64,000 nucleotides of DNA, from the NCBI RefSeq assembly GCF_988242995.1, contig NZ_OZ547043.1; one strand, 5' to 3'. How positions within the stretch are numbered: the stretch's first letter is position 1; each line of letters opens with the position of its first letter. This document shows, one piece after another, positions 1 through 64,000 of the stretch. The notes below the pieces were generated by a model. That model did no database searches and had not been told where the DNA came from. It worked only from the letters and a program-made list of their open reading frames with translations. The position numbers and the translations under genes were made by a program.

Positions 1-580
1 CAAAGTGTTCTGCCATCAGCATAATGTCGCTTTCGCGCTCGCGCAGGGGCGGCAGTTGCACTACATCGAAAGCCAGCCGGTCGAGCAGGTCAGCGCGAAA
101 AGTACCTTCATTGACCATCGCCGGGAGATCGGCATTCGTCGCGCATACCAACCGCACATTCACCTGCAATGGCTGGCTGCCGCCAACGCGCTCCAGTTCA
201 CCGTACTCAATCACGCGCAATAATTTCTCCTGCACCATCATCGGTGCCGTAGCGAGTTCATCAAGAAATAGCGTACCGCCGTCGGCACGTTCAAATCTCC
301 CTGGATGACGTTTTTGCGCACCGGTAAACGCGCCCGCTTCGTGACCAAACAGTTCGGAATCCAGCAGATTTTCATTTAACGCCGCGCAGTTAAGGGAAAT
401 AAACGGCCCCTGCCAACGGGAGGAGAGATAATGCAGACGGCTGGCAATCAGCTCTTTACCTGTGCCGCGCTCGCCGATGATGAGCACCGGTTTGTCCAGC
501 GGTGCGAGATGCGAAACCTGTTCCAGCACTTCGAGAAAGCTGTTTGCCTCACCAAGTAAATTATCTTTGTATTCTGCCAT
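1..580 (-). CDS. pspF: Sigma54-dependent psp operon activator PspF, 5' part of gene lies outside window start
   Basis: Minus-strand translation from ATG at 578-580 reads MAEYKDNLLGEANS; divergent to pspA; AAA+ enhancer-binding family. Confidence 0.9.
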   Translation of the reverse strand, partial: MAEYKDNLLGEANSFLEVLEQVSHLAPLDKPVLIIGERGTGKELIASRLHYLSSRWQGPFISLNCAALNENLLDSELFGHEAGAFTGAQKRHPGRFERADGGTLFLDELATAPMMVQEKLLRVIEYGELERVGGSQPLQVNVRLVCATNADLPAMVNEGTFRADLLDRLAFDVVQLPPLRERESDIMLMAEHF

Positions 581-674
581 GATGAAATTCGCCACTTGTT
601 AGTGTAATTCGCTAACTCATCCTGGCATGTTGCTGTTGATTCTTCAATCAGATCTTTATAAATCAAAAAGATAA

Positions 675-1415
<741 letters not shown>

Positions 1416-1468
1416 TAACATCCAGGCGGCGTCCGAACGCGCCGCCGCTCATCGTCTAAGGAGTCCTT

Positions 1469-1693
1469 ATGAGCGCGCTATTTCTGGCTATTCCGTTAAC
1501 CATTTTTGTGCTGTTTGTTTTACCGATCTGGTTATGGCTGCATTACAGCAATCGTTCTGGTCGCAGTGAATTGTCGCAAAGTGAGCAGCAGCGATTAGCG
1601 CAACTGGCTGATGAAGCAAAACGGATGCGCGAACGTATTCAGGCGCTGGAATCCATTCTTGATGCAGAACATCCGAACTGGAGGGATCGCTAA
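1469..1693 (+). CDS. pspB: Phage shock protein B
   Basis: 74 aa membrane protein, overlaps pspC start. Confidence 0.93.
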   Translation: MSALFLAIPLTIFVLFVLPIWLWLHYSNRSGRSELSQSEQQRLAQLADEAKRMRERIQALESILDAEHPNWRDR

Positions 1694-2052
1694 TGGCGGG
1701 CATTAATCTCAATAAAAAATTATGGCGTATTCCACAGCAGGGTATGGTACGCGGCGTCTGCGCCGGGATTGCCAACTATTTTGATGTACCAGTAAAACTG
1801 GTGCGTATCCTGGTGGTGCTGTCGATTTTCTTCGGTCTGGCGCTGTTTACCCTGGTTGCTTACATCATTTTGTCATTTGCGCTTGATCCAATGCCGGACA
1901 ACATGGCCTTTGGTGAGCAGCTACCTTCCAGCAGCGAATTGCTGGATGAAGTCGACCGTGAACTGGCGGCAAGTGAAACGCGTTTACGCGAGATGGAACG
2001 TTATGTCACTTCCGATACTTTCACGTTACGTAGCCGTTTCCGTCAACTGTGA
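1693..2052 (+). CDS. pspC: Phage shock protein C
   Basis: 119 aa, translationally coupled to pspB. Confidence 0.93.
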
Positions 2053-2060
2053 GGAAAGTT

Positions 2061-2282
2061 ATGAATACTCGCTGGCAACAGGCCGGGCAAAAGGTGAAGC
2101 CTGGTTTCAAATTAGCAGGCAAGCTGGTACTTCTTACCGCACTGCGCTATGGCCCGGCGGGTGTAGCTGGCTGGGCGATAAAATCAGTTGCTCGCCGACC
2201 ACTGAAAATGTTGCTGGCCGTGGCGCTGGAACCGCTGTTAAGTCGGGCTGCCAATAAACTGGCGCAGCGTTATAAAAGGTGA
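2061..2282 (+). CDS. pspD: Phage shock protein D
   Basis: 73 aa from internal Met [10 protein letters not shown] of ORF 2049..2282. Confidence 0.85.
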
Positions 2283-2356
2283 GGGGAGTTTCGCAAAAAT
2301 TGTTAAAGCTAAGGCATATTATGGATGGCAATTTTCATCCATAGAAGGACGCTTAC

Positions 2357-2671
2357 ATGTTTAAAAAAGGCTTACTTGCTCTGACACTGGTGTTTTCACT
2401 GCCCGTTTTCGCCGCTGAACACTGGATCGATGTTCGTGTTCCAGAGCAGTATCAGCAAGAGCACGTTCAGGGGGCCATCAATATTCCCCTGAAGGAAGTA
2501 AAAGAGCGCATTGCCACCGCCGTTTCGGATAAAAACGACACCGTGAAAGTGTATTGCAATGCCGGACGCCAGTCAGGGCAGGCAAAAGAGATCCTTAGCG
2601 AGATGGGATATACTCACGTTGAGAACGCCGGTGGCCTGAAAGACATCGCAATGCCGAAGGTCAAAGGTTAA
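2357..2671 (+). CDS. pspE: Thiosulfate sulfurtransferase (rhodanese) PspE, periplasmic
   Basis: 104 aa with signal peptide and rhodanese CNAGRQS active-site loop. Confidence 0.92.
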   Translation: MFKKGLLALTLVFSLPVFAAEHWIDVRVPEQYQQEHVQGAINIPLKEVKERIATAVSDKNDTVKVYCNAGRQSGQAKEILSEMGYTHVENAGGLKDIAMPKVKG

Positions 2672-2789
2672 CAAATTACTTATTGAGCGGTGTAAACAAC
2701 GCCGCTTATTCATTTGATAAATCAAAATTAACCCACATTATTATCTCCAGTATCTAATCCTTTCTACAGCTTTCTGGCACAGGACAGCA

Positions 2790-4187
2790 ATGAAGCGACT
2801 TAAAAATGAACTCAATGCGCTGGTGAATCGGGGTGTCGACAGACATCTGCGCCTCGCTGTAACCGGACTTAGCCGTAGCGGCAAAACAGCGTTTATCACC
2901 GCGATGGTTAATCAGTTGCTCAATATTCATGCCGGAGCACGTTTGCCGCTTTTAAGTGCGGTGCGTGAAGAGCGCCTGCTGGGCGTAAAACGCATTCCCC
3001 AGCGTGACTTTGGCATTCCGCGCTTCACCTATGATGAAGGACTGGCGCAGTTATATGGCGATCCTCCTGCCTGGCCGACGCCAACGCGCGGCGTCAGTGA
3101 AATCCGCCTGGCGCTACGTTTTAAATCGAACGATTCGCTGCTACGCCACTTCAAGGACACCTCCACGCTGTATCTGGAGATTGTGGATTATCCCGGCGAA
3201 TGGCTGCTCGATCTGCCGATGTTGGCGCAGGACTATTTAAGCTGGTCGCGCCAGATGACGGGCTTACTTAATGGTCAGCGCGGCGAATGGTCGGGGAAAT
3301 GGCGAATGATGTGCGAAGGGCTGGACCCGCTAGCGCCTGCCGACGAAAACCGGCTGGCAGACATTGCCGCTGCGTGGACCGATTATCTCCACCACTGTAA
3401 ACAGCAGGGGCTGCACTTTATTCAGCCAGGGCGCTTTGTCTTGCCGGGAGATATGGCAGGTGCGCCCGCGCTGCAATTCTTCCCGTGGCCGGATATCGAT
3501 GCCTGGGGCGAGTCCAAACTGGCGCAGGCCGATAAGCATACCAATGCCGGAATGCTGCGCGAGCGGTTTAATTATTACTGCGAGAAAGTGGTGAAGGGGT
3601 TCTATAAGAATCATTTTCTGCGCTTTGACCGCCAGATTGTGCTGGTGGATTGCCTGCAGCCTCTCAACAGTGGGCCACAGGCATTTAATGATATGCGTCT
3701 GGCGCTGACGCAGCTGATGCAAAGTTTCCACTACGGGCAGCGAACCCTGTTCCGGCGTTTGTTTTCGCCGGTTATCGATAAGCTATTGTTTGCTGCCACT
3801 AAAGCAGACCATGTGACCATCGATCAGCACGCCAATATGGTTTCATTACTGCAACAACTAATTCAGGATGCCTGGCAAAATGCGGCGTTCGAAGGGATCA
3901 GCATGGATTGCCTGGGGCTGGCGTCTGTTCAGGCGACCACCAGCGGAATTATTGATGTTAACGGTGAGAAAATCCCGGCGCTGCGCGGTAATCGACTCAG
4001 CGATGGCGCACCGCTCACTGTTTATCCTGGCGAAGTTCCCGCACGTTTGCCAGGTCAGGCGTTCTGGGATAAGCAAGGCTTCCAGTTTGAGGCGTTTCGT
4101 CCGCAGGTGATGGATGTCGACAAACCGCTGCCGCATATTCGTCTTGATGCTGCGCTGGAATTTTTAATAGGAGATAAATTGCGATGA
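2790..4187 (+). CDS. ycjX: YcjX family P-loop NTPase (DUF463)
   Basis: 465 aa; Walker A GLSRSGKT near N-terminus. Confidence 0.9.
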
Positions 4188-5245
4188 CCGAACCGTTAAA
4201 ACCACGTATTGATTTCGACGGTCCACTGGAGGTTGATCAGAATCCAAAATTCAGGGCGCAACAGACCTTTGACGAAAATCAGGCGCAAAATTTTGCCCCG
4301 GCCACGCTCGACGAAGCGCAGGAAGAAGAGGGGCAAGTTGAAGCGGTGATGGACGCAGCGTTACGTCCGAAACGCAGCCTGTGGCGCAAAATGGTGATGG
4401 GCGGGTTGGCTCTGTTTGGCGCAAGCGTTGTCGGGCAGGGCGTGCAGTGGACAATGAACGCCTGGCAAACTCAGGATTGGGTAGCGCTGGGTGGATGTGC
4501 CGCTGGGGCATTGATTATCGGCGCTGGCGTAGGTTCTGTGGTAACAGAGTGGCGGCGCTTATGGCGCTTGCGACAGCGCGCCCATGAACGCGACGAAGCG
4601 CGCGATTTGTTGCACAGTCACGGTACGGGTAAAGGCCGCGCATTTTGCGAAAAACTGGCGCAGCAGGCGGGCATCGACCAGTCGCATCCGGCACTGCAAC
4701 GCTGGTATGCCTCAATCCATGAAACGCAAAACGATCGTGAAGTGGTCAGCCTGTATGCTCATCTGGTCCAGCCGGTTTTAGATGCCCAGGCGCGGCGCGA
4801 AATCAGCCGTTCGGCGGCGGAATCAACGTTGATGATTGCGGTCAGCCCGCTGGCGCTGGTGGATATGGCATTTATCGCCTGGCGCAATCTGCGTTTGATC
4901 AATCGCATCGCCACGCTGTATGGCATTGAACTGGGATATTACAGCCGTTTGCGCCTGTTTAAGCTGGTATTGCTGAATATCGCTTTCGCCGGAGCCAGCG
5001 AACTGGTGCGCGAAGTGGGGATGGACTGGATGTCGCAAGATCTCGCTGCGCGTTTGTCTACCCGGGCAGCTCAGGGGATTGGTGCAGGACTTCTGACGGC
5101 ACGACTGGGGATTAAAGCTATGGAGCTTTGCCGCCCTCTGCCGTGGATTGACGATGACAAACCTCGCCTCGGGGATTTCCGTCGTCAGCTTATCGGTCAG
5201 GTGAAAGAGACGCTGCAAAAAGGCAAAACGCCCAGCGAAAAATAA
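4184..5245 (+). CDS. ycjF: YcjF family inner membrane protein (DUF697)
   Basis: 353 aa; start overlaps ycjX stop (coupled). Confidence 0.9.
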
Positions 5246-5392
5246 TGCAATATCGGGTGCTGACCGGATATCTTTACGCCGAAGTGCCCGTTTTTCCGTC
5301 TTTGTGTCAATGATTGTTGACAGAAACCTTCCTGCTATCCAAATAGTGTCATATCATCATATTAATTGTTCTTTTTTCAGGTGAAGGTTCCC

Positions 5393-6934
5393 ATGCGTCT
5401 GGAAGTCTTTTGTGAAGACCGACTCGGTCTGACCCGCGAATTACTCGATCTACTCGTGCTAAGAGGCATTGATTTACGCGGTATTGAGATTGACCCCATT
5501 GGGCGAATCTACCTCAATTTTGCTGAACTGGAGTTTGAGAGTTTCAGCAGTCTGATGGCCGAAATACGCCGTATTGCAGGTGTTACCGATGTCCGTACTG
5601 TCCCGTGGATGCCTTCTGAACGTGAGCATCTGGCGTTGAGCGCGTTACTGGAAGCGTTGCCTGAACCTGTGCTCTCTGTCGATATGAAAAGCAAAGTGGA
5701 TATGGCGAACCCGGCGAGCTGTCAGCTTTTTGGGCAAAAATTGGATCGCCTGCGCAACCATACCGCCGCGCAATTGATTAACGGCTTTAATTTTTTGCGT
5801 TGGCTGGAAAGCGAACCGCAGGATTCGCATAACGAGCATGTCGTTATTAATGGGCAGAATTTCCTGATGGAGATTACGCCTGTTTATCTTCAGGATGAAA
5901 ATGATCAACACGTCCTGACCGGTGCGGTGGTGATGTTGCGATCAACGATTCGTATGGGTCGTCAGTTGCAAAATGTCGCCGCCCAGGACGTCAGCGCCTT
6001 TAGTCAAATTGTCGCCGTCAGCCCGAAAATGAAGCATGTTGTCGAACAGGCGCAGAAACTGGCGATGCTAAGCGCGCCATTGCTGATAACCGGTGATACC
6101 GGCACCGGAAAAGATCTCTTTGCGTATGCCTGTCATCAGGCAAGCCCACGCGCGGGCAAACCCTATCTGGCGCTGAACTGTGCTTCTATCCCGGAAGATG
6201 CGGTCGAGAGTGAACTGTTTGGTCATGCTCCGGAAGGGAAGAAAGGGTTCTTTGAGCAGGCGAACGGTGGTTCGGTACTGCTGGATGAAATAGGTGAGAT
6301 GTCACCACGGATGCAGGCGAAATTACTGCGTTTCCTTAATGATGGCACTTTCCGTCGGGTTGGCGAAGACCATGAGGTGCATGTCGATGTGCGGGTGATT
6401 TGCGCTACGCAGAAGAATCTGGTCGAACTGGTGCAAAAAGGCGTGTTCCGTGAAGATCTCTATTATCGTCTGAACGTGTTGACGCTCAATCTGCCGCCGC
6501 TACGTGACTGTCCGCAGGACATCATGCCTTTAACCGAGCTGTTCGTCGCCCGCTTTGCCGACGAGCAGGGCGTGCCGCGTCCGAAACTGGCCGCTGACCT
6601 GAATACTGTACTTACGCGTTATGCGTGGCCGGGAAATGTGCGGCAGTTAAAGAACGCTATTTATCGCGCACTAACACAACTGGACGGTTATGAGCTGCGT
6701 CCTCAGGATATTTTGTTGCCGGATTATGACGCCGCAACGGTAGCCGTGGGCGAAGATGCGATGGAAGGTTCGCTGGACGAAATCACCAGCCGTTTTGAAC
6801 GCTCGGTATTAACCCAGCTTTATCGCAATTATCCCAGCACGCGCAAACTGGCAAAACGTCTCGGCGTTTCGCATACCGCGATTGCCAATAAGTTGCGGGA
6901 ATATGGTCTGAGTCAGAAGAAGAACGAAGAGTAA
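5393..6934 (+). CDS. tyrR: Transcriptional regulator TyrR
   Basis: 513 aa from MRLEVFCEDRLGLTREL; AAA+ GDTGTGK motif; C-terminal HTH. Confidence 0.95.
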   Translation: MRLEVFCEDRLGLTRELLDLLVLRGIDLRGIEIDPIGRIYLNFAELEFESFSSLMAEIRRIAGVTDVRTVPWMPSEREHLALSALLEALPEPVLSVDMKSKVDMANPASCQLFGQKLDRLRNHTAAQLINGFNFLRWLESEPQDSHNEHVVINGQNFLMEITPVYLQDENDQHVLTGAVVMLRSTIRMGRQLQNVAAQDVSAFSQIVAVSPKMKHVVEQAQKLAMLSAPLLITGDTGTGKDLFAYACHQASPRAGKPYLALNCASIPEDAVESELFGHAPEGKKGFFEQANGGSVLLDEIGEMSPRMQAKLLRFLNDGTFRRVGEDHEVHVDVRVICATQKNLVELVQKGVFREDLYYRLNVLTLNLPPLRDCPQDIMPLTELFVARFADEQGVPRPKLAADLNTVLTRYAWPGNVRQLKNAIYRALTQLDGYELRPQDILLPDYDAATVAVGEDAMEGSLDEITSRFERSVLTQLYRNYPSTRKLAKRLGVSHTAIANKLREYGLSQKKNEE

Positions 6935-6942
6935 GCGCGAAT

Positions 6943-6974
6943 ATGCCTGATGGTGCAACACCATCAGGCATATT
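6943..6974. terminator. Bidirectional hairpin terminator between convergent tyrR and tpx
   Basis: Inverted repeat ATATGCCTGATGGTG-CAAC-ACCATCAGGCATAT. Confidence 0.6.
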
Positions 6975-6977
6975 AAC

Positions 6978-7484
6978 TTATGCTTTCAGTACAGCCAGAG
7001 CTGCTTCGTAATCCGGCTCGGTGGTGATTTCATCCACCAGTTGGCTGAAAATCACATTGTCATTTTCATCAATAACCACAACGGCACGCGCTGCCAGACC
7101 TTTCAGTGGGCCATCAGCAATTGCCACACCGTAGGCTTGCAGGAATTCAGCGTTACGGAAAGTGGAGAGGGTGATAACGTTGTTCAGACCTTCTGCGCCG
7201 CAGAAACGAGACTGGGCGAACGGCAGATCGGCAGAAATACACAGCACAACGGTGTTGTCGATCTCGGTTGCCAGTTGGTTAAACTTACGTACTGATGCGG
7301 CGCAAACACCGGTATCAATACTCGGGAAAATGTTCAGCACTTTGCGTTTACCCGCAAACTGACCGAGGGTGACGTCAGACAGATCTTTTGCCACGAGAGT
7401 AAAAGTCTGCGCTTTGCTACCCGCCTGCGGGATGGAATTGGCGACTGTAACCGGGTTGCCCTGGAAATGAACGGTTTGTGACAT
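6978..7484 (-). CDS. tpx: Thiol peroxidase
   Basis: 168 aa [28 protein letters not shown]. Confidence 0.95.
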
Positions 7485-7592
7485 GATTATCTTTCCTGTT
7501 TACATATAGTTAACGTCACACCTAGTTTATGCTAACTGTCAATAACACAGCAAACGCTATTTGCGCTTAATCCGCAGACCACCGCGACAACA

Positions 7593-8542
<950 letters not shown>

Positions 8543-8568
<26 letters not shown>

Positions 8569-9271
8569 GATGCCAGCGCAGCAAGTTTGCCATCGCAAAG
8601 AGATATTTTTCGCTGGCTTCGTCGGAGGAGATGGGGGGAAACTCTGCGGTGATGCAATGCAGGTTGAGATCCGCACACCAACTACCGAAAGAGCCAGGTG
8701 TTTCATAACCGACGCTGGTTACCAGAGGCAATTCAAACGCCTGGGCCAGCCATTCGCCTAATTCGCTGTGTCTGGGATCTTCAATACAGGCCAGCGGATC
8801 GTGGAATGAGACCACCCAGGCGGGTTGAATGCGGTGTATAAGCTGGCACAGCGCCTGGGTTTCAGGTTCAGAGCCAGGTTTGTCACCTGTCAGCAATACG
8901 ACATCACGTTCTTCAGCGGCGCTGTTCCAGCGATAAACGGTTTCACCTTCCTTCCAGTTCGCCGCCGGAAAGTTTCTGTTTAAATCCACACCATTAGCAT
9001 TGGCCCGTAACCCCAACTGGCAGCCGTCAGGATTCACACACAGCACCACATGATGGCGGCGCAAAGACGGTGTCAAAGTCCGCAGAGCACAGGAGAGCGT
9101 GACGACCGAAGAGTTTTCATCACCGTGAGTGCCAGCCAGAATCAAACCACTTTCGCGGCTGGCTGCAGGGGCCGGAAACCAGATTAACGGCGCGCCCAAT
9201 AATGAACGTCCGTAATGTTCTGTTCCGGGCGGAAATGCGCCGCGTTCGGCGCGTGGGCGAGTTACGGTCAT
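8543..9271 (-). CDS. mpaA: Murein tripeptide amidase A (gamma-D-Glu-Dap amidase)
   Basis: 242 aa from MTVTRPRAERGAFPPG; 3' end overlaps convergent ycjG. Confidence 0.88.
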
Positions 9272-9561
9272 GATCGTCTCTGGTTCAGGAAGTATTACAG
9301 GCAGTGTTGTGCAAATTTTGCGGATTATCAAATCCTTTTCTTCAACGCTATGTCATCGATCTTGTATCACCTTTTTGCCGGAAGTTGTTTGCATTTTCAT
9401 TGATGGTCAGATATTAGAATTGTCGTAATGTTATATACATGGCGTATTTTATTCTTACTGGTTCTACACATGTTAATCGCATCTGATTGATCAGTTCACC
9501 TTAATAAGTTTAATAAATCGTACTGCACATAGTACAGTACGATGGTAGCTATATAATTGAT

Positions 9562-10200
9562 TTACATGAAGAATGGCTTGTCGCCATCAGTCCCGGGTTG
9601 ATTGATTCCTATATTCTCACCAATGTGTTTCTCAGGTTTATCGATGATATCTGTAATTAATGCTGCGACACTCTTACGTGATACGATCGTACCTTTGAAT
9701 GGTTCATTGCGTGAGGTAAGCTCATAATCAATAATATCTTCATCGGTCAGCCAGGCAGGGCGAAGAATTGTATATTCCAGTCCAGAAGCCTCAATTGCAT
9801 CCGCAGCCCTGCGGAATGGTTTTAGGGGTTCACCAATAACTGCATTATTCCATTCGCCAAATTTTCCTGGAACTTCATCATAAATACCGAGGGAAAGAAC
9901 AAAGATCAGACGTTTAACATCACAGGCTTTCATCGCAGCGATCACTGAATTTGCCTGAATATCTAAATCTTCCCCCGTAAGGTTGGCATACACAACATCC
10001 TGTCCCTGCATGGCCTGCTTCAGTGCTGCATGATTCAGTACATCCCCCATAATAATCTTGCTATTAGTGGGATAGGGTTTGTGGATTTTTGCTGGCTGAC
10101 GGGCAAATAAAGTTTGTTTAATGGTTTGTTTATCTGCCAGTTGATTAATCACATGGCGGGCTATCTGACCGCCAGCACCAAGAATCAGTACATTTTTCAT
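9562..10200 (-). CDS. NAD(P)-binding Rossmann-fold protein (intact counterpart of K-12 ymjC/ymjD fragments)
   Basis: 212 aa MKNVLILGAGGQIARHVINQL, GxxGxxG dinucleotide motif. Confidence 0.75.
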   Translation of the reverse strand: MKNVLILGAGGQIARHVINQLADKQTIKQTLFARQPAKIHKPYPTNSKIIMGDVLNHAALKQAMQGQDVVYANLTGEDLDIQANSVIAAMKACDVKRLIFVLSLGIYDEVPGKFGEWNNAVIGEPLKPFRRAADAIEASGLEYTILRPAWLTDEDIIDYELTSRNEPFKGTIVSRKSVAALITDIIDKPEKHIGENIGINQPGTDGDKPFFM

Positions 10201-10270
10201 GAAACTTTTCCCAGATTATTGGCAGCAATATGCCAGGCCATATCACTATTACGGATTTGAATATGTTTCA

Positions 10271-11191
10271 TTACAGAGTTTCCTCAAAGAACGGAGCTAA
10301 TACTGAAATTGCTTCAGCCACATAGACTTTGCCGTCATAAAGATCCATATGGTTTGCGCCTTCAACAATGTGATAGCGTTTATCCTGGCTTGATGCTCGA
10401 TCGTACAGGTCGTCACTCATCCATTTGCTCCCAGCCTGGCTGCCCGCCACAATCTGTATCGGCTGAGTCAGGTACACTTCCGCCATATGGTAAGCATCAT
10501 AGGTAATAATCTGGTTAAGGCTGCGCAAAGTAGCGTAACCCGGTGCTGTTGGGTACTGCGCGCGAGGGGTGTGGTAATACTCCCAGGCCTGACGCAGTTC
10601 TTCGTTCGGCGCATCGGACTCCTTCATTGGTGCCAGTGGCATAGTGGCGTATTCTCCGCTGCTAATATCGCTGGTTCGGGCGTTTGAACCCGCGTCAACG
10701 TATGGTAGGGCATCAATAGATTTCACATTGTTTTCCCAACCATTACGGAACATCGAACCAATATTGACCGCACTAACAGTACCGATGGCCTTGATGCGGC
10801 GATCCTGAATTGCAGCATTGGCTGTATATCCTGCACCGGCACAAATTCCCATCGCACCAATTCGGCTATTGTCGACATAAGAAAGCGTTGTCAGGTAATC
10901 AATCACGGCACTGACGTCTTCAGTACGAATGTATGGGTTTTCTAACTGACGCGGCTCGCCGCCGCTTTCACCTTGATAAGATGCGTCATAAGCAATAGTG
11001 ACAAATCCCTTTTCCGCCAGTTTTTCGGCATAGGTTCCGGCCGTTTGCTCTTTAACGCCCCCACCTGGGTGAGATACCACAATTGCCGGATACTGACGGG
11101 TTTCATCAAATTTTGGAGGGAAATAGATCACTGCAGACAAAGAGATGGTTGGATTATTGCTGTTAGTGAAGCTGACTTTATTATTCATCAT
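10271..11191 (-). CDS. ycjY: Alpha/beta hydrolase family protein YcjY
   Basis: 306 aa from MMNNKVSFTNSNNPTISLSAV within ORF 10271..11203. Confidence 0.85.
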   Translation of the reverse strand: MMNNKVSFTNSNNPTISLSAVIYFPPKFDETRQYPAIVVSHPGGGVKEQTAGTYAEKLAEKGFVTIAYDASYQGESGGEPRQLENPYIRTEDVSAVIDYLTTLSYVDNSRIGAMGICAGAGYTANAAIQDRRIKAIGTVSAVNIGSMFRNGWENNVKSIDALPYVDAGSNARTSDISSGEYATMPLAPMKESDAPNEELRQAWEYYHTPRAQYPTAPGYATLRSLNQIITYDAYHMAEVYLTQPIQIVAGSQAGSKWMSDDLYDRASSQDKRYHIVEGANHMDLYDGKVYVAEAISVLAPFFEETL

Positions 11192-11328
11192 TCCGTTCCT
11201 CATGGAGTTGTCGGTTCGTTTTAACGGTTGGTGATATCACTATAGATATTGATCATTAAGTTGATTAGACCCAAAATCATGATTAGACCTATCATTTAAA
11301 TGATTAATAGATTGTATGGAGATACTGA

Positions 11329-12228
11329 ATGAAGCGTGAAGAAATCGCTGATCTGATGGCGTTTGTCGTCGTTGCAGAGGAGCGTAGCTTCACTCGCGCA
11401 GCAGCCCGCCTGAGCATGGCGCAGTCAGCTTTAAGCCAGATAGTGCGCCGTATAGAAGAACGATTGGGATTGCGGCTTCTGACGCGAACCACGCGCAGCG
11501 TTGTACCCACTGAAGCGGGCGAGCATCTTTTGTCTGTTCTTGGCCCTATGTTGCATGACATAGATTCTGCCCTGACATCCCTGAGCGATCTGCAGAACCG
11601 CCCATCCGGGACAATACGTATTACTACTGTAGAACATGCAGCAAAAACGATATTGTTACCAGCTATGCGCACATTCCTGAAATCGCATCCTGAAATTGAT
11701 ATCCAGCTTACCATTGATTATGGTTTGACCGATGTCGTTTCTGAACGTTTTGATGCAGGCGTCCGTCTGGGTGGGGAGATGGATAAAGATATGATCGCCA
11801 TTCGAATCGGGCCAGATATACCAATGGCTATTGTTGGCTCACCGGATTATTTTTCTCGTCGAAGTGCTCCAACGTCAGTGTCACAATTAATAGATCATCA
11901 GGCAATTAATTTGTATCTTCCCACATCGGGTACAGCAAATCGCTGGAGATTAATACGCGGTGGACGTGAAGTTCGTGTTCGCATGGAAGGTCAGCTTTTA
12001 CTGAATACGATAGACCTGATCATTGATGCTGCAATTGATGGGCATGGATTGGCGTATCTACCTTATGATCAGGTTGAGCGGGCTATTAAAGAAAAAAAAC
12101 TGATACGTGTTTTGGATAAATTCACACCAGATTTACCCGGTTATCACCTGTACTATCCACACCGTCGACATGCTGGCTCGGCATTCTCATTATTTATAGA
12201 TAGGCTGAAGTATAAAGGTGCTGTTTAG
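11329..12228 (+). CDS. pgrR: LysR-family transcriptional regulator PgrR (YcjZ)
   Basis: 299 aa with N-terminal LysR HTH; divergent from ycjY. Confidence 0.88.
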   Translation: MKREEIADLMAFVVVAEERSFTRAAARLSMAQSALSQIVRRIEERLGLRLLTRTTRSVVPTEAGEHLLSVLGPMLHDIDSALTSLSDLQNRPSGTIRITTVEHAAKTILLPAMRTFLKSHPEIDIQLTIDYGLTDVVSERFDAGVRLGGEMDKDMIAIRIGPDIPMAIVGSPDYFSRRSAPTSVSQLIDHQAINLYLPTSGTANRWRLIRGGREVRVRMEGQLLLNTIDLIIDAAIDGHGLAYLPYDQVERAIKEKKLIRVLDKFTPDLPGYHLYYPHRRHAGSAFSLFIDRLKYKGAV

Positions 12229-12564
12229 CACTACTTGCTGATACATTAATTTAATTCTTCTCTTAACGTATTCTCAGTTCCTTTCAACGTTTTGGTCATT
12301 TTTTATTCTTCGTACAATGGCGACAGATGCTGATTATGATACCGAAAACGGGTTTGAACGTGCGAAGCCCGAACGTAGTGTTCGGAGTTCTATGTGCTTT
12401 ACCGCATTTTGGAGACTATTATTTACACTAAATCTGATTTGATATATTGATACTTAAAACATTTGATGCTTCCTTTGTCACTTTTTTGATGGAAGTTGTT
12501 TGCATTTCTTTAAGGCGAAACAAATAATTACGCATCAATTTTAATGTCGGTTAGAGGGAAACTT

Positions 12565-14178
12565 ATGAAGCACTCTGTTTCAGTCACGTGTTGTGCGCTG
12601 TTGGTCAGCAGCATTTCTCTTTCGTATGCTGCTGAAGTTCCGAGCGGCACAGTACTGGCAGAGAAGCAGGAGCTGGTGCGCCACATTAAAGATGAGCCAG
12701 CGTCGCTGGATCCCGCTAAAGCCGTGGGCCTGCCGGAGATTCAGGTCATTCGCGATCTGTTTGAAGGACTGGTGAATCAGAACGAGAAAGGGGAGATTGT
12801 CCCCGGCGTTGCGACTCAGTGGAAAAGTAATGACAACCGTATCTGGACTTTTACCCTGCGCGATAACGCAAAATGGGCGGATGGCACACCGGTAACGACG
12901 CAAGATTTTGTCTACAGCTGGCAACGTCTGGTGGACCCAAAAACATTGTCGCCATTTGCATGGTTTGCCGCGCTGGCGGGAATCAACAACGCACAGGCGA
13001 TTATTGATGGTAAAGCCACGCCTGACCAGCTTGGCGTCACCGCAGTTGATGCCCATACTTTGAAAATCCAGCTTGATAAACCGTTGCCGTGGTTTGTGAA
13101 TTTAACCGCTAACTTTGCCTTCTTCCCGGTGCAAAAAGCCAACGTAGAAAGCAGTAAAGAGTGGACGAAACCCGGAAATCTGATCGGCAATGGCGCTTAT
13201 GTTCTTAAAGAGCGCGTAGTCAATGAAAAACTGGTCGTGGTACCGAATACCCATTATTGGGATAACGCCAAAACGGTGCTGCAAAAAGTGACCTTCCTGC
13301 CAATTAATCAGGAATCCGCAGCCACTAAGCGTTACCTCGCGGGGGATATTGATATCACCGAATCCTTCCCGAAAAATATGTATCAGAAGCTGTTGAAGGA
13401 TATTCCGGGGCAGGTTTATACGCCGCCGCAGCTCGGGACCTATTATTATGCGTTTAACACGCAAAAAGGGCCGACGGCCGATCAGCGTGTTCGCCTGGCA
13501 TTAAGTATGACGATAGATCGCCGCCTGATGACCGAAAAAGTGTTGGGGACGGGGGAAAAGCCAGCGTGGCATTTTACACCAGATGTTACTGCCGGTTTTA
13601 CGCCGGAGCCTTCGCCGTTTGAACAAATGAGTCAGGAAGAACTGAATGCGCAGGCAAAAACTTTGTTGAGCGCAGCTGGTTATGGTCCGCAAAAACCGCT
13701 GAAGCTGACGCTTTTGTATAACACTTCAGAAAACCATCAAAAAATTGCGATTGCTGTAGCATCGATGTGGAAAAAGAACCTTGGCGTAGATGTTAAATTG
13801 CAGAATCAGGAATGGAAAACCTATATCGATAGCCGTAACACCGGCAATTTTGATGTTATCCGCGCCTCATGGGTAGGGGATTATAATGAACCCTCCACTT
13901 TCCTTACGTTGTTAACGTCAACGCATTCAGGGAATATTTCACGCTTTAACAATCCGGCATACGACAAAGTACTGGCCCAGGCATCAACGGAAAATACCGT
14001 TAAAGCGCGTAATGCCGATTACAATGCGGCAGAAAAAATCCTCATGGAGCAAGCACCGATTGCACCAATTTATCAATATACCAATGGACGATTAATCAAG
14101 CCGTGGCTGAAAGGTTATCCCATTAATAACCCGGAAGATGTGGCGTACAGTCGGACTATGTATATTGTGAAGCATTGA
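12565..14178 (+). CDS. mppA: Murein tripeptide ABC transporter periplasmic binding protein
   Basis: 537 aa from MKHSVSVTCCALLVSSISLSYA (signal peptide); OppA-family. Confidence 0.92.
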   Translation: MKHSVSVTCCALLVSSISLSYAAEVPSGTVLAEKQELVRHIKDEPASLDPAKAVGLPEIQVIRDLFEGLVNQNEKGEIVPGVATQWKSNDNRIWTFTLRDNAKWADGTPVTTQDFVYSWQRLVDPKTLSPFAWFAALAGINNAQAIIDGKATPDQLGVTAVDAHTLKIQLDKPLPWFVNLTANFAFFPVQKANVESSKEWTKPGNLIGNGAYVLKERVVNEKLVVVPNTHYWDNAKTVLQKVTFLPINQESAATKRYLAGDIDITESFPKNMYQKLLKDIPGQVYTPPQLGTYYYAFNTQKGPTADQRVRLALSMTIDRRLMTEKVLGTGEKPAWHFTPDVTAGFTPEPSPFEQMSQEELNAQAKTLLSAAGYGPQKPLKLTLLYNTSENHQKIAIAVASMWKKNLGVDVKLQNQEWKTYIDSRNTGNFDVIRASWVGDYNEPSTFLTLLTSTHSGNISRFNNPAYDKVLAQASTENTVKARNADYNAAEKILMEQAPIAPIYQYTNGRLIKPWLKGYPINNPEDVAYSRTMYIVKH

Positions 14179-14228
14179 TGTGATGGGAATTGGCGTTACC
14201 CTTGTGGATAACGCCAGTGATGTCTGAT

Positions 14229-15260
14229 TTAGCGACCCTGGTCCGGCGGTGTAATGTTATCCATATACAGCGTCTGGCTGGGGAAGGCAAAGTCCGCGCC
14301 GTGTGACTGTACAATATCGATAATCTTCAAATAAACGTCTTGCTGTGCAGCAAGCCATTCAGCCCATACCGTGGTTTTGGTAAAGCAATAAACCATAATA
14401 TTTAATGACGAATCGGCAAACTGGTTGAAATAAACCAGTAAGGTTTGTCGCTGGTCGATGGCCGGGTGATTTTTCAGCATCTCACGTACGGCTTCGACAA
14501 TAACGCCCACTTTTGCCGCATCCTCATAACGTAAACCAATGGTCGTGGTAATGCGCCGGTTGGTCATTCGTCCAGGATTTTCTACGCTGATCGACGAAAA
14601 CAGCGAGTTCGGTACGTACAATGGACGATTATCAAAGGTCGTAATTTTGGTAATTCGCCAGCCAATTTCCGCTACTGTACCTTCGATATTTCTGTCCGGT
14701 GAACGGATCCAGTCGCCAATACTAAAAGGACGGTCGAAATAGAGCATAATCCCGGAAAAGAAGTTACTCAGAATATCTTTACCGGCCATACCGACAGCCA
14801 GACCACCAATACCACCAAAGGTCAACAAGCCAGAAAGGCTCATGCCGAAATGTTCGCCATAAAGCAGAACAAGCACCACAATAATGGTGATTTTGATGAT
14901 ACGCGACATAATCCGCGCACTGGTGATATCGCGACCTTTTTTAATCTGCTGTTTTTCAAACTGATTAATCAGCAGAAATAGCTTAATCGTCAGAATAACC
15001 GCAATCAGGGACGTACAGATAAAATCGATAACGCCTGGGGTGATAAATTTGAGTTTATAGTTTTCTATAACATAATTAATGATGCTACCAACAGCACTGA
15101 TAATTATGGTGTAGATTAAAAATTGCACCGCATGGAATAAAAAACCTTTTCTTTTACGATTTCCGCGGCGAAACCAAAAGCTCATCAGAATCAATGCTGC
15201 GCAGCTACCGAAAATAATGACCAGATTAAGCGCATTATTTGTAAACAGTTCAGCGATCAT
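14229..15260 (-). CDS. ynaI: MscS-family mechanosensitive channel
   Basis: 343 aa multi-TM protein with MscS-like C-terminal domain. Confidence 0.9.
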
Positions 15261-15503
15261 TGTTTTATCAGGCTCCTCCAGATAATTGTCGTCATGCCGG
15301 AAACCCCTGGCGGGGCTATTTTACCGCGACAATTCATTCAGATCATCAATAGTCAGGGAAGGAAGTAGCAACATTAGCTAACTAATCAATGCGTTGATTG
15401 TAAATCCAGCTAAGAGGTAAGGTTTTCAGAGCAGACAACGGTAAAATGTCATGGTATTGTTACGTTTAGGTAACAAGAAATTTGTCTGCACAAGGATTAC
15501 ATC

Positions 15504-15761
15504 ATGATTATGGCGAAACTGAAGTCAGCGAAAGGGAAGAAATTTCTCTTTGGTTTGTTGGCGGTTTTCATTATTGCGGCGTCGGTTGTGACTCGCGCGA
15601 CCATCGGCGGCGTTATAGAACAGTACAATATTCCGCTGTCTGAGTGGACGACATCAATGTATGTGATTCAGTCATCGATGATTTTTGTTTATAGCCTGGT
15701 CTTTACTGTGTTGCTGGCAATACCGTTGGGAATTTATTTTCTTGGCGGCGAAGAGCAGTAA
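15504..15761 (+). CDS. ynaJ: Small inner membrane protein YnaJ (DUF2534)
   Basis: 85 aa, two hydrophobic segments. Confidence 0.85.
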   Translation: MIMAKLKSAKGKKFLFGLLAVFIIAASVVTRATIGGVIEQYNIPLSEWTTSMYVIQSSMIFVYSLVFTVLLAIPLGIYFLGGEEQ

Positions 15762-15810
15762 GTAAAAAATAGGCCCGATAACTCGGGCCTTGTCAGTTAT
15801 TGAAGAGTCG

Positions 15811-16761
15811 TTAATCGTCTTCTTCGTCATCCAGTTCAACGGGTGTCTGATACTGGTCAGGTTTAATGACCAGCAGGTCGCAGCGAAGATGATCAATCAC
15901 CTGTTCCGCCGTGTTGCCGAGGAATGCTGCTGAAATACCGGTGCGTCCGACCGTGCCCAGAACCACAATCCCCGCCTGTAAATGCTCCGCCAAATCAGGA
16001 ATCACCTCTTCTGGCAGACCTTTTTCTACGTGCGTCATGTTTTCATTAATGCCGAATTTCTGCCGCAGGGCTTTCATTGCCAGCAAATGTTGCCCACGAA
16101 TGGCATCGTTATAAACGCTCGGATCAAATTCCGGCAGTTCAATCGCGATATTAATTGGCGTTACCGGATAAGCGCCAACCAGATGAACTTCAGTATGGTT
16201 GACTTGTTCTGCCAGTTCGATCGTCTCTTTGACCAGTTTTTCATTGAGCGCATTATGGTACGGCTCTTCACTGGCGAGATTCACCGCCACCAGCGCCTTA
16301 CCCCCTTCCGGCCACGGCTGGTCTTTCACCATCCACACCGGGCTTGGGCATTTGCGTAACAGATGCCAGTCCGTTGGCGTAAAAATCACCGCTTCCAGAC
16401 GGTCATGTTGGTGCGCCATTTTTAGCACCAAATCGTGCCCGCCGCTGATCACTTCCTGAATGATGGCTTCGAAAGGACGGTTATGCCAGACCACTTTAAT
16501 TTCAATGGGAACGCCAGCATTGAGATAATATTTTGCCTGCTCGTGGATCCAGGCTGTACGCTGGCTGATGACGCCCTGACGCATAGCGGTACGTTCGTCC
16601 GGAGAGAGCAGGGTGGTCATTTCGTATGAGAAGTCATAGATCGGCAAAAAGGCTTTAATTTTGCCACCAATCCGTTGATGTAAATAAACAGCTCGCCGCA
16701 ATGCTGGTTGGTCGTCCTGGTTAGGATCGATAACAACGAGCATGTTCTGATACATAGCCAT
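15811..16761 (-). CDS. uspE: Universal stress protein E (tandem Usp domains)
   Basis: 316 aa from [29 protein letters not shown]. Confidence 0.93.
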
Positions 16762-16912
16762 ACAGGGTCTCCTTACAACAACTGTCAACGCAGTTTGTAA
16801 TTAAAAGATTAACCCATATCTGGTGAATGAAACAGTGATGAACCTTCTGCCAGATCAATAAATCAGAAAAATTTAATGATATGACAGAAGGATAGTGAGT
16901 TATGCGGAAAAA

Positions 16913-17665
16913 TCAGGCAACGTTACGCGTATGACCAGCAAGCTGGGCCAGCGCATCGTTATTTTCGATGGTGATGTATTTACCTTTGACTGCCAGCATA
17001 CCGCTTTTCTGGAAGCGACCCAGCAGACGGCTGATGGTTTCTACCGTCAGGCCCAGATAGTTACCGATATCGCCACGAGTCATCGTCAGGCGGAATTCAC
17101 GAGGGGAGAAGCCGCGTTGGGCAAAACGACGGGACAGGTTGTAGATGAATGCAGCCAGACGTTCCTCGGCATTTTTCTTCGACAACAGCAGGATCATGTC
17201 CTGATCGCCTTTGATTTCACCGCTCATCAGACGCATCATCTGCTGACGCAGATTCGGCATTTTACCGGACAAATCGTCCAGCGTTTCGAACGGGATTTCA
17301 CATACCATCGAGGTTTCCAGCGCCTGCGCGAAGCTCGGGTGATGACCGCTGCCGATTGCATCAAATCCCACCAGGTCACCAGCTAAATGGAAACCAGTGA
17401 TTTGCTCGTCGCCTTGCTCAGTAATGGTATAACTTTTAATCGTACCGGAGCGGATGGCATAAAGCGATTTTAGTTCATCACCAGCCTTAAACAGCGTCTG
17501 GCCTTTCTGAATAGGCTTCTTCCGCTCAATGATATTATCAAGCTGATCAAGCTCATGTTCGTTGAGTGTGAACGGGATGCAAAGCTGGCTGATGCTGCAA
17601 TCCTGGCAATGGATAGCACAACCGCCAGACTGAATGCGCCGTATAATTCGCTTTTCCGGGATCAT
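16913..17665 (-). CDS. fnr: Global anaerobic regulator FNR
   Basis: 250 aa from [29 protein letters not shown] (N-terminal Cys cluster); CRP-family HTH. Confidence 0.96.
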
Positions 17666-17859
17666 AGGTCTGCTCAAGCCGTAATTGATATTTGTCAATT
17701 TTAACATCTTTTTAGGGAGCAAGTAAGTCTAAGCAAACCTTAACAGCAGAGAATTCCGATATTAGATGTAAATATATGTCTATCTATTTGAAAACCCTTA
17801 AGTTGTTAAGGGTAACTTTACATAAAAGTGTGAACAAGCTGGCACAAATTGTTTAATGT

Positions 17860-18375
17860 TTACAGCAAAAGATAACCTTCGTGGCGTAATAACCACTCTT
17901 TTCGCTGAACTCTGCCTGCATATCCGGTCATGGTACCGTTTCTGCCAATGACCCGATGACAAGGCACAACAATGCTGATGGGATTCGATCCATTTGCCGC
18001 ACCTACGGCACGCGCCGCACCGGGGCGGCCCAATTGTTCAGCCAGTTGGCCGTAATGCATTACCTGCCCGCAGGGGATAGTACGTAGTGTTTTCCAGACT
18101 TCGCGCTGAAATGGCGTCCCCCCCGTGGCAGTGGGAAGCGTATCAATAATGCTAAGATTACCGGCAAAATATTCACGAAGCTTGTCACTTAAACCACCTG
18201 GGTTGGTGGCAGAAATGCGTTCATAGCCTTCTTTGCGGTAATGGATGTCCAGCAGCTGCACCATGCGTTCGCTGTACTCTTCCCATTCAACCGCCCGCAG
18301 GCGAAATTGCTCATCGCAAATCACCCACAGTGGACCCAGTGGCGTGACAATTTTTTCTTCAAGTAATCTCAGCAT
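17860..18375 (-). CDS. ogt: O6-methylguanine-DNA methyltransferase
   Basis: 171 aa with PCHRV active-site motif. Confidence 0.95.
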
Positions 18376-18385
18376 CCGTTCTCTC

Positions 18386-19912
18386 TTAAGACAAACGTGG
18401 GTAAATCCCCGGACCTATCGGCAGACCGACAAGATACCACGCCAGCAACATCAGCAGCCATACCACCAAAAAGATAAGTGGATAGGGCAAAACTAACGAA
18501 TAGTAAGTACCCAGTTTCGCGTCTGGTTTGTAGCGTTGCAGGAATCCAAGAAACAGTGGAACAAAAGGAGATACCGGCGCTAAAGGCAATACGGATGAGT
18601 CGGCAATACGAAAGAGGATTTGCGCAAATGCCGGGTGAAAGCCAAGTAGCATAAACATCGGTACGAAAATGGGGGCCAGAATCGACCAGATTGCGGAACC
18701 GCTGGCGATAAACATGCATAAGAAAGAGGAAAGCAACTCCAGACCGACAAACGCCGGGATGCCGCTAAGCCCTGAACTTTCCAGTATATCGGTCAGCCCC
18801 ACGGCGATGAATTTCCCCATGTTGCTCCAGTTAAACATGGCGACAAACTGGGCGAGGGGAAAAACCATCACGATAAATCCCGCCATCTCTTTCATCGGTT
18901 CAATCATTAATTGCGGTAAATCCGCCTGATGTCGAATTGTGCGGGTAGCGATGCCATAAGCCAGCGAGACCACAAAGAAAAAAAGAATGATCAGTGGCAC
19001 GATACCTTTAATAAAGGGTGATGGCATCACGGTGTGATTAATTGGATCGCGCAATATCCCGTTTTCCGGGATCACCATCAGCGCAATCGCAGCAATAAAA
19101 AGTAGCGATACGACACCTGCTATGCGTAAACCAAAACGCTGACTTTCGGTCAATGTCTGCAGTTTCTCATCGCTGTTTCCCTGCCATTGACCTAACCGTG
19201 GCTCGATGATTTTGTCGGTTATCAGGCCGCCAACAATCGTCAGTACGACTACGGAGCTGGCCATAAAATACCAGTTATCAATTACACTGACGTGCATTTG
19301 CGGATTGAACGCAGCCGCCGCTTCCGTGCTGATCCCCGACAGCAACACGTCGGTTGTGACAATCAGTAAATTAGCCGTAAAGCCGCAACCTACGCCTGCA
19401 ATGGCGGCAAGTAAACCTGCAACTGGATGCCTGCCCACCGCCAGAAAAATTAGCGCACCCATCGGTGGCATGATCACTAACGCCGCATCGGAAGAAATGT
19501 GGCTGAAAAAAGCAATAAACAGCACCATATAACTGGCGTAGCGGGCATTCACATGCGATGCCATTTTAACCATCAACGCTGGCAGTAAGCCGACGCGCTC
19601 CGCCAGACCGGCACCTAAAACCAGCGCCAGGATCGCACCAAGTGGAGCAAAACCGCTAAAGTTTTTAATAACATTGGGTAAAAACCAGTGTAATCCTTCC
19701 ACACTGAGCAGGTTTTTCACGACCACCGGCGTACCATCGGTCGGGTTTTTCGCACTGACGCCAAAGGCCGACAAAATTGCCGTCGTCACCATGAGTACGA
19801 TAATCAAATAGATAAAGAGCAAAAAAGGATGGGGAACCTTGTTACCAATTCTTTCGACCCAGCCATAGAGCTTCCCGGATTGGGAGGACGACGGTATGGA
19901 TGACATACTCAT
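18386..19912 (-). CDS. abgT: p-Aminobenzoyl-glutamate transporter
   Basis: 508 aa polytopic membrane protein from [18 protein letters not shown]. Confidence 0.92.
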
Positions 19913-19948
19913 GGGCATTCCTCGTTTGTTGTGTTTGCGTTGTTGTTG

Positions 19949-21394
19949 TTATTTTAAAGGTGACGGTGTCACGTTTTTCGGGATAGGGCAGTGATACGGT
20001 TGCGTGTCCGTAACTTGCTGATGCTCTTGTTGGCATTCTTGCAATAGCCCTGAATCAATGAAGAGATTAAGTGTGGTTGCTGCCATAGTTTTCGCCGCCA
20101 GCAGCATTCCTTTATGAGCAATAGATGTTCGCCCCTGGCTAACCAGTTGCCACGTATGTAGCGGGGTACCGACGGCAAAGCAGGGGCTGAAACACTGGGC
20201 AACAGGCAGTTTCCAACTGACGTCGCCGACATCAGTCGATGCCGCAAGCACGTTATCGGTGGCGGCATATGGAGCGACTTCATTCGCCAGTACCGTTTCA
20301 CGATGACGTAGTGCAAAAGCCTTGCCGTTTTCGCCACCGGTTGCAGCGATATTATTCAGACTGTTTTGCCGATCGTTGGGGGTGAGCGTAGCCTGAATTT
20401 GTTTCGCAAAAGCCAGTTCTTCGCAGTTCCATTCCGGAGTACCAAAATGGGATAGGGCCTGGTACATGGCATTTTCTAAGGTGCGATTCGGGAGATAACT
20501 GGAACAGGCTTTGTCGAAGCGGCATTCAACCGTGGTTTCGGTCATCAATGCCGCACCTTCGGCGATTTTGGCGACCCGATCATAAATATGCTGCACATCG
20601 GTCATTTCGGGGGCGCGGATAAGATAAAGCACTTCTGCCTGCGCCTGGACCACGTTGGGCGAGATCCCGCCGCTATCTATGATGGCATAGTGTACGCGCG
20701 CTTTTTCAATAATATGTTCGTTGAGGAAGTTGGTGCCAGTGGTCATCAACGTTACGGCATCAAGGGCGCTGCGTCCCAAATGAGGGGAGTTCGCGGCATG
20801 TGCTGCGATCCCTTTAAAGCGCCATGATGCCTGAATGTTTGCCAGCGTGCGGGTATTGAACATACCGGCAAAGGCTTCCGGGTGCCAGGTGAGTGCCGCA
20901 TCCACATCATCAAATACCCCCTCGCGGACCATGAACGCTTTACCCGAGCCGCCTTCTTCGCCAGGACAACCATAAAAGCGCACCGTGCCGCCTTGCCCAT
21001 ATTGTTCCAGCCATTTCTTGACGGCTATTGCTGCGGCAAAGGCGGCGGTTCCCAGCAAATTGTGTCCGCAACCGTGACCATTTTCACCGGGCGTCGCGGA
21101 TGTAGGTTGCGCGCAACCTGCTTGCTGACTTAAACCTGCCAGGGCGTCATATTCCCCCAGCAGGGCGATAACCGGTTTGCCTTGACCAAACGAAGCAATA
21201 AAGGCATTTGGGATATTGCCTACGTTGCGGGTAACGGTGAAGCCTGCAGACTCCAGCGCCGAAGCCAGATGCTCCGCTGACCAGAACTCTTCAAAACGTG
21301 TTTCTGGATGATCCCAGATTTGATCGGCAATATCGGTATAACGTTGGCGATCGGCTTCAATCGCATCGTCGATAAAACGATAGATTTCCTGCAT
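19949..21394 (-). CDS. abgB: p-Aminobenzoyl-glutamate hydrolase subunit B (M20 peptidase)
   Basis: 481 aa MQEIYRFIDDAIEADRQRYTDIADQIWDHPE. Confidence 0.92.
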   Translation of the reverse strand: MQEIYRFIDDAIEADRQRYTDIADQIWDHPETRFEEFWSAEHLASALESAGFTVTRNVGNIPNAFIASFGQGKPVIALLGEYDALAGLSQQAGCAQPTSATPGENGHGCGHNLLGTAAFAAAIAVKKWLEQYGQGGTVRFYGCPGEEGGSGKAFMVREGVFDDVDAALTWHPEAFAGMFNTRTLANIQASWRFKGIAAHAANSPHLGRSALDAVTLMTTGTNFLNEHIIEKARVHYAIIDSGGISPNVVQAQAEVLYLIRAPEMTDVQHIYDRVAKIAEGAALMTETTVECRFDKACSSYLPNRTLENAMYQALSHFGTPEWNCEELAFAKQIQATLTPNDRQNSLNNIAATGGENGKAFALRHRETVLANEVAPYAATDNVLAASTDVGDVSWKLPVAQCFSPCFAVGTPLHTWQLVSQGRTSIAHKGMLLAAKTMAATTLNLFIDSGLLQECQQEHQQVTDTQPYHCPIPKNVTPSPLK

Positions 21395-22704
21395 CAGATA
21401 CCTCGCGTCCAGGGAAAATTGAGCGCGGTGCGCGCCAGCGTTTCGACGGCAATAGCGAGAACCTGCTCGTCAAAATCGAATTTTTCGTTGTGATGACCTG
21501 CCGCCAGCTGTGTGCCAAACACCATATAGGAGGCTTGCCCTTGATGTTGCTGCACGCGGGCCATCATTAATGTGGCATCTTCGGAACCCGCAGGCGCTTC
21601 AACACGTTCAATGGCCTGATTGACCCCCGCGACCTGAGCTGCCTGACTTTGCAACCATGCGACCCATTGCGGCGAAGGAGAACTGGCGGTAGCTGCACCC
21701 ATCAGACGAGTTTCAACGCCGACACCATACATGGTTGCTGCGCCCTGAATCGCTTGTTGTGCACGGTCAAAAACATATTGATTAATGACGTCGCTGGCCC
21801 CGCGTGTTTCCACTTTCAGCAACGCTGAGGCGGGAACAACATTACGACCGCTTCCTGCCTGCATAACGCCCACGTTTACTCTGGAAGCGCCTTCGCTGTG
21901 CGGGGCGATTGCATGCAGTGCAAGAGTTGCTTGTGCTGCCGCCAACAAGGCATTGTGACCGTCTTCTGGTTTTGCGCCTGCGTGAGCGGCGGTCCCGGTG
22001 AAGTGCGCGTCAAATTTGGTGGTTGCCATAAAATTATCACTGCCGCACACCACGGTGCCCGCAGGTACGCCAGTGCCAATGTGCACGGCAGTAAAATAAT
22101 CAACATCATCCACTACACCTGCATCGACCATCGCCCGCGCGCCACGCGTACCTTCTTCTGCAGGTTGAAAAATCAGTTTGATGACGCCATGTAGTCCGGA
22201 CTCGAACTGTTTAAGGGTATGCGCCAGCCCAAGCCCAATGGTGGTATGTCCATCATGACCACAGGCATGCATCATTCCGGCGTTACATGACGCAAAACCG
22301 TCGCGGTAGGGGCGATGGCTGACATCCTGCTCTTCACTGAGATCCAGCGCGTCCATATCGACACGGAAAGCCATCACCGGACCGGGGCGACCGGTATCCA
22401 GGGTGGCGACGATACCAGTGAAACCGCCTTCAAAAGCCGCAATCCATTGTTCTAGCGCACCCTGTTGACGAGCGCGCTCGAATTCGCGTTGTAGAGTGAA
22501 TTCATCAGGTAATCCCATCCGGCTACTTTCATTAACTACTTCGCGGCCCAGCGCCAGTGAATAACCGAGCTGGTGCAATTCTTCCGCAACAAGGGTGGCA
22601 GTGCGGAATTCCACCCAGCCAGACTCTGCATAGTGGTGAAAATCACGTCGCCAGTGCGATAATTTTGGGGCAAGCGAATTAATAAATTGATTCAAAGACT
22701 CCAT
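21394..22704 (-). CDS. abgA: p-Aminobenzoyl-glutamate hydrolase subunit A (M20 peptidase)
   Basis: 436 aa from MESLNQFINSLAPKLSHWRRDFHHYAESGW. Confidence 0.92.
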   Translation of the reverse strand: MESLNQFINSLAPKLSHWRRDFHHYAESGWVEFRTATLVAEELHQLGYSLALGREVVNESSRMGLPDEFTLQREFERARQQGALEQWIAAFEGGFTGIVATLDTGRPGPVMAFRVDMDALDLSEEQDVSHRPYRDGFASCNAGMMHACGHDGHTTIGLGLAHTLKQFESGLHGVIKLIFQPAEEGTRGARAMVDAGVVDDVDYFTAVHIGTGVPAGTVVCGSDNFMATTKFDAHFTGTAAHAGAKPEDGHNALLAAAQATLALHAIAPHSEGASRVNVGVMQAGSGRNVVPASALLKVETRGASDVINQYVFDRAQQAIQGAATMYGVGVETRLMGAATASSPSPQWVAWLQSQAAQVAGVNQAIERVEAPAGSEDATLMMARVQQHQGQASYMVFGTQLAAGHHNEKFDFDEQVLAIAVETLARTALNFPWTRGI

Positions 22705-22879
22705 AACCTTTCCCGTCATCAGTAAAAAGTGTGACCCGGTTCACGTAGCGATAGTTTTTACTTATCACTAACTGATTTTTCACAGTTTTAACCGTTCATA
22801 AATTACCCTGACACAATCATCTGCATTAAAGTAGATGCCAGTTTCTTTGGTCTGATAAATAACGGTTATCGGTGGCGTC

Positions 22880-23788
22880 ATGGCTTTTCAGGTAAAAATT
22901 CATCAAATTCGGGCTTTTGTTGAAGTGGCTCGTCAGGGCAGCATTCGCGGAGCGAGCCGAATGTTGAATATGTCGCAACCGGCACTGAGTAAATCTATTC
23001 AGGAGCTGGAAGAAGGGTTGGCGGCACAACTCTTTTTTCGCCGTAGTAAAGGCGTGACGTTAACTGATGCCGGCGAAAGTTTTTATCAGCACGCCAGTCT
23101 TATTCTTGAAGAGCTGCGCGCAGCGCAAGAGGATATTCGCCAACGACAAGGGCAACTGGCAGGGCAAATTAATATCGGCATGGGGGCCAGTATTTCCCGC
23201 AGTCTGATGCCAGCTGTCATATCTCGTTTTCATCAGCAGCATCCGCAGGTAAAAGTACGCATTATGGAAGGGCAACTGGTATCGATGATTAATGAATTGC
23301 GCCAGGGGGAACTGGATTTCACCATCAATACCTATTATCAGGGACCCTACGACCACGAATTTACTTTTGAGAAATTACTGGAAAAGCAATTCGCGATCTT
23401 TTGCCGCCCGGGACACCCCGCCATTGGTGTCCGTTCGATCAAACAGTTACTGGACTACAGCTGGACAATGCCGACGCCACACGGCAGCTACTACAAACAG
23501 TTGAGTGAATTGCTTGACGATCAGGCGCAAACGCCACAGGTCGGTGTAGTCTGCGAGACGTTCTCAGCCTGTATCAGTCTGGTGGCAAAAAGCGATTTTC
23601 TCAGCATACTGCCTGAAGAAATGGGCTGCGATCCCTTGCACGGACAGGGGCTGGTGATGTTGCCGGTTAGCGAAATTTTACCGAAAGCGACCTATTATTT
23701 GATTCAGCGGCGTGATAGTCGCCAGACACCACTGACCGCGTCATTAATCACGCAATTTCGGCGAGAATGCGGCTATCTGCAAAGTTAA
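22880..23788 (+). CDS. abgR: LysR-family regulator AbgR
   Basis: 302 aa; divergent from abgABT. Confidence 0.92.
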   Translation: MAFQVKIHQIRAFVEVARQGSIRGASRMLNMSQPALSKSIQELEEGLAAQLFFRRSKGVTLTDAGESFYQHASLILEELRAAQEDIRQRQGQLAGQINIGMGASISRSLMPAVISRFHQQHPQVKVRIMEGQLVSMINELRQGELDFTINTYYQGPYDHEFTFEKLLEKQFAIFCRPGHPAIGVRSIKQLLDYSWTMPTPHGSYYKQLSELLDDQAQTPQVGVVCETFSACISLVAKSDFLSILPEEMGCDPLHGQGLVMLPVSEILPKATYYLIQRRDSRQTPLTASLITQFRRECGYLQS

Positions 23789-23794
23789 AACTGC

Positions 23795-23890
23795 ATAAAA
23801 AAATAGAGCCTGTCGACATCCGCCAGACTCTACAGTACACACAGCAGTGCATCCTCGTCTTAAATCCGGCCTGGTCTCCTCTGTGCCGGT
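23795..23890 (-). ncRNA. mcaS: Small regulatory RNA McaS (IsrA)
   Basis: Minus-strand sequence ACCGGCACAGAGGAGACCAGGCCGGA...GACAGGCUCUAUUUUUUUAUG with terminal hairpin and U-run, in abgR-smrA intergenic region as in K-12. Confidence 0.8.
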
Positions 23891-24117
23891 GACTGTGTTA
23901 TAACGGTTTTAACCTTTAGTTGCCAATTTTCTTCAGTGACAGATTTCACGAAAATATAAGTTACATTATTAATATCGTGAATGAATAATCATGCATAAGC
24001 ATTTTGCTTAAAATATCGGCAACATTTGGAACTCATTACTGGAAATTTGGGTAATACGTTGTTGGACCGACCCGGTCTGGTTATCATATCGCGCTCTTAA
24101 TTGCGGGAGGATGTAAC

Positions 24118-24681
24118 ATGAACCTTGACGACAAATCGCTGTTTCTTGACGCCATGGAAGATGTCCAGCCGCTGAAACGTGCTACAGATGTCCACTGGCA
24201 TCCAACGCGTAACCAACGTGCGCCGCAGCGTATCGACACGCTGCAACTTGATAATTTCCTCACCACCGGATTTCTCGACATCATCCCGCTAAGTCAGCCG
24301 CTGGAGTTTCGGCGGGAAGGGTTGCAACATGGGGTGCTGGATAAGCTGCGCAGTGGTAAATATCCGCAACAGGCGAGCCTGAATCTTTTGCGCCAGCCGG
24401 TGGAAGAGTGCCGCAAAATGATGTTCAGTTTCATTCAACAAGCCATGGCGGATGGTTTGCGTAACGTGCTGATTATTCATGGTAAAGGGCGGGATGATAA
24501 ATCGCATGCCAATATTGTCCGCAGCTATGTGGCGCGCTGGCTGACCGAATTTGATGATGTTCAGGCATATTGCACCGCGCTACCGCATCATGGCGGCAGC
24601 GGGGCGTGTTACGTCGCACTACGTAAAACGGCGCAGGCGAAGCAAGAAAACTGGGAGCGCCACGCTAAGCGCAGCCGTTGA
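24118..24681 (+). CDS. smrA: Smr-domain DNA endonuclease SmrA (YdaL)
   Basis: 187 aa MNLDDKSLFLDAMEDVQPLKRATDVHWHP. Confidence 0.88.
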   Translation: MNLDDKSLFLDAMEDVQPLKRATDVHWHPTRNQRAPQRIDTLQLDNFLTTGFLDIIPLSQPLEFRREGLQHGVLDKLRSGKYPQQASLNLLRQPVEECRKMMFSFIQQAMADGLRNVLIIHGKGRDDKSHANIVRSYVARWLTEFDDVQAYCTALPHHGGSGACYVALRKTAQAKQENWERHAKRSR

Positions 24682-24701
24682 TCTCGAGACGCATCCGCGG
24701 C

Positions 24702-25934
24702 TTATGCCGCCAGCACGCGGTTGCGTCCATCATTTTTCGCCCGATACAAAGCATCATCAACGCGTTTAAACAGTTCATCGATGCTTTCATTTCCTTCGTG
24801 ATGCGCCACACCAATGCTGACGGTAAAGCGTGGTAAGCCTGAAATACTCACTTTTGCCACGCTTACGCGGATAGTTTCAGCCAGCGAAAGCGCGGTATCC
24901 AGTGGGGTTCTTGGTAGCAATAAGACAAACTCTTCGCCTCCCCAACGAAACACCAAATCGCCTTTGCGAGCGCAACTTTCGAGAGTGCGGGCGAGGGCGC
25001 ATAACACCTCATCACCTTTAGAATGCCCATAGAGATCGTTAATGTGTTTAAAACGATCTGTGTCGATGAGCAATAAGCTGTAATCCTGAGCGATGGCGAG
25101 GTGCTGCATTTGGCCTGGCTCGGTAATGTGATAAAACTGTCGCCGATTCAGTAATCCGGTCATCGCGTCATGGTGGGCAGCATGTTCCAGCTGCTCCTCC
25201 AGCCGTTTTTGCTCAGTAATATCATGCACAATACATAACATGAGCTTGTCGCCATAAATTTCAATCGGCCCGGCATAGGTCTGCACATGACGAGTCGAAC
25301 CATCCGCCAGTTTATGAACAAAATTCAAAGGCTTATGACCGCCTGGTAAATGCGAAATTTCATGCATGATAGGCATGACGCGACGCCCGAGCATATTTAT
25401 TTCCCAGGTATGTTTCTGGCACATCGTTTCATGGTTATAACCATAGAAATTGAGCGCGGCGAGGTTAGCATCGACGATTTGGCCATCTCGTGAGGGGTCA
25501 ATCAACAACATTGGTGCAGAGTTAGTCAGAAAAAAGCGCGCATAAAAACCTTGTTTTTTGCGCTGATAATTTGCCGAGCGACTGGCTTTTAAACCCAGCG
25601 TTGCCGGCGCTTCGATACCTTCGAAAATAATCACCGGTTCTGCTTCTGTCAGCTCTCGCAAAACAAGCCGACAGCTCAATGCTGTTTCCTCTTCATTGCG
25701 CTGAACGGTGAGGATTTCGATAATATCGTGTTGGTTTTGCAGATCGGAGAGGTATTTCGGCAGTTCTTTTTGTGAGGAGACGGAATAGGGACCGGTTCGT
25801 AGCTGACTAAACGTGAGGTCTTGCATCAACAGTCGCGCCGCGCTGTTGGCATAAATTAACTGTTCCTCAAATGGCGAAACGATCCAGACAGGACTGGTGA
25901 GTAAGTCCAGGGTATTGAAGTTGTGCGTAATCAT
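24702..25934 (-). CDS. dgcM: Diguanylate cyclase DgcM (YdaM), PAS-GGDEF
   Basis: 410 aa from MITHNFNTLDLLTSPVWIVSPFEE; GGEEF motif RWGGEEFVLLL. Confidence 0.9.
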   Translation of the reverse strand: MITHNFNTLDLLTSPVWIVSPFEEQLIYANSAARLLMQDLTFSQLRTGPYSVSSQKELPKYLSDLQNQHDIIEILTVQRNEEETALSCRLVLRELTEAEPVIIFEGIEAPATLGLKASRSANYQRKKQGFYARFFLTNSAPMLLIDPSRDGQIVDANLAALNFYGYNHETMCQKHTWEINMLGRRVMPIMHEISHLPGGHKPLNFVHKLADGSTRHVQTYAGPIEIYGDKLMLCIVHDITEQKRLEEQLEHAAHHDAMTGLLNRRQFYHITEPGQMQHLAIAQDYSLLLIDTDRFKHINDLYGHSKGDEVLCALARTLESCARKGDLVFRWGGEEFVLLLPRTPLDTALSLAETIRVSVAKVSISGLPRFTVSIGVAHHEGNESIDELFKRVDDALYRAKNDGRNRVLAA

Positions 25935-26167
25935 TGAGATCCCGTTATTTTTATCAATTTTTGTTGCTATCCGATCGCAAAAAAGCCACGTCATATGATC
26001 AGATAATTCTGATAATGATAGACGCTATTTAACACTTCACACGGTTTGTATATGGAAAAGCATTTTGCTTTTTGTATTCAATTTAGACAGAATTTTATTA
26101 ATCATTTCAGGGTAATGGGGGGATGAGATGTTGCGTAACAGGGCCAGAAGGCTAGACTACAAAATAA

Positions 26168-27172
<1,005 letters not shown>

Positions 27173-27217
27173 CAAAAGCAATTTTTCCGGCTATCTGTAT
27201 ACAAAAACGCCGCAAAG

Positions 27218-27232
27218 TTTGAGCGAAGTCAA
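27218..27232 (+). promoter_or_regulatory. FNR-binding site of fnrS promoter
   Basis: TTTGAGCGAAGTCAA resembles TTGAT-N4-ATCAA, centred about 41 bp upstream of predicted FnrS 5' end. Confidence 0.6.
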
Positions 27233-27267
27233 TAAACTCTCTACCCATTCAGGGCAATATCTCTCTT

Positions 27268-27389
27268 GCAGGTGAATGCAACGTCAAGCGATGGGCGTTG
27301 CGCTCCATATTGTCTTACTTCCTTTTTTGAATTACTGCATAGCACAATTGATTCGTACGACGCCGACTTTGATGAGTCGGCTTTTTTTT
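27268..27389 (+). ncRNA. fnrS: FNR-activated small RNA FnrS
   Basis: GCAGGUGAAUGCAACGUCAAGCGAUGGGCGUUGCGCUCCAUAUUGUCUUACUUCCUUUUUUGAAUUACUGCAUAGCACAAUUGAUUCGUACGACGCCGACUUUGAUGAGUCGGCUUUUUUUU; intrinsic terminator; zntB-dbpA intergenic. Confidence 0.85.
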
Positions 27390-27446
27390 GCCTGTTATTT
27401 ATCAGCGTCTACCCTTTAAGAGTCCACCCAATGACCGGAGGGAAAT

Positions 27447-27620
27447 ATGACGACACTTATTTATTTGCAAATTCCTGTCCCTGAACCGATTCCTGGCGAT
27501 CCTGTTCCAGTGCCCGATCCGATCCCTCGCCCGCAACCCATGCCTGACCCACCACCCGATGAAGAACCGATTAAATTGTCGCATCGTGAGCGTAGATCTG
27601 CGAGGATACGCGCCTGCTAA
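27447..27620 (+). CDS. Candidate small proline-rich protein (57 aa), unverified
   Basis: ATG preceded by GGAGGG at spacing 5; MTTLIYLQIPVPEPIPGDPVPVPDPIPRPQPMPDPPPDEEPIKLSHRERRSARIRAC. Confidence 0.35.
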   Translation: MTTLIYLQIPVPEPIPGDPVPVPDPIPRPQPMPDPPPDEEPIKLSHRERRSARIRAC

Positions 27621-27649
27621 CTTTGCGTCGATGACCACGAGAATAGATT

Positions 27650-29023
27650 GTGACCGCTTTTTCTACCCTGAATGTTTTGCCTCCCGCCCAACTCACGAAC
27701 CTTAATGAGTTGGGTTATTTAACCATGACGCCGGTGCAGGCCGCCGCGCTTCCGGCGATCCTTGCCGGAAAAGATGTTCGCGTGCAGGCGAAAACCGGCA
27801 GCGGCAAAACGGCGGCTTTTGGCCTCGGCTTGTTACAGCAAATTGATGCGTCGCTATTTCAAACCCAGGCTTTAGTGCTGTGTCCTACGCGTGAACTGGC
27901 GGATCAGGTGGCAGGTGAATTGCGTCGGCTGGCGCGTTTTCTGCCAAATACCAAAATTTTGACGTTGTGCGGTGGTCAACCGTTCGGTATGCAGCGTGAT
28001 TCGTTGCAACATGCGCCGCATATTATCGTGGCAACGCCGGGCCGTTTGTTGGATCATCTGCAAAAAGGCACGGTATCACTGGATGCGTTGAATACGCTGG
28101 TGATGGATGAGGCCGACCGCATGCTGGATATGGGATTTAGCGACGCCATTGATGATGTCATCCGTTTTGCGCCTGCATCTCGACAGACGCTTCTGTTTTC
28201 GGCAACCTGGCCGGAAGCCATCGCCGCAATCAGCGGACGAGTGCAACGCGATCCTTTGGCGATTGAAATTGACTCAACAGATGCTTTGCCACCCATTGAA
28301 CAACAATTTTATGAGACATCCAGTAAAGGCAAAATTCCTCTGTTGCAACGGTTATTAAGCTTGCATCAGCCATCCTCTTGTGTGGTGTTTTGCAATACCA
28401 AAAAAGATTGCCAGGCTGTCTGCGACGCGCTGAATGAAGTAGGGCAAAGTGCATTGTCGTTACACGGCGATCTGGAGCAACGTGATCGCGATCAGACCCT
28501 GGTACGTTTTGCTAACGGTAGCGCCCGTGTACTGGTTGCGACTGATGTTGCTGCGCGAGGTCTGGATATTAAATCGCTTGAGCTGGTGGTGAACTTTGAG
28601 CTGGCGTGGGATCCTGAAGTTCATGTGCATCGCATCGGTCGTACAGCGCGTGCAGGAAATAGCGGTCTGGCGATCAGTTTCTGTGCCCCGGAAGAAGCAC
28701 AGCGGGCCAATATCATTTCTGACATGTTGCAGATAAAACTTAACTGGCAAACGCCGCCAGTTAATAGTTCCATTGTGCCGCTGGAAGCCGAAATGGCAAC
28801 GTTATGTATCGATGGCGGGAAAAAAGCCAAAATGCGCCCGGGTGATGTATTAGGTGCGCTGACAGGAGATATCGGGCTTGATGGCGCAGATATTGGCAAA
28901 ATCGCCGTGCATCCGGCGCATGTCTATGTCGCGGTGCGTCAGGCTGTTGCTCATAAAGCATGGAAACAGTTACAGGGCGGGAAGATTAAAGGAAAAACGT
29001 GCCGGGTGCGGTTATTAAAATAA
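27650..29023 (+). CDS. dbpA: ATP-dependent RNA helicase DbpA (DEAD-box)
   Basis: 457 aa; AKTGSGKT Walker A, DEAD box (VMDEADRM), SAT. Confidence 0.95.
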   Translation: MTAFSTLNVLPPAQLTNLNELGYLTMTPVQAAALPAILAGKDVRVQAKTGSGKTAAFGLGLLQQIDASLFQTQALVLCPTRELADQVAGELRRLARFLPNTKILTLCGGQPFGMQRDSLQHAPHIIVATPGRLLDHLQKGTVSLDALNTLVMDEADRMLDMGFSDAIDDVIRFAPASRQTLLFSATWPEAIAAISGRVQRDPLAIEIDSTDALPPIEQQFYETSSKGKIPLLQRLLSLHQPSSCVVFCNTKKDCQAVCDALNEVGQSALSLHGDLEQRDRDQTLVRFANGSARVLVATDVAARGLDIKSLELVVNFELAWDPEVHVHRIGRTARAGNSGLAISFCAPEEAQRANIISDMLQIKLNWQTPPVNSSIVPLEAEMATLCIDGGKKAKMRPGDVLGALTGDIGLDGADIGKIAVHPAHVYVAVRQAVAHKAWKQLQGGKIKGKTCRVRLLK

Positions 29024-29067
29024 TGAAATGTTGAATTGCAGGGTGCAAGAGTAAACATCTTCTTCGG

Positions 29068-29140
29068 GATTGCCGGATGCGACGCTGGCCGCGTCTTATC
29101 CGGCCTCCATAAGAGTAGCCCGATAAGCTTGCGCATCGGG
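29068..29140. repeat. REP (repetitive extragenic palindromic) element(s)
   Basis: GCCGGATGCGACGCTGGCCGCGTCTTATCCGGCCT motif between convergent dbpA and ttcA. Confidence 0.7.
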
Positions 29141-29151
29141 CGCTATCCTGG

Positions 29152-30087
29152 TTATTTCACTTCAACCACATTCAGTCGTAACTCATCCAACTGATTTTCA
29201 TCTTCTTCAGGCTGCCAACCCGCCGGTTGTAGAGGGAGCTCTTCGCGATCAAACGCCAGATCACCCCCGTTAACAACTTCAGAACCGTGGGTAATGCCTT
29301 TGAAATCGAACAGGTTGGTATCGCACAGATGCGACGGCACCACATTCTGCATCGCGCTGAACATCGTCTCGATACGCCCCGGATAACGTTTATCCCAATC
29401 ACGCAACATGTCAGCAATCACCTGACGTTGCAGGTTAGGCTGTGAACCGCACAGGTTGCACGGAATAATCGGGAACGCTTTTGCATCGGCAAAGCGCTGA
29501 ATATCTTTCTCGCGGCAGTAGGCCAGCGGACGAATCACAATATGCTTGCCATCATCGCTCATCAGTTTCGGAGGCATACCTTTCATCTTGCCGCCGTAGA
29601 ACATATTTAAGAACAACGTTTGCAGGATATCGTCACGATGGTGACCCAGCGCGATCTTCGTCGCTCCCAGTTCCGTTGCGGTACGATAAAGGATACCGCG
29701 ACGAAGACGAGAACACAGTGAGCAAGTGGTTTTGCCCTCTGGAATTTTCTCTTTCACGATACCGTAAGTGTTCTCTTCCACAATCTTGTACTCAACGCCC
29801 AGCTTTTCAAGATACTCGGGCAGAACGTGTTCCGGGAAGCCCGGTTGCTTTTGATCGAGGTTAACAGCCACCAGCGAAAAATTGATTGGCGCGCTTTGCT
29901 GCAAATTGCGCAGAATCTCCAGCATGGTATAGCTGTCTTTACCCCCGGAGAGGCAAACCATGATGCGATCGCCTTCTTCAATCATATTGAAGTCAGCAAT
30001 GGCTTCGCCCACGTTACGACGCAGACGTTTTTGTAATTTGTTCAGGTTGTATTGTTCTTTCTTTGTAATTTGTTGATTTTCTTGCAT
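29152..30087 (-). CDS. ttcA: tRNA 2-thiocytidine(32) synthetase TtcA
   Basis: 311 aa with PP-loop SGGKDS and CxxC motifs; 5' end abuts prophage integrase. Confidence 0.93.
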
Positions 30088-30138
30088 TATTTCAGTTCTC
30101 TGGTACTAAATGGGGCAAATTGGGGGCAAACTTTGCAA

Positions 30139-31374
30139 CTACGATAACCGCGCATTCAACATGGCTATCTGTTCGTCGTTCATGTCATCAATCCACATAC
30201 CGTAAATTTCATACACCATCTGCGCAGTTTCATGCCCCATTTGGCTGGCTATAAATGCCGGGTTCGCTCCTGCCGTCAACAGCCAGCAGGCAAAAGTATG
30301 CCGCGTATGGTACGGATTACGGCGGCGAATACCAGCACGTTTTACTGCTGCATTCCACCTTGCCCCCAAACTGCTTACCGAGTAATAAGGTTTTTGTTTT
30401 CCGTTACACACCCTGGGCATGAAAACAAAATGCAGTTTTTGCTTTTCGGTTCTGCCGTACTCCCGATGATAAAAGGTGATTTCGCTTTTGCGATGATGCC
30501 CGGTCAGTTTGTATTGCTCCTTCAGTGCTTCAAGAGCAGGCTGCAGTAGTGTTACTGTTCGGATCCCGGCATTTGTTTTTGGGGGACCGAACATATCAAG
30601 TATCGTCAGGTTTCTTCTGACATTCACTATTCCCTTTTCGAGATCCACATCCTCCCACGCCAGAGCTGCCAGTTCCCCGTGACGAAGTCCTGAGTAAACG
30701 GCAAATTTCCACAAGTTCTGGCTCTGTCCTTTTTCACTTTCCATTAATGCATTGAATTCTGTTTTAGATAACGGATCAGGCTTTATTCTGTTTCGCTGTA
30801 ATTTTTTTACTCCTTCAAATGGTTTGGTTGATATAAATCCCGACTGATACGCAAAACGCAACAGCGAACAGAGCAGGGCGATATAGTTATCAACTGTGCG
30901 CACGGTTCTTCCTTTTTTGTTGGATCTTGGATTATCCAGGTAAAGCGTTTCTCCATGCAGCAGTTCATTCCGGTAGTTTAAGATATCGCTATAACGAATA
31001 TGTGATATCGGGGTACTTTCACAAATTATTATTCTGAGTGTTTTTAATTGTGATTTCGTTTTCTTCATTGTGTTTGTTGTTAACTCTGTCTCTTTAATTT
31101 TTGTCCAGATATCACAAAGCTCTCCGAACGTTTTTATGACTCTCGTTGTCACCATTTTTGCCCCAGTGCTGGACTGGGGAAAACGTCTTAAATACTCAAA
31201 TTCACCGGAGTTTATTTCATGAACTATCAGCGCTCTTAAATTTCCGGCCTTTTTAATATTACTGTTTGTAATCTCCCAGCCTTTTAATGTTTCCCGACAT
31301 CGTTTTCCTCGAAACATGAACCAGATGCGAATGTATCTACCTCTAATCTCGACACCTGTTGGTAATTTAGACAT
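30139..31374 (-). CDS. intR: Prophage tyrosine integrase
   Basis: 411 aa with C-terminal HTRHTFA...Y catalytic region. Confidence 0.92.
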   Translation of the reverse strand: MSKLPTGVEIRGRYIRIWFMFRGKRCRETLKGWEITNSNIKKAGNLRALIVHEINSGEFEYLRRFPQSSTGAKMVTTRVIKTFGELCDIWTKIKETELTTNTMKKTKSQLKTLRIIICESTPISHIRYSDILNYRNELLHGETLYLDNPRSNKKGRTVRTVDNYIALLCSLLRFAYQSGFISTKPFEGVKKLQRNRIKPDPLSKTEFNALMESEKGQSQNLWKFAVYSGLRHGELAALAWEDVDLEKGIVNVRRNLTILDMFGPPKTNAGIRTVTLLQPALEALKEQYKLTGHHRKSEITFYHREYGRTEKQKLHFVFMPRVCNGKQKPYYSVSSLGARWNAAVKRAGIRRRNPYHTRHTFACWLLTAGANPAFIASQMGHETAQMVYEIYGMWIDDMNDEQIAMLNARLS

Positions 31375-31375
31375 A

Positions 31376-31591
31376 TCATGAGTCTTTGATAAACTGATTT
31401 ATCTTTGGATAGTTGTACCAGATAATCCCTCGTTTGCTGTCTGGCTTACCTAAAGGAGATACTCGTTTGAAGTGGAAGCCCTCCACCCAACAGTTCTGGC
31501 GGTATGCTTCAATTTGTCTGGCCCCCAGACCAGTGCGAAGCATCAGGCCGTATTCAACCATCCACTCTTCATTAAAGATTACTTGTGCCAT
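31376..31591 (-). CDS. xisR: Prophage excisionase-like protein (YdaQ/XisR)
   Basis: 71 aa from [21 protein letters not shown], directly upstream of int. Confidence 0.8.
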
Positions 31592-31669
31592 CGCATCACC
31601 TCTGGCAGGCGCCAATGTTAGACTGAAATTGACGCCCGATGTTGATTATTAATAATCAGCTATGAAGTT

Positions 31670-31879
31670 TTAATTTGAATACAATGCAATTCTCGAGGAC
31701 TGAAGTTTCTCGCAATTAAAATTTATCAGTTTTACTTTCTGCTCTCTGGAAACGCCTGCTTCTTTTTTACCTGAGAGCATTTTTTCGCATTCTGATTTCG
31801 TTAGTTTAGATTTTGAATATCTTGTCCAGTTAGTAGGAGTGCCACCTTCCTTTTCAATAGTGGCGGTAATTTTATACAT
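31670..31879 (-). CDS. ydaC: Rac prophage protein YdaC (DUF1187)
   Basis: about 69 aa from MYKITATIEKEGG; start chosen among alternative Mets, uncertain. Confidence 0.6.
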   Translation of the reverse strand: MYKITATIEKEGGTPTNWTRYSKSKLTKSECEKMLSGKKEAGVSREQKVKLINFNCEKLQSSRIALYSN

Positions 31880-32066
31880 GAACACCTCCATTATTATTTC
31901 CAGTGGTTCGTTTATTCCATCTTTCGAGTGCTTCTTTTTCACTTCCACCATAACCGGTTCGGGATTCGCATCCGTTACACTTCGCTCGGTAATATCCTGA
32001 AATGGCTTTCACCGTTACTGATGGACAACCACAAAATGGACATGGTTTAACATTGTCATATCTCAT
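31872..32066 (-). CDS. ralR: Restriction alleviation protein RalR (Lar), type I TA toxin
   Basis: 64 aa MRYDNVKPCPFCGCPSVTVKAISGYYRAKCNGCESRTGY with zinc-ribbon Cys pairs. Confidence 0.85.
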   Translation of the reverse strand: MRYDNVKPCPFCGCPSVTVKAISGYYRAKCNGCESRTGYGGSEKEALERWNKRTTGNNNGGVHV

Positions 32067-32122
32067 AACTTTTCTCATAAAAAATATTTCAAGTTGGCGG
32101 TGCATTACACCGCCAGGCTGAA

Positions 32123-32932
32123 TTATTCCTCTGAATTATCGATTACACTGTATTCCCCGGTTAATACAGAGGAATCTGCAGGATCGATTGTCAGTGGTTC
32201 CTTTTCATCCATTGATACTGCACGCTGGATCTCAATTGATACGGGCAGATATTTGAACAGGCGACGAATAGCCGTTTTCTTTGCCATTTCTTCCCAGTGA
32301 GTTACCCACGGCCCGTTATTACCAGCTTTACTCAGGCTGCGCACCAGCTCAATCTGTTTGCGCGTCATAACTTCAAACTGAGTACCTCCGTCTTTCAGTC
32401 TTGCGACAGCATAGACGTGGGTAACCGGGGCATCTTCGTTTTCTCCCGGGCGGTGTATTAACTTTTCATCAAGGCCAAATTCGAAGCTAAACTCGTCACC
32501 TTCACGGACAACACGGGCTGACAGGCTGGCGATTTGACCAGAACGGCGAGCCAGATCAATCATGCCGCGATAGCCAATGATTAGCTGAACGTTCTTTTTA
32601 CCGCTCTTTTCGTTTTTATTACCAAAAGGCAGTAAATATGCATGACCGAGGGCGCTACCTGGCTCAAGTCCGAGCTGTGAACACTGTACGATCGCACTGA
32701 CAAAACTCATAGTGTCACAGTTTCCTAACGCCGGAACTTTACGAATTTCTGTAGTGGCGATACGGATCATACGTTCAGCCGTCATATGGCGTGGAAGAGC
32801 TGCTGCCAGTTGCTCTTTCATTGATGGCTGGTTAATAAAGCTAATCACGTCGCTATTTTTAACTGCTGCTGGTGCACGGTTTCCCTGAGTTTTTTGCAGA
32901 TCGGCTTTTGCGATTGGTGGTTGCTTAGTCAT
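32123..32932 (-). CDS. recT: Recombinase RecT (single-strand annealing protein)
   Basis: 269 aa from [21 protein letters not shown]. Confidence 0.93.
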
Positions 32933-35525
32933 TTGCATATTCCTTAGCCCAGCGGGGCAGTGATAATGTCTTAATAGCTGGCCATTCATCGGTATTCAGG
33001 CAGTCAGACAGGGTTCGCAGATTGCGGTGATATTCCTGTTGACCTGCCAGTTTTGCTTCTTCGCCCATCATGAAAATTTCAACCGGATAACGTCCGCATT
33101 CAATAGTTGTGCTGGCAACCAGAAAAACGAAAGTTGGCTGCACTCCAAACTGTGCTTCATAACCGTCACTGTAGAATGCATCCTGAACGTGATAGCGGTA
33201 GTCGTAATAAGCGGTTTTGAATCGTTGAATATCCGCCGTAGTTTTCACGTCCATGATCCAGTGAAATTCAGGGATAATTTTGTCCGGACGGCACCGACAC
33301 AAAATTCCTGTTTCAGGATCTTCCCAGTAAATTGATGATTCAGCGTGTCCGGCGCTTTCAACAAGCCATTGCCCCAGCGGCAAAGCCATAACGCTTTGAT
33401 ACATGAGTTCAATTTTCCGGCCTTCTTCCGCAGTGATAACCGTTTTTCCTGTGCTTGCGCATTCCATCAGAAACGCTTTCTCTTCTTCTTTTCCGGCGTT
33501 TGTACGGCGGTTAAATTCAGGTGCTACGATAAAGCGGTTACTGAATTCTTCCGGTTCAAGTACCCGGCAGTGGAAAGCAGTTCCTAAATCGAGCGTTTTT
33601 GTCTTTGTGGTGTCCACGGGGGCATTTTTACGCCACAAATATAGTGCCGGAGTATCAGCAATGTCATCGAGCTGAGACTTACTGATACCGGGACCCGCGT
33701 GGTAATTCTCATTCGAAATTCCGTAATAAATACCTGGCTCTATGTCTTCTACGATTACGGGATCTGCGACTTCGCCAGTTTCATCACTGCAATCGTGATG
33801 CGGATCGCTGCCAGCATTCTCATTGTGCGGATGTTCAGCGCCTTCCATTTCCTCCGGATCATTTTCCTTAGCTTCAACCTGACTCTCTTCATCGAATGTT
33901 TCCTGGTATGTTGCGTCGCCCATCACCGCACCACAGTCAGGGCAGTTATCCCCGCCAGTCTGGCCGCAGGCATTGCAGGCTATTTCCGGTTCCTGTTGCA
34001 CTACTGGCTCAGGTTGATTCATATCTGGGCTGGTTTTTTCCGTTTCTGGCTGGTTCTGGTACACACAATCGCGAGTCTGGATCCCCTTTACCCATTTCGG
34101 ATCGTTCGGGTCGCTAATTCCGTCAACAAATTCACCACGTGATGCAGCAAGCAATTTATCGGCATCGACAGGATTTTTTGATGGAATGTTTTTCCGGGCT
34201 TCATGGAGTTCTGCCCACAGTTCCTGATATTTCGCATCAACAGAATTTACCTGTGACTGAGCATCCAGCGGCTGCGTGTCCTGATGATGTTCAGTTGCGT
34301 CCGGTTCCATTGTTTCAGCCTCTCCCTGTTCAACTGCCGTTGTTCCAGATGGTTGCGGTTTTTCTTCATCATCCTGTTTTCCTTCTTCTGTTACTCGCTG
34401 CGGCATCGGGGCAGAGGAGCGACCGCAGGCAATATCCACGATTTCCGGATCAGGGTTGGCATGATCGGTTTCAGTCAGTACTTTGTTCAGATATTCAGTG
34501 ACGTGCGCGGGGATGACCTCGATCCCAATTGGTGCTTCTTTTACGGACGCAACCACGATGGCGCGGGAATAATCCAGCCCGCCAGGCATGGTGATGAATT
34601 TGTCGCGGAAAACAGAAAAGGGCGGTTTATTTTCAGCGATAATTTCCTCAATGCGTTTAGCGTGTGCCGGATGAAGGTTATAGATGTCCAGATCCATTGA
34701 ACGGGCCAGTACGCCAGTGGCTACGTCGCGCGCCAGTGACGTCAGATCGTGTACGAAACCTTCGCCGCGATCGGTGAGGTTTCCGCCGCCAGCATTAGCA
34801 CCGGAAGCCGTGCGAGTGATGTGTGAAACACGATTACCCTTCATCCACTCTTTTGTCAGCAGTCCTCGATCGGTGTAGTCAGCGTTCAGGTATGCTTCGA
34901 AAAAAGCAGTTATCAGTCCCAGGTTTGAATTACCAGGATTAGGGAAAACTTTGTCAGTGTCACGAACCAGTTTGTGGAGTTCGCGAATTTCCAGCGGGTC
35001 GAGCAGGCTGGTTTTGTGGGAAACAGCCAGGGCAGTAACAGCCGGTAGTTCTTCAGCCCGAGCAATGTGTAATGCCTGGAGTCCGTCGCGTGAAACGTGC
35101 GTTACCGGTTTTTCGCTGCCGTGTTGAGCAAGCCAACGAATGGGCAGTTCCTGGCCAGAAATTGGGAGTAGCATATTCTCCTCAATCTCAGTCATGTCTT
35201 CGCCGTTGACGTTGGTATTGCCTTGATAGTGAGCGTTGTCTGGTGCTGCTCCCGGTTTTAGTTCCCATGTCATGGAGTCTTTGCTGAGTTGATAGCGTTC
35301 ACTCCAGGTAAAATCGATCTCACCTTCAGTGGGCAGGTCATTAACGACAGGAAAATTCGTGGCAACAGCTTTAAAATAGCTGCTCAGTTTTTTACCTGAC
35401 TTAACGATCAGGTAGTCCAGAGTGGCACAGGTCGATTCAAAATCGTTGCTTGCCCACAGGACGACGTCAGGTTCACCGGATGATTTTTTCGCTTTCCGTA
35501 ACAGGAAGAGTGGTTTTGTGCTCAT
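32925..35525 (-). CDS. recE: Exodeoxyribonuclease VIII RecE
   Basis: 866 aa full-length; overlaps recT start. Confidence 0.93.
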
Positions 35526-35624
35526 TGTTTTTTAACCTCAACTCAGATTAAAATTCGTTTTGTTCAGTGAATGATCTTGCCGGATACACACTGTTCATAG
35601 CCTGCGCCATACGCAGGCTATTTC

Positions 35625-36337
35625 TTGTGCACAGAAAACCCCCAGCTAGGCTGGGGGTTCCGGAAAGCTTTCAGCTTTGAGCCAGTTATTAAAACCCCTT
35701 TTGATTTGTTAAAACACTTTGCGGTCTGGCAACTGCAAGTGTCAAACAAGAAATCAAAAGGGGGTCCCAATGGGGAACGAAAAGAGCTTAGCGCACACCC
35801 GATGGAACTGTAAATATCACATAGTTTTTGCGCCAAAATACCGAAGACAGGTGTTCTACAGAGAGAAGCGTAGAGCAATAGGCAGTATTTTGAGAAAGCT
35901 GTGTGAGTGGAAAAGCGTACGGATTCTGGAAGCTGAATGCTGTGCAGATTATATCCATATGCTTGTGGAGATCCCGCCCAAAATGAGCGTATCCGGCTTT
36001 ATGGGATATCTGAAAGGGAAAAGCAGTCTGATGCTTTACGAGCAGTTTGGTGATTTGAAATTCAAATACAGGAACAGGGAGTTCTGGTGCAGAGGGTACT
36101 ACGTCGATACAGTGGGTAAGAACACGGCGAAGATACAGGATTACATAAAGCACCAGCTTGAAGAGGATAAAATGGGAGAGCAGTTATCGATTCCCTATCC
36201 GGGCAGCCCGTTTACGGGCCGTAAGTAACGAAGTTGGATGCAAATGTCAGATCGTGTGCGCCTGTTAGGGCGCGGCTGGTAAGAGAGCCTTATAGGCGCA
36301 TTTGAAAAACCTCCGGCTATGCCGGAGGATATTTATT
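35625..36337 (+). mobile_element. IS200-type insertion sequence, copy A
   Basis: About 711 bp near-identical to copy B; left-end hairpin CCCCCAGCTAGGCTGGGGG, right-end hairpin CCTCCGGCTATGCCGGAGG; contains tnpA. Confidence 0.9.
35770..36228 (+). CDS. tnpA: IS200/IS605 family Y1 (HUH) transposase TnpA
   Basis: 152 aa MGNEKSLAHTRWNCKYHIVFAPKYRRQVFY with HxH motif CADYIHMLVEIPP. Confidence 0.92.
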   Translation: MGNEKSLAHTRWNCKYHIVFAPKYRRQVFYREKRRAIGSILRKLCEWKSVRILEAECCADYIHMLVEIPPKMSVSGFMGYLKGKSSLMLYEQFGDLKFKYRNREFWCRGYYVDTVGKNTAKIQDYIKHQLEEDKMGEQLSIPYPGSPFTGRK

Positions 36338-36613
36338 TCAGATTTCACCTTTTAATTTCATTGCAATTAGAGTTGCCAGAAATTCGGCTTTTTTTTCTGC
36401 GGGCAGATTCTTTCCGATATGCACCAGGCACATTTTTTTGACACCTTCATCAAGTGTTTTTACGTTGCCTGATGGACCATCGATATCAACCACAGTGAAT
36501 GGGGTTTCTTTATTTTCTGTTTTAATTACGTAGCCAATGCGCTTTCCTTCCAGATTCACCTCGTGAACAATGTCATCGGTAGTTACAACAGTGGCTTCAT
36601 AATTGGTAATCAT
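36338..36613 (-). CDS. racC: Rac prophage protein RacC
   Basis: 91 aa from MITNYEATVVTTDDIVHEVNLEGKRIGYVI; stop codon abuts IS200 copy A. Confidence 0.85.
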   Translation of the reverse strand: MITNYEATVVTTDDIVHEVNLEGKRIGYVIKTENKETPFTVVDIDGPSGNVKTLDEGVKKMCLVHIGKNLPAEKKAEFLATLIAMKLKGEI

Positions 36614-36687
36614 GTTTTTCTCCTTAATTAAGGTTGAGCGAATACCTGCCATTTCTGGCATAAATTTAGTTTCGAATAGTCAATTAA

Positions 36688-36858
36688 TTAAAGTTCATGT
36701 GCCATCTGGTCTTTTTCGGCACAAGCTTCACTGCAATATTTTCTCGGTTCGTCTTTTGATAAAATCCCGTGCATGAAGTGAAGCATTCTTTCAATAGCTT
36801 TGCTTTCTTCAACGTCTTTTTTGCAAAGGTGGTAAGCACATTTTATTTTCTTAGTCAT
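36688..36858 (-). CDS. ydaE: Small Cys-rich metal-binding protein YdaE
   Basis: 56 aa ORF read by hand on minus strand ([18 protein letters not shown]...QMAHEL); not in ORF track. Confidence 0.7.
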   Translation of the reverse strand: MTKKIKCAYHLCKKDVEESKAIERMLHFMHGILSKDEPRKYCSEACAEKDQMAHEL

Positions 36859-37079
36859 CACCATGACTCCGCCTTTACAGGTAAACCATCACGACCGAGG
36901 AAGACTTTAATCATGCGGTCAGTAATGCATGTTTTTGTGGTCAGGTTACGAATATATAGTTTTCGCTTTTTAATATTGTTTGCCGAGGCAATATATGTCC
37001 GGCCTTCATGAAGAACATAATCGCCAGGAGTCACACACTGACGTGGTATTTCATCAGTTCCGAAGTGATGTGCAATCAT
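36858..37079 (-). CDS. kilR: FtsZ inhibitor KilR
   Basis: 73 aa from [26 protein letters not shown]. Confidence 0.88.
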
Positions 37080-37520
37080 AATTATCTCCATTTTTACAAA
37101 TGAACTTTGTTGATGCGGTGCCTGGTGCCTCCAGGTGACTGCAACCAGTTAACAATTACAGTCGGCTTTCCCACCCAAACCAATAAGGACTAACATGACT
37201 TTTAACTGTGCCACGTGCGCTTAGCCGCATTCACCGCATCACAAAATTCACTTTAAAAAGGGCGGACATCAGCCGAACTTCAAGAAAAAAACTGATGCCG
37301 CCAGGACTACACACAGCAATGTCGTTATTTACAACCGGAGGCGCACTCCCACCATTTAAATTTAACAGACAAGACCGACTCTTTATGGATATCGGAAATG
37401 CGCCTTCGTGTTGTGCCCGGTTTTATTTCACCACCTCCGGGCTTCGGTGGTCTCGGCTATACCCCTACAGCGAGAGCTTGTGTTAACATTTCAATACCCT
37501 TACAGTTGAGAGTTATTGAT

Positions 37521-38009
37521 ATGTTGGATGTATTTACTCCATTGTTGAAACTTTTTGCTAACGAGCCACTCGAAAGACTTATGTATACGATTATCATTTT
37601 TGGTCTCACTCTCTGGCTGATACCGAAAGAGTTTACTGCCGCATTCAATGCTTATACTGAAATACCTTGGCTCTTTCAGATTATCGTTTTTGCCTTTTCT
37701 TTCGTGGTCGCCATTTCCTTCTCAAGATTGCGAGCACATATTCAAAAGCATTATTCATTACTACCAGAGCAACGAGTATTGCTTCGTTTATCTGAGAAAG
37801 AAATCGCTGTATTTAAAGATTTCCTTAAAACAGGAAATCTTATTATCACTTCTCCTTGCCGTAACCCGGTTATGAAAAAATTAGAACGGAAGGGCATCAT
37901 TCAACATCAGAGTGATAGCGCAAACTGTTCTTATTATCTCGTCACCGAAAAATACTCCCATTTTATGAAGTTATTCTGGAACAGCAGGAGTAGACGTTTT
38001 AATCGTTAG
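37521..38009 (+). CDS. sieB: Superinfection exclusion protein SieB
   Basis: 162 aa from MLDVFTPLLKLFANEPLERLMYTIIIFGLT; membrane segments. Confidence 0.88.
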   Translation: MLDVFTPLLKLFANEPLERLMYTIIIFGLTLWLIPKEFTAAFNAYTEIPWLFQIIVFAFSFVVAISFSRLRAHIQKHYSLLPEQRVLLRLSEKEIAVFKDFLKTGNLIITSPCRNPVMKKLERKGIIQHQSDSANCSYYLVTEKYSHFMKLFWNSRSRRFNR

Positions 38010-38161
38010 CTTACTGTGTGCTTCTCCAACCATCGGCGCGCACCAGTTTCGGTTTTAAATGTTTTGCTTTTGGTATACGTCATGGCAGTGAACGTTCCAT
38101 CCTGGTTGGGGAACACGCCGCACACCAGGGATTCGTTGTTGCCGAGGTCGATTTTTTGCAT
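38006..38161 (-). CDS. ydaF: Rac prophage small protein YdaF
   Basis: 51 aa hand-translated MQKIDLGNNESLVCGVFPNQDGTFTAMTYTKSKTFKTETGARRWLEKHTVS. Confidence 0.75.
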   Translation of the reverse strand: MQKIDLGNNESLVCGVFPNQDGTFTAMTYTKSKTFKTETGARRWLEKHTVS

Positions 38162-38171
38162 TTTGCGAATC

Positions 38172-38306
38172 TCACATCTTGTTGCTACGTATAGCGACTT
38201 CTGCCTGCCAGAGATCCCAGTCGTTGCTGCGTAAAGCCTGCACAGCCTGGTTGTAAGTGATACCGCAACAATCCATCAAATACTGAACTACTTCGTAATG
38301 CACCAT
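38172..38306 (-). CDS. ydaG: Rac prophage small protein YdaG
   Basis: 44 aa hand-translated MVHYEVVQYLMDCCGITYNQAVQALRSNDWDLWQAEVAIRSNKM. Confidence 0.7.
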   Translation of the reverse strand: MVHYEVVQYLMDCCGITYNQAVQALRSNDWDLWQAEVAIRSNKM

Positions 38307-38614
38307 CTTATCTCTCCCCTTAACGCCGGGTGGCGGAACTAACTGCTGCACTGCAAAATTTGAATCCCGCCGTCATGTTCATACGCCTCGGGCTGGCTAC
38401 TTAACCCCTTACCACTGCCTGGTAACTCGAAGTATTGCCCGGCGTTCTGTGGGGCGGGGTGGGTGGTATGCTGGAACTATAGGTAATGCCTAATTGATTG
38501 TCAATAGGCTATGCCTAATGTTTTGAGCGTAACCTAATAGGTGATGGCGACAGCAGAAAGTGATGGGGGGGTTAAATAACGGAATCCAGGAGTTTTCCGT
38601 CAGACCATATAAGT

Positions 38615-39091
38615 TTAAGTTCCAGTTTTTGTGATGTTCTGGCTTTTCCGTTCAGATTCTAGAGCTTTCAGATACTTACCCACTTTCATTTCCATCGCTG
38701 CTATATAGGCGCGAACATCGTGGTCAACCCAATCTGGTTCTGTAGCATTTCCAGATAACAGGAAAGCTACAATCGCTCTTATTTCATCAGAGGCTGCTTG
38801 ATAAAGGTTGTTTATATCTAAAAGTTCACTTTTTGTATCTGAATTGGTGGGGGTTGGTATGGGGTATTCGTTAAGCCCCCAATGCTCTGGACCAACAACA
38901 TCAGAAAAGAAACGCCATAATTCTGGAAGTTTATCTTTACTTATAGAGCCTTTCTTAATCCAGTCATAAATTGATGGTGGTTGGACTTTGAAGTGGCGTG
39001 CGACCTCCGCCTTTGATTTGACGGATCCCGATGCGATTTTTTTGTTAATGGCCTGCTCTATCGCTCGGCCTAAGTCTTTACCACTAAGCAT
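38615..39091 (-). CDS. racR: Prophage repressor RacR (HTH)
   Basis: 158 aa; divergent from ydaS, typical immunity-region layout. Confidence 0.88.
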   Translation of the reverse strand: MLSGKDLGRAIEQAINKKIASGSVKSKAEVARHFKVQPPSIYDWIKKGSISKDKLPELWRFFSDVVGPEHWGLNEYPIPTPTNSDTKSELLDINNLYQAASDEIRAIVAFLLSGNATEPDWVDHDVRAYIAAMEMKVGKYLKALESERKSQNITKTGT

Positions 39092-39214
39092 TGCTTAATA
39101 TTCTCCTATGCGCATTACATTAGGCAATCCCTACCCTTACCGCATTAGGCACAGCCTATTGACAATTGCGTTAGGCGTCGCCTAATATTTCTGTGTGTTT
39201 TTGGAGTTCATTCG

Positions 39215-39511
39215 ATGAAAAAAGAGAACTATTCATTCAAGCAAGCTTGTGCTGTTGTCGGTGGGCAATCAGCAATGGCTAGGCTTTTAGGTGTATCACC
39301 TCCAAGCGTAAATCAATGGATCAAAGGGGTACGTCAATTGCCTGCCGAGAGATGTCCAGCAATTGAACGTGCAACAAGAGGTGAGGTTCTGTGCGAAGAA
39401 CTTCGTCCTGATATTGACTGGTCATATTTACGACGTTCGGCATGTTGTTCGCAGAATATGTCAGTGAAGCAACTAAATGACAGTAACAAATCCTCATTTG
39501 ATCATACCTGA
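39215..39511 (+). CDS. ydaS: Cro-like HTH protein YdaS
   Basis: 98 aa; HTH segment QACAVVGGQSAMARLLGVSPPSVNQW. Confidence 0.88.
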   Translation: MKKENYSFKQACAVVGGQSAMARLLGVSPPSVNQWIKGVRQLPAERCPAIERATRGEVLCEELRPDIDWSYLRRSACCSQNMSVKQLNDSNKSSFDHT

Positions 39512-39533
39512 AACATCAAGAGGCAAATGATTC

Positions 39534-39956
39534 ATGAAAATCAAGCATGAGCACATCGAATCAGTGTTGTTTGCCCTAGCAGCCGAAAAAGGGCAGGCAT
39601 GGGTAGCCAATGCAATTACTGAAGAATATCTGCGCCAGGGGGGCGGCGAATTGCCCCTGGTTCCAGGCAAGGACTGGAACAATCAGCAGAATATCTATCA
39701 CCGTTGGTTGAAAGGTGAAACGAAAACGCAAAGAGAAAAAATTCAGAAGCTGATCCCAGCAATTCTGGCAATCCTTCCGCGCGAGCTGCGTCACCGACTC
39801 TGCATCTTCGATACCCTGGAACGCCGTGCATTACTGGCGGCGCAGGAAGCGTTAAGTACGGCAATTGATGCGCATGATGATGCAGTCCAAGCCGTTTACC
39901 GGAAAGCGCATTTCAGCGGCGGCGGTTCTTCCGACGATTCTGTCATTGTTCATTAA
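39534..39956 (+). CDS. ydaT: Rac prophage protein YdaT (cII-like position)
   Basis: 140 aa directly downstream of ydaS. Confidence 0.85.
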   Translation: MKIKHEHIESVLFALAAEKGQAWVANAITEEYLRQGGGELPLVPGKDWNNQQNIYHRWLKGETKTQREKIQKLIPAILAILPRELRHRLCIFDTLERRALLAAQEALSTAIDAHDDAVQAVYRKAHFSGGGSSDDSVIVH

Positions 39957-39968
39957 GCAAAAGTTTCC

Positions 39969-40826
39969 ATGCTGTTTGTGCTTATTCTAAGCCACCGGGC
40001 AGCATCATACGGGGCAATTATGGCCGCATTACCATACATGCAACTGTACATAGCTGATTACCTGGCTGACACCATGCATTTGTCAGCAGAGGAGCATGGT
40101 GCGTATTTGTTGCTGATGTTCAATTACTGGCAAACAGGAAAGCCAATACCTAAAAACAGGCTGGCAAAAATTGCCCGTCTGACTAACGAGCGATGGGCTG
40201 ATGTTGAACCATCCTTGCAGGAGTTTTTTTGCGATAACGGCGAGGAATGGGTGCATCTTCGGATTGAGGAAGATCTGGCATCAGTCAGGGAAAAATTAAC
40301 CAAAAAATCAGCCGCAGGAAAAGCATCTGTTCAGGCCAGAAGAAGCAGAAAGGAAGCAGATGTTCAAACAAAACAAGAGAGAAATTTAACAGGTGTTCAA
40401 ACAGATGTTGAAGTGGTGTTTGAACATGATGTCAACACAAAGGCAACTAATAAAGATACAGATAAAGATCTAAAAACAGATCCCCCCCTAAATCCCCCCC
40501 GGGGGAATCGAGGTGTCAAAAAGTTTGACCCTCTGGATATTGCTTTGCCGAACTGGATTTCTGTCTCGCTTTGGCGTGAGTGGGTTGAATTTCGCCAGGC
40601 ATTGCGAAAACCGATTCGAACGGAGCAGGGCGCTAACGGGGCGATACGGGAGCTGGAAAAATTCCGCCAGCAGGGTTTTTCACCTGAGCAGGTGATTCGA
40701 CACAGCATCGCCAATGAATACCAGGGCTTGTTCGCGCCGAAAGGTGTTCGACCTGAGACGTTACTCCGACAGGTTAACACCGTCTCGTTACCGGATAGTG
40801 CGATCCCGCCAGGCTTCAGGGGGTAA
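39969..40826 (+). CDS. ydaU: Phage replication initiation protein (O-like) YdaU
   Basis: 285 aa; precedes DnaC-like ydaV. Confidence 0.82.
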   Translation: MLFVLILSHRAASYGAIMAALPYMQLYIADYLADTMHLSAEEHGAYLLLMFNYWQTGKPIPKNRLAKIARLTNERWADVEPSLQEFFCDNGEEWVHLRIEEDLASVREKLTKKSAAGKASVQARRSRKEADVQTKQERNLTGVQTDVEVVFEHDVNTKATNKDTDKDLKTDPPLNPPRGNRGVKKFDPLDIALPNWISVSLWREWVEFRQALRKPIRTEQGANGAIRELEKFRQQGFSPEQVIRHSIANEYQGLFAPKGVRPETLLRQVNTVSLPDSAIPPGFRG

Positions 40827-40832
40827 CTGACC

Positions 40833-41579
40833 ATGAAAAATATTGCGACAGGCGATGTTCTTGAACGTATCCGCAGACTGGCCCCGTCACATGTAACCGC
40901 GCCATTCAAGACGGTAGCGGAGTGGCGCGAGTGGCAACTTTCCGAAGGCCAGAAACGTTGTGAGGAGATCAACCGTCAGAATCGTCAGTTGCGGGTGGAA
41001 AAAATTCTTAATCGCTCTGGCATCCAGCCATTGCACCGCAAATGCTCGTTTTCGAATTACCAGGTGCAGAACGAAGGGCAGCGATACGCGTTGAGTCAGG
41101 CGAAATCCATCGCTGATGAACTGATGACCGGGTGTACAAATTTTGCGTTCAGCGGAAAACCTGGTACCGGAAAAAACCATCTGGCGGCGGCTATCGGGAA
41201 TCGCCTGCTGAAAGATGGCCAGACAGTGATTGTGGTTACCGTGGCTGATGTCATGAGTGCCCTACACGCCAGCTATGACGACGGGCAATCAGGCGAAAAA
41301 TTTTTGCGGGAACTGTGCCAAGTGGATCTGCTGGTTCTTGATGAAATTGGCATTCAGCGCGAGACAAAAAACGAGCAGGTGGTGCTGCACCAGATTGTTG
41401 ATCGCCGGACAGCGTCGATGCGCAGCGTGGGGATGCTGACAAACCTGAATTATGAGGCCATGAAAACATTGCTCGGCGAGAGGATTATGGATCGCATGAC
41501 CATGAACGGCGGGCGATGGGTGAATTTTAACTGGGAGAGCTGGCGTCCGAATGTCGTCCAGCCAGGAATTGCGAAGTAA
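40833..41579 (+). CDS. ydaV: DnaC-like helicase loader (IstB-like ATPase) YdaV
   Basis: 248 aa; Walker [16 protein letters not shown], Walker B LLVLDEIG. Confidence 0.88.
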
Positions 41580-41601
41580 TTTTTACCGGGAGAAAAATTT
41601 A

Positions 41602-42363
41602 ATGGAGACTGTTTTTGACGCACTGAAAGCAATGGGAAAAGCCACATCCATAGAACTTGCTGCGCGACTTGATATCAGCCGTGAAGAAGTGCTGAACGAA
41701 CTATGGGAACTGAAAAAGGCTGGTTTCGTTGATAAAAGCGCGTACACCTGGCGTGTGGCTGATAACAACGTTCAGCAGGAACAGCCAGCGCCGGCAGAAC
41801 TGCCGGAAGAAACTACCACGGCAACAGTCGCGAAAATTTCAGAGAGCGATTTAACTGCGACGATTGAACAACGTGGTCCACTAACTGCGGATGAACTGGC
41901 TACGTTGTTCGGTACCACATCCCGCAAAGTGGCTTCAACGCTGGCAATGGCAATCAGCAAAGCTCGTCTGATTCGCGTTAATCAGAACGGTAAATTTCGT
42001 TACTGCATGCCGGGCGGTAATTTACCAGCAGAGCCGAAAGCTGCATCGGTAGCGGAAACAGATGGTAAAGCCTTTCCTCAGCTAGCCGGTGTTGCGTTAC
42101 CAGTACAGGAAGCTGCAACACAGGAAGATATTAAAACAGAAACTGTGGCGGACATTGTGCAGTCGTTGCCATCGTTTACTGAAACGCAAGCGGATAACCT
42201 GATTTTACCATCGCTGCATATGGCAAACCGTGAACTGCGTCGGGCGAAAAATCATGTCCAGAAGTGGGAGCGAGTCTGCGCCGCGCTGCGGGAGCTGAAC
42301 AAGCACCGGGATATTGTTCGACAGATTTTCGATTCCTCCAGTCGTATTGTGTCGGAAAAGTGA
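41602..42363 (+). CDS. ydaW: Rac prophage protein YdaW (apparently full-length here)
   Basis: about 253 aa from [30 protein letters not shown] (winged-helix-like N-terminus). Confidence 0.7.
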
Positions 42364-42378
42364 TTGCCGGAGGCACCT

Positions 42379-42810
42379 ATGGCAAAAGTATTTACACCAG
42401 AAGAGCGGGAAAAAATTAAAGGGCAGGTTGTTGAACTTGTACGTCTGAGCGGTCGCGAGACGTTACGGGCTCTGGAGGCTAAAACCGGTGCATCAAGGTA
42501 TTACATAAGCACTCTCGCCAGAGAACTGGTCGCCAGTGGTGATGTTTACAATTCAGGCTACGGATTATTCCCGTCTGAGCAGGCTCGTAAGGACTGGCAA
42601 AACGCCCGCAAAAAACTATCCAGGGCAAAGGTGAAAAAAACGGTTGTGGTTGATCCTGACCTTATCTGGTCATTACCAGACGGAGAAATACGCCGCTACG
42701 ACAGGCGCCTGAATATAATCTGTCGCGAGTGCCGGAAAAGCGAAGTTATGCAGCGTGTACTGGCATTTTACCAGAGTAATTTCAGGAGGTTGTCTGGTGA
42801 GCACGATTAA
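42379..42810 (+). CDS. Hypothetical protein with CxxC pair, function unknown
   Basis: 143 aa from MAKVFTPEEREKIKGQVVELV; contains IICRECRK. Confidence 0.55.
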   Translation: MAKVFTPEEREKIKGQVVELVRLSGRETLRALEAKTGASRYYISTLARELVASGDVYNSGYGLFPSEQARKDWQNARKKLSRAKVKKTVVVDPDLIWSLPDGEIRRYDRRLNIICRECRKSEVMQRVLAFYQSNFRRLSGEHD

Positions 42811-42843
42811 CTACTAGGGGGGATAACAATAAAATAAAGCCTC

Positions 42844-43884
42844 CTAGGAGGCTTTGATTATATTAAGCAAATGTTTTCCAATCGTTTCAGACATCTTCGG
42901 AGGGACCGCATTTCCTATTTGACGAGCCCGAGATTGCAAAGAACCAATAAATTTATAATCCAAAGGAAATGTTTGTAGACACGCTGCTTCACGAACCGAT
43001 ATTGCTCGATTTTGTGTTGGATGTCCAAAACGTCCATTTGAATAGCTAATACAACGAGTTGTTAGTCCGCTGGCTGGTTTGTCCCAACTCAAACGTCCAT
43101 ATACGTCTGTATGCCCTTTATGGTTACGATGGCATTCTAAAATCAATTCATCTGGCCAAAATTCTCGACTTCCACCTTCAGGAGTGCATTTTATTCTACG
43201 TAAATTAAGCTCTGATAAGCGTGCAGCTTCATGATCAGGAATACTATTATGCTTTTCTCCTGCTTCTATCTTCGGTAAATTAGCGATCCAGTCCTTTACT
43301 GTTGAATAGGGAGTATTTCCAACCCCATGTGTAGGAGAAGGCAATGCGACATAAAAATCCTTGGATGCAATGAGCACTAATCTTTCTCGCGTCTGTGGTA
43401 CACCGTACCACGCAGCTGGCATTACTTTATAATCTACACTATATCCCTTTGATGAAAGCATTTCTAAAAACATCATGAATGTTCCTTCATTTTTGTTAAA
43501 CTTTTGCATTCCTGGCACGTTTTCAACAAAAATAAAATCAGGCATATAATGCTCTACAAAGCGACTGAATTCCTTTAATAGATCTAATCGTGGATCATCA
43601 TTTTTCTTATTTGAGTTTTGCTTAGAGTACGGTTGACAAGGCGCACATCCTGAAAAAAGAATGTAATCATTACGATGTTTTTTTACTAACTTGTTTATGG
43701 CATTGTTGTCGATTAACCTAATGTCCGAGTTAATAAAAGCAGCCTGCGGGAAATTTGCACGAAATGAACTGGCTGCATCAACGTCGAAATCGAGGCCAAA
43801 AACAATATCCATTCCAGCTTGATGGAAACCTTGGCTGGTTCCACCACAACCGGAAAAGAAGTCAAACACTTTGATTTTTTTCAT
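42844..43884 (-). CDS. DNA (cytosine-5)-methyltransferase
   Basis: 346 aa from MKKIKVFDFFSGCGG; motif I FSGCGG, motif IV GCAPCQPYS, motif VI ENVPGM, motif VIII QTRERLVLIA, motif X GNAVPP; RBS AGAGGGA. Confidence 0.9.
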   Translation of the reverse strand: MKKIKVFDFFSGCGGTSQGFHQAGMDIVFGLDFDVDAASSFRANFPQAAFINSDIRLIDNNAINKLVKKHRNDYILFSGCAPCQPYSKQNSNKKNDDPRLDLLKEFSRFVEHYMPDFIFVENVPGMQKFNKNEGTFMMFLEMLSSKGYSVDYKVMPAAWYGVPQTRERLVLIASKDFYVALPSPTHGVGNTPYSTVKDWIANLPKIEAGEKHNSIPDHEAARLSELNLRRIKCTPEGGSREFWPDELILECHRNHKGHTDVYGRLSWDKPASGLTTRCISYSNGRFGHPTQNRAISVREAACLQTFPLDYKFIGSLQSRARQIGNAVPPKMSETIGKHLLNIIKAS

Positions 43885-43907
43885 TTTTCCCTCTGCATCC
43901 AGAATCA

Positions 43908-45737
43908 CTACCTAATGATACCACGGTCAAGAGCCTGAGTAATTATTTTTCTTATTTTTATAAATTCAGGCAATTCATTTTTAAGTCTTGCGGTCATCAT
44001 TTGTTGGAGGCAAAAAATTTCCTCTGCATTTACTTCTTCTTTATCATACAGGTGTTGCGCTAATAATCTTATTTGATTCTTATACAGTTCTGGATCATTA
44101 GAACTCCAGGTCTGTGAATCAATTATTTCTTTTTCACTTGGCGTAATTGCCTTTTCAATGAGTAATTGTTCGGGAGTATCAAATGGTAAATACTTCACTT
44201 TATTGAATGCATACTCAAGCACTTGCCTTTTGAGTCTATTAGATTCTTGTTCATTTTTTTTGCCATTACTACCACTGGCATTGATAATTAACTCGCAACC
44301 ATAATATTTGCACATTGTATTAACTAAATCAGCATCAGCAATTTCACTAATTCTTACTGGTTTTATTTTTTTGTTTTTATCACCATCAAGTAAAAACAAA
44401 ATATCATTGCGTTCTACCACAGCGTAACTGGGAAGATGCTTGCTTAAAATGGTCTCCGAACCACCTGGTATATAACTTACACTAAATGATAAGCTTAATC
44501 TTTCATCATTTTTAATCGCTTTATCTATAATTGCTTTAGCTAATTTATCTTCTACAATTATTGTTTTCTTGTTAATATCATGCCCTAGCTCTATAAAAGC
44601 TTCATCCGGTGCTATATTTTGAACTATTTTAGCTGTTTCACTCTCTTCATCAAAAACAAATAATTTAATGGCATCTTTGGGAAGAGTGTTCACAATAACA
44701 GGAGAATGGGTTGATATTACCACTTGATGTTTTTTCTGCTCAACAATAGAGTACAGAACATCCATCATCCTTTTTTGTGCACCAGGGTGAAGTGAAACTT
44801 CTGGTTCGTCAAGAAGAATTAATGAATTAGGTTTGGCCGAATAAATATTGAGTATTAGTGAAACTATTGCAAATTCACCACTTCCAGCAAACGCTTCTGT
44901 ATAGTTCAACTTATCAGTTGAAAGTAAAGCGGTTCCTCCTCTGGTTCCAAATAACCGATGCTCAAGAAATTTAATGACTTTATATTTTTTCCCTAATATA
45001 AATGAGACGTGCTCAACTAGTTCTGGCGCCAAGGTTATATTTTTAACAATGGTTTCCGCCCCCCAGAGTCTTAAATTACTTAGCTTTTCATCAAAAGCTT
45101 TCTTTATATATTTAGATTTGCTTCTGATATAGTCTTGCTTTGTAATTAATACACCACTCTTCTTCTTTCTTAATTTAAAATCAGAGTGATACATACATCT
45201 ATCAAATGCACTTATTTCCGATCTGAAATCTAGGAAAACCAATCCCTTCTTGATTTTTTTCCATCTGGTTGCATTACTATTAGCACCCAGATCATCCGAA
45301 ATACTCTCCATGTTATCACCAACAGATGGTCGACTTGTTTCCCAATAATCGATTGTTTTCTTGGTAGCATTGATACGTGCTTGGAGTATTTCAACTAAAC
45401 GGCCATCAGCATTTTTATATCCATATATATATCTAGGTTTAAGAGAACTGCCATCAGCAAGTTTTAGGTCAGGAAACTCATCTGTTTCAGTTGTGAACCA
45501 ATAACGAGTTATATTTTTACCATGTGGGCAACCAAATAGCGCTTTGATAACAGAACTTTTATTAGTTCCATTTTTTCCTACTAAAGCCGTTATAGGGAAC
45601 TGAAAATCGATCCTTGCATTCTGCTCTATATTTTTAAAGTATGGAAAACGGATATGTTGTATGAATGGTTCAAATTCACCGTTTTTTAACGCGCACTGGA
45701 GTGTTCGAATTTTGCTCTTGTATGCGGAAGTGCTCAT
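43908..45737 (-). CDS. ABC-type ATPase fused to C-terminal Toprim-like domain (OLD-family-like nuclease candidate)
   Basis: 609 aa; Walker A LVGKNGTNKSS, Walker B/D-loop SLILLDEPEVSLHP, H-loop VISTHSPVI; C-terminal IIVEDKLAKA glutamate and FLLDGDKN DxD suggest Toprim; 23 bp upstream of MTase on same strand. Confidence 0.7.
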   Translation of the reverse strand: MSTSAYKSKIRTLQCALKNGEFEPFIQHIRFPYFKNIEQNARIDFQFPITALVGKNGTNKSSVIKALFGCPHGKNITRYWFTTETDEFPDLKLADGSSLKPRYIYGYKNADGRLVEILQARINATKKTIDYWETSRPSVGDNMESISDDLGANSNATRWKKIKKGLVFLDFRSEISAFDRCMYHSDFKLRKKKSGVLITKQDYIRSKSKYIKKAFDEKLSNLRLWGAETIVKNITLAPELVEHVSFILGKKYKVIKFLEHRLFGTRGGTALLSTDKLNYTEAFAGSGEFAIVSLILNIYSAKPNSLILLDEPEVSLHPGAQKRMMDVLYSIVEQKKHQVVISTHSPVIVNTLPKDAIKLFVFDEESETAKIVQNIAPDEAFIELGHDINKKTIIVEDKLAKAIIDKAIKNDERLSLSFSVSYIPGGSETILSKHLPSYAVVERNDILFLLDGDKNKKIKPVRISEIADADLVNTMCKYYGCELIINASGSNGKKNEQESNRLKRQVLEYAFNKVKYLPFDTPEQLLIEKAITPSEKEIIDSQTWSSNDPELYKNQIRLLAQHLYDKEEVNAEEIFCLQQMMTARLKNELPEFIKIRKIITQALDRGIIR

Positions 45738-45885
45738 TGTTTACTAAAGTCCATAATAGGCTATTAACAGGTTGAGGATGACATGATAACGATTTTTAAT
45801 GCAGATAAAAGAGGTTTGTTGGTTAGCACACAACAGAAAAAGTGACCTTACCGCTTGAACGAAAGGTAAGGGTAAGTAGGCTGTG

Positions 45886-46038
45886 ATGCAGCAAAAGACG
45901 ATGTTAATCGCCCTGATTGTCATCTGTATTACCGTCGTTGTGATGGCACTGGTAACAAGGAAAGACTTCTGCGAGGTACAAATCCGAACCGGTCAGACGG
46001 AGGTCGCTGTCTTCACAGCTTACGAACCTGAGGAGTGA
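45886..46038 (+). CDS. Hok/Gef-family type I toxin
   Basis: 50 aa MQQKTMLIALIVICITVVVMALVTRKDFCEVQIRTGQTEVAVFTAYEPEE; single TM then conserved C-terminal tail; 3' hairpin GCGAGGGAGAAATCCCTCGC at 46047-46066; below ORF-track size cutoff. Confidence 0.8.
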   Translation: MQQKTMLIALIVICITVVVMALVTRKDFCEVQIRTGQTEVAVFTAYEPEE

Positions 46039-46503
46039 GAGACCAGGCGAGGGAGAAATCCCTCGCCACCTCTGATGAGTCAGGCATCCTCAACGCACCC
46101 GCACTTAACCAACTTTGGCGGGTATATTTTATCTGTGAATATTTTTATAAAAATAATGCCCACGCACAGCATAAAACAAAAAGTATTACAGATAAAAAAG
46201 GAACGTAATGTGCAGATTTGTTGTTTTCCATATTTACTCACCTTAATATGATTAACCCTAATAGGGTTGTTATTTCAGCGGTTTTCAAATGAGATATTAT
46301 GGTGATCTGGCAGATTTGCATAACATTAAAATTTAATTTGTTTAACCGCTTTTAATAATAAGCGTTGTTTGTATCCCAGCAATCTGTTGTTTGGTTTTTA
46401 TTCCATTAAGGTGGGGCTTTACACTGGAGCCAGTTTATTTATACTTCATACGTCAGCCTGAACAACTGGCATCTGCTGCGCTGCGCCATCGAGAGATTAA
46501 GAA

Positions 46504-47103
46504 ATGGCGCATATACAACTGGTCAAACAAACCTCTTCCGGATTACTTCTCCCGGCGACGCCGGAGAGTTGTGATTTTCTGCATCAAATCAAAATAGGCG
46601 AGTGGATACACGCAGACTTTAAGCGTGTGCGTAACTACGCATTCCACAAGCGTTTTTTCAAACTCCTGCAACTGGGATTCGATTACTGGACTCCGGTCGG
46701 TGGGGCGATCACGCCTCGCGAACGAGAACAGCTGTCTGGTTTCGTTGATTACCTGTGCGAATCAGTTGGTCGGGAACACACGCCAGCCCTGAGTGATGCC
46801 GCAGAGCAATATCTGAATACAGTTGCGACACGCAGAACCCGGGATACGGCATTGCTAAAGTCGTTTGAGGCTTTTCGCGAGTGGGTAACCATTCAGGCTG
46901 GATTTTACACCGAACATTTTTATCCGGACGGTAGCCGCGGGCGTCGGGCAAAATCTATCGCTTTTGCGAATATGGACGAAACCGAGTTTCAGCAGGTTTA
47001 TAAATCTGTTCTGAATGTGCTGTGGAACTGGATTCTGTTCCGTAAATTTTCCTCTCCGGAACAAGTCGAAAATGTGGCCGCGCAGCTGCTGGAGTTTGCG
47101 TAA
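46504..47103 (+). CDS. Phage nin-region protein, DUF1367 (YbcN-like)
   Basis: 199 aa; position between replication genes and Q. Confidence 0.6.
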   Translation: MAHIQLVKQTSSGLLLPATPESCDFLHQIKIGEWIHADFKRVRNYAFHKRFFKLLQLGFDYWTPVGGAITPREREQLSGFVDYLCESVGREHTPALSDAAEQYLNTVATRRTRDTALLKSFEAFREWVTIQAGFYTEHFYPDGSRGRRAKSIAFANMDETEFQQVYKSVLNVLWNWILFRKFSSPEQVENVAAQLLEFA

Positions 47104-47393
47104 TGGTGGATTTACGTAAAGCGGCGCGGGGGCAGATGTGCACCGTCAGAATTCCTGGCTACTGCAATCACAATCCCGAAACATCTGTGCTGGCGCATTA
47201 CAGGCTGGCGGGGACGTGCGGAACAGCGACAAAACCACACGATATGCAGGCAGCGATTGCCTGTAGCTCATGCCACGATTTAATCGACGGGCGGGTAAAA
47301 ACCAGCGATTACACCAAAGAAGAATTACGCCTGATGCATGCAGAAGGTGTTTTTCGCACACAAGAAATCTGGAGAAAGGAAGGTTATTTATGA
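47103..47393 (+). CDS. Phage nin-region Cys-rich protein, DUF1364 (YbcO-like)
   Basis: 96 aa with CxxC...CxxC spacing (CTVRIPGYC, CSSCHD). Confidence 0.6.
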   Translation: MVDLRKAARGQMCTVRIPGYCNHNPETSVLAHYRLAGTCGTATKPHDMQAAIACSSCHDLIDGRVKTSDYTKEELRLMHAEGVFRTQEIWRKEGYL

Positions 47394-47932
47394 TTTACCC
47401 AACAAATACAGGCAAAAGCGGGGAACACCTTCGTCTCACCACGCTGGAAAGTGTCTGGATTCAGGGAAAACTGCGCATGTGGGGGCGCTGGTCGTATATT
47501 GGCGGCGGTAAGACGGGAAATATGTTTAACCAGTTGCTGGCATCCAAAAAATTGACGAAAACAGCCGTCAATGAAGCCCTGCGCAGGATGAAAAAAGCGG
47601 GAATAGAGAAACCTGAGCTGGAAGCGTTTTTGCGAGAGATGATCAATGGCAAGCAAAAGACCTGGCTGGCGCATTGTACTGATGCAGAGGCGTTATGTAT
47701 TGATAGAGTCATAAGTGAGGTGCTGGCAGAGCATCCTGGATTGATTAGTGTCCTCCGGCAACGGTATGAAGGACGGGGGATGACTAAGCGCAAAATGGCT
47801 GAATTGCTAAATGATGCACATCCTGAGTGGTGTTTTAGCACATGCGAAAAGCGAATTGCTAATTGGTTGGCTGTTGCTGAGTATGCCCTATATATTCCCA
47901 TGCGAGAATTATTTGCTCAAAAAATAGCTTGA
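47390..47932 (+). CDS. Late-gene antiterminator Q-like protein
   Basis: 180 aa from MIYPTNTGKSGEHLRLTTLE; immediately upstream of lysis region. Confidence 0.6.
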   Translation: MIYPTNTGKSGEHLRLTTLESVWIQGKLRMWGRWSYIGGGKTGNMFNQLLASKKLTKTAVNEALRRMKKAGIEKPELEAFLREMINGKQKTWLAHCTDAEALCIDRVISEVLAEHPGLISVLRQRYEGRGMTKRKMAELLNDAHPEWCFSTCEKRIANWLAVAEYALYIPMRELFAQKIA

Positions 47933-48038
47933 TTTTTTACGCATAAACTGCTTCAATTCCGGTATGCTTCGCAAAGCTGTATCGCGAGGCGAACCAAGCG
48001 CATGAACTTTACCAGAACCCGCCATTGAGCGGGTTTTG

Positions 48039-48751
48039 TTGTGCACAGAAAACCCCCAGCTAGGCTGGGGGTTCCGGAAAGCTTTCAGCTTTGAGCCAGT
48101 TATTAAAACCCCTTTTGATTTGTTAAAACACTTTGCGGTCTGGCAACTGCAAGTGTCAAACAAGAAATCAAAAGGGGGTCCCAATGGGGAACGAAAAGAG
48201 CTTAGCGCACACCCGATGGAACTGTAAATATCACATAGTTTTTGCGCCAAAATACCGAAGACAGGTGTTCTACAGAGAGAAGCGTAGAGCAATAGGCAGT
48301 ATTTTGAGAAAGCTGTGTGAGTGGAAAAGCGTACGGATTCTGGAAGCTGAATGCTGTGCAGATTATATCCATATGCTTGTGGAGATCCCGCCCAAAATGA
48401 GCGTATCCGGCTTTATGGGATATCTGAAAGGGAAAAGCAGTCTGATGCTTTACGAGCAGTTTGGTGATTTGAAATTCAAATACAGGAACAGGGAGTTCTG
48501 GTGCAGAGGGTACTACGTCGATACAGTGGGTAAGAACACGGCGAAGATACAGGATTACATAAAGCACCAGCTTGAAGAGGATAAAATGGGAGAGCAGTTA
48601 TCGATTCCCTATCCGGGCAGCCCGTTTACGGGCCGTAAGTAACGAAGTTGGATGCAAATGTCAGATCGTGTGCGCCTGTTAGGGCGCGGCTGGTAAGAGA
48701 GCCTTATAGGCGCATTTGAAAAACCTCCGGCTATGCCGGAGGATATTTATT
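48039..48751 (+). mobile_element. IS200-type insertion sequence, copy B
   Basis: Near-identical to copy A, same orientation, same terminal hairpins. Confidence 0.9.
48184..48642 (+). CDS. tnpA: IS200/IS605 family Y1 transposase TnpA
   Basis: Identical 152 aa product to copy A. Confidence 0.92.
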   Translation: MGNEKSLAHTRWNCKYHIVFAPKYRRQVFYREKRRAIGSILRKLCEWKSVRILEAECCADYIHMLVEIPPKMSVSGFMGYLKGKSSLMLYEQFGDLKFKYRNREFWCRGYYVDTVGKNTAKIQDYIKHQLEEDKMGEQLSIPYPGSPFTGRK

Positions 48752-48864
48752 GTTTCTGGTACTGGCGAACCTGATGTTTCATTTCTGGAGCGCGATTCCT
48801 GGCGGAATACCTAGAATCGAGACATTCTGGTAAAATTGTTTTCAGTACAGGATGTGGAGGTGAG

Positions 48865-49434
48865 ATGAGAGAACTACCTAAAGATTATTTTTTAGGAGTA
48901 GATGATGAGCTCGTCGATTATCTTGAAAAACAAGGGGAAGAGACGATACGAGAGATTCATCTTTCTAACAAAACCAATGTTGAGAATGGATACAAACTTC
49001 TGAACATTCAGATTGTTGGAATTGGTTCATCTTTTTTATTGCTGACACAGAAAACTAATTTCGATTTTCTCACCGCCGGAATTACCACATTTACATTACT
49101 ATGGACATGGTGCGCCATTTACTTGGTATGTACTGGTTTATCTGTGAAGGTTAGGGGCCTGATCAATGCCCCTCCTGATCATCTATATCATGAAAAATAT
49201 AAGGATATGGAGCCCTCGAGCTTTAAAATATTCGCTGATGCAGGATATTTAGGACCTGATAAGTTATTGCCGCTTATACGAAGGTATCGCCTTGTTGACT
49301 TGAGTGATACAGCAAGAGAGTTACTGTTGGAAAATGAGAAAATCCGCACGAGTCTCGATAAAGCAAGGATGTATACCATCCTTGCTCCGGTAGCGGCGAT
49401 GTTTATCTCGGCTGTTTTTTTATATGTTCAATGA
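48865..49434 (+). CDS. Hypothetical membrane protein (cargo between Q and holin)
   Basis: 189 aa with hydrophobic segments (GIGSSFLLLTQ, TFTLLWTWCAIYLVCTGL, ILAPVAAMFISAVFLYV); AT-rich. Confidence 0.5.
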   Translation: MRELPKDYFLGVDDELVDYLEKQGEETIREIHLSNKTNVENGYKLLNIQIVGIGSSFLLLTQKTNFDFLTAGITTFTLLWTWCAIYLVCTGLSVKVRGLINAPPDHLYHEKYKDMEPSSFKIFADAGYLGPDKLLPLIRRYRLVDLSDTARELLLENEKIRTSLDKARMYTILAPVAAMFISAVFLYVQ

Positions 49435-49659
49435 CTGAGTCGGCAGAATCTCCAACAAAAACACGACGTGTAGCAAAGTCTGTAGTACTTTGTGTTGGAG
49501 TTGGTTTTGGTGCCACGGGGTGCTGAGGTTTATTTTCACCTTGTGGTTTGTTTTTTTCAGACATAAAAATCCTCTTTGTTTGAATTGTTACTTTTGGCGA
49601 TTTAACGATATCAAACACGAGTATATACCGCCAGAAGCTTAATCTGGCACTCCATCTGA

Positions 49660-49685
49660 CCCCGGCATGTCCCGGGGCTTTTTCG
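49660..49685 (+). terminator. Hairpin plus T-run upstream of holin (possible tR'-like terminator)
   Basis: CCCCGG-CATGTC-CCGGGG followed by CTTTTT. Confidence 0.4.
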
Positions 49686-49781
49686 TTGTTAGGCTCCGGA
49701 AACATCCTCGACTTCTTGTTAGCAAGCCTGAGAGCCTGAATCTTACACTTAGCACCATCCGAACTCTCGGAGGTGAGGCTT

Positions 49782-50123
49782 ATGAAAATGCACAATGCCC
49801 CTCATTCCTGGCCTGACTTACTGGAACTCTTACAAAGTTGGTGGCGTGGAGATACGCCGCTGGGTGCAGTGGTTATGTCAATTATTATGGCTGGTTTGCG
49901 CATTGCCTATTTTGGCGGTGGCGGCGGCTGGAAACGAAAAACGCTTGAGATTCTGCTTTGTGGTGCTCTGACGCTGACCTTTGCATCCGCGCTTGAGTAT
50001 GTCGGATGGCCTAAATCACTTTCTGTTGCCATTGGTGGTGGGGTGGGGCTGATTGGTGTTGATGCTATTCGTAGTGCGGCAATGAGGGTCATCGGTAACA
50101 AGTTCGGTGCCCATAAGGAGTAA
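49782..50123 (+). CDS. Class I holin with dual-start motif
   Basis: 113 aa from MKMHNAPHS (Met-Lys-Met like lambda S107/S105); hydrophobic segments; upstream of endolysin. Confidence 0.75.
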   Translation: MKMHNAPHSWPDLLELLQSWWRGDTPLGAVVMSIIMAGLRIAYFGGGGGWKRKTLEILLCGALTLTFASALEYVGWPKSLSVAIGGGVGLIGVDAIRSAAMRVIGNKFGAHKE

Positions 50124-50126
50124 TTA

Positions 50127-50603
50127 ATGCAGACACTTAATTCCCAGCGTAAAGCTTTCCTTGATATGGTGGCATGGTCAGAAGGAACAGATAACGGACG
50201 GCAGAAAACCAGAAATCACGGTTATGATATTATTGTCGGTGGCGAACTGTTCACTGATTACTCCGATCACCCCCGCAAACTTGTCACGCTAAATCCGAAA
50301 CTCAAATCAACAGCCGCTGGACGTTACCAGCTTCTTTCACGCTGGTGGGATGCCTACCGCAAGCAACTTGGCCTGAAAGATTTTTCTCCAGAAAGTCAGG
50401 ATGCTGTAGCGCTGCAGCAGATTAAAGAGCGTGGCGCTTTGCCGATGATTGATCGCGGTGATATCCGTCAGGCTATCGACCGTTGCAGCAATATATGGGC
50501 TTCACTGCCGGGCGCTGGTTATGGTCAGTTCGAGCATAAGGCTGACAGTCTGATTGCAAAATTCAAAGAAGCTGGCGGAACGGTCAGAGAGATTGAGGTA
50601 TGA
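50127..50603 (+). CDS. Lambda R-like endolysin (lytic transglycosylase)
   Basis: 158 aa; near-identical over most of its length to lambda R as recalled ([28 protein letters not shown]). Confidence 0.92.
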
Positions 50604-51064
50604 GCAGAGTAACCGCGATTATCTCCGCTCTGGTTATCTGCATCGTCGTCTGCCTGTCATGGGGTGTTAATCATTACCGTGATAACGCCATCGCCTACAA
50701 AGAACAGCGCGACAAAAATGCCAGAGAACTGAAGCTGGCGAACGCGGCAATTACTGAGATGCAGATGCGTCAGCGTGATGTTGCTGCGCTCGATGCAAAA
50801 TACACGAAGGAGTTAGCTGATGCGAAAGCTGAAAATGATGCTCTGCGTGATGATGTTGCCGCTGGTCGTCGTCGGTTGCACATCAAAGCAGTCTGTCAGT
50901 CAGTGCGTGAAGCCACCACCGCCTCCGGCGTGGATAATGCAGCCTCCCCCCGACTGGCAGACACCGCTGAACGGGATTATTTCACCCTCCGGGAACGACT
51001 GGTAATGATGCAGGCCCAACTTGAAGGTGCTCAGCAATACATAACCGAGCAGTGTTTAAAGTAA
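50600..51064 (+). CDS. Spanin inner-membrane subunit Rz
   Basis: 154 aa [30 protein letters not shown]; overlaps endolysin stop. Confidence 0.9.
50820..51005 (+). CDS. Spanin outer-membrane lipoprotein Rz1 (embedded in Rz, +1 frame)
   Basis: 61 aa; lipobox VVGC and proline-rich [15 protein letters not shown]. Confidence 0.88.
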
Positions 51065-51201
51065 AATCTTAACTACAATATGATTCATTTTGATGATTGT
51101 TTCATAAGGAACAGTGAAGTAAGATCTAAGAGGAGTTAAATTTTATACAGTATAATCATAATATTGCAGCAAGGTGGTTATAATTGAAAGAATATTTAGA
51201 T

Positions 51202-52659
51202 ATGAATACATCTCATGTAAGAGTTGTTACTCATATGTGTGGGTTCCTGGTTTGGCTCTATAGTCTTTCAATGTTGCCACCAATGGTTGTAGCATTGTTT
51301 TATAAAGAAAAAAGCCTGTTTGTTTTCTTTATAACTTTCGTTATATTTTTTTGCATTGGTGGCGGAGCGTGGTATACAACTAAGAAATCTGGCATTCAAT
51401 TACGTACCCGTGATGGGTTTATTATAATTGTAATGTTTTGGATTTTGTTTTCTGTTATTAGTGCATTCCCTTTATGGATTGACTCAGAACTTAATTTAAC
51501 GTTCATTGATGCTCTGTTTGAAGGGGTTTCTGGAATAACAACAACAGGAGCAACTGTAATTGATGATGTTAGTTCATTACCTCGGGCATATTTGTACTAT
51601 CGGTCACAGTTAAATTTTATAGGTGGTTTAGGAGTTATTGTTCTGGCGGTTGCTGTATTGCCATTATTGGGTATTGGTGGTGCAAAGCTTTATCAGTCAG
51701 AAATGCCGGGGCCATTTAAGGATGACAAACTCACTCCCCGCCTGGCCGATACGTCACGGACACTGTGGATAACTTATTCTTTATTAGGTATTGCTTGTAT
51801 TGTCTGTTATAGACTTGCAGGAATGCCTTTGTTTGATGCTATTTGTCACGGGATTTCCACAGTTTCGCTTGGTGGTTTCTCAACTCATAGCGAGAGTATC
51901 GGATATTTTAATAACTATTTGGTTGAGCTGGTGGCTGGTTCTTTTTCCCTGCTATCGGCTTTCAACTTCACTCTTTGGTATATTGTTATTAGCAGGAAAA
52001 CGATAAAACCTTTAATCAGAGATATTGAACTTCGTTTCTTTCTGTTAATAGCCTTAGGTGTGATCATTGTTACCTCTTTCCAGGTCTGGCATATAGGTAT
52101 GTATGACTTGCATGGAAGTTTTATTCATTCGTTTTTTCTTGCCAGCTCCATGCTCACTGATAATGGTTTAGCTACGCAGGATTATGCAAGTTGGCCCACG
52201 CACACGATAGTGTTTTTGCTGTTGTCAAGTTTCTTTGGGGGATGTATAGGTTCAACTTGTGGTGGAATTAAGTCACTTCGATTTCTTATACTTTTCAAAC
52301 AAAGCAAACACGAGATAAATCAGCTTTCTCATCCCAGAGCGTTGTTGAGTGTAAATGTAGGAGGGAAGATAGTTACAGATCGTGTAATGAGGTCTGTATG
52401 GAGTTTCTTTTTTCTTTATACTCTCTTCACGGTGTTTTTTATACTGGTGTTAAATGGTATGGGATATGATTTTCTTACATCATTTGCAACAGTGGCTGCA
52501 TGCATTAATAATATGGGATTAGGTTTTGGGGCTACTGCATCGTCATTCGGAGTGCTTAATGACATTGCAAAATGTTTAATGTGCATAGCTATGATTCTTG
52601 GTCGCCTTGAAATTTATCCTGTTATTATATTGTTTTCAGGTTTTTTTTGGCGCTCCTAA
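51202..52659 (+). CDS. trkG: Potassium uptake protein TrkG (TrkH paralogue, prophage-borne)
   Basis: 485 aa from MNTSHVRVVTHMCGFLVWLYS; AT-rich codon usage. Confidence 0.92.
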   Translation: MNTSHVRVVTHMCGFLVWLYSLSMLPPMVVALFYKEKSLFVFFITFVIFFCIGGGAWYTTKKSGIQLRTRDGFIIIVMFWILFSVISAFPLWIDSELNLTFIDALFEGVSGITTTGATVIDDVSSLPRAYLYYRSQLNFIGGLGVIVLAVAVLPLLGIGGAKLYQSEMPGPFKDDKLTPRLADTSRTLWITYSLLGIACIVCYRLAGMPLFDAICHGISTVSLGGFSTHSESIGYFNNYLVELVAGSFSLLSAFNFTLWYIVISRKTIKPLIRDIELRFFLLIALGVIIVTSFQVWHIGMYDLHGSFIHSFFLASSMLTDNGLATQDYASWPTHTIVFLLLSSFFGGCIGSTCGGIKSLRFLILFKQSKHEINQLSHPRALLSVNVGGKIVTDRVMRSVWSFFFLYTLFTVFFILVLNGMGYDFLTSFATVAACINNMGLGFGATASSFGVLNDIAKCLMCIAMILGRLEIYPVIILFSGFFWRS

Positions 52660-52796
52660 TATATGGCTGATTTATAATTGTGAGTTTAATATTATGTTGA
52701 CTCACTCATTGATCCAATACCTAACTTTACCAGCAACACCTCCGTCCCCAGTAGCACTGGCTGCTGGGGTGCGTTTTATTCATAAAGCAAGGCTGT

Positions 52797-53588
52797 ATGA
52801 GCGAGAAATTAAAGATAGTCTATCGCCCATTACAAGAATTGTCACCGTATGCGCACAACGCCAGGACGCACAGTACTGAGCAGGTGGCACAACTGGTAGA
52901 AAGTATTAAGCAATTCGGCTGGACTAATCCGGTGCTGATTGACGAAAAGGGCGAAATTATTGCGGGTCACGGTCGTGTTATGGCGGCTGAAATGCTCAAA
53001 ATGGATTCTGTTCCGGTCATTGTTCTGTCTGGCCTGACGGATGAGCAGAAAAAGGCGTACCGCCTGGCAGATAATCGCCTGCCGATGAATGCTGGCTGGG
53101 ATGAAGATCTGTTGCGGATGGAGCTGTCGGACCTAATCAATGCTGATTTTGATGTCTCCCTGACAGGCTTCATCCCGACAGAAATTGATGAACTGTTGAC
53201 GGATGTTTTGCCCGGTACAGGAAATGAGGAGGAGCCGTATACGACGAAAATTGATACGCCTGTTTATGAGCCGTCGGGCGGTAAACCGGATATCAGTGAA
53301 CTGTACGACGATACGAAAACTCAGGAGCTGATCAGCCGGATACGTTCGGCGTCCCTTGAGCCTGATATTGAGAAATTCCTCCTGTGTGCGGCAGAACGTC
53401 ACACGGTGTTTAATTTCAGCAGAATTGCGGACTATTACGCTCACGCCCCCTCTGAAATTCAGTGTTTTTTCGAGGAGTCGGCGCTGGTGATCATTGATTA
53501 TCAGCAGGCTATTGAAAATGGATTTGTCCGGATGACGCAGCGCATGGTGGAGATCATGCATGGTGGTGAGGAGGAGGAATATGCGTGA
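52797..53588 (+). CDS. ParB-like nuclease domain protein (full-length counterpart of K-12 ynaK)
   Basis: 263 aa; ParB/Srx-type motif IIAGHGRVMAA. Confidence 0.65.
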   Translation: MSEKLKIVYRPLQELSPYAHNARTHSTEQVAQLVESIKQFGWTNPVLIDEKGEIIAGHGRVMAAEMLKMDSVPVIVLSGLTDEQKKAYRLADNRLPMNAGWDEDLLRMELSDLINADFDVSLTGFIPTEIDELLTDVLPGTGNEEEPYTTKIDTPVYEPSGGKPDISELYDDTKTQELISRIRSASLEPDIEKFLLCAAERHTVFNFSRIADYYAHAPSEIQCFFEESALVIIDYQQAIENGFVRMTQRMVEIMHGGEEEEYA

Positions 53589-54513
53589 TGATTTTTGCGC
53601 CTTTATTCTGACTCACGGGCGACCGGACAAAGTTCTGACTTACCGGACGTTGCGTCGTGCTGGCTATACCGGGAAAATTTTTATCGTTGTTGATGATGAA
53701 GATAAGACACGGCATCAGTACATGGCTGAATTTGGTGAACAGGTGCTGGTGTTTTCCAAAGCCGATATCGCCAGTCGTTTTGACGAAGCCGATAATTTCT
53801 GTGACCGCCGCTCAATTTTTTACGCCCGTAATGCCTGTTTCGACCTGGCAAAACTGGTCGGGTGTAAATACTTCATTCAGCTCGATGATGATTATCACGA
53901 GTTCCAGTTTCGGGTGGATCGCAACTATGACCAGGCCTATTTTCCGATAAGGAAACTGGATGCGATCCTTTCTGAAATGCTGGCGTACTACGAATCAATA
54001 CCTGCTCTTTCCATCGCTATGTCGCAGGGCGGGGATTTTCTTGGTGACAATGGCGGCCATGCTTCGTGGGTGAAACGCAAGGCAATGAACAGCTTTATCT
54101 GTTCGGTTGATCGACCGTTCTCATTCATGGGGCGCATTAACGAGGATGTGAATACGTACACGAATCTCGGTCGCTGTGGTGAATTGTTTATGACGATCGG
54201 TGCTGTCCAGTTAGGGCAGAAACAGACGCAGAAAAACAGCGGCGGAATGACCGAGCTGTATCTGGATTCCGGAACCTACGTTAAAAGTTTTTACTCCGTC
54301 ATGTATGCGCCGTCGTGCGTAAAAATTTCACTGATGGGTGCCAGCCATAAACGCATTCACCATCAGGTCACCTGGAACAACGCTGCAGTAAAAATCCTTC
54401 ACGAAAAATACAGGAAGAAGACACCCTGCATATCAATGGGGGTGACAAATGATTCCGTATTCGAAAGTCGAGTCTCTGGCAGCGTGCCGGATGACTGCAC
54501 AACAAATCGCTGA
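53581..54513 (+). CDS. Hypothetical protein with acidic DDDY motif, function unknown
   Basis: about 310 aa from MRDDFCAFILTHGRPDKV; IFIVVDDEDK and FIQLDDDYHEF segments. Confidence 0.5.
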   Translation: MRDDFCAFILTHGRPDKVLTYRTLRRAGYTGKIFIVVDDEDKTRHQYMAEFGEQVLVFSKADIASRFDEADNFCDRRSIFYARNACFDLAKLVGCKYFIQLDDDYHEFQFRVDRNYDQAYFPIRKLDAILSEMLAYYESIPALSIAMSQGGDFLGDNGGHASWVKRKAMNSFICSVDRPFSFMGRINEDVNTYTNLGRCGELFMTIGAVQLGQKQTQKNSGGMTELYLDSGTYVKSFYSVMYAPSCVKISLMGASHKRIHHQVTWNNAAVKILHEKYRKKTPCISMGVTNDSVFESRVSGSVPDDCTTNR

Positions 54514-54700
54514 CGTTCTGGATGTTGATCTGAACCGACTGAAAGAAAATCGGGAAGCAATGACAGATTTTTATGCGGCCATCCGTAAGGGCAGAGCGAA
54601 AGGTGAAGCCGAGTTACGAGCGGCATTGTTTAAGCTTGCCAGAAAAGGGGATGCCTTTGCTCTGCGCGAACTACTCAGGGTGGATAAAAATCAGGACTAA
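54491..54700 (+). CDS. Small hypothetical protein upstream of terminase (start uncertain)
   Basis: ORF 54449..54700; internal Met MTAQQIADVLDV gives about 69 aa. Confidence 0.4.
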   Translation: MTAQQIADVLDVDLNRLKENREAMTDFYAAIRKGRAKGEAELRAALFKLARKGDAFALRELLRVDKNQD

Positions 54701-54703
54701 CTG

Positions 54704-55798
54704 ATGAGCAGACCGGACTGGGGGGCGTTGCAGCAGGAGTATATTGCTGAATACACCCGCTCCGGTATATCTCCGGTGGCATGGTGTGAAGCAAGGGGAC
54801 TGAATTACGCAACAGCCCGTCGTTACATCAAAAAAACTCCGAAAAATGCGCAGACAGAAATGTGCAAAACTGCGCAAAAAAGTGCGCAGAAAAAATCTGC
54901 GCAGACTGCACAAAAGCGGAACGAAAAATCTCAGGAAAAAAAGCCAGTATTCGATGCGGGCCTGAATGAGGGCGACGCGGAGGAATTTTCGTTCTGTCCC
55001 GATGAATTCGGCATTTCTGACCAGCAGGCTAAGTTTGCGATGCTTGTTGCTCAGGGTAAAAAGCCGACAGAGGCGTACCGACTAGCCGGTTATGAGGGGC
55101 AAGGTGCGACAGCTAACAGCAACGCCAGTCGTATGCTTAGAAATGCCAGGGTTTTTCGCGCTATCAGCTACTTCCGCAATCAGTACCAGAAACGCTATAC
55201 CGCAGACCTGGATTTACTAGTGAGTCAGTTGATGGCTATTGTCCTGGCCGACCCCAATCAGCTTGCACAATTTCGCCGTGTTAACTGCCGTTATTGCTGG
55301 GGCGAGAATCATCTCTACCAGTGGCGCGATATAGCAGAATTCGACAAGGCAGCGGCGCAGGCTTCCAGAGATGGCAAACCCGAACCGGAATATGGAGGCC
55401 TCGGCTTTGTTGATAACGCCATACCCAATCCGGACTGCCCGAAGTGCTGCGGTGAGGGAACGGGACAGCTTTATATGGCTGATACCACTCTGCTTGATGG
55501 GGATGCGCGGCAATTATATGCAGGGGCAAAATTCGGAAAATTCGGCGTTGAGATCCTGCTGGAGGATAAGGCTGCCGCCCGGCGTGAATTGTTGCGTTTG
55601 TTTTCTGCTGGCGGGGCTTTATGTGCAGATAAACGGCTACAGGAACTGGAAATTGAACGGCGCAGAATGGAAAACCAGAAGCTGCGCAAAGAGATCGAAA
55701 CGGTGGAAGATAATGAACATCCCCAGCCTGTGGCGATCAATATTAATGTGGTTGATGCCAGAGTAAGGAGTGATGAAGATGATCTCTCCGACGCTTAA
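54704..55798 (+). CDS. Terminase small subunit (candidate)
   Basis: 364 aa; N-terminal HTH-like SGISPVAWCEARGLNYATARRYIKK; directly upstream of large terminase. Confidence 0.55.
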   Translation: MSRPDWGALQQEYIAEYTRSGISPVAWCEARGLNYATARRYIKKTPKNAQTEMCKTAQKSAQKKSAQTAQKRNEKSQEKKPVFDAGLNEGDAEEFSFCPDEFGISDQQAKFAMLVAQGKKPTEAYRLAGYEGQGATANSNASRMLRNARVFRAISYFRNQYQKRYTADLDLLVSQLMAIVLADPNQLAQFRRVNCRYCWGENHLYQWRDIAEFDKAAAQASRDGKPEPEYGGLGFVDNAIPNPDCPKCCGEGTGQLYMADTTLLDGDARQLYAGAKFGKFGVEILLEDKAAARRELLRLFSAGGALCADKRLQELEIERRRMENQKLRKEIETVEDNEHPQPVAININVVDARVRSDEDDLSDA

Positions 55799-57080
55799 TG
55801 TGCCTCAGGCGCGATTTCTTTCAATGCCCCATAAATTTAAAGCCTATATTGCTGGTTTTGGCTCGGGCAAAACATGGGTTGGGTGTAGCGGCATATGCAA
55901 GGGGATTTGGGAGCATCCAGGTATAAATCAGGGATATTTTGCGCCAACGTATCCCCAAATTCGCGATATTTTTTACCCTACAGTGGAAGAAGTTGCTGCT
56001 GACTGGGGATTGAACGTAAAAATTAATGAGGGAAATAAAGAGGTTCACTTTTATTACGGACGCCAGTATCGGGGAACCACTATCTGCAGATCGATGGAGA
56101 AGCCACAAACGATCGTCGGTTTCAAAATTGGTAATGCGTTGGTGGATGAACTGGACATTTTGCCGAAGGAAAAAGCCAGAACGGCGTGGCGCAAGATAAT
56201 TGCACGTATGCGTTATAAGATTGATGGACTTCGCAACGGTATTGACGTTACAACCACGCCGGAAGGATTCAAATTTGTCTACGAGCAGTTTGTTAAAGCC
56301 GTGCGTGAAAAAACAGAGCTGGCCTCACTGTATGGTCTGGTGCAGGCATCTACTTTCGATAATGAAAAGAACCTGCCAGCAGATTACATTCCTTCGCTTC
56401 TTGAATCATACCCTCCAGAGCTGATTAAAGCCTATCTTCGAGGACAGTTTACTAACCTGACAAGTGGTACTGTTTACCATCAGTTTGACCGGAAACTGAA
56501 TAATTGCGAAGAAGTGGAGCAGCCAGGGGAGCCGATTTATATTGGGATGGATTTTAACGTTGGAAAGATGGCGGGAATCGTCCATGTGCTGCGTTTGGGG
56601 CTTCCATGTGCGGTAACTGAAATCATCAATGCCTACGATACGCCGGATATGATCCGCATCATTAAAGAACGCTTCTGGCTGTATGATGGGAATGATTACC
56701 GGAAAGTGAGGGAAATTTATATTTATCCAGATGCTTCCGGGGATTCCAGAAAATCAAGTAACGCAAGTACGACGGATATAGCCCAGCTTAAGCAGGCTGG
56801 TTTTAACGTTGTGGTGAACAGCTCGAACCCGCCAGTAAAAGATCGCGTTAACTCAATGAATGCAATGTTCTGCAATGCCAATGGTGAGCGTCGCTATAAA
56901 GTTAATGTGAAGCGTTGCCCGTTATATGCCGAATCTCTGGAGCAACAGGTCTGGGATGAGAAGGGGGAGCCTGATAAAAAATCTGGCAATGATCACCCGA
57001 ATGATGCCGGAGGTTATTTCATCGTTAAGCAATTCCCTATTGTCAAACCGACCGGAAGAGTCACATCACTTCGGATTTAA
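55770..57080 (+). CDS. Terminase large subunit
   Basis: 436 aa; Walker A AGFGSGKTW; C-terminal acidic nuclease-like region; start codon uncertain among M1/M2/M4. Confidence 0.75.
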   Translation: MMKMISPTLNVPQARFLSMPHKFKAYIAGFGSGKTWVGCSGICKGIWEHPGINQGYFAPTYPQIRDIFYPTVEEVAADWGLNVKINEGNKEVHFYYGRQYRGTTICRSMEKPQTIVGFKIGNALVDELDILPKEKARTAWRKIIARMRYKIDGLRNGIDVTTTPEGFKFVYEQFVKAVREKTELASLYGLVQASTFDNEKNLPADYIPSLLESYPPELIKAYLRGQFTNLTSGTVYHQFDRKLNNCEEVEQPGEPIYIGMDFNVGKMAGIVHVLRLGLPCAVTEIINAYDTPDMIRIIKERFWLYDGNDYRKVREIYIYPDASGDSRKSSNASTTDIAQLKQAGFNVVVNSSNPPVKDRVNSMNAMFCNANGERRYKVNVKRCPLYAESLEQQVWDEKGEPDKKSGNDHPNDAGGYFIVKQFPIVKPTGRVTSLRI

Positions 57081-57082
57081 TT

Positions 57083-58489
57083 ATGGCTGATATATCAACA
57101 CCCAACCTCGACTATAACGATATGCTGGAGGCGTGGGATATTAACGACGCACTGATGGGCGGTACGCTTGAAATGCGCAGGCAGGGGGAAAATTATCTCC
57201 CAAAATGGCCTAACGAAGATGAAGACGCTTATAAAAAACGCCTGTCTGTGGCTACGCTACTTCCTGTGTATGAAGAAAGCATCAAGCAAAATATTGGGCG
57301 CATATTTGCAGAGCCGACAGTATTGAGTGAGGAAACGCCGGCAAAAATCAGGGAATATGCAGAAAATATCGACATGGAGGGGAGCCGACTGGATGTGTGG
57401 GCGCAGCAATTTTTCAGCCTCGCATTTCAGTATGGTGTGGCACATGCGCTGGTGGACTATCCACGAACGGATATGAAAGAGATTCGGACAAAAGCCGATG
57501 AAAACGCGACCGGTGGTCGTCCGTACGTTACGATGCTGAATCCACGCCAGGTTATTGGATGGAAATCGAAAGTTGAAAAAGGGAAAGTTGTTCTCACTGA
57601 TTTGCGTATAAAAGAGGTCATCATTATTGATGGTGATGATTTCGGGCAGAAGAAGGTGGAGCAGATCCGCCATATTATGCCCCGTCGAGTTGAAATTTAT
57701 CGACGTAGCGAAGGCACTAATGGCGAATCTGTCTGGACGCTTCATGAGTCATGGAATACCAGCCGTGATGATATTCCTCTGGTAACACTGTACACGAAGA
57801 AAACAGGATTTATGCGTGGTACACCGCCATTGCTTAATCTTGGCTTGCTGAATATCAAGCACTGGCAAAGCCAGAGCGAGCAGGACAATATTCTTCATGT
57901 TGCCCGCGTTCCATTGCTGGTGGCCTACGGGCTGGACAGGAATGAAGAACTGACGGTTGGTGCATCCACCGCTACGATTTTTGAGGACAGAACAAAAAAT
58001 GGCCTCGAATATGTTGAACATAGTGGCGCAGCGATAGAATCTGGCGAAACATCACTTGAGAAGCTGGAAAATCAGATGCGTCATGCCGGCGCTAAACTTC
58101 TGCGTGCTGAAAATACATCCACCAAATCTGTTGATCAGACTAATGAAGAGCGAATGCAGGAAAACTCGCCGCTTTATACAATGGCGAACTCCCTCGAAGA
58201 TGCTCTCGATAATATTCTCCAGATAATGGCGGAATGGATCGGAGAGAGTTGCGGTGGCAATGTGGATGTGCGCACTGAACTGGATGTATCTGCCCAGGTG
58301 TTTGACTCATCCTCCGCGCTGGCTGTTCAGTCATTGCGTCAGGGCGGTGATATACGTCAGATTGATGCGGTTCGGGTGTTGCAGGCGTTGAAATTTATCG
58401 ATCAGGATTCCCGTCCAGAGGAAGTGATCGATGAATTAAAAAATCAGAGTGTAATGCTGATGGAAATCAATGATGCAAACCGTGAATGA
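57083..58489 (+). CDS. Portal protein
   Basis: 468 aa following terminase; size and position. Confidence 0.7.
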   Translation: MADISTPNLDYNDMLEAWDINDALMGGTLEMRRQGENYLPKWPNEDEDAYKKRLSVATLLPVYEESIKQNIGRIFAEPTVLSEETPAKIREYAENIDMEGSRLDVWAQQFFSLAFQYGVAHALVDYPRTDMKEIRTKADENATGGRPYVTMLNPRQVIGWKSKVEKGKVVLTDLRIKEVIIIDGDDFGQKKVEQIRHIMPRRVEIYRRSEGTNGESVWTLHESWNTSRDDIPLVTLYTKKTGFMRGTPPLLNLGLLNIKHWQSQSEQDNILHVARVPLLVAYGLDRNEELTVGASTATIFEDRTKNGLEYVEHSGAAIESGETSLEKLENQMRHAGAKLLRAENTSTKSVDQTNEERMQENSPLYTMANSLEDALDNILQIMAEWIGESCGGNVDVRTELDVSAQVFDSSSALAVQSLRQGGDIRQIDAVRVLQALKFIDQDSRPEEVIDELKNQSVMLMEINDANRE

Positions 58490-59585
58490 ACGGCTGCGTG
58501 ATGAATCAATTGCTCATGCAGTCTGGATATCCCGCTATAGCACTGGCGTGGCTGCCAGAATGGTGAAAATACTGAATGACAGCGATGCGGAACTTACTGC
58601 TCGCCTGCTGATAGCACTGGACAGCCTCGATCCAGGTAATTTTACCGTTAAGCGCCTGGAGTCACTTCTGGCGAGCGTCAGAGAGGTTAACCGCACTGCT
58701 ATTAACAGCATGTTTACCAGTCTCTCCGGAGAGCTGAACGAGCTGGCAATTTATGAGGCTGGTTATCAGTTAAGTCTGTTTGATTCTATGCTACCTGATT
58801 TTGTTGCTGATGTTCACCCTCTGGTTGGTATCTCTCCTGATGCACTTTATGCCGCTGCAATGGCGCGACCATTCCAGGGACGACTGCTCAGTGAGTGGGC
58901 CTCAGATCTTGAGGCGGATCGGCTCAGACGCATAACAAATACAGTGCGTCAGGGTTTTTTGCTGGGGGATACCAATGAGCAGATCGCAAGAAAAATTCGG
59001 GGACATGTCAGTAAGGGATTTCAGGATGGTGCATTGCAGATGAGCCGGGCTAATGCGGCCAGCATTGCAAAAACAGCGGTTGGACATCTTGCTGCTACTG
59101 CCCGTGAGAGTTTTGCCAGCGCGAATAATGATTTGATTAAGGGTAAGCAATGGTTATCAACGCTTGATAATCGTACTACGCCACAATGTCGAATCAGGGA
59201 TCGCCTCAAATATACGCTGAATAATAAACCTGTAGGTCACAGCGTGCCTTATTTGCAGGGGCCGGGAAAAATTCATTTCTGCTGCCGCTCAACGGAAACG
59301 TTCATTCTGAAATCAGCGAAGGAACTGGGTATTGATGTTCGCGATATTTCCCCGGCTGAGCGGGCCAGCATGGATGGCGTGGTGGCCGGAGATACAACCT
59401 ACAGGGAATGGTTTTTGCGTCAGCCTTACACCAGACAAAAACAGATTGTGGGGGAAACCCGAGCAAAGCTGATTCGGGATGGTGGTATGTCGCCAGATGA
59501 ATTTTACACCGATAAAGGCGAATGGCTGACGCTGAAGCAGCTCCGTGAGCGTGATGCACAGGTATTCAGAAAAGCAGGGATTTAA
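58470..59585 (+). CDS. Head morphogenesis / minor head protein (Mu F-like, candidate)
   Basis: 371 aa immediately after portal, overlapping its 3' end. Confidence 0.55.
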   Translation: MMQTVNERLRDESIAHAVWISRYSTGVAARMVKILNDSDAELTARLLIALDSLDPGNFTVKRLESLLASVREVNRTAINSMFTSLSGELNELAIYEAGYQLSLFDSMLPDFVADVHPLVGISPDALYAAAMARPFQGRLLSEWASDLEADRLRRITNTVRQGFLLGDTNEQIARKIRGHVSKGFQDGALQMSRANAASIAKTAVGHLAATARESFASANNDLIKGKQWLSTLDNRTTPQCRIRDRLKYTLNNKPVGHSVPYLQGPGKIHFCCRSTETFILKSAKELGIDVRDISPAERASMDGVVAGDTTYREWFLRQPYTRQKQIVGETRAKLIRDGGMSPDEFYTDKGEWLTLKQLRERDAQVFRKAGI

Positions 59586-59604
59586 ATAAATCATTTATTA
59601 CAAC

Positions 59605-59629
59605 AGGCTACCTTCGGGTGGCCTTTTTT
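59605..59629 (+). terminator. Rho-independent terminator after head morphogenesis gene
   Basis: AGGCTACC-TTCG-GGTGGCCT followed by TTTTTT. Confidence 0.6.
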
Positions 59630-59689
59630 ATTGCTGCGATCCGGATGGTGAGCAGCGTAACTGTCGGAAGACTTAAACCAGGTACTAAT

Positions 59690-60454
59690 ATGAAACTGAA
59701 AACGGTCGAGATTAACGGAAAACAATACGCAGAAATTGATACTGCTGGCCTGCCAGTTTATGTGCACGACGATGGTAAAGAAATTGGCTTCGATGCACCG
59801 CTGGCGACAAAAAAAATTACAGAGCTTAATGGCGAGGCAAAAAATCATCGCCTGGCTAAAGAAGCTGCAGAGGAAAAACTGGCTAAGTTTGCCGCTATCG
59901 AAGACCCGAAGAAGGCGATCGAGGCACTGGAAATGCTGTCAAAAATCGACCAGAAAAAGCTGCTCGATGCGGGACAGGTTGACCAGGTTAAGGCAGAAAT
60001 TACGAAAAATTTTCAGCAGCAATTAGATGAAGAAAAGCAACGCTCTCAGATGCTGGAGAAGCAGCTTTACGATTCTATGATTGGCGGTAGTTTTGCGGGT
60101 TCAAAATATATTGCCGATAAAATTGCGATCCCGGCAGATTTATTACAAGCCCGCTTCGGGCAGGCATTCAAAGTGGAAGAAGGGAGGATCGTTGCTTATG
60201 ACGCTTCCGGCAACAAAATTTATTCCCGCGCGAAGCCTGGCGAACTGGCGCAGTTTGATGAGGCGCTGGAGTTCCTTGTCGAAAATTACCCTCAGAAAGA
60301 CTACATCCTGAAAGCCAGTGGCAACAATGGCGGCGGCTCCCGTCCGACACAGCATGATATTGGTCAGAAAACGATGAAACGCTCTGCTTTTGATGCACTG
60401 GATGTTGCAGGTAAGCAAAACGCATTGAAAGACGGTATCACAATCGTTGATTAA
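59690..60454 (+). CDS. Scaffolding protein (candidate)
   Basis: about 254 aa from MKLKTVEINGKQYAEID; charged coiled-coil-like middle; precedes capsid gene. Confidence 0.5.
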   Translation: MKLKTVEINGKQYAEIDTAGLPVYVHDDGKEIGFDAPLATKKITELNGEAKNHRLAKEAAEEKLAKFAAIEDPKKAIEALEMLSKIDQKKLLDAGQVDQVKAEITKNFQQQLDEEKQRSQMLEKQLYDSMIGGSFAGSKYIADKIAIPADLLQARFGQAFKVEEGRIVAYDASGNKIYSRAKPGELAQFDEALEFLVENYPQKDYILKASGNNGGGSRPTQHDIGQKTMKRSAFDALDVAGKQNALKDGITIVD

Positions 60455-60552
60455 CACATTTGTCAGCTTCCGGATGGGAGCTGGTGTCAGGGCTGGATAG
60501 CTCATTACTCCATCTATTCACAATTACGCAAATTTTTAAGGAATATTTAATT

Positions 60553-61692
60553 ATGGCTGGAAATACCCTGACCGGGTTGATCCCGACTATTTATACCGCC
60601 CTGGATGTTGTATCCCGTGAGCAGGTAGGTTTTATCCCTGCGGTAGCAAAAAACGCAAAAGCTGACGCCGCAGCAAAAGATCAGACGGTAACCGCGCCAG
60701 TTGCGCCTGAGGCGAAAACCGAAGATATCGTACCGGGGCCGTCAGCTCCGAATACCGGTGATCAAAATATTGGCACTGTTGATGTAAAAATTACTAAATC
60801 CAAAATGGCACCGGTTAAATGGAATGGTGAAGAACAACTGGCTCTTGGCCCTTCAGGGACTTACAACACCATTCTGGCTGATCAGTTCAAGCAGGCTTTT
60901 CGCGCCCTTGCAAACGAGGTTGAGGCTGATCTTGGTGCGTTGTATTTCGGTGCTTCCCGCGCCGTGGGAACCGCAGGGACAACGCCGTTTGGTGTTAAAG
61001 ATGATCTTTCTGATGCTGCTCTGGCTCGTCAGGTTCTGGAGGATAACGGCGCACCGACAACCGATCTGCAGATGGTGCTTGGCTCCACTGCCATTGCTAA
61101 TTTGCGCGGAAAACAGTCTGTATTGTTTAAAGTGAATGAATCCGGCACTGAACAGCTACTGCGTGAGGGCGTGTTGGGGCGTCTGGAGGGATTCAATATT
61201 CACAGTTCGGCAGGTGTGAAACGAGCGCCAAAGGTTGCTGCAACTGGTTATCTCGTGAATGGAGAGAAAAAAGAAGGCGATGTTCTTATTTCCATTGATA
61301 CTGGTTCGGGGAGTATTTCTGCAGGTCAGATTGTTACGTTCGCTGGTGATCCGAATCAGTATGTTGTGGCAGCAGCGACCAGCAATCTGATTACTCTTGC
61401 AGCGCCCGGACTGCGTCAGGATCTGGCCGATGATACTGCCATCACAGTTGTTGGGGCCTTTACTGCAAATATGGCGTTTGATCGCAACGCGTTTCTGCTG
61501 GCATCCCGTACTCCGGCAATGCCGGAAGGTGGCGATAATGCTGATGATGTAATGAATGTTACGGACCCGATTTCAGGGATTACGTTCCAGATTGCACTGT
61601 ATCGTCAGTATCGCCAGGTGCGCTATGAAGTTGGACTGGCATGGGGTGTTTCATCAGTGAAGCCGGCACATGGTTGTCTGATTCTTGGTTAA
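60553..61692 (+). CDS. Major capsid protein (candidate)
   Basis: about 379 aa from MAGNTLTGLIPTIYTALDVVSRE; followed by strong terminator. Confidence 0.6.
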   Translation: MAGNTLTGLIPTIYTALDVVSREQVGFIPAVAKNAKADAAAKDQTVTAPVAPEAKTEDIVPGPSAPNTGDQNIGTVDVKITKSKMAPVKWNGEEQLALGPSGTYNTILADQFKQAFRALANEVEADLGALYFGASRAVGTAGTTPFGVKDDLSDAALARQVLEDNGAPTTDLQMVLGSTAIANLRGKQSVLFKVNESGTEQLLREGVLGRLEGFNIHSSAGVKRAPKVAATGYLVNGEKKEGDVLISIDTGSGSISAGQIVTFAGDPNQYVVAAATSNLITLAAPGLRQDLADDTAITVVGAFTANMAFDRNAFLLASRTPAMPEGGDNADDVMNVTDPISGITFQIALYRQYRQVRYEVGLAWGVSSVKPAHGCLILG

Positions 61693-61701
61693 ACATTCAA
61701 A

Positions 61702-61722
61702 CGGGGCTTCGGCCCCATTTTT
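61702..61722 (+). terminator. Rho-independent terminator after capsid gene
   Basis: GGGGC-TTCG-GCCCC followed by ATTTTT. Confidence 0.55.
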
Positions 61723-61734
61723 AATGGAGGGCAT

Positions 61735-61911
61735 ATGGCCGGATTAACTAAAGAGCAAAGAGCACAGCGTGAAGCCGCACAAAAAACGCAAATTGAGTTA
61801 GTGGTTATGGTGACCGATTATCAGATGTTTCCCGGCGCACCAACTATCGCTAATGTTCATCCTGATGAAGTTGACAACTGGAAGGCTATGGGCTGGAAAA
61901 CTCAGGAGTAA
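61735..61911 (+). CDS. Small phage protein (58 aa), function unknown
   Basis: GGAGG RBS then ATG; MAGLTKEQRAQREAAQKTQIELVVMVTDYQMFPGAPTIANVHPDEVDNWKAMGWKTQE. Confidence 0.5.
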   Translation: MAGLTKEQRAQREAAQKTQIELVVMVTDYQMFPGAPTIANVHPDEVDNWKAMGWKTQE

Positions 61912-61914
61912 CAC

Positions 61915-62310
61915 ATGATCACTTACGTGACCTGTGATGACGTTGATAATGCGTTTGGGAACGCCTGGACGAGTGAGAACGCTAAAAATAAAGCTGTTTT
62001 AATGGCTAATGCCTGGCTTAATGGCTTCAACCTGAAAATTAACCCATCCCGTATTCCGGAAGAGGTAAAACTTGCGGGAGCATATGCAGCCAGAATTGCC
62101 TCATTCGGTAAGTTGTTTCAGCAGAAAAATGATTCTGGCGTTGTTATCAGTAAAGCCGTGTCGGCTGACGGGGTCAGTGTATCGAAATCATTTGCTGAGT
62201 TGCCAGCAAACAGCACTGTATTGCTTGAACCCGATTTACAGCTTGCGATAGCACTGCTGAAACCGTACGGACTTAGTCGCTCACAAGTCAGGGTTGTGAG
62301 GGGGGGATAA
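61915..62310 (+). CDS. Head-tail connector / head completion protein (candidate)
   Basis: 131 aa; first of four tightly coupled small genes between capsid and tail genes. Confidence 0.45.
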   Translation: MITYVTCDDVDNAFGNAWTSENAKNKAVLMANAWLNGFNLKINPSRIPEEVKLAGAYAARIASFGKLFQQKNDSGVVISKAVSADGVSVSKSFAELPANSTVLLEPDLQLAIALLKPYGLSRSQVRVVRGG

Positions 62311-62693
62311 TGGGGCTTCGTGAAGAGATTCAGTCAGAGGTTGCCGCTGCTTTTGATGAGGATTTAGCGGACGCCGTGAGTGATTTTTCTGGTTCTTACG
62401 TTACGCACCGGCACTGGGATCCTGTGACGGAAACTGGCGGCGAATCCACCGCAATCTATACCGGGCGAGGCGTGTTGACACGTTATAAGCTGGGCAGAAT
62501 TGATGGGATTAATATTTTGCATGGTGACCTTAAATTAACCGCTCTGGTATGCGAGGTTACGGATAAACCCGCTGTCGACCATATTATTGAGATTTATGAT
62601 CCTGTATTAAGGCAGTTACAACGATACGAGGTAATTACAGCGAGTGTAGATCCTTCCGCATCAGTTTACTCTATCCAGTTAAGGAGAGCGTAA
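62310..62693 (+). CDS. Head-tail joining protein (candidate)
   Basis: 127 aa; start overlaps previous stop. Confidence 0.45.
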   Translation: MGLREEIQSEVAAAFDEDLADAVSDFSGSYVTHRHWDPVTETGGESTAIYTGRGVLTRYKLGRIDGINILHGDLKLTALVCEVTDKPAVDHIIEIYDPVLRQLQRYEVITASVDPSASVYSIQLRRA

Positions 62694-63074
62694 ATGGCAA
62701 AGGCATGGGATATAGAACCGTCAATATTTGCCGGGATGATTGAGGAAGATGTGGGGCTGAAAATTCGCTACATCGCTATGCAGATTCTTACTGCTATTGA
62801 TATTGCTGCTCCGGTTGATACCGGACGTTTCAGAAATAACAACCTGGTGTCGTTACAGCATCCCGATTTTGGTATATCTGATAACGTGGATCCGAACGGT
62901 ACGATTGCGGTTCAGCGTGGGATCGGGGTTATTTCGAAAGCTGCAAATTACGGAGTTATTTATATCCAGAATAACCTTCCTTATGCAGAGGCTCTTGAAA
63001 ACGGTCATTCACAACAAGCGCCAACTGGCGTGTATGCCAACGCTTTTCATGGTGTTTTACAGGCTTACAAATGA
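62694..63074 (+). CDS. Head-tail adaptor / tail completion protein (candidate)
   Basis: 126 aa; coupled. Confidence 0.45.
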   Translation: MAKAWDIEPSIFAGMIEEDVGLKIRYIAMQILTAIDIAAPVDTGRFRNNNLVSLQHPDFGISDNVDPNGTIAVQRGIGVISKAANYGVIYIQNNLPYAEALENGHSQQAPTGVYANAFHGVLQAYK

Positions 63075-63463
63075 CGTTTACTGAAATCAGAAATACGGTT
63101 ATTTCCAGAATGACGGCACAGACGATTATTGATGGAAAAGACGTATTGTATCCGAACGCGCCAACGTTCGATCCTTCCGGTAAGTTAATCTGGGCGCGGT
63201 TAAGTAATATTCCCGGGCAGGCTGGAGTTAATGAAATTGGCGCGGGGCCGATTGTTTATCGCACGGGGATAATCATTATTCAGTTATTTGTCCCCGCAGG
63301 TTCTGGTTCAAAACTCATTACTGAGACAGCCGATAAATTGCGGGAACTGTTTGAGTTTCAGGATGACGATCGTCTCAGTTACCAGGCTGTTTCCTCAATA
63401 GCCGTTGGCGAAAAGAATGGCTGGTTCCAGCTTAATCTTCAAATTCCATATCGCGCGCTCTAG
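63071..63463 (+). CDS. Tail terminator / neck protein (candidate)
   Basis: 130 aa; overlaps previous stop by 4 nt. Confidence 0.45.
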   Translation: MTFTEIRNTVISRMTAQTIIDGKDVLYPNAPTFDPSGKLIWARLSNIPGQAGVNEIGAGPIVYRTGIIIIQLFVPAGSGSKLITETADKLRELFEFQDDDRLSYQAVSSIAVGEKNGWFQLNLQIPYRAL

Positions 63464-63489
63464 CGCAATTAATGACATAGGAGGCTCCT

Positions 63490-64000
63490 GTGAGTTCAGG
63501 TGCAAAGGTTATCTCGGCATTTATCCGGGAGACGGTTGCAGGCACTACGCCAGCAAGTGGTGACTGGAGTTTATTAAAACGCACAAGCTGGGGAGTAAAA
63601 CCCACCCAGAATAAAGGCGAAAATAATGAGATTGGTGGCTCCCGGATGGCTCAGGGGGCGACGCCTGGCACTGTGGATGTCGGCGGTGATGTTGGTACCA
63701 AATTTCGCTGGGGTCAACATGATGATTTTCTTGCATCCTGTTTCGGCGCGGAATGGTCAGGCGATTCTCTGACAATGGGGAATGAGCGAATAACATTTTC
63801 TCTGGCGACCTATGCGTCCGATGTCGGAATTGCCTCTGTCGTCAGAGGAGCGCAGGTTGGCTCATGGAAAATGCAGATCCCTAACGACGGCGATATTACA
63901 GCGACCGTAACCTTTGCCGGACTGGACTGGGAATCAAAGGCCGATGATACGAATTTTATCAAAGGCGAACCTGTGGATAGTGCAGGAAAGCTACGTTATT
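63490..64000 (+). CDS. Major tail protein (candidate), 3' end beyond window
   Basis: GTG start after GGAGG; open frame to window end (VSSGAKVISAFIRETVAGTTPASGDW...). Confidence 0.45.
   Translation, partial: MSSGAKVISAFIRETVAGTTPASGDWSLLKRTSWGVKPTQNKGENNEIGGSRMAQGATPGTVDVGGDVGTKFRWGQHDDFLASCFGAEWSGDSLTMGNERITFSLATYASDVGIASVVRGAQVGSWKMQIPNDGDITATVTFAGLDWESKADDTNFIKGEPVDSAGKLRY

Follow-up and report, generated by a model that had tools for sequence, protein, structure and literature searches.

PycTM is the transmembrane effector of the Pycsar (cCMP/cUMP) anti-phage systems, and it was reportedly presented by Tal et al. in 2021 as a membrane effector of abortive-infection Pycsar systems. SLATT and CBASS 2TM proteins are predicted pore-forming, membrane-acting killers that belong to nucleotide- or reverse transcriptase-based conflict systems. 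A different strategy is that of P22 SieA, T4 Imm and HK97 gp15, which block the entry of an incoming genome at the inner membrane. PycTM has been described as a membrane effector in abortive-infection systems (PMC13069673), and some SLATT/2TM-type effectors are prophage- or PICI-borne (bioRxiv 10.64898/2026.04.29.721553).

Here we analysed a stretch of 64,000 nt from contig NZ_OZ547043.1 (RefSeq assembly GCF_988242995.1), referred to below as the window, which carries a gene for a 189-aa protein on the plus strand at 48865..49434. The gene starts with ATG, and its product, listed by RefSeq as a 'hypothetical protein' (WP_001208722.1), belongs to PHROG 11870. Its neighbours identify the setting as a Rac-like lambdoid prophage. 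Judged from the sequence, the most likely reading is that this gene and a small convergent partner gene form an uncharacterised two-gene prophage cargo cassette that would guard the lysogen against other phages. What our analysis shows is the reality of the gene, its conservation, its pairing with the partner, its modular placement, its predicted fold and its profile matches.

The sequence-only reading of this DNA had noted several hydrophobic segments in the ORF and had called for a structure prediction. Charge-free hydrophobic stretches are indeed found at residues 46-62, 70-92 and 169-189, and the AlphaFold model calculated with the family alignment (mean pLDDT 82) consists of long helices that contain them (14-62, 68-92 and 134-188), with short helices between the second and the third. 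The conserved IVGIGSSF motif lies within the hydrophobic end (46-62) of the first long helix; in a 19-residue Kyte-Doolittle window, only the second and third hydrophobic stretches exceed 1.6. The product is predicted to be a three-helix inner-membrane protein, and the placement of charges predicts that its N-terminus and its middle region (14 Lys/Arg) are cytoplasmic and its C-terminus outside. The topology that we propose would therefore run from a cytoplasmic N-terminus through a TM1-TM2 hairpin and a cytoplasmic helical region to a C-terminal TM3. Fold searches returned generic long-helix bundles only, and a PDB sequence-profile search gave nothing beyond noise (GpsB at E=0.05).

To relate the family to described effectors, 65 diverse members were scanned with PADLOC. 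The PycTM model (PDLC02364) was matched by five of them, with a best E value of 1.5e-8, CBASS '2TM' effector models by three (4e-5 and 0.0042) and a CARF-TM model by one; Pfam PycTM (PF18967) was matched by one family member (E=0.016). In the member P0127 the PycTM match covers residues 26-128, corresponding to the N-terminal helix and both TM helices, and a profile of the P0127 subgroup recovers the E. coli-type proteins at E values of about 1e-40. When ten members were scanned singly against PADLOC, only P0127 matched PycTM, weakly, and the window protein matched none of the PycTM, 2TM and SLATT profiles (for PycTM, with PF18967 and the PADLOC models PDLC02363/02364, not even at E<=1). The matching proteins are remote members and a minority of the family, and transmembrane proteins are prone to compositional profile matches. 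UniRef names two Pasteurellaceae clusters 'SLATT domain-containing', and SLATT models were matched by remote members only and below threshold (NCBIfam SLATT_1 at E=0.1 and 12.5 bits against a cut-off of 41; Pfam SLATT_3 at E=0.13), so that no SLATT profile scored above its curated cut-off in the window protein or the remote members. A SLATT-type core, composed of an N-terminal helix and a two-TM hairpin, is present in the model (helices 14-62 and 68-92). Searches with family sub-alignments returned only family members, none with a Pfam label. Matches of remote members to the Pfam families 8xMP, DUF6249 and YLATT were discarded as TM-hairpin noise, and a literature search on '8xMP' found nothing relevant.

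The 189-aa protein may thus be a distant relative of the membrane-disrupting effectors of cyclic-nucleotide defence (PycTM, CBASS 2TM and SLATT-like proteins), and it is plausible, from these profiles, to treat it as working like a PycTM/SLATT-type membrane effector without assigning it to either family. Like PycTM, the members are small stand-alone membrane proteins of about 160-200 aa with a predicted N-terminal cytoplasmic helix followed by a TM hairpin; unlike PycTM, this family carries a further TM helix at the C-terminus and a small convergent partner that is obligatory, neither of which has, to our knowledge, been described for Pycsar. A further difference is the genetic neighbourhood: no PycC lies beside the 189-aa gene in any locus examined, and no cyclase of any kind was found around it, either in the window or among more than 40 other loci, both related and remote. 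Nor does any other signal-generating enzyme lie nearby. Likewise, the family shares the helix and 2TM core of the SLATT and CBASS 2TM effectors but is without their SMODS, SLOG, CD-NTase or reverse transcriptase partners, none of which was found nearby in any locus examined. The sequence-only reading had offered an exclusion or abortive-infection protein as one possibility, and such a role is plausible, with some support from the PycTM and CBASS 2TM profile matches.

That reading had also stated that no family could be assigned. This held for Pfam (no match at E<=0.1), NCBIfam and PADLOC, in none of which the window protein found a family, but not for PHROGs, as phrog_11870, whose function is given as unknown, is matched by the ORF from end to end (E=6e-108). 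Among 34 distinct loci, the differences at the three codon positions of the gene amount to 0.34/0.25/0.61; the 41 distinct homologues recovered from loci are without exception 189 aa long, and an alignment of 42 family sequences contains 22 invariant columns. Because the differences follow codon position and the length of 189 aa is constant, the ORF is not there by chance, and it is confirmed as a real, conserved gene. One case named by the sequence-only reading as its own refutation, homologues that show a pseudogene fragment, is opposed by the same length, invariant columns and third-position bias. Frameshifted copies do exist, and in sizeable lineages a broken 189-aa gene (128 aa in Escherichia, 120 aa in Klebsiella) accompanies an intact partner gene; these copies are what could speak for a spurious ORF or a dead remnant. 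Given that 222 of the 5426 complete E. coli genomes carry the gene (80% or more of the region, with an identity of >=99%), a remnant is scarcely credible, and the conservation pattern has already effectively refuted it.

A search of 5.8 billion proteins yielded 104 family clusters at 90% identity, nearly all of exactly 189 aa and with identities down to 42%. The hosts of these clusters are Escherichia, Klebsiella, Citrobacter, Salmonella, Enterobacter and Morganella as well as Providencia, Proteus, Serratia, Yersinia, Pantoea and Sodalis. The family profile had 105 matches among 1.84 billion representatives, a few of which are spurious repeat proteins, and remote relatives of 160-200 aa occur in Pasteurellaceae, Bordetella, Achromobacter, Burkholderia, Ralstonia, Oxalobacter and Vitreoscilla. 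The family is coherent, as BLAST links at E<1e-8 join 65 of 65 members, 53 of which match the window protein directly. The family has no real domain fusions; the apparent fusions P0164 and P0198 are repeat-protein artefacts, and longer members result from mis-called starts. No description of the family was found in the literature, either by topic, in the DefensePredictor supplements or by the accessions WP_001208722, WP_224482377 and A0A086V4V2.

Among complete E. coli genomes, 257 of 5426 contain a match to the region, and clinical E. coli isolates are among the carriers of the 189-aa gene. This could point to host-adaptation or virulence cargo that has no relation to conflict between phages, an option also raised by the sequence-only reading and in keeping with the Q-holin interval as the classic site of such cargo (stx). 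We consider it very improbable. Throughout its wide host range the family is phage-borne, in prophages of enteric, plant, insect-symbiont, Pasteurellaceae, Bordetella and Burkholderia hosts, whose lifestyles are unrelated, and the protein has neither a signal peptide nor a secreted domain and is predicted to face largely the cytoplasm. A virulence moron is therefore unlikely, and cargo directed at other phages remains the preferred reading.

In the window, the left border of the slot is formed by the gene of a Q-type late antiterminator (47390..47932, plus strand; DUF1133 at E=8.6e-109, Phage_antitermQ at E=2.2e-6), preceded by a DUF1367 protein gene (46504-47103) and a DUF1364/YbcO gene (47103-47393). 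The right border is a lambda-S-type holin gene (49782..50123, plus strand; Phage_holin_3_1 at E=8e-28) with an MKM dual-start motif. Lysozyme, Rz/Rz1 and a TrkH-family gene (trkG in RefSeq) are located 3′ of the holin gene, as is a gene annotated as ParB-like in a related phage record.

The gene upstream of the cassette is Q in at least 22 of 36 non-redundant loci, and these Q proteins come from four Pfam families (Antiterm, Phage_antitermQ, DUF1133 and Phage_antiter_Q); elsewhere among the 36 loci the upstream neighbours include a methylase, KilA-N, Rha, a ParE-like toxin and a tail chaperone. Downstream, six holin families and several endolysin types are found in related loci. Remote members occupy quite different places: one is convergent with a cI-S24 operon, another lies in an early region with Bro-N/KilA-N, RecT and SSB genes, one precedes the terminase and adjoins Dam and BrnTA, and one sits within the baseplate genes of an E217-like prophage. 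One copy in the early-region setting adjoins GmrSD, HEPN and methylase genes.

That the ORF encodes a membrane protein in a cargo slot between Q and holin, as first proposed from the sequence, was borne out, and the slot proved polymorphic: in a sister E. coli prophage, whose holin is identical and whose DNA is 98% identical over the 230 bp 5′ of the holin, it is occupied by other cargo, namely an ORF6N protein and a different convergent pair (76 and 92 aa), and Q is present as a diverged allele. The lambdoid Q-holin interval is thereby marked as a place at which one convergent gene pair can be exchanged for another. The AT-rich composition that had been described was also confirmed: the GC content is 38.9% for the 189-aa ORF and 40.7% for the partner gene, compared with 47.4% across the window, 47% in Q and 50.7% in the lysis genes. 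Two properties expected of a moron are thus present, alternative cargo between the same genes in related phages and a base composition unlike that of the neighbours (38.9% against 47-51% GC), and the cassette behaves as an exchangeable accessory module.

The sequence-only reading placed the ORF directly after IS200 copy B. The position is correct, but the 709-bp element (48043..48751, plus strand; tnpA at 48184-48642, Y1_Tnp at E=5e-37) is an uncommon insertion of recent date and has no connection with the cassette. It is 100% identical to a second copy at 35629-36337 and contains the Rfam STnc490 RNA of the IS200 5′ UTR (48051-48174, 144.6 bits). Because IS200 is absent from this site in phage vB_EcoS-666R9 and its relatives, and its junction is shared by none of the complete E. 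coli genomes searched, we regard the insertion as recent and irrelevant to the cassette. It sits between Q and the 189-aa ORF in the T-tract of a tR′-like intrinsic terminator (48013..48042, plus strand; stem CAGAACCCGC/GCGGGTTTTG followed by the T-tract), which was flagged in the IS-free phage copy L001. The hairpin folds at -19.7 kcal/mol (z=-3.3), and similar hairpin and T-run sequences occur at the tR′ position in most related loci. At the end of Q, a consensus scan alone found a pR′-like sigma-70 promoter match (TTGGCT-18-TATATT, 47867..47896, plus strand); by analogy, this site and the terminator after Q would resemble lambda pR′/tR′.

Most Enterobacterales loci have the cassette directly between Q/tR′ and the holin gene, and this near-constant position directly upstream of the holin could reflect a lysis role. 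The 189-aa gene would then have a function in the lytic growth of its own phage, as the first Q-dependent late gene, and either tune lysis timing (for example by membrane depolarisation that triggers the holin, or as an antiholin) or block superinfection during lytic growth; the Q-modified polymerase would read through the cassette, and late transcription would oppose and silence the partner gene. We judge this decidedly improbable. The variety of unrelated holin families and of Q families beside the cassette argues against co-adaptation with one lysis system, remote members are far from lysis genes, and sister prophages with an identical holin lack the cassette. In the window, moreover, an intrinsic terminator (CCCCGG-loop-CCGGGG followed by CTTTTT; 49660..49685, plus strand) separates cassette and holin. 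The protein has no Pfam match to a holin or antiholin family, and it differs from these proteins by its 189 aa and large cytoplasmic parts, compared with about 70-150 aa.

The ORF had been taken on its own in the sequence-only reading, which thereby missed its partner and saw half of a conserved convergent two-gene cassette. A Pro/Gln-rich gene of 53 aa lies on the minus strand at 49403..49564 (MSEKNKPQ...DFATRRVFVGDSAD...KKQPR; PHROG 14506), the full hydrophilic product of which is MSEKNKPQGENKPQHPVAPKPTPTQSTTDFATRRVFVGDSADSVIEHIKKQPR. This partner gene and the 189-aa gene converge, with 3′ ends that overlap by 32 nt in the window and by 0-53 nt among the loci compared. An automatic scan of 41 distinct Enterobacterales loci recovered a partner ORF of 46-56 aa in 40 of them. 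In the remaining one, L080, which is equivocal, the partner position has only a longer, divergent minus-strand ORF. Apart from this case, the partner is found in every locus with suitable sequence. The partner ORFs share an MS-x-NKP start, a Pro/Gln-rich middle and a basic tail, and the motif DF-x3-R-(V/M)-(F/L)-(V/I)-G-(D/N)-S-A-(D/E) is common to the loci. The partner also accompanies remote homologues with only 24-30% identity at five loci, on a metagenomic phage (42 aa), on a second metagenomic contig (49 aa), in Pasteurella multocida (41 aa, with the motif kept as ...VFIGDSVD...), in Bordetella avium and in Burkholderia cenocepacia (43 aa). Outside the overlap, its codon-position differences of 0.42/0.32/0.58 show a coding pattern, and the pairwise identities of partner and 189-aa protein correlate with r=0.82 over 561 pairs. 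Because the partner is found across loci, is coding and co-varies with the 189-aa protein, the conserved unit is the two-gene convergent cassette.

Because the two genes are convergent with an overlap of 0-53 nt, their transcripts must be complementary, and such obligate convergence would suit a toxin-antitoxin or addiction module that stabilises the prophage, with a membrane toxin, a labile protein antitoxin and/or an antisense RNA, and without a dedicated anti-phage role. As in the type I modules txpA/RatA and bsrG/SR4, the product is membrane-targeted, the partner transcript is convergent and overlaps at the 3′ end, and the genes are on a prophage. Copies in which the big gene is broken but the partner intact are common, and a Hok/Gef toxin and other toxin-antitoxin genes occur in comparable prophage slots. 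We nevertheless think such a module quite unlikely: the supposed toxin has 189 aa and three predicted TMs, far above the toxin peptides of <60 aa in type I systems, and the partner is a conserved protein with a clear protein-coding signature rather than RNA alone. In addition, a deletion of 1 nt within the overlap changes both C-termini in one natural E. coli allele and so alters the partner while the big gene stays open. A small hydrophobic toxin peptide with a non-coding antisense RNA, the type I definition, was not found in the cassette, which shares the geometry alone. The broken alleles are compatible with a toxin-like 189-aa protein without proving toxicity, and cargo with an anti-phage role remains our preferred reading.

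The cassette resembles the lambdoid morons and lysogen-expressed exclusion genes (lambda rexAB and sieB, HK97 gp15, bor/lom): its base composition sets it apart from the conserved phage genes on either side, it has promoter-like and terminator elements, and it encodes a membrane protein within a two-component set, as RexA/RexB does. It has no sequence relationship to any of these, and the rex genes are co-directional, unlike the convergent cassette. One may ask whether the 189-aa protein mediates non-lethal superinfection exclusion by blocking the entry of the incoming genome at the inner membrane, with the partner as cofactor or regulator. A prophage-borne, predicted inner-membrane protein in cargo slots, including one inside tail genes as for HK97 gp15, a layout that resembles an independent transcription unit and a wide host range of a gene that is always phage-borne are all consistent with this. 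Still, the protein matches neither SieB, Imm, RexB nor other known exclusion families in Pfam (E<=0.1) or by PHROG membership, the existing profile matches point to killing effectors, and a co-evolving cytoplasmic partner with antisense geometry is atypical of known entry blockers. We therefore hold simple entry exclusion to be unlikely and return to an effector that is kept in check by its partner.

To model the interaction, the 189-aa protein was joined to the partner by a (G4S)5 linker and submitted to AlphaFold with a paired alignment from 30 loci. In this fusion, the motif block of the partner reached a pLDDT of about 77, with most of the remaining partner below 50. The FVG of the partner motif formed a strand together with a new strand at residues 96-98 (VRG) of the 189-aa protein, and these are the sole strands in the model. 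R97 of the VRG is nearly invariant, the VRG follows TM2 directly on the cytoplasmic side, and the confidence of this loop rose from 60 for the 189-aa protein alone to 71 in the fusion. Because the pLDDT rises and the two strands appear together, docking of the conserved partner motif beside TM2 can be proposed, for which the model is suggestive only.

These results lead to a model in which the 189-aa and 53-aa ORFs would constitute a self-contained prophage cargo cassette (moron). For this cassette we infer an expression pattern, a physical interaction, toxicity and an anti-phage function as follows. In the lysogen, both genes would be expressed from their own promoters, between the tR′-like terminator and the pre-holin terminator. 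The cytoplasmic, intrinsically disordered partner would bind the loop after TM2 via its RVFVGDSA motif and so keep the effector switched off. As a result of the convergent layout, the two transcripts would be complementary and might add antisense cross-control. Infection by a competing phage, or loss of the partner, would then allow the effector to permeabilise or depolarise the membrane, resulting in abortive infection or exclusion. The sizeable lineages in which the 189-aa gene is frameshifted and the partner intact also speak for this model. That the cassette encodes a lysogen-expressed membrane effector checked by a small disordered partner, with a role in abortive infection or exclusion, is in our estimation a serious possibility that falls somewhat short of probable.

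A bolder version, which we put forward tentatively and with some doubt, is that the cassette represents an undescribed class of prophage-borne two-component immunity, in which a PycTM/SLATT-like pore former is gated directly by a co-evolving, disordered Pro-rich mini-protein and not by a nucleotide messenger, the complementary transcripts and a conserved 5′ hairpin box set the ratio of the two products, and the whole is swapped as a cassette among the cargo slots of temperate phages of Gamma- and Betaproteobacteria. As a defence or exclusion module, the cassette would be a compact, widespread two-gene addition to the anti-phage repertoire, since about 4% of complete E. coli genomes contain it, as do prophages of Klebsiella, Citrobacter, Salmonella, Proteus, Serratia, Yersinia, Pasteurella, Bordetella and Burkholderia. 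It would then also demonstrate that a protein can take the place of the signalling nucleotide in the control of PycTM/SLATT-type membrane effectors. If it does not serve defence, it is still a well-defined orphan family that deserves a Pfam entry.

The sequences that flank the two genes contain several candidate control elements. A standard sigma-70 scan of the window found no promoter for either cassette gene. A conserved -10-like hexamer, TAAAAT (in GGTAAAAT; 48831..48836, plus strand), lies 28 nt upstream of the ATG of the 189-aa gene, and in 36 of the 41 distinct loci a TA(A/G)(A/T)AT hexamer precedes the ATG by 35-43 nt, despite diverged flanks and different Q families; TAAAAT would belong to a putative promoter of the 189-aa gene itself, and a leftward start is predicted near 49617-49627. 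Of the 41 loci, a strict scan gave a plus-strand terminator downstream of the cassette in only 14 and upstream of it in 15, and imperfect equivalents with a hairpin and T-run were seen by eye in many more. Terminators flank the cassette on both sides in the window and in the IS-free phage. Together, these elements suggest two autonomous, opposed transcription units that are bracketed by terminators in the window, a layout that would allow expression in the lysogen without expression of the holin.

Just upstream of the partner RBS lies an inverted-repeat box of 39 nt (49578..49616; minus-strand sequence GTTTGATATCGTTAAATCGCCAAAAGTAACAATTCAAAC) that is better conserved than the coding sequence. 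For a hand-specified hairpin in this box, 87% of cells pair, compared with 30-47% for slid controls, and compensatory CG/UA changes occur at one pair; pairing is similar for the two strands (87.0 vs 85.7%). RNAalifold returned no consensus structure for the box, and an Rfam scan found nothing within the cassette. The convergent layout and the conserved hairpin box would provide a tractable model for dual antisense and protein control. The box is also present in a prophage without the cassette. A second conserved hairpin, GCCAGA-loop-TCTGGC at 49630..49648, was predicted in the folds of both strands, with its stem kept and its loops varying. In Pasteurella, a near-consensus sigma-70 promoter was read by eye at the partner gene.

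Upstream of the small proline-rich gene, a 39-nt inverted-repeat box and a second hairpin (window 49578-49648) are more strongly conserved than the coding sequences. Both elements are kept, at 98% identity to the window, in a prophage that has no cassette (L103, 3500-3600 of that locus), where they precede a different leftward gene of 92 aa that is convergent with a 76-aa gene. The Q-holin slot seems to swap convergent gene pairs behind one common leftward control region.

Natural frameshift alleles of the cassette are recurrent in the comparison loci L105-L109 from E. coli, E. marmotae and K. pneumoniae, in which the membrane-protein gene is cut to 128 or 120 aa and its partner is intact. A 1-nt deletion in the overlap of the two genes, at about window position 49414, alters the C-termini of both proteins at once. 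In a Pasteurella multocida locus (L096, 1-2977), one of the copies of the cassette of the remote homologue stands beside genes for GmrSD-like, HEPN and N6-methylase proteins; the neighbourhood of that copy is defence-island-like.

The 709-bp IS200 (48043-48751) has split the tR'-like terminator 3′ of Q (48013-48042) precisely at its T-tract, and a 2-bp duplication (GT/TG) is apparent. The stretch that separates the late promoter from the late genes has thereby gained the terminal hairpins of the element itself. The junction between IS200 and the terminator was found in none of the complete E. coli genomes of the collection.

The holin begins with Met-Lys-Met (49782-49790), which in lambda S is the classical motif for a dual start (holin/antiholin). 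The lysis cassette is followed 3′ by an AT-rich gene for a TrkH-family potassium transporter (51184-52659, plus strand; trkG in RefSeq), and the next gene is ParB-like according to the annotation of a related phage record. Because the order lysis cassette, trkG, ParB-like gene is the hallmark of the Rac prophage, the window appears to carry a Rac-type prophage that still has the late region lost from K-12 Rac.

In the early-right region of the prophage, a putative defence or restriction-like module is formed by an AT-rich gene pair on the minus strand (42844-45737, about 32-36% GC). The product of the first gene is 354 aa long and carries motifs of C5 DNA methyltransferases (FSGCGG, PCQ). Directly after this gene comes the one for an AAA/OLD-like ATPase of 609 aa, which matches PADLOC HEC-04 (E=1.5e-34) and which RefSeq names 'ATP-dependent nuclease'. 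The ATPase gene is adjoined by a plus-strand ORF (45883-46038) for a 51-aa membrane toxin of the Hok/Gef family, further small-toxin cargo of the same prophage; the RefSeq annotation of strain FORC 064 gives this ORF the same name.

Follow-up and report, generated by a model that had tools for sequence, protein, structure and literature searches.

A divergent lambda S family holin in the mosaic lysis cassette of an undeleted Rac prophage

The gene at 49782-50123 of the window, by which is meant the whole 64,000-nucleotide stretch of DNA that was analysed, is a holin gene of the ordinary kind from an undeleted Rac prophage of Escherichia coli. It is already known and contains nothing new, and standard annotation names it correctly; as a routine holin of the lambda family in a lysis cassette with typical lambdoid mosaicism, it matters little. 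The reading frame is intact, with 113 codons running from an ATG at 49782 (ATG AAA ATG CAC, N-terminus MKMHNAPHSW) to a TAA at 50121-50123. The GTG at 49773, given as the start in a program-made list of open reading frames, was rejected because both the Shine-Dalgarno sequence GGAGGUG (49769-49775) and a predicted hairpin include it, which leaves the ATG at 49782 as the earliest plausible start. In tblastn searches of phage records, the product shares 99% identity with holins from induced E. coli prophages and 86-88% with the published S proteins of the Shigella phages SfV, SfII and SfIV. Of 5426 complete E. coli genomes, 963 carry DNA that is at least 80% identical to this S allele, and all of the copies listed in a sampled table are annotated either as "phage holin, lambda family" or as "phage holin family protein". 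Comparison with five relatives yields dN/dS values of 0.08-0.17, from which the coding sequence is judged to be under purifying selection. Literature searches found no experimental work on this holin allele or on any Rac holin. The features of the locus are compiled in Table 1.

Table 1 Coordinates of the lysis cassette and neighbouring features in the window.
Feature	Position	Strand	Evidence and remarks
Q-like late antiterminator (DUF1133)	47390-47932	+	PF06576 E=1.7e-108; weak PF06530 Phage_antitermQ; PHROG 753 "anti-termination protein Q-like" E=3.5e-79
Terminator-like hairpin ACCCGC-CATTGA-GCGGGT then TTTGTTG	48017-48042	+	read from sequence; ~85 nt past Q stop
IS200 copy, ~703 bp	48043-48745	+	Rfam STnc490 (IS200 5' RNA) 48051-48174, 144.6 bits; Y1_Tnp 48133-48642, E=7e-37
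orf189, conserved phage membrane protein	48865-49434	+	PHROG 11870 (unknown function) E=6e-108
Terminator-like hairpin CCCCGG-CATGTC-CCGGGG then CTTTTTCG	49660-49685	+	terminator scan; ~100 nt upstream of S
Predicted RNA hairpin (CACC-A-UCCGA / loop ACUC / UCGGA-GGUG)	49753-49775	+	51-nt context -15.6 kcal/mol, z=-2.1
S holin gene, long form	49782-50123	+	113 aa from Met1; TIGR01594 139.7 bits; predicted antiholin
S holin gene, short form	49788-50123	+	111 aa from Met3 (second ATG 49788); predicted active holin
R endolysin, lambda transglycosylase type	50127-50603	+	149/158 (94%) identical to lambda R; PHROG 90 "endolysin" E=1.3e-63
Lambda DNA homology block	50145-51054		91.4% identity to lambda 45511-46420 (blastn); left edge is the mosaic junction
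Rz, inner-membrane spanin subunit	50600-51064	+	141/152 (93%) identical to lambda Rz; PF03245 E=5.6e-53
Rz1, outer-membrane lipoprotein spanin subunit	50820-51005	+	56/57 (98%) identical to lambda Rz1; PF06085 E=2e-19

Judged by its matches to curated families, the holin genuinely belongs to the lambda S family, as a divergent allele from the deeply divergent SfV/Rac branch. On the NCBIfam equivalog model TIGR01594 "holin_lambda", for which the cut-off is 55 bits, lambda S scores 127.3 bits and the holin the value given in Table 1. PF05106 is matched over the full length of the protein (E=8e-28; 97.2 bits versus a cut-off of 23.8), and the assignment to PHROG 126 "holin/anti-holin" (E=5e-39) places the holin in the same PHROG as lambda S and SfV S. 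PF05106 is present in each of the 120 homologue cluster representatives that were listed, and in an alignment of 35 sequences that includes lambda S, residues R40, Y43, C60, G89, G92 and G109 are invariant. Lambda-type S is found in 238 phage records, with P22 and Sf6 among them. Relative to lambda S itself (S105 holin/S107 antiholin; NP_040644), 29 of 111 residues (26%) are identical (E=7e-7, pairwise BLASTP), and no DNA similarity is detectable. When 50,697 phage records were searched with the holin by tblastn (E<=1e-5), 27 gave matches and lambda was not among them; the evidence for homology to lambda S therefore comes from the pairwise BLASTP comparison and the family HMMs. EssD, the class II phage-21-type holin of K-12, has no similarity to the holin by BLASTP (E=1.7).

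An earlier, sequence-only reading of this DNA had described the holin as divergent from lambda S, and the low identity agrees with that description, the protein being a close homologue of neither lambda S nor the phage 21 holin. The same reading held that only the Met-Lys-Met dual start and the general layout were shared with lambda S. The dual start is present, in the form of the ATG AAA ATG that begins at 49782, but the word "only" was too strong, since the same curated models match both proteins at full length and far above their cut-offs. The matches also show that the holin does not come from outside the lambda S family. In addition to the models and the dual start, the gene shares with lambda S a hairpin that sequesters the Shine-Dalgarno sequence, three hydrophobic helices, a lambda-type R gene directly downstream and conserved Arg, Tyr and Cys residues. 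A difference lies at the border with R: 3 nt separate Rac S from R, and in lambda the two genes overlap by 17 nt. Holins that belong to the same subfamily (49-79% identity), start with MKM or MRM and have a hairpin upstream include those of Salmonella Fels-1 and ST64B, Yersinia YeP1, Serratia OS31 and prophages of Klebsiella, Pantoea and Erwinia, and the Fels-1 record itself carries a "Dual start motif" note. These more distant members of the S branch differ in their endolysins, which are of the Glyco_hydro_19 type, the PF00959 T4-type lysozyme family or others.

Colinearity with K-12 identifies the locus as a Rac prophage that retains its late region, the two differing by a deletion in K-12. 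Positions 36850-42051 of the window correspond to K-12 1418000-1423201 at 98.98% identity, and positions 50620-53050 to K-12 1423200-1425630 at 99.88%. With both flanks 99.0-99.9% identical, the prophage and the locus are the same as those of the cryptic Rac prophage of K-12 (rzpR/rzoR-trkG). The recE and intR genes are located upstream of the holin locus, and trkG follows Rz. The 8.57-kb K-12 deletion (42052-50619 of the window) begins inside the ydaW region and reaches 20 nt into Rz. With it went the genes for the Q-like antiterminator, orf189, S and R as well as 20 nt at the start of Rz, and what is left of the spanin gene is the rzpR pseudogene. The gene studied here is thus the Rac holin that is absent from K-12, and undeleted Rac prophages reveal exactly what K-12 lost.

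Holin, endolysin and spanin families are combined differently across lysis cassettes (PMC8136144; PMC3851460). The identity profile of the present cassette is that of a standard lambdoid mosaic, in which S and the 5' part of R are SfV-like and the 3' end of R together with Rz/Rz1 is lambda-like. As the sequence-only reading had noted, the R, Rz and Rz1 products are all close to those of lambda (93-98% identity). Across S, blastn finds no similarity to lambda; homology to lambda starts abruptly at 50145, at most 2 bases from the point that matches the stop codon of lambda S (45509). Comparisons with HK022, HK140, mEpX1, mEp043 and Kapi1 give an identical left edge (query position 586), and further recurrent edges are located at the Rz start and inside Rz. 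A junction of this kind would be left if the cassette had once been lambda-like throughout and a foreign holin had replaced lambda S by recombination at the S/R boundary. The abruptness of the edge, its recurrence against the other phages and the near-lambda lysis proteins all fit such a replacement, which is nonetheless rather unlikely in view of the comparisons that follow.

When identity is tracked in 60-nt bins, S (49782-50140) is 85-98% identical to that of 683R1 throughout and 78-97% identical to those of SfV, SfII and mEp460_4F5, except in the first bin (45-63%); against lambda, it remains at the random level of 38-43%. The 5' two-thirds of R are similar to all of the compared phages (77-97%) and are as near to SfV and 683R1 (77-95% per bin) as to lambda (78-93%). 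A second junction follows near 50500, which is the point at which SfV-type phages diverge. From there to about 50980, a stretch that takes in the R 3' end, Rz and Rz1, identity to lambda is 93-100%, in contrast to 22-75% for SfV, SfII and 683R1, and it is only in this stretch that near-lambda identity is reached. The protein ends of R follow the same division: the SfV-type sequence MQTLNS stands at the N-terminus in place of the MVEINN of lambda, and the C-terminus is lambda-like. SfV, SfII, mEp460_4F5 and 683R1 share the S-R junction AAGGAGTAATTnATG and an R N-terminus of the form MQ(T/A/V)LNS with the present cassette, and lambda does not. The boundaries of lysis-cassette modules thus fall at gene boundaries and also inside R.

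The partners of this S allele elsewhere bear on which module moved. The S genes of SfV, SfII and SfIV (e.g., NP_599081) and of mEp460_4F5 belong to the same allelic branch (86-88%) and share the S-R junction, a lambda-type R (91-97%) and an upstream hairpin. A lambda-type R accompanies this allele in SfV, SfII, mEp460_4F5 and 683R1, of which SfV, SfII and 683R1 differ from the present cassette in the R 3' end and in an unrelated spanin pair. In IMG/VR, where at least 572 relatives were confirmed and the closest 80 loci (88-100% identical) formed the sample, 75 of the 76 loci with enough downstream DNA carry a lambda-type R (87-99% identical). A lambda-like Rz/Rz1 (97-100%) is present in 6 of the closest 80 loci, a further 12 have an Rz that is 49-66% identical, and the rest have an unrelated spanin. 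Repeat copies of the same prophages are probably numerous among these loci, which were not deduplicated, so that the 75 of 76 and the 6 are descriptive counts rather than frequencies. Because the allele is normally paired with a lambda-type R and lambda-like Rz/Rz1 is rare, these comparisons indicate that the exchange cannot be assigned to the holin; if anything, the block formed by the R 3' end, Rz and Rz1 would be the unusual partner in this lineage. An exchange of that block is at least as parsimonious as a replacement of S. Of the modular exchange proposed in the sequence-only reading, the sharp S/R junction has therefore stood, and the identification of the holin as the swapped part has not.

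Upstream of the cassette, the gene order is Q, orf189, S, R and Rz/Rz1. For Q, the 180-aa start follows the PGAP annotation of the ERP001 copy, which is 97% identical. The hairpin that follows Q is a candidate equivalent of lambda tR', and the SfV record has an annotated rho-independent terminator at the equivalent site after Q as well as an annotated terminator just upstream of S. The terminator-like hairpin at 49660-49685 would presumably be read through by Q-modified RNA polymerase. A sigma-70 scan returned 5 promoter-like sites, versus 6.8 expected in shuffled sequence, and did not locate the late promoter. The IS200 copy sits between the Q-proximal terminator and orf189, and it is missing from the otherwise 99.9%-identical ERP001 locus; it belongs to the surroundings of the holin system rather than to the system itself. 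An element between Q and orf189 might lower holin expression in this strain. No Pfam, NCBIfam or PADLOC match was obtained for orf189; its position and low GC content (~39% versus ~50% in the lysis genes) suggest that it is a moron, an accessory gene inserted in the prophage.

The presence of IS200 also raises an alternative in which the holin gene is intact but silent in this strain, the prophage being cryptic and the element between Q and S being polar. This alternative is improbable. The element does have the same orientation as the late operon and comes right after the Q-proximal terminator, and its insertion is seen in no complete E. coli genome of the collection, where the top matches are split in two and account for 89% of the query. 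Rac is also cryptic in K-12. However, the Q, S, R, Rz and Rz1 reading frames are all intact here, and in lambdoid phages Q-modified RNA polymerase reads through terminators (PMC3851460). Silencing would moreover concern expression in one strain and not the identity of the gene, which remains that of the Rac holin.

The start region of the holin gene is arranged in the manner of lambda. The 3' arm of the hairpin at 49753-49775 is the Shine-Dalgarno sequence described above, located 6 nt before Met1, and an unpaired GAGG (49775-49778) is located 9 nt before Met3. This predicted hairpin is analogous to the sdi stem-loop of lambda. Upstream hairpins are also predicted in lambda, where the structure is the known sdi region, in SW-37, Fels-1, OS31, YeP1 and 683R1, and in prophages of Klebsiella, Pantoea, Erwinia, Shimwellia and Mixta. 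In 20 distinct 35-nt upstream segments, lambda included, hairpins at the equivalent position are formed from other stem sequences, with a mean folding energy of -10.9 kcal/mol; the 35 nt upstream of 53 long open reading frames in the window served as a control and gave -4.1 +/- 2.8 kcal/mol. A value of -9 kcal/mol or lower was reached by 18 of the 20 S segments versus 7.5% of the controls. RNAalifold returned no consensus structure from a MAFFT alignment of 17 upstream regions, a result explained by variation in loop lengths and bulges, which leaves the stems out of register. Support for the hairpin comes from per-sequence folding against shuffles and control starts, which is weaker than a covariation test.

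The M-[K/R]-M motif is found in 90 of the 120 homologue representatives, which come from Escherichia, Salmonella, Klebsiella, Pantoea, Erwinia, Yersinia and Serratia. It is retained down to about 55% identity, and the K-to-R substitutions preserve the positive charge. The lambda-style layout of two starts and a hairpin that occludes the Shine-Dalgarno sequence is thus kept at 26% protein identity and without DNA similarity. An exception lies close by: in SfV, SfII, SfIV and mEp460, ATG AAA ATG is replaced by GAC GAA ATG or CTA CAA ATG, which removes the first ATG and leaves Met3 as the single start (PMC3851460). The dual start is therefore dispensable in close relatives, and lysis timing in the SfV/SfII/SfIV-type phages that lack ATG1 has been described as unexplained (PMC3851460).

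The holin is predicted to be a class I protein with three helices and an N-out/C-in topology. Hydropathy analysis reveals three hydrophobic 19-mers, at residues 27-45, 57-75 and 82-100. This orientation is consistent with the acidic N-terminus (D12, E15, D24) and, by the positive-inside rule, with the basic C-terminus and the KRK loop at residues 51-53. An AlphaFold2 model, calculated from the 35-sequence alignment, contains helices at residues 10-22, 26-44, 50-73 and 78-108; its confidence is low (pLDDT 60, pTM 0.38), and only the secondary structure was used. The N-terminal tail differs from that of lambda S. In the Rac holin, it is longer (~24 residues) and acidic, with three acidic residues and the near-invariant motif SWWRGDTP, and TMD1 is placed more C-terminally than in lambda S.

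The three hydrophobic helices and the low dN/dS values support a lambda-like mode of action, and it is very probable that the Rac holin is a class I member of the lambda S family with a dual-start holin/antiholin mechanism of the lambda type. The lambda S mechanism on which this assignment is modelled has been reviewed (PMC9636201). By analogy with it, Q-dependent late transcription would yield an mRNA that is translated from two starts, with Met1 (49782) giving a 113-aa antiholin that has an extra N-terminal lysine and Met3 (49788) giving a 111-aa holin. The hairpin would sequester the Shine-Dalgarno sequence of Met1 and thereby set the ratio of the two products. In lambda S107, the extra lysine blocks translocation of the N-terminus. 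Holin would build up in the inner membrane and form large holes at a programmed time; the holes would let out the cytoplasmic R transglycosylase, and Rz/Rz1 would next disrupt the outer membrane. Three of these steps are inferred from lambda: that both starts are used, that the long form acts as antiholin and that large holes are formed.

The loss of the first ATG in SfV, SfII, SfIV and mEp460, all of them viable, allows another account, in which a single start is in use and Met-Lys-Met is inherited baggage without holin/antiholin regulation. With an N-terminal tail that is longer and more acidic than that of lambda S, one lysine may also count for less. This account is improbable, given the retention of M-[K/R]-M across several genera with conservation of charge and the presence of two purine-rich ribosome-binding motifs that are suitably spaced for both ATGs, the first of them in a conserved hairpin. 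A holin/antiholin pair made from two starts is thus the favoured reading for the Rac gene. The occurrence of dual-start (E. coli Rac type) and single-start (SfV type) genes in one allelic branch provides a natural pair for testing the contribution of the antiholin. It is conceivable, but a long shot, that the conserved acidic N-terminal extension (predicted helix 10-22 and SWWRGDTP) makes this branch work unlike lambda S, for example as a distinct periplasmic timing or antiholin determinant, which could explain why the dual start is dispensable in the SfV type; to a second possibility, that undeleted Rac prophages are still lysis-competent, the same low expectation applies.

The lysis partners are in agreement with a large-hole holin. 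The N-terminus of R is polar and contains no hydrophobic, signal or SAR (signal-arrest-release) segment, and the glutamate of the AWSEG motif is kept; without a hydrophobic N-terminus, this endolysin needs a holin that opens large holes. A class II pinholin working with an exported endolysin, a system that many E. coli lambdoid prophages use (PMC8136144), has next to no probability and is refuted by the lack of similarity to the S21-type EssD, by the three hydrophobic segments where such a holin would have two, and by an R that is near-identical to that of lambda and has no SAR segment. The phage 21 S and DLP12 EssD proteins resemble the Rac holin in being lambdoid prophage holins from families known for dual starts (PMC9636201); EssD differs in its 71-aa length, its two helices and its SAR endolysin partner. 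Finally, Rz and Rz1 have the properties of a lambda-type two-component spanin: the Rz1 gene lies wholly inside Rz in the +1 frame, and its product contains the lipobox VVGC.

The late region of the Rac prophage in this Escherichia coli strain represents the undeleted Rac state. The 8.57 kb between window positions 42052 and 50619 are exactly the segment missing from Rac of E. coli K-12, with a 2-nt overlap at the junction. Loss of this segment explains why rzpR is a pseudogene in K-12 and why ydaW is a hybrid ORF there. Similarity to K-12 stops again at window position 53050, within the gene for a ParB/Srx N-terminal-domain protein downstream of trkG, and K-12 therefore carries a second deletion, at ynaK. 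The protein encoded in the window is the full-length form of ynaK. In PADLOC it matches MTase_II (E=1.5e-38), and it also falls in PHROG 620 (E=1e-90). The preceding gene, trkG, encodes a TrkH-family potassium transporter and holds the place that is occupied in lambda by bor. Its GC content of 32–42%, compared to ~50% for the lysis genes, is consistent with trkG being a horizontally acquired moron.

Locations of features in the Rac late region and in related loci.
Feature	Location	Remarks
Terminator-like hairpin	window 48017-48042	downstream of the Q-like antiterminator gene (Q); IS200 copy directly after
IS200 copy, ~703 bp	window 48043-48745	oriented as the holin gene (S); inserted in the late operon
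Y1 transposase of IS200 copy	window 48133-48642	
orf189, conserved 189-aa predicted membrane protein	window 48865-49434	between Q and S
Putative ORF	window 49403-49618	minus strand; between orf189 and S; overlaps orf189 3' end
trkG	window 51202-52659	directly after Rz
ParB/Srx N-terminal-domain protein	window 52797-53588	downstream of trkG
HicA/HicB pairs	~150-800 nt upstream of holin	L094, L095 and L099 (Erwinia, Shimwellia and Mixta prophages)
Altered holin start site	L003 1798-1806; L004 1801-1809; L005 1798-1806	phages SfV, SfII and mEp460_4F5

Between Q and S, the late operon carries an IS200 copy, which contains a match to Rfam STnc490 (window 48051-48174, 144.6 bits). A search of 5426 complete E. 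coli genomes found no IS200 at this site; the closest hits align as two separate pieces that together span 89% of the query. The next gene, orf189, has a GC content of ~39% and belongs to a family of unknown function (PHROG 11870, E=6e-108), with no matches in Pfam, NCBIfam or PADLOC. Its position suggests that orf189 entered the prophage as an accessory gene (moron), which may act in superinfection exclusion or in interactions with the host. The counterpart of the neighboring minus-strand ORF in strain ERP001, which has a near-identical locus, is annotated by PGAP as a 71-aa hypothetical protein (WP_251121148.1). In prophages of three unrelated hosts, Erwinia, Shimwellia and Mixta, HicA/HicB toxin–antitoxin pairs are found immediately upstream of the holin gene on the opposite strand, in a position matching that of orf189 in Rac.

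The SfV-type subgroup of the Rac holin allele has GAC GAA ATG or CTA CAA ATG in place of the Met-Lys-Met dual start, so that the first ATG is missing and only one start remains. These codon replacements agree with the reported absence of the dual-start motif from these phages (PMC3851460). Despite the loss of the first ATG, the hairpin predicted to sequester the Shine-Dalgarno sequence directly upstream of the holin gene is still predicted in this subgroup.

Follow-up and report, generated by a model that had tools for sequence, protein, structure and literature searches.

We wondered what a protein of 310 amino acids, encoded between a ParB-like gene and the terminase genes of an E. coli prophage, might do for its phage. 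The window, that is the whole stretch of 64,000 nucleotides that was analysed, is an E. coli prophage, lambdoid and Rac-like. An earlier note on this DNA had called the protein unassigned, had likened two of its acidic segments to those of DxD-type nucleotide-sugar transferases or metal-dependent nucleotidyltransferases, had suggested that it might glycosylate or otherwise modify DNA or protein, and had set its gene between a ParB-like gene and the packaging genes. This placement was confirmed by the order of features given here, in which the protein is called TAGT after the family to which we assign it and the ParB-like protein is called its partner:

52746-52769, + strand: terminator-like hairpin past trkG and before the partner gene (10-bp stem, 7 of its pairs GC, with a T-rich tail behind it)
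52797-53588, + strand: ParB/Srx-fold partner of 263 aa, corresponding to E. coli YnaK at full length (Pfam ParB_N, PHROG 620, RefSeq)
52797-53207, + strand: N-terminal ParB/Srx nucleotide-binding-type domain of the partner with a short helical segment, residues 1-137 (sequence matches)
53238-53546, + strand: C-terminal domain of the partner, residues 148-250, a probable TAGT-docking adaptor (conservation, co-divergence with TAGT)
53568-53588, + strand: translational coupling, with the Shine-Dalgarno sequence GAGGAGGAGGAA within the end of the partner gene and then the start/stop overlap ATGCGTGA (read from the sequence)
53581-54513, + strand: TAGT, predicted TAGT-family GT-A glycosyltransferase of 310 aa (Pfam PF20691, PHROG 842, AF2, Foldseek)
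54449-54700, + strand: small ORF overlapping the tail of TAGT and resembling part of a small terminase subunit (PHROG 309, E 8e-23)
54704-55798, + strand: small terminase subunit, TerS (Pfam Terminase_2, PHROG 51)
55770-57080, + strand: large terminase subunit, TerL (Pfam Terminase_6N, Terminase_6C)

The TAGT reading frame runs on the + strand from the ATG at 53581 to a stop codon ending at 54513, and its translation holds both acidic segments, IFIVVDDEDK as residues 33-42 and FIQLDDDYHEF as residues 98-108. An alternative in-frame ATG lies upstream at 53560. We favour 53581 because a strong Shine-Dalgarno sequence (GAGGAGGAGGAA, 53568-53579) lies just ahead of it and because it overlaps the stop codon of the partner gene (ATGCGTGA); RefSeq uses the same start. 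The protein matched Pfam PF20691 (TET-associated glycosyltransferase) with 122.3 bits (E 3.4e-35; gathering cutoff 27.5), residues 8-222 aligning to profile positions 4-205 of 205, and PHROG 842 with E 6e-104. Its homologues in the 90% clusters number at least 8000 and are typically about 285-290 aa long, and tblastn gave 40-47% identity to proteins of Lactobacillus, Nocardia and haloarchaeal viruses. Given this score, the number of homologues and the identity across phyla, the reading frame is not a chance one but a real gene, and by sequence we assign it with confidence to PF20691. That TAGT keeps this identity across phyla and to a protein of an archaeal virus further argues for strong purifying selection. 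The label 'unassigned' therefore holds for NCBI naming only: RefSeq calls the protein 'hypothetical protein' or 'GREB1-related protein', a name also used by UniRef, and an NCBIfam search gave zero matches, whereas Pfam and PHROGs do assign it.

An AF2 model of TAGT (pLDDT 85.4, pTM 0.83) places the catalytic core and a conserved C-terminal region in residues 1-280, while residues 290-310 form a disordered tail (pLDDT <50) exclusive to E. coli-type sequences. When the model was compared with the PDB using Foldseek, all 43 matches at E<=1e-3 were GT-A-type nucleotide-sugar enzymes at about 10% identity, including SunS, SpsA, GnT-I, GalNAc-T2, K4CP and ADP-glucose pyrophosphorylase. On this modelling we are confident that TAGT adopts a GT-A fold with a single Rossmann-like domain. 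GT-A enzymes that act on phage DNA share with the trypanosome base-J glucosyltransferase (JGT) the active-site signature R...DDD...ED(Y/F) (bioRxiv 10.1101/2023.12.21.572611). Its elements were traced in two TAGT alignments, A1 with 14 diverse sequences and A2 with 61 sequences:

53620-53622, + strand: codon of R14, first element of the signature, invariant in A1 and A2
53884-53892, + strand: codons of D102-D103-D104, the DxD (DDD) motif for metal and nucleotide-sugar binding, invariant in A1 and A2
54142-54147, + strand: codons of E188-D189 (INEDVNTY), third element of the signature (alignments A1, A2)

R14, D102, D103, D104 and D189 are invariant across the 61 homologues and E188 is conserved at >=90%. 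The two acidic segments thus differ in standing: LDDDY, the middle of the signature, is the invariant catalytic DxD, whereas D38-D41 of VVDDEDK are conserved at >=90% but fall short of invariance. TAGT is hence predicted, from its sequence and model, to be an active-looking, metal-dependent (DDD) nucleotide-sugar glycosyltransferase. As the 'DDDY' singled out in the earlier note is the catalytic DxD, its guess of a DxD-type nucleotide-sugar transferase was right. The nucleotidyltransferase option gained no support from either family or fold and can be dismissed, the pyrophosphorylases being weak, partial GT-A-like matches. Nor did the protein fall into a structural or packaging family devoid of catalytic acidic motifs; it belongs to PF20691 with its motifs intact.

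The partner matched Pfam ParB_N (PF02195) with 29.3 bits (cutoff 26.3) and PHROG 620 with E 1e-90, and RefSeq names it ynaK or ParB/Srx family. It aligns to the N-domain of Spo0J (PDB 1vz0), the GERR box of which corresponds to GHGR at residues 57-60, and its N-domain has N21, R23, G57, R60 and D92/N93 as conserved residues. We considered and rejected a full-length partition ParB. The N-terminal (CTPase-fold) domain with its GxxR box is present, but TIGR00180, with 38.1 bits, stayed below its cutoff of 58.45 and covered residues 11-94 alone, Pfam matched no HTH domain, and a ParA-type family was absent from the scanned prophage ORFs, the partner being flanked by trkG and TAGT. A replacement for TerS was rejected as well, since 132 of 146 loci leave a TAGT-TerL gap of 301-1500 nt, enough for a TerS gene. 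A recognisable DNA-binding domain was found in neither TAGT nor its partner.

Instead, the N-domain leads to DNA-modifying enzymes. It is 53% identical (E 4e-45) to residues 16-150 of gp03 of Verrucomicrobia phage P8625, a ParB_N+N6_N4_Mtase protein whose gene lies about 1 kb before TerL, in the same slot just upstream of the terminase, and it is matched by the PADLOC MTase_II model PDLC03229 (E 1.5e-38) and by PHROG 498 'DNA methyltransferase' (E 9e-51). Fusion to a DNA methyltransferase is typical for phage ParB-fold proteins (PMC12704722), and these matches suggest that the partner N-domain is an exchangeable module common to ParB-DNA-methyltransferase fusions. The architectures differ: in the fusions a single chain includes the catalytic domain, whereas in the cassette the C-terminal domain behind the ParB domain is non-catalytic and the catalytic part, the glycosyltransferase, is a second protein made by translational coupling.

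The two genes form an obligate cassette, and their pairing is near-universal. In the TAGT clade 85 of 87 loci have a ParB-like gene directly before TAGT, in the same orientation and overlapping it, and in a second clade, 27% identical, it lies immediately upstream at all 64 evaluable loci; overlaps of 3-28 nt between the two genes are the rule. The hosts are Proteobacteria, Firmicutes, Actinobacteria and Bacteroidetes, plus that of a haloarchaeal virus, with examples in Lactobacillus phages phi jlb1 and c5, Nocardia phage NTR1, a Porphyromonas phage and the haloarchaeal virus HHTV-2. Within E. coli, the cassette matched 1579 of 5426 complete genomes (about 29%), and 1144 E. coli records share its sequence at >=99% identity.

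What ties the partner to TAGT appears to be its C-terminal domain. This is its best-conserved region, with the signature Y-[TS]-x-K-[IV]-x-x-P-x-Y-E-P...FLxxAAxRHxVF...IAxYYAH...SALVIIDFxKAIExG and invariant residues Y157, A199, R201, A211, Y214, E226, V231 and D234. The domain has no Pfam or PDB match, is undescribed, and occurs in 1417 clusters at 50% identity. Profile searches of this domain and of TAGT against PDB sequences gave no meaningful match (Adhesin A, at E 0.017, was discarded as coiled-coil noise). Pairwise distances in the C-terminal domain correlate with those in TAGT at r=0.81, compared with r=0.11 for the N-domain; the C-terminal domain is thus co-inherited with TAGT. We also modelled partner and TAGT as one fused chain with AF2, where the case for a complex is made by pTM (0.67) and pLDDT: the C-terminal domain and an extended PxYEP peptide reached pLDDT 84-97, and an extra beta-strand appeared at TAGT residues 271-274. 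In this model the partner consists of the N-domain (1-135), a disordered stretch (136-150) and a helical C-terminal domain (173-255). Co-inheritance and model suggest that the C-terminal domain probably binds TAGT and that the two proteins would form a physical complex.

TerL lies at most 3 kb downstream of TAGT in 143 of 159 evaluable loci, and in phage c5 the ParB-like/TAGT pair is the first gene set past the cos site. The terminase and capsid families downstream vary widely from locus to locus beside an unchanging cassette, and no third gene recurs beside it among 87 loci. We considered an essential role in packaging, which was ruled out by Pseudomonas phage D14P: its TerL is 71% identical and it lacks the cassette, so the cassette is accessory and dispensable for this terminase type. 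Since the hairpin separates trkG from the pair, the pair should be read within the Q-antiterminated late transcript and not from the trkG promoter. By analogy to lambdoid late-operon organisation, we therefore infer late transcription via Q antitermination.

We then asked which acceptor the sugar might find. To our knowledge, sugars are added to phage DNA solely as the final step of pathways that have first installed a hydroxymethyl or hydroxyl group as a handle (T-even phages, TET/5mYOX clusters, base J), and every characterised TAGT-family reaction uses an O-nucleophile (hmC/hmU, glucose, Ser/Thr). Pfam scans of the prophage ORFs detected no TET/JBP (PF12851), no ThyA-like hydroxymethylase and no alpha/beta-GT, so this prophage lacks the acceptor used by all characterised relatives. 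The complete annotation of the 31.8-kb phage c5 lists none of these enzymes, and they are likewise absent from three Pfam-annotated contigs (L010-L012). As a weak test, PF12851 was not among the best 25 of 71 Pfam families listed for 112 neighbour-cluster representatives, where TET_JBP was not recurrent. A jackhmmer search with ThyA matched 1 of about 167 related loci; at locus L095 a thymidylate synthase adjoins the cassette. The acceptor can therefore be neither a 5-hydroxymethyl group nor glucosyl-HMC unless such bases come from an undetected source. As canonical DNA offers no O-nucleophile, an action of TAGT on DNA needs unprecedented chemistry or an unseen precursor. In the literature we found no report of modified DNA for any phage with the cassette and no functional study on ParB plus glycosyltransferase, on phage GREB1-like proteins or on ynaK/ydaY. 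The gene ydaY turned out to be an unrelated tail-region gene.

Like the 5mYOX/TET-linked phage GT-A enzymes and JGT, TAGT combines a PF20691 match, a GT-A fold and the R...DDD...ED(Y/F) signature, and like many 5mYOX clusters as described it is phage-encoded near ParB-like and terminase genes. Unlike these clusters, the cassette comes without 5mYOX/TET, a C5-methyltransferase partner or a thymidylate-synthase-like hydroxymethylase, and TAGT is paired directly and obligately with a ParB-like protein bearing a dedicated C-terminal domain. ParB-like proteins activate phage thymine dioxygenases on dsDNA, as ParB176 does with 5mYOX176 (O'Toole et al., PNAS 2026, PMC13229309), and a YnaK-type partner may act likewise. 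By the published description, ParB176 shares with the partner a nucleotide-binding domain, short helices, a disordered linker, a C-terminal domain and the lack of an HTH; the partner also keeps the N/R/GxxR nucleotide-binding residues and has terminase genes nearby. The enzymes served differ, 5mYOX176 being a Fe/2OG dioxygenase and the enzyme beside YnaK a glycosyltransferase.

The database name given to this clade is misleading. PHROG 842 and RefSeq phage records label the clade 'beta-glucosyl-HMC-alpha-glucosyltransferase', and the T2/T6 enzyme of that name (YP_010067197.1) shares PF20691 and the PHROG-derived name with TAGT. The T6 enzyme is, however, only marginally related to the TAGT clade: it scored 37 bits on PF20691, and hhalign of A2 against it gave a non-significant probability of 0.1%, the sole aligned stretch being the ED motif (LCEDMYAF in T6). 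A tblastn search with TAGT found homologues in T4-like Aeromonas phages at 22-24% identity (E ~1e-4). The T6 enzyme has gp42 and an alpha-GT nearby and no ParB partner, and the prophage TAGT is the reverse on all three counts; the scanned prophage ORFs include no gp42-type, ThyA-like dCMP hydroxymethylase and no first-step alpha/beta-GT, and TAGT has no close sequence relationship to the characterised T6 enzyme. As the prophage makes no HMC, we regard the name as over-annotated for this clade.

From these data we infer, tentatively and at somewhat less than an even chance, that TAGT is most likely a late-expressed, ParB-guided glycosyltransferase acting on phage DNA. The ParB-like subunit would bring TAGT to dsDNA or activate it there, and phage DNA would be glycosylated from a nucleotide-sugar donor after replication, around the time of packaging, as suggested by the position of the cassette at the head of the packaging operon and its presumed late transcription in a lambdoid prophage. 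The assumed benefit would be protection from host nucleases. A bolder version, that the cassette is a self-sufficient two-protein machine placing sugar onto canonical DNA during packaging without prior hydroxymethylation, strikes us as possible and rather doubtful; we know of no DNA glycosyltransferase for which such direct chemistry is established. If true, it would be carried by about 29% of complete E. coli genomes and by viruses whose hosts cover at least four bacterial phyla and haloarchaea.

The main rival is a protein glycosyltransferase, in which TAGT would sugar its ParB-like partner or a packaging or virion protein from the adjacent genes. Here the partner would be substrate or scaffold, with Tyr157, or Tyr148/Thr149, of YTxKIxxPxYEP as glycogenin-like candidate sites. 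Tyr157 is invariant and lies in a non-helical peptide for which pLDDT 84-94 is reached only when the pair is modelled together, and the domain around it co-varies with TAGT. GREB1, which contains a TAGT domain, O-GlcNAcylates ER-alpha (PMC7968844), and some E. coli copies are named after it; unlike phage TAGT, GREB1 is a large protein of vertebrates that lacks a ParB partner and occurs outside any viral setting. Among the Foldseek neighbours are the peptide S-glycosyltransferases SunS/ThuS, GalNAc-T2, ColGalT1 and glycogenin, but their scores do not separate acceptor types. Further points in favour are that the prophage holds no detected DNA hydroxyl acceptor and that the cassette directly precedes terminase and head genes. 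On the other side, the changing terminase and capsid families beside a constant cassette make a particular structural protein an unlikely target. A protein-directed enzyme would also leave the partner N-domain hard to account for, a module that phages fuse to DNA methyltransferases and that retains its nucleotide-binding residues. We consider protein glycosylation unlikely.

The choice between DNA and protein as acceptor bears on what the cassette means. A same-family enzyme is found here without a handle-making pathway in the prophage, tied to a ParB-like adaptor and spread over a large, host-diverse set of viruses. If DNA is modified, the chemistry or the precursor would be new, and restriction, type IV and glycosylase-based defences would see temperate E. 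coli phages differently. If a protein is modified, viruses would have in this cassette a new system for glycosylating proteins that is linked to packaging. In both cases, the idea of a ParB-fold delivery or activation subunit, developed for methyltransferases and dioxygenases, would extend to glycosyltransferases.

Distinctly improbable, in our view, is a moron glycosyltransferase for lysogenic conversion or anti-defence, acting on LPS, teichoic acid, a nucleotide signal or a host factor and playing no part in modifying phage DNA or phage proteins. The wall-polymer glycosyltransferase TarS and the nucleoside glycosyltransferase AvpGT are among the structural neighbours (Foldseek), the wall-polymer enzyme TarP is cited in bioRxiv 10.1101/2023.12.21.572611, and the E. 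coli cassette sits in a moron-rich slot beside trkG and is dispensable for this terminase type. Yet Gram-negative, Gram-positive, actinobacterial, Bacteroidetes and haloarchaeal hosts share no envelope polymer, neither the TAGT sequence nor its AF2 model shows an evident signal peptide or membrane segment, and no PADLOC model matches TAGT. The hairpin, moreover, lies between trkG and the pair, which forms part of the late operon.

Equally hard to sustain, and to us highly improbable, is a conventional glycosyltransferase acting on 5hmC/5hmU, or on glucosyl-HMC like the T2/T6 enzyme, made by a dioxygenase or hydroxymethylase encoded elsewhere, as the RefSeq/PHROG label would have it. PF20691 is indeed common to the T6 enzyme and the TET-linked glycosyltransferases, PHROG 842 carries the matching name, ParB, glycosyltransferases and terminases are the commonest neighbours of phage 5mYOX genes (PMC13229309), and the thymidylate synthase at L095 fits this reading. 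Against these stand the handle-making enzymes missing from the scanned prophage ORFs (PF12851, ThyA-like, alpha-GT, beta-GT) and from the c5 annotation, the lack of a recurrent third gene, the distance of the T6 enzyme, which sits beside gp42 without a ParB partner, and the single ThyA-like match among about 167 loci. The window prophage does carry a C5-cytosine methyltransferase, but on the opposite strand and paired with an OLD/PtuA-like ATPase, and it is missing from another E. coli prophage with an identical cassette.

That TAGT is an inactive remnant, a decaying gene of a defective prophage with no current function, is scarcely credible: in E. coli K-12 Rac, ynaK is truncated and the TAGT gene lost, and only 888 of the 1579 matching E. 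coli genomes carry >=80% of the two-gene query, but here the reading frame is intact with all catalytic residues and its translational coupling, the sequence is nearly identical across the E. coli records, and the window prophage retains complete lysis, terminase and head genes. Over the small ORF at the tail of TAGT, RefSeq annotates 54491-54700 as hypothetical.

The 310-aa ORF with the segments IFIVVDDEDK and FIQLDDDYHEF, to which the earlier note drew attention, is present on the plus strand and runs from an ATG at 53581 to a stop codon at 54513. This start has GAGGAGGAGGAA (53568-53579) ahead of it, shares the overlap ATGCGTGA with the stop codon of the upstream gene and is also used in the RefSeq annotation; a second in-frame ATG lies upstream at 53560. 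The flanking genes had been described correctly as well, with a ParB_N-domain protein upstream and terminase genes downstream:

52797-53588, plus strand: ParB_N-domain protein of 263 aa (Pfam and PHROG scans), hereafter the partner
54449-54700, plus strand: small TerS-like ORF resembling part of the small terminase subunit (PHROG 309), overlapping the tail of the 310-aa ORF
54704-55798, plus strand: TerS
55770-57080, plus strand: TerL

The protein clearly belongs to a known family, the TET-associated glycosyltransferases (TAGT; PF20691, 122.3 bits at a Pfam cutoff of 27.5), and is matched end to end by PHROG 842. No model for it was found in NCBIfam or PADLOC, and a sequence search of the PDB detected no chain. 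An AF2 model built with 61 homologues (pLDDT 85.4, pTM 0.83) is confident except for the tail (residues 290-310), which is predicted to be disordered. Foldseek placed the model solely among nucleotide-sugar enzymes of the GT-A type at approximately 10% identity, comprising glycosyltransferases (SunS/ThuS, SpsA, GnT-I, GalNAc-T2, chondroitin polymerase, ColGalT1, AvpGT and glycogenin) and a few weak, partial matches to ADP-glucose pyrophosphorylase. Across the 61 sequences, with identities down to 25%, D102-D103-D104 and D189 are invariant, as are R14, K167, K235 and H261. E188 and H260 are nearly invariant, and a second acidic run, D38-D41, shows good conservation short of invariance. The invariant residues fit the active-site signature R...DDD...ED(Y/F) reported in 5mYOX-linked phage GT-A DNA glycosyltransferases and the T. 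cruzi base-J glucosyltransferase (bioRxiv 10.1101/2023.12.21.572611). The acidic 'DDDY', previously noted as reminiscent of sugar transferases, is therefore the DxD motif (D102-D104) of this signature. E. coli-type TAGTs carry an extra C-terminal tail of approximately 25-30 aa (54429-54513 in the window). Homologues, at about 285-290 aa, lack it, and it may be no more than a functionless product of read-through.

Characterised members of the family include the T2/T6 beta-glucosyl-HMC-alpha-glucosyltransferase, which puts a second glucose on glucosyl-HMC (PMC13216743, PMC13390438), TET/5mYOX-linked glycosyltransferases acting on 5hmC (PMC8256090) and GREB1, which carries a TAGT domain and glycosylates a protein (PMC7968844). 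RefSeq phage records apply the name 'beta-glucosyl-HMC-alpha-glucosyltransferase' to the clade of the window TAGT; homologues so labelled in RefSeq/GenBank records (L003, L004, L005, L008 and L009) come from Lactobacillus, haloarchaeal, Vibrio and Porphyromonas viruses. The T6 enzyme differs, however, in that its gene adjoins gp42 with an alpha-GT nearby, in that it scores only 37 bits on PF20691, and in that hhalign gave no significant alignment between it and this clade. No HMC pathway is annotated in the inspected regions or genome of the viruses labelled in this way, and we know of no phage so labelled in this clade that makes HMC. Because of this, we regard the label as a transfer of family name rather than of function, probably an over-annotation spread from PHROG 842.

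The pairing of the two genes extends far beyond E. coli. Among 87 loci (the 80 best IMG/VR loci plus isolated phages), a partner homologue lies immediately upstream of TAGT on the same strand in 85, usually with an overlap of 3-28 nt. Paired examples are Lactobacillus phages phi jlb1 and c5, Nocardia phage NTR1, a Porphyromonas phage, the haloarchaeal virus HHTV-2 and, with a short partner, 191-kb Vibrio phages. The same arrangement was found for a second TAGT clade, 27% identical to the window protein, in each of the 64 loci whose upstream sequence was long enough. Of 159 evaluable loci, 143 have TerL no more than 3 kb downstream of TAGT, mostly after 301-700 nt, which leaves room for a TerS, and in phage c5 the pair comes first after the cos site. 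The cassette is accessory, since it is missing from Pseudomonas phage D14P, whose TerL is 71% identical.

Some loci depart from this layout. Short partners of approximately 135-150 aa, consisting of the ParB N-domain alone without the C-terminal domain, occur in Vibrio phage pv27 (L008, 5459-5878) and at loci L055 and L059; in the 191-kb Vibrio phages the TAGT has an N-terminal extension of approximately 35 aa and is surrounded by replication genes instead of standing ahead of the terminase. These cassettes suggest another mode of coupling both proteins. At locus L166 (1104-3245), a 713-aa protein with ParB_N at residues 421-501 lies upstream of TAGT and the C-terminal domain is matched on a separate ORF. 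A cassette-bearing metagenomic phage (L010, 15837-16894; L011, 8659-9716) carries two Glycos_transf_2 genes right after its capsid gene, which may be a separate virion-glycosylation system.

Residues 1-135 of the partner align to the ParB/Spo0J N-domain (PDB 1vz0), GERR of Spo0J being aligned to GHGR of the partner. N21, R23, G57, R60 and D92/N93 are conserved among partners and correspond to nucleotide-binding residues discussed for ParB176, the ParB-like activator of the phage thymine dioxygenase 5mYOX176 (PMC13229309). The best-conserved region is not the N-domain but residues 148-250, which include Y-[TS]-x-K-[IV]-x-x-P-x-Y-E-P-x-G-x-K-P, followed by FLxxAAxRHxVF, IAxYYAH and SALVIIDFxKAIExG, and contain the invariant residues Y157, A199, R201, A211, Y214, E226, V231 and D234. 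This C-terminal domain matched no Pfam family (PF23887 only below threshold) and no PDB relative. Its profile retrieved 1417 clusters at 50% identity (865 at E<=1e-30), always as the C-terminal part of proteins of approximately 250-300 aa; among the best 150 of these clusters, ParB_N was detectable by Pfam in 50 and GmrSD_N in 3, and no fusion to TAGT was found.

In 26 diverse pairs, the correlation of pairwise distances was r=0.81 between the C-terminal domain and TAGT, r=0.11 between the ParB N-domain and TAGT and r=0.16 between the ParB N-domain and the C-terminal domain. Judged by these sequence distances, TAGT and the C-terminal domain are co-inherited and the N-domain is shuffled. The window N-domain is 53% identical (E 4e-45) to that of gp03 of Verrucomicrobia phage P8625, a fusion of ParB_N to an N6_N4 DNA methyltransferase encoded approximately 1 kb upstream of TerL; its identity to the corresponding domain in many other partners of TAGT is lower. 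The partner N-domain is also hit by the methyltransferase models of PADLOC and PHROG. A 2025 survey gives DNA methyltransferases and DUFs as the typical fusion partners of phage ParB-fold domains, with no mention of glycosyltransferases (PMC12704722).

We modelled the pair as a fused chain in AF2 (partner, 25-aa Gly-Ser linker and TAGT residues 1-288; paired alignment of 26 rows). In this model (pTM 0.67, pLDDT 80.9) the partner is disordered in its linker (136-150) and has a pLDDT of 84-97 over residues 151-258, which include the non-helical PxYEP peptide, and TAGT residues 271-274 form a beta-strand that is not in the TAGT-only model. Confident placement of TAGT and the C-terminal domain, about 390 of the 576 residues, with a free N-domain would give roughly such a pTM, and the model is suggestive of a complex. 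Taken together with translational coupling, universal adjacency and co-inheritance, it makes it likely that the C-terminal domain binds TAGT. TAGT would then be the catalytic subunit, tethered by the C-terminal domain, and the ParB/Srx N-domain, which other phages use to carry methyltransferases, would bring it to DNA or activate it there, a role that resembles the ParB-dependent activation of thymine dioxygenases on dsDNA (PMC13229309). The pair would act late in infection, beside the packaging machinery. This DNA-targeting model is the best supported.

Its weak point is the chemistry. To our knowledge, all characterised TAGT-family members attack an O-nucleophile, and canonical DNA has none. 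No TET/JBP, thymidylate-synthase-like hydroxymethylase, alpha-GT or beta-GT came up in Pfam scans of the prophage ORFs. In the complete 31.8-kb genome of Lactobacillus phage c5, which contains the cassette, no modification enzyme is annotated, and three Pfam-annotated metagenomic contigs hold no enzyme that would make such a handle. Only the partner and the terminase recur among the 87 loci, the largest upstream cluster being present in at most 10. In a Pfam census of neighbour representatives, no TET_JBP recurred among 25 listed of 71 families; a rare TET is possible. A ThyA search matched one of approximately 167 loci, L095, where a true thymidylate synthase (4193-4987; PF00303, E 2e-124) lies directly upstream of the pair, an unusual architecture. 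As canonical DNA offers no O-nucleophile and no precursor pathway was detected, action on DNA requires a new DNA acceptor or an undetected precursor. The prophage does encode a C5-cytosine methyltransferase:

42844-43908, minus strand: C5-cytosine DNA methyltransferase, 354 aa (PF00145; PADLOC MTase_II/DruM-like)
42844-45737, minus strand: this methyltransferase followed by an ATPase, together a moron with the replication genes on one side and the nin/Q region on the other

The ATPase (609 aa, AAA_21/AAA_15) resembles OLD, PtuA, Gabija GajA and 'HEC-04', and the two look like a methylation-associated defence pair separate from the TAGT cassette; the methyltransferase is missing from another E. 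coli prophage with an identical cassette.

The main rival is glycosylation of a protein, either at the partner's invariant tyrosine or on a packaging protein. GREB1 provides a precedent and the structural neighbours include enzymes directed at proteins and peptides, but the partner N-domain is of the methyltransferase type and the downstream structural genes are diverse. A T6-type function, a TET encoded elsewhere, an envelope or small-molecule target and a dead gene all fit poorly.

Earlier literature already flags loose co-occurrence of ParB, glycosyltransferase and terminase genes as well as 'solitary' TAGTs, counted without known role in 288 of 753 phage genomes in a NAR 2026 paper; a 2023 preprint reported no neighbouring base-modification enzyme for approximately 65% of glycosyltransferase-bearing viral contigs (bioRxiv 10.1101/2023.12.21.572611). 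We found no description of a strict two-gene cassette, of a dedicated C-terminal adaptor domain or its co-inheritance with TAGT, of N-domain exchange with methyltransferase fusions, or of the breadth of the cassette across bacteria, haloarchaeal viruses and approximately 29% of complete E. coli genomes. The latter figure reflects matches to the two-gene stretch, which is 100% identical to E. coli chromosomes, in 1579 of 5426 genomes, 888 of which carry at least 80% of it. E. coli K-12 lacks the TAGT gene. The acceptor question lends itself to direct test in E. coli.

The surrounding genes show a Rac-type lambdoid prophage, with an integrase, RecE/RecT, early genes of the YdaS/T/U/V/W type, a Q-like antiterminator, holin, lysozyme, Rz, a trkG moron and P22-type head genes; the partner gene is YnaK in full-length form. 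Because the same cassette, terminase and head module is also found in an icd-site prophage with a different early region, the cassette travels within a mosaic late module. We infer late expression of the pair, on the Q-antiterminated transcript. Further features of the prophage are:

51184-52659, plus strand: trkG (potassium-transporter moron), between the Rz/Rz1 lysis genes and the ParB-like gene
52746-52769: terminator-like hairpin after trkG
35719-36228, plus strand: ORF of 169 aa with a TTG start
48133-48642, plus strand: ORF of identical length, also with a TTG start, containing MGNEKSLAHTRWNCKYHIVFAPKYRR...

The trkG position holds other cargo in related E. coli-type loci, and one neighbour-cluster representative matches the heat-labile enterotoxin A chain (PF01375, E 4e-119). 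In RefSeq the intact ParB-like gene (263 aa) is a truncated pseudogene, 'ynaK, missing C-terminus', in some genomes (L001, 20001-20258) and a full CDS in others (L002, 20001-20792) despite identical DNA; the truncated YnaK of K-12 is the probable source of the naming model. The ORF with MGNEKSLAHTRWNCKYHIVFAPKYRR presumably resembles an IS200/IS605-type Y1 transposase, and the two 169-aa ORFs are probably two IS200 copies within the prophage.
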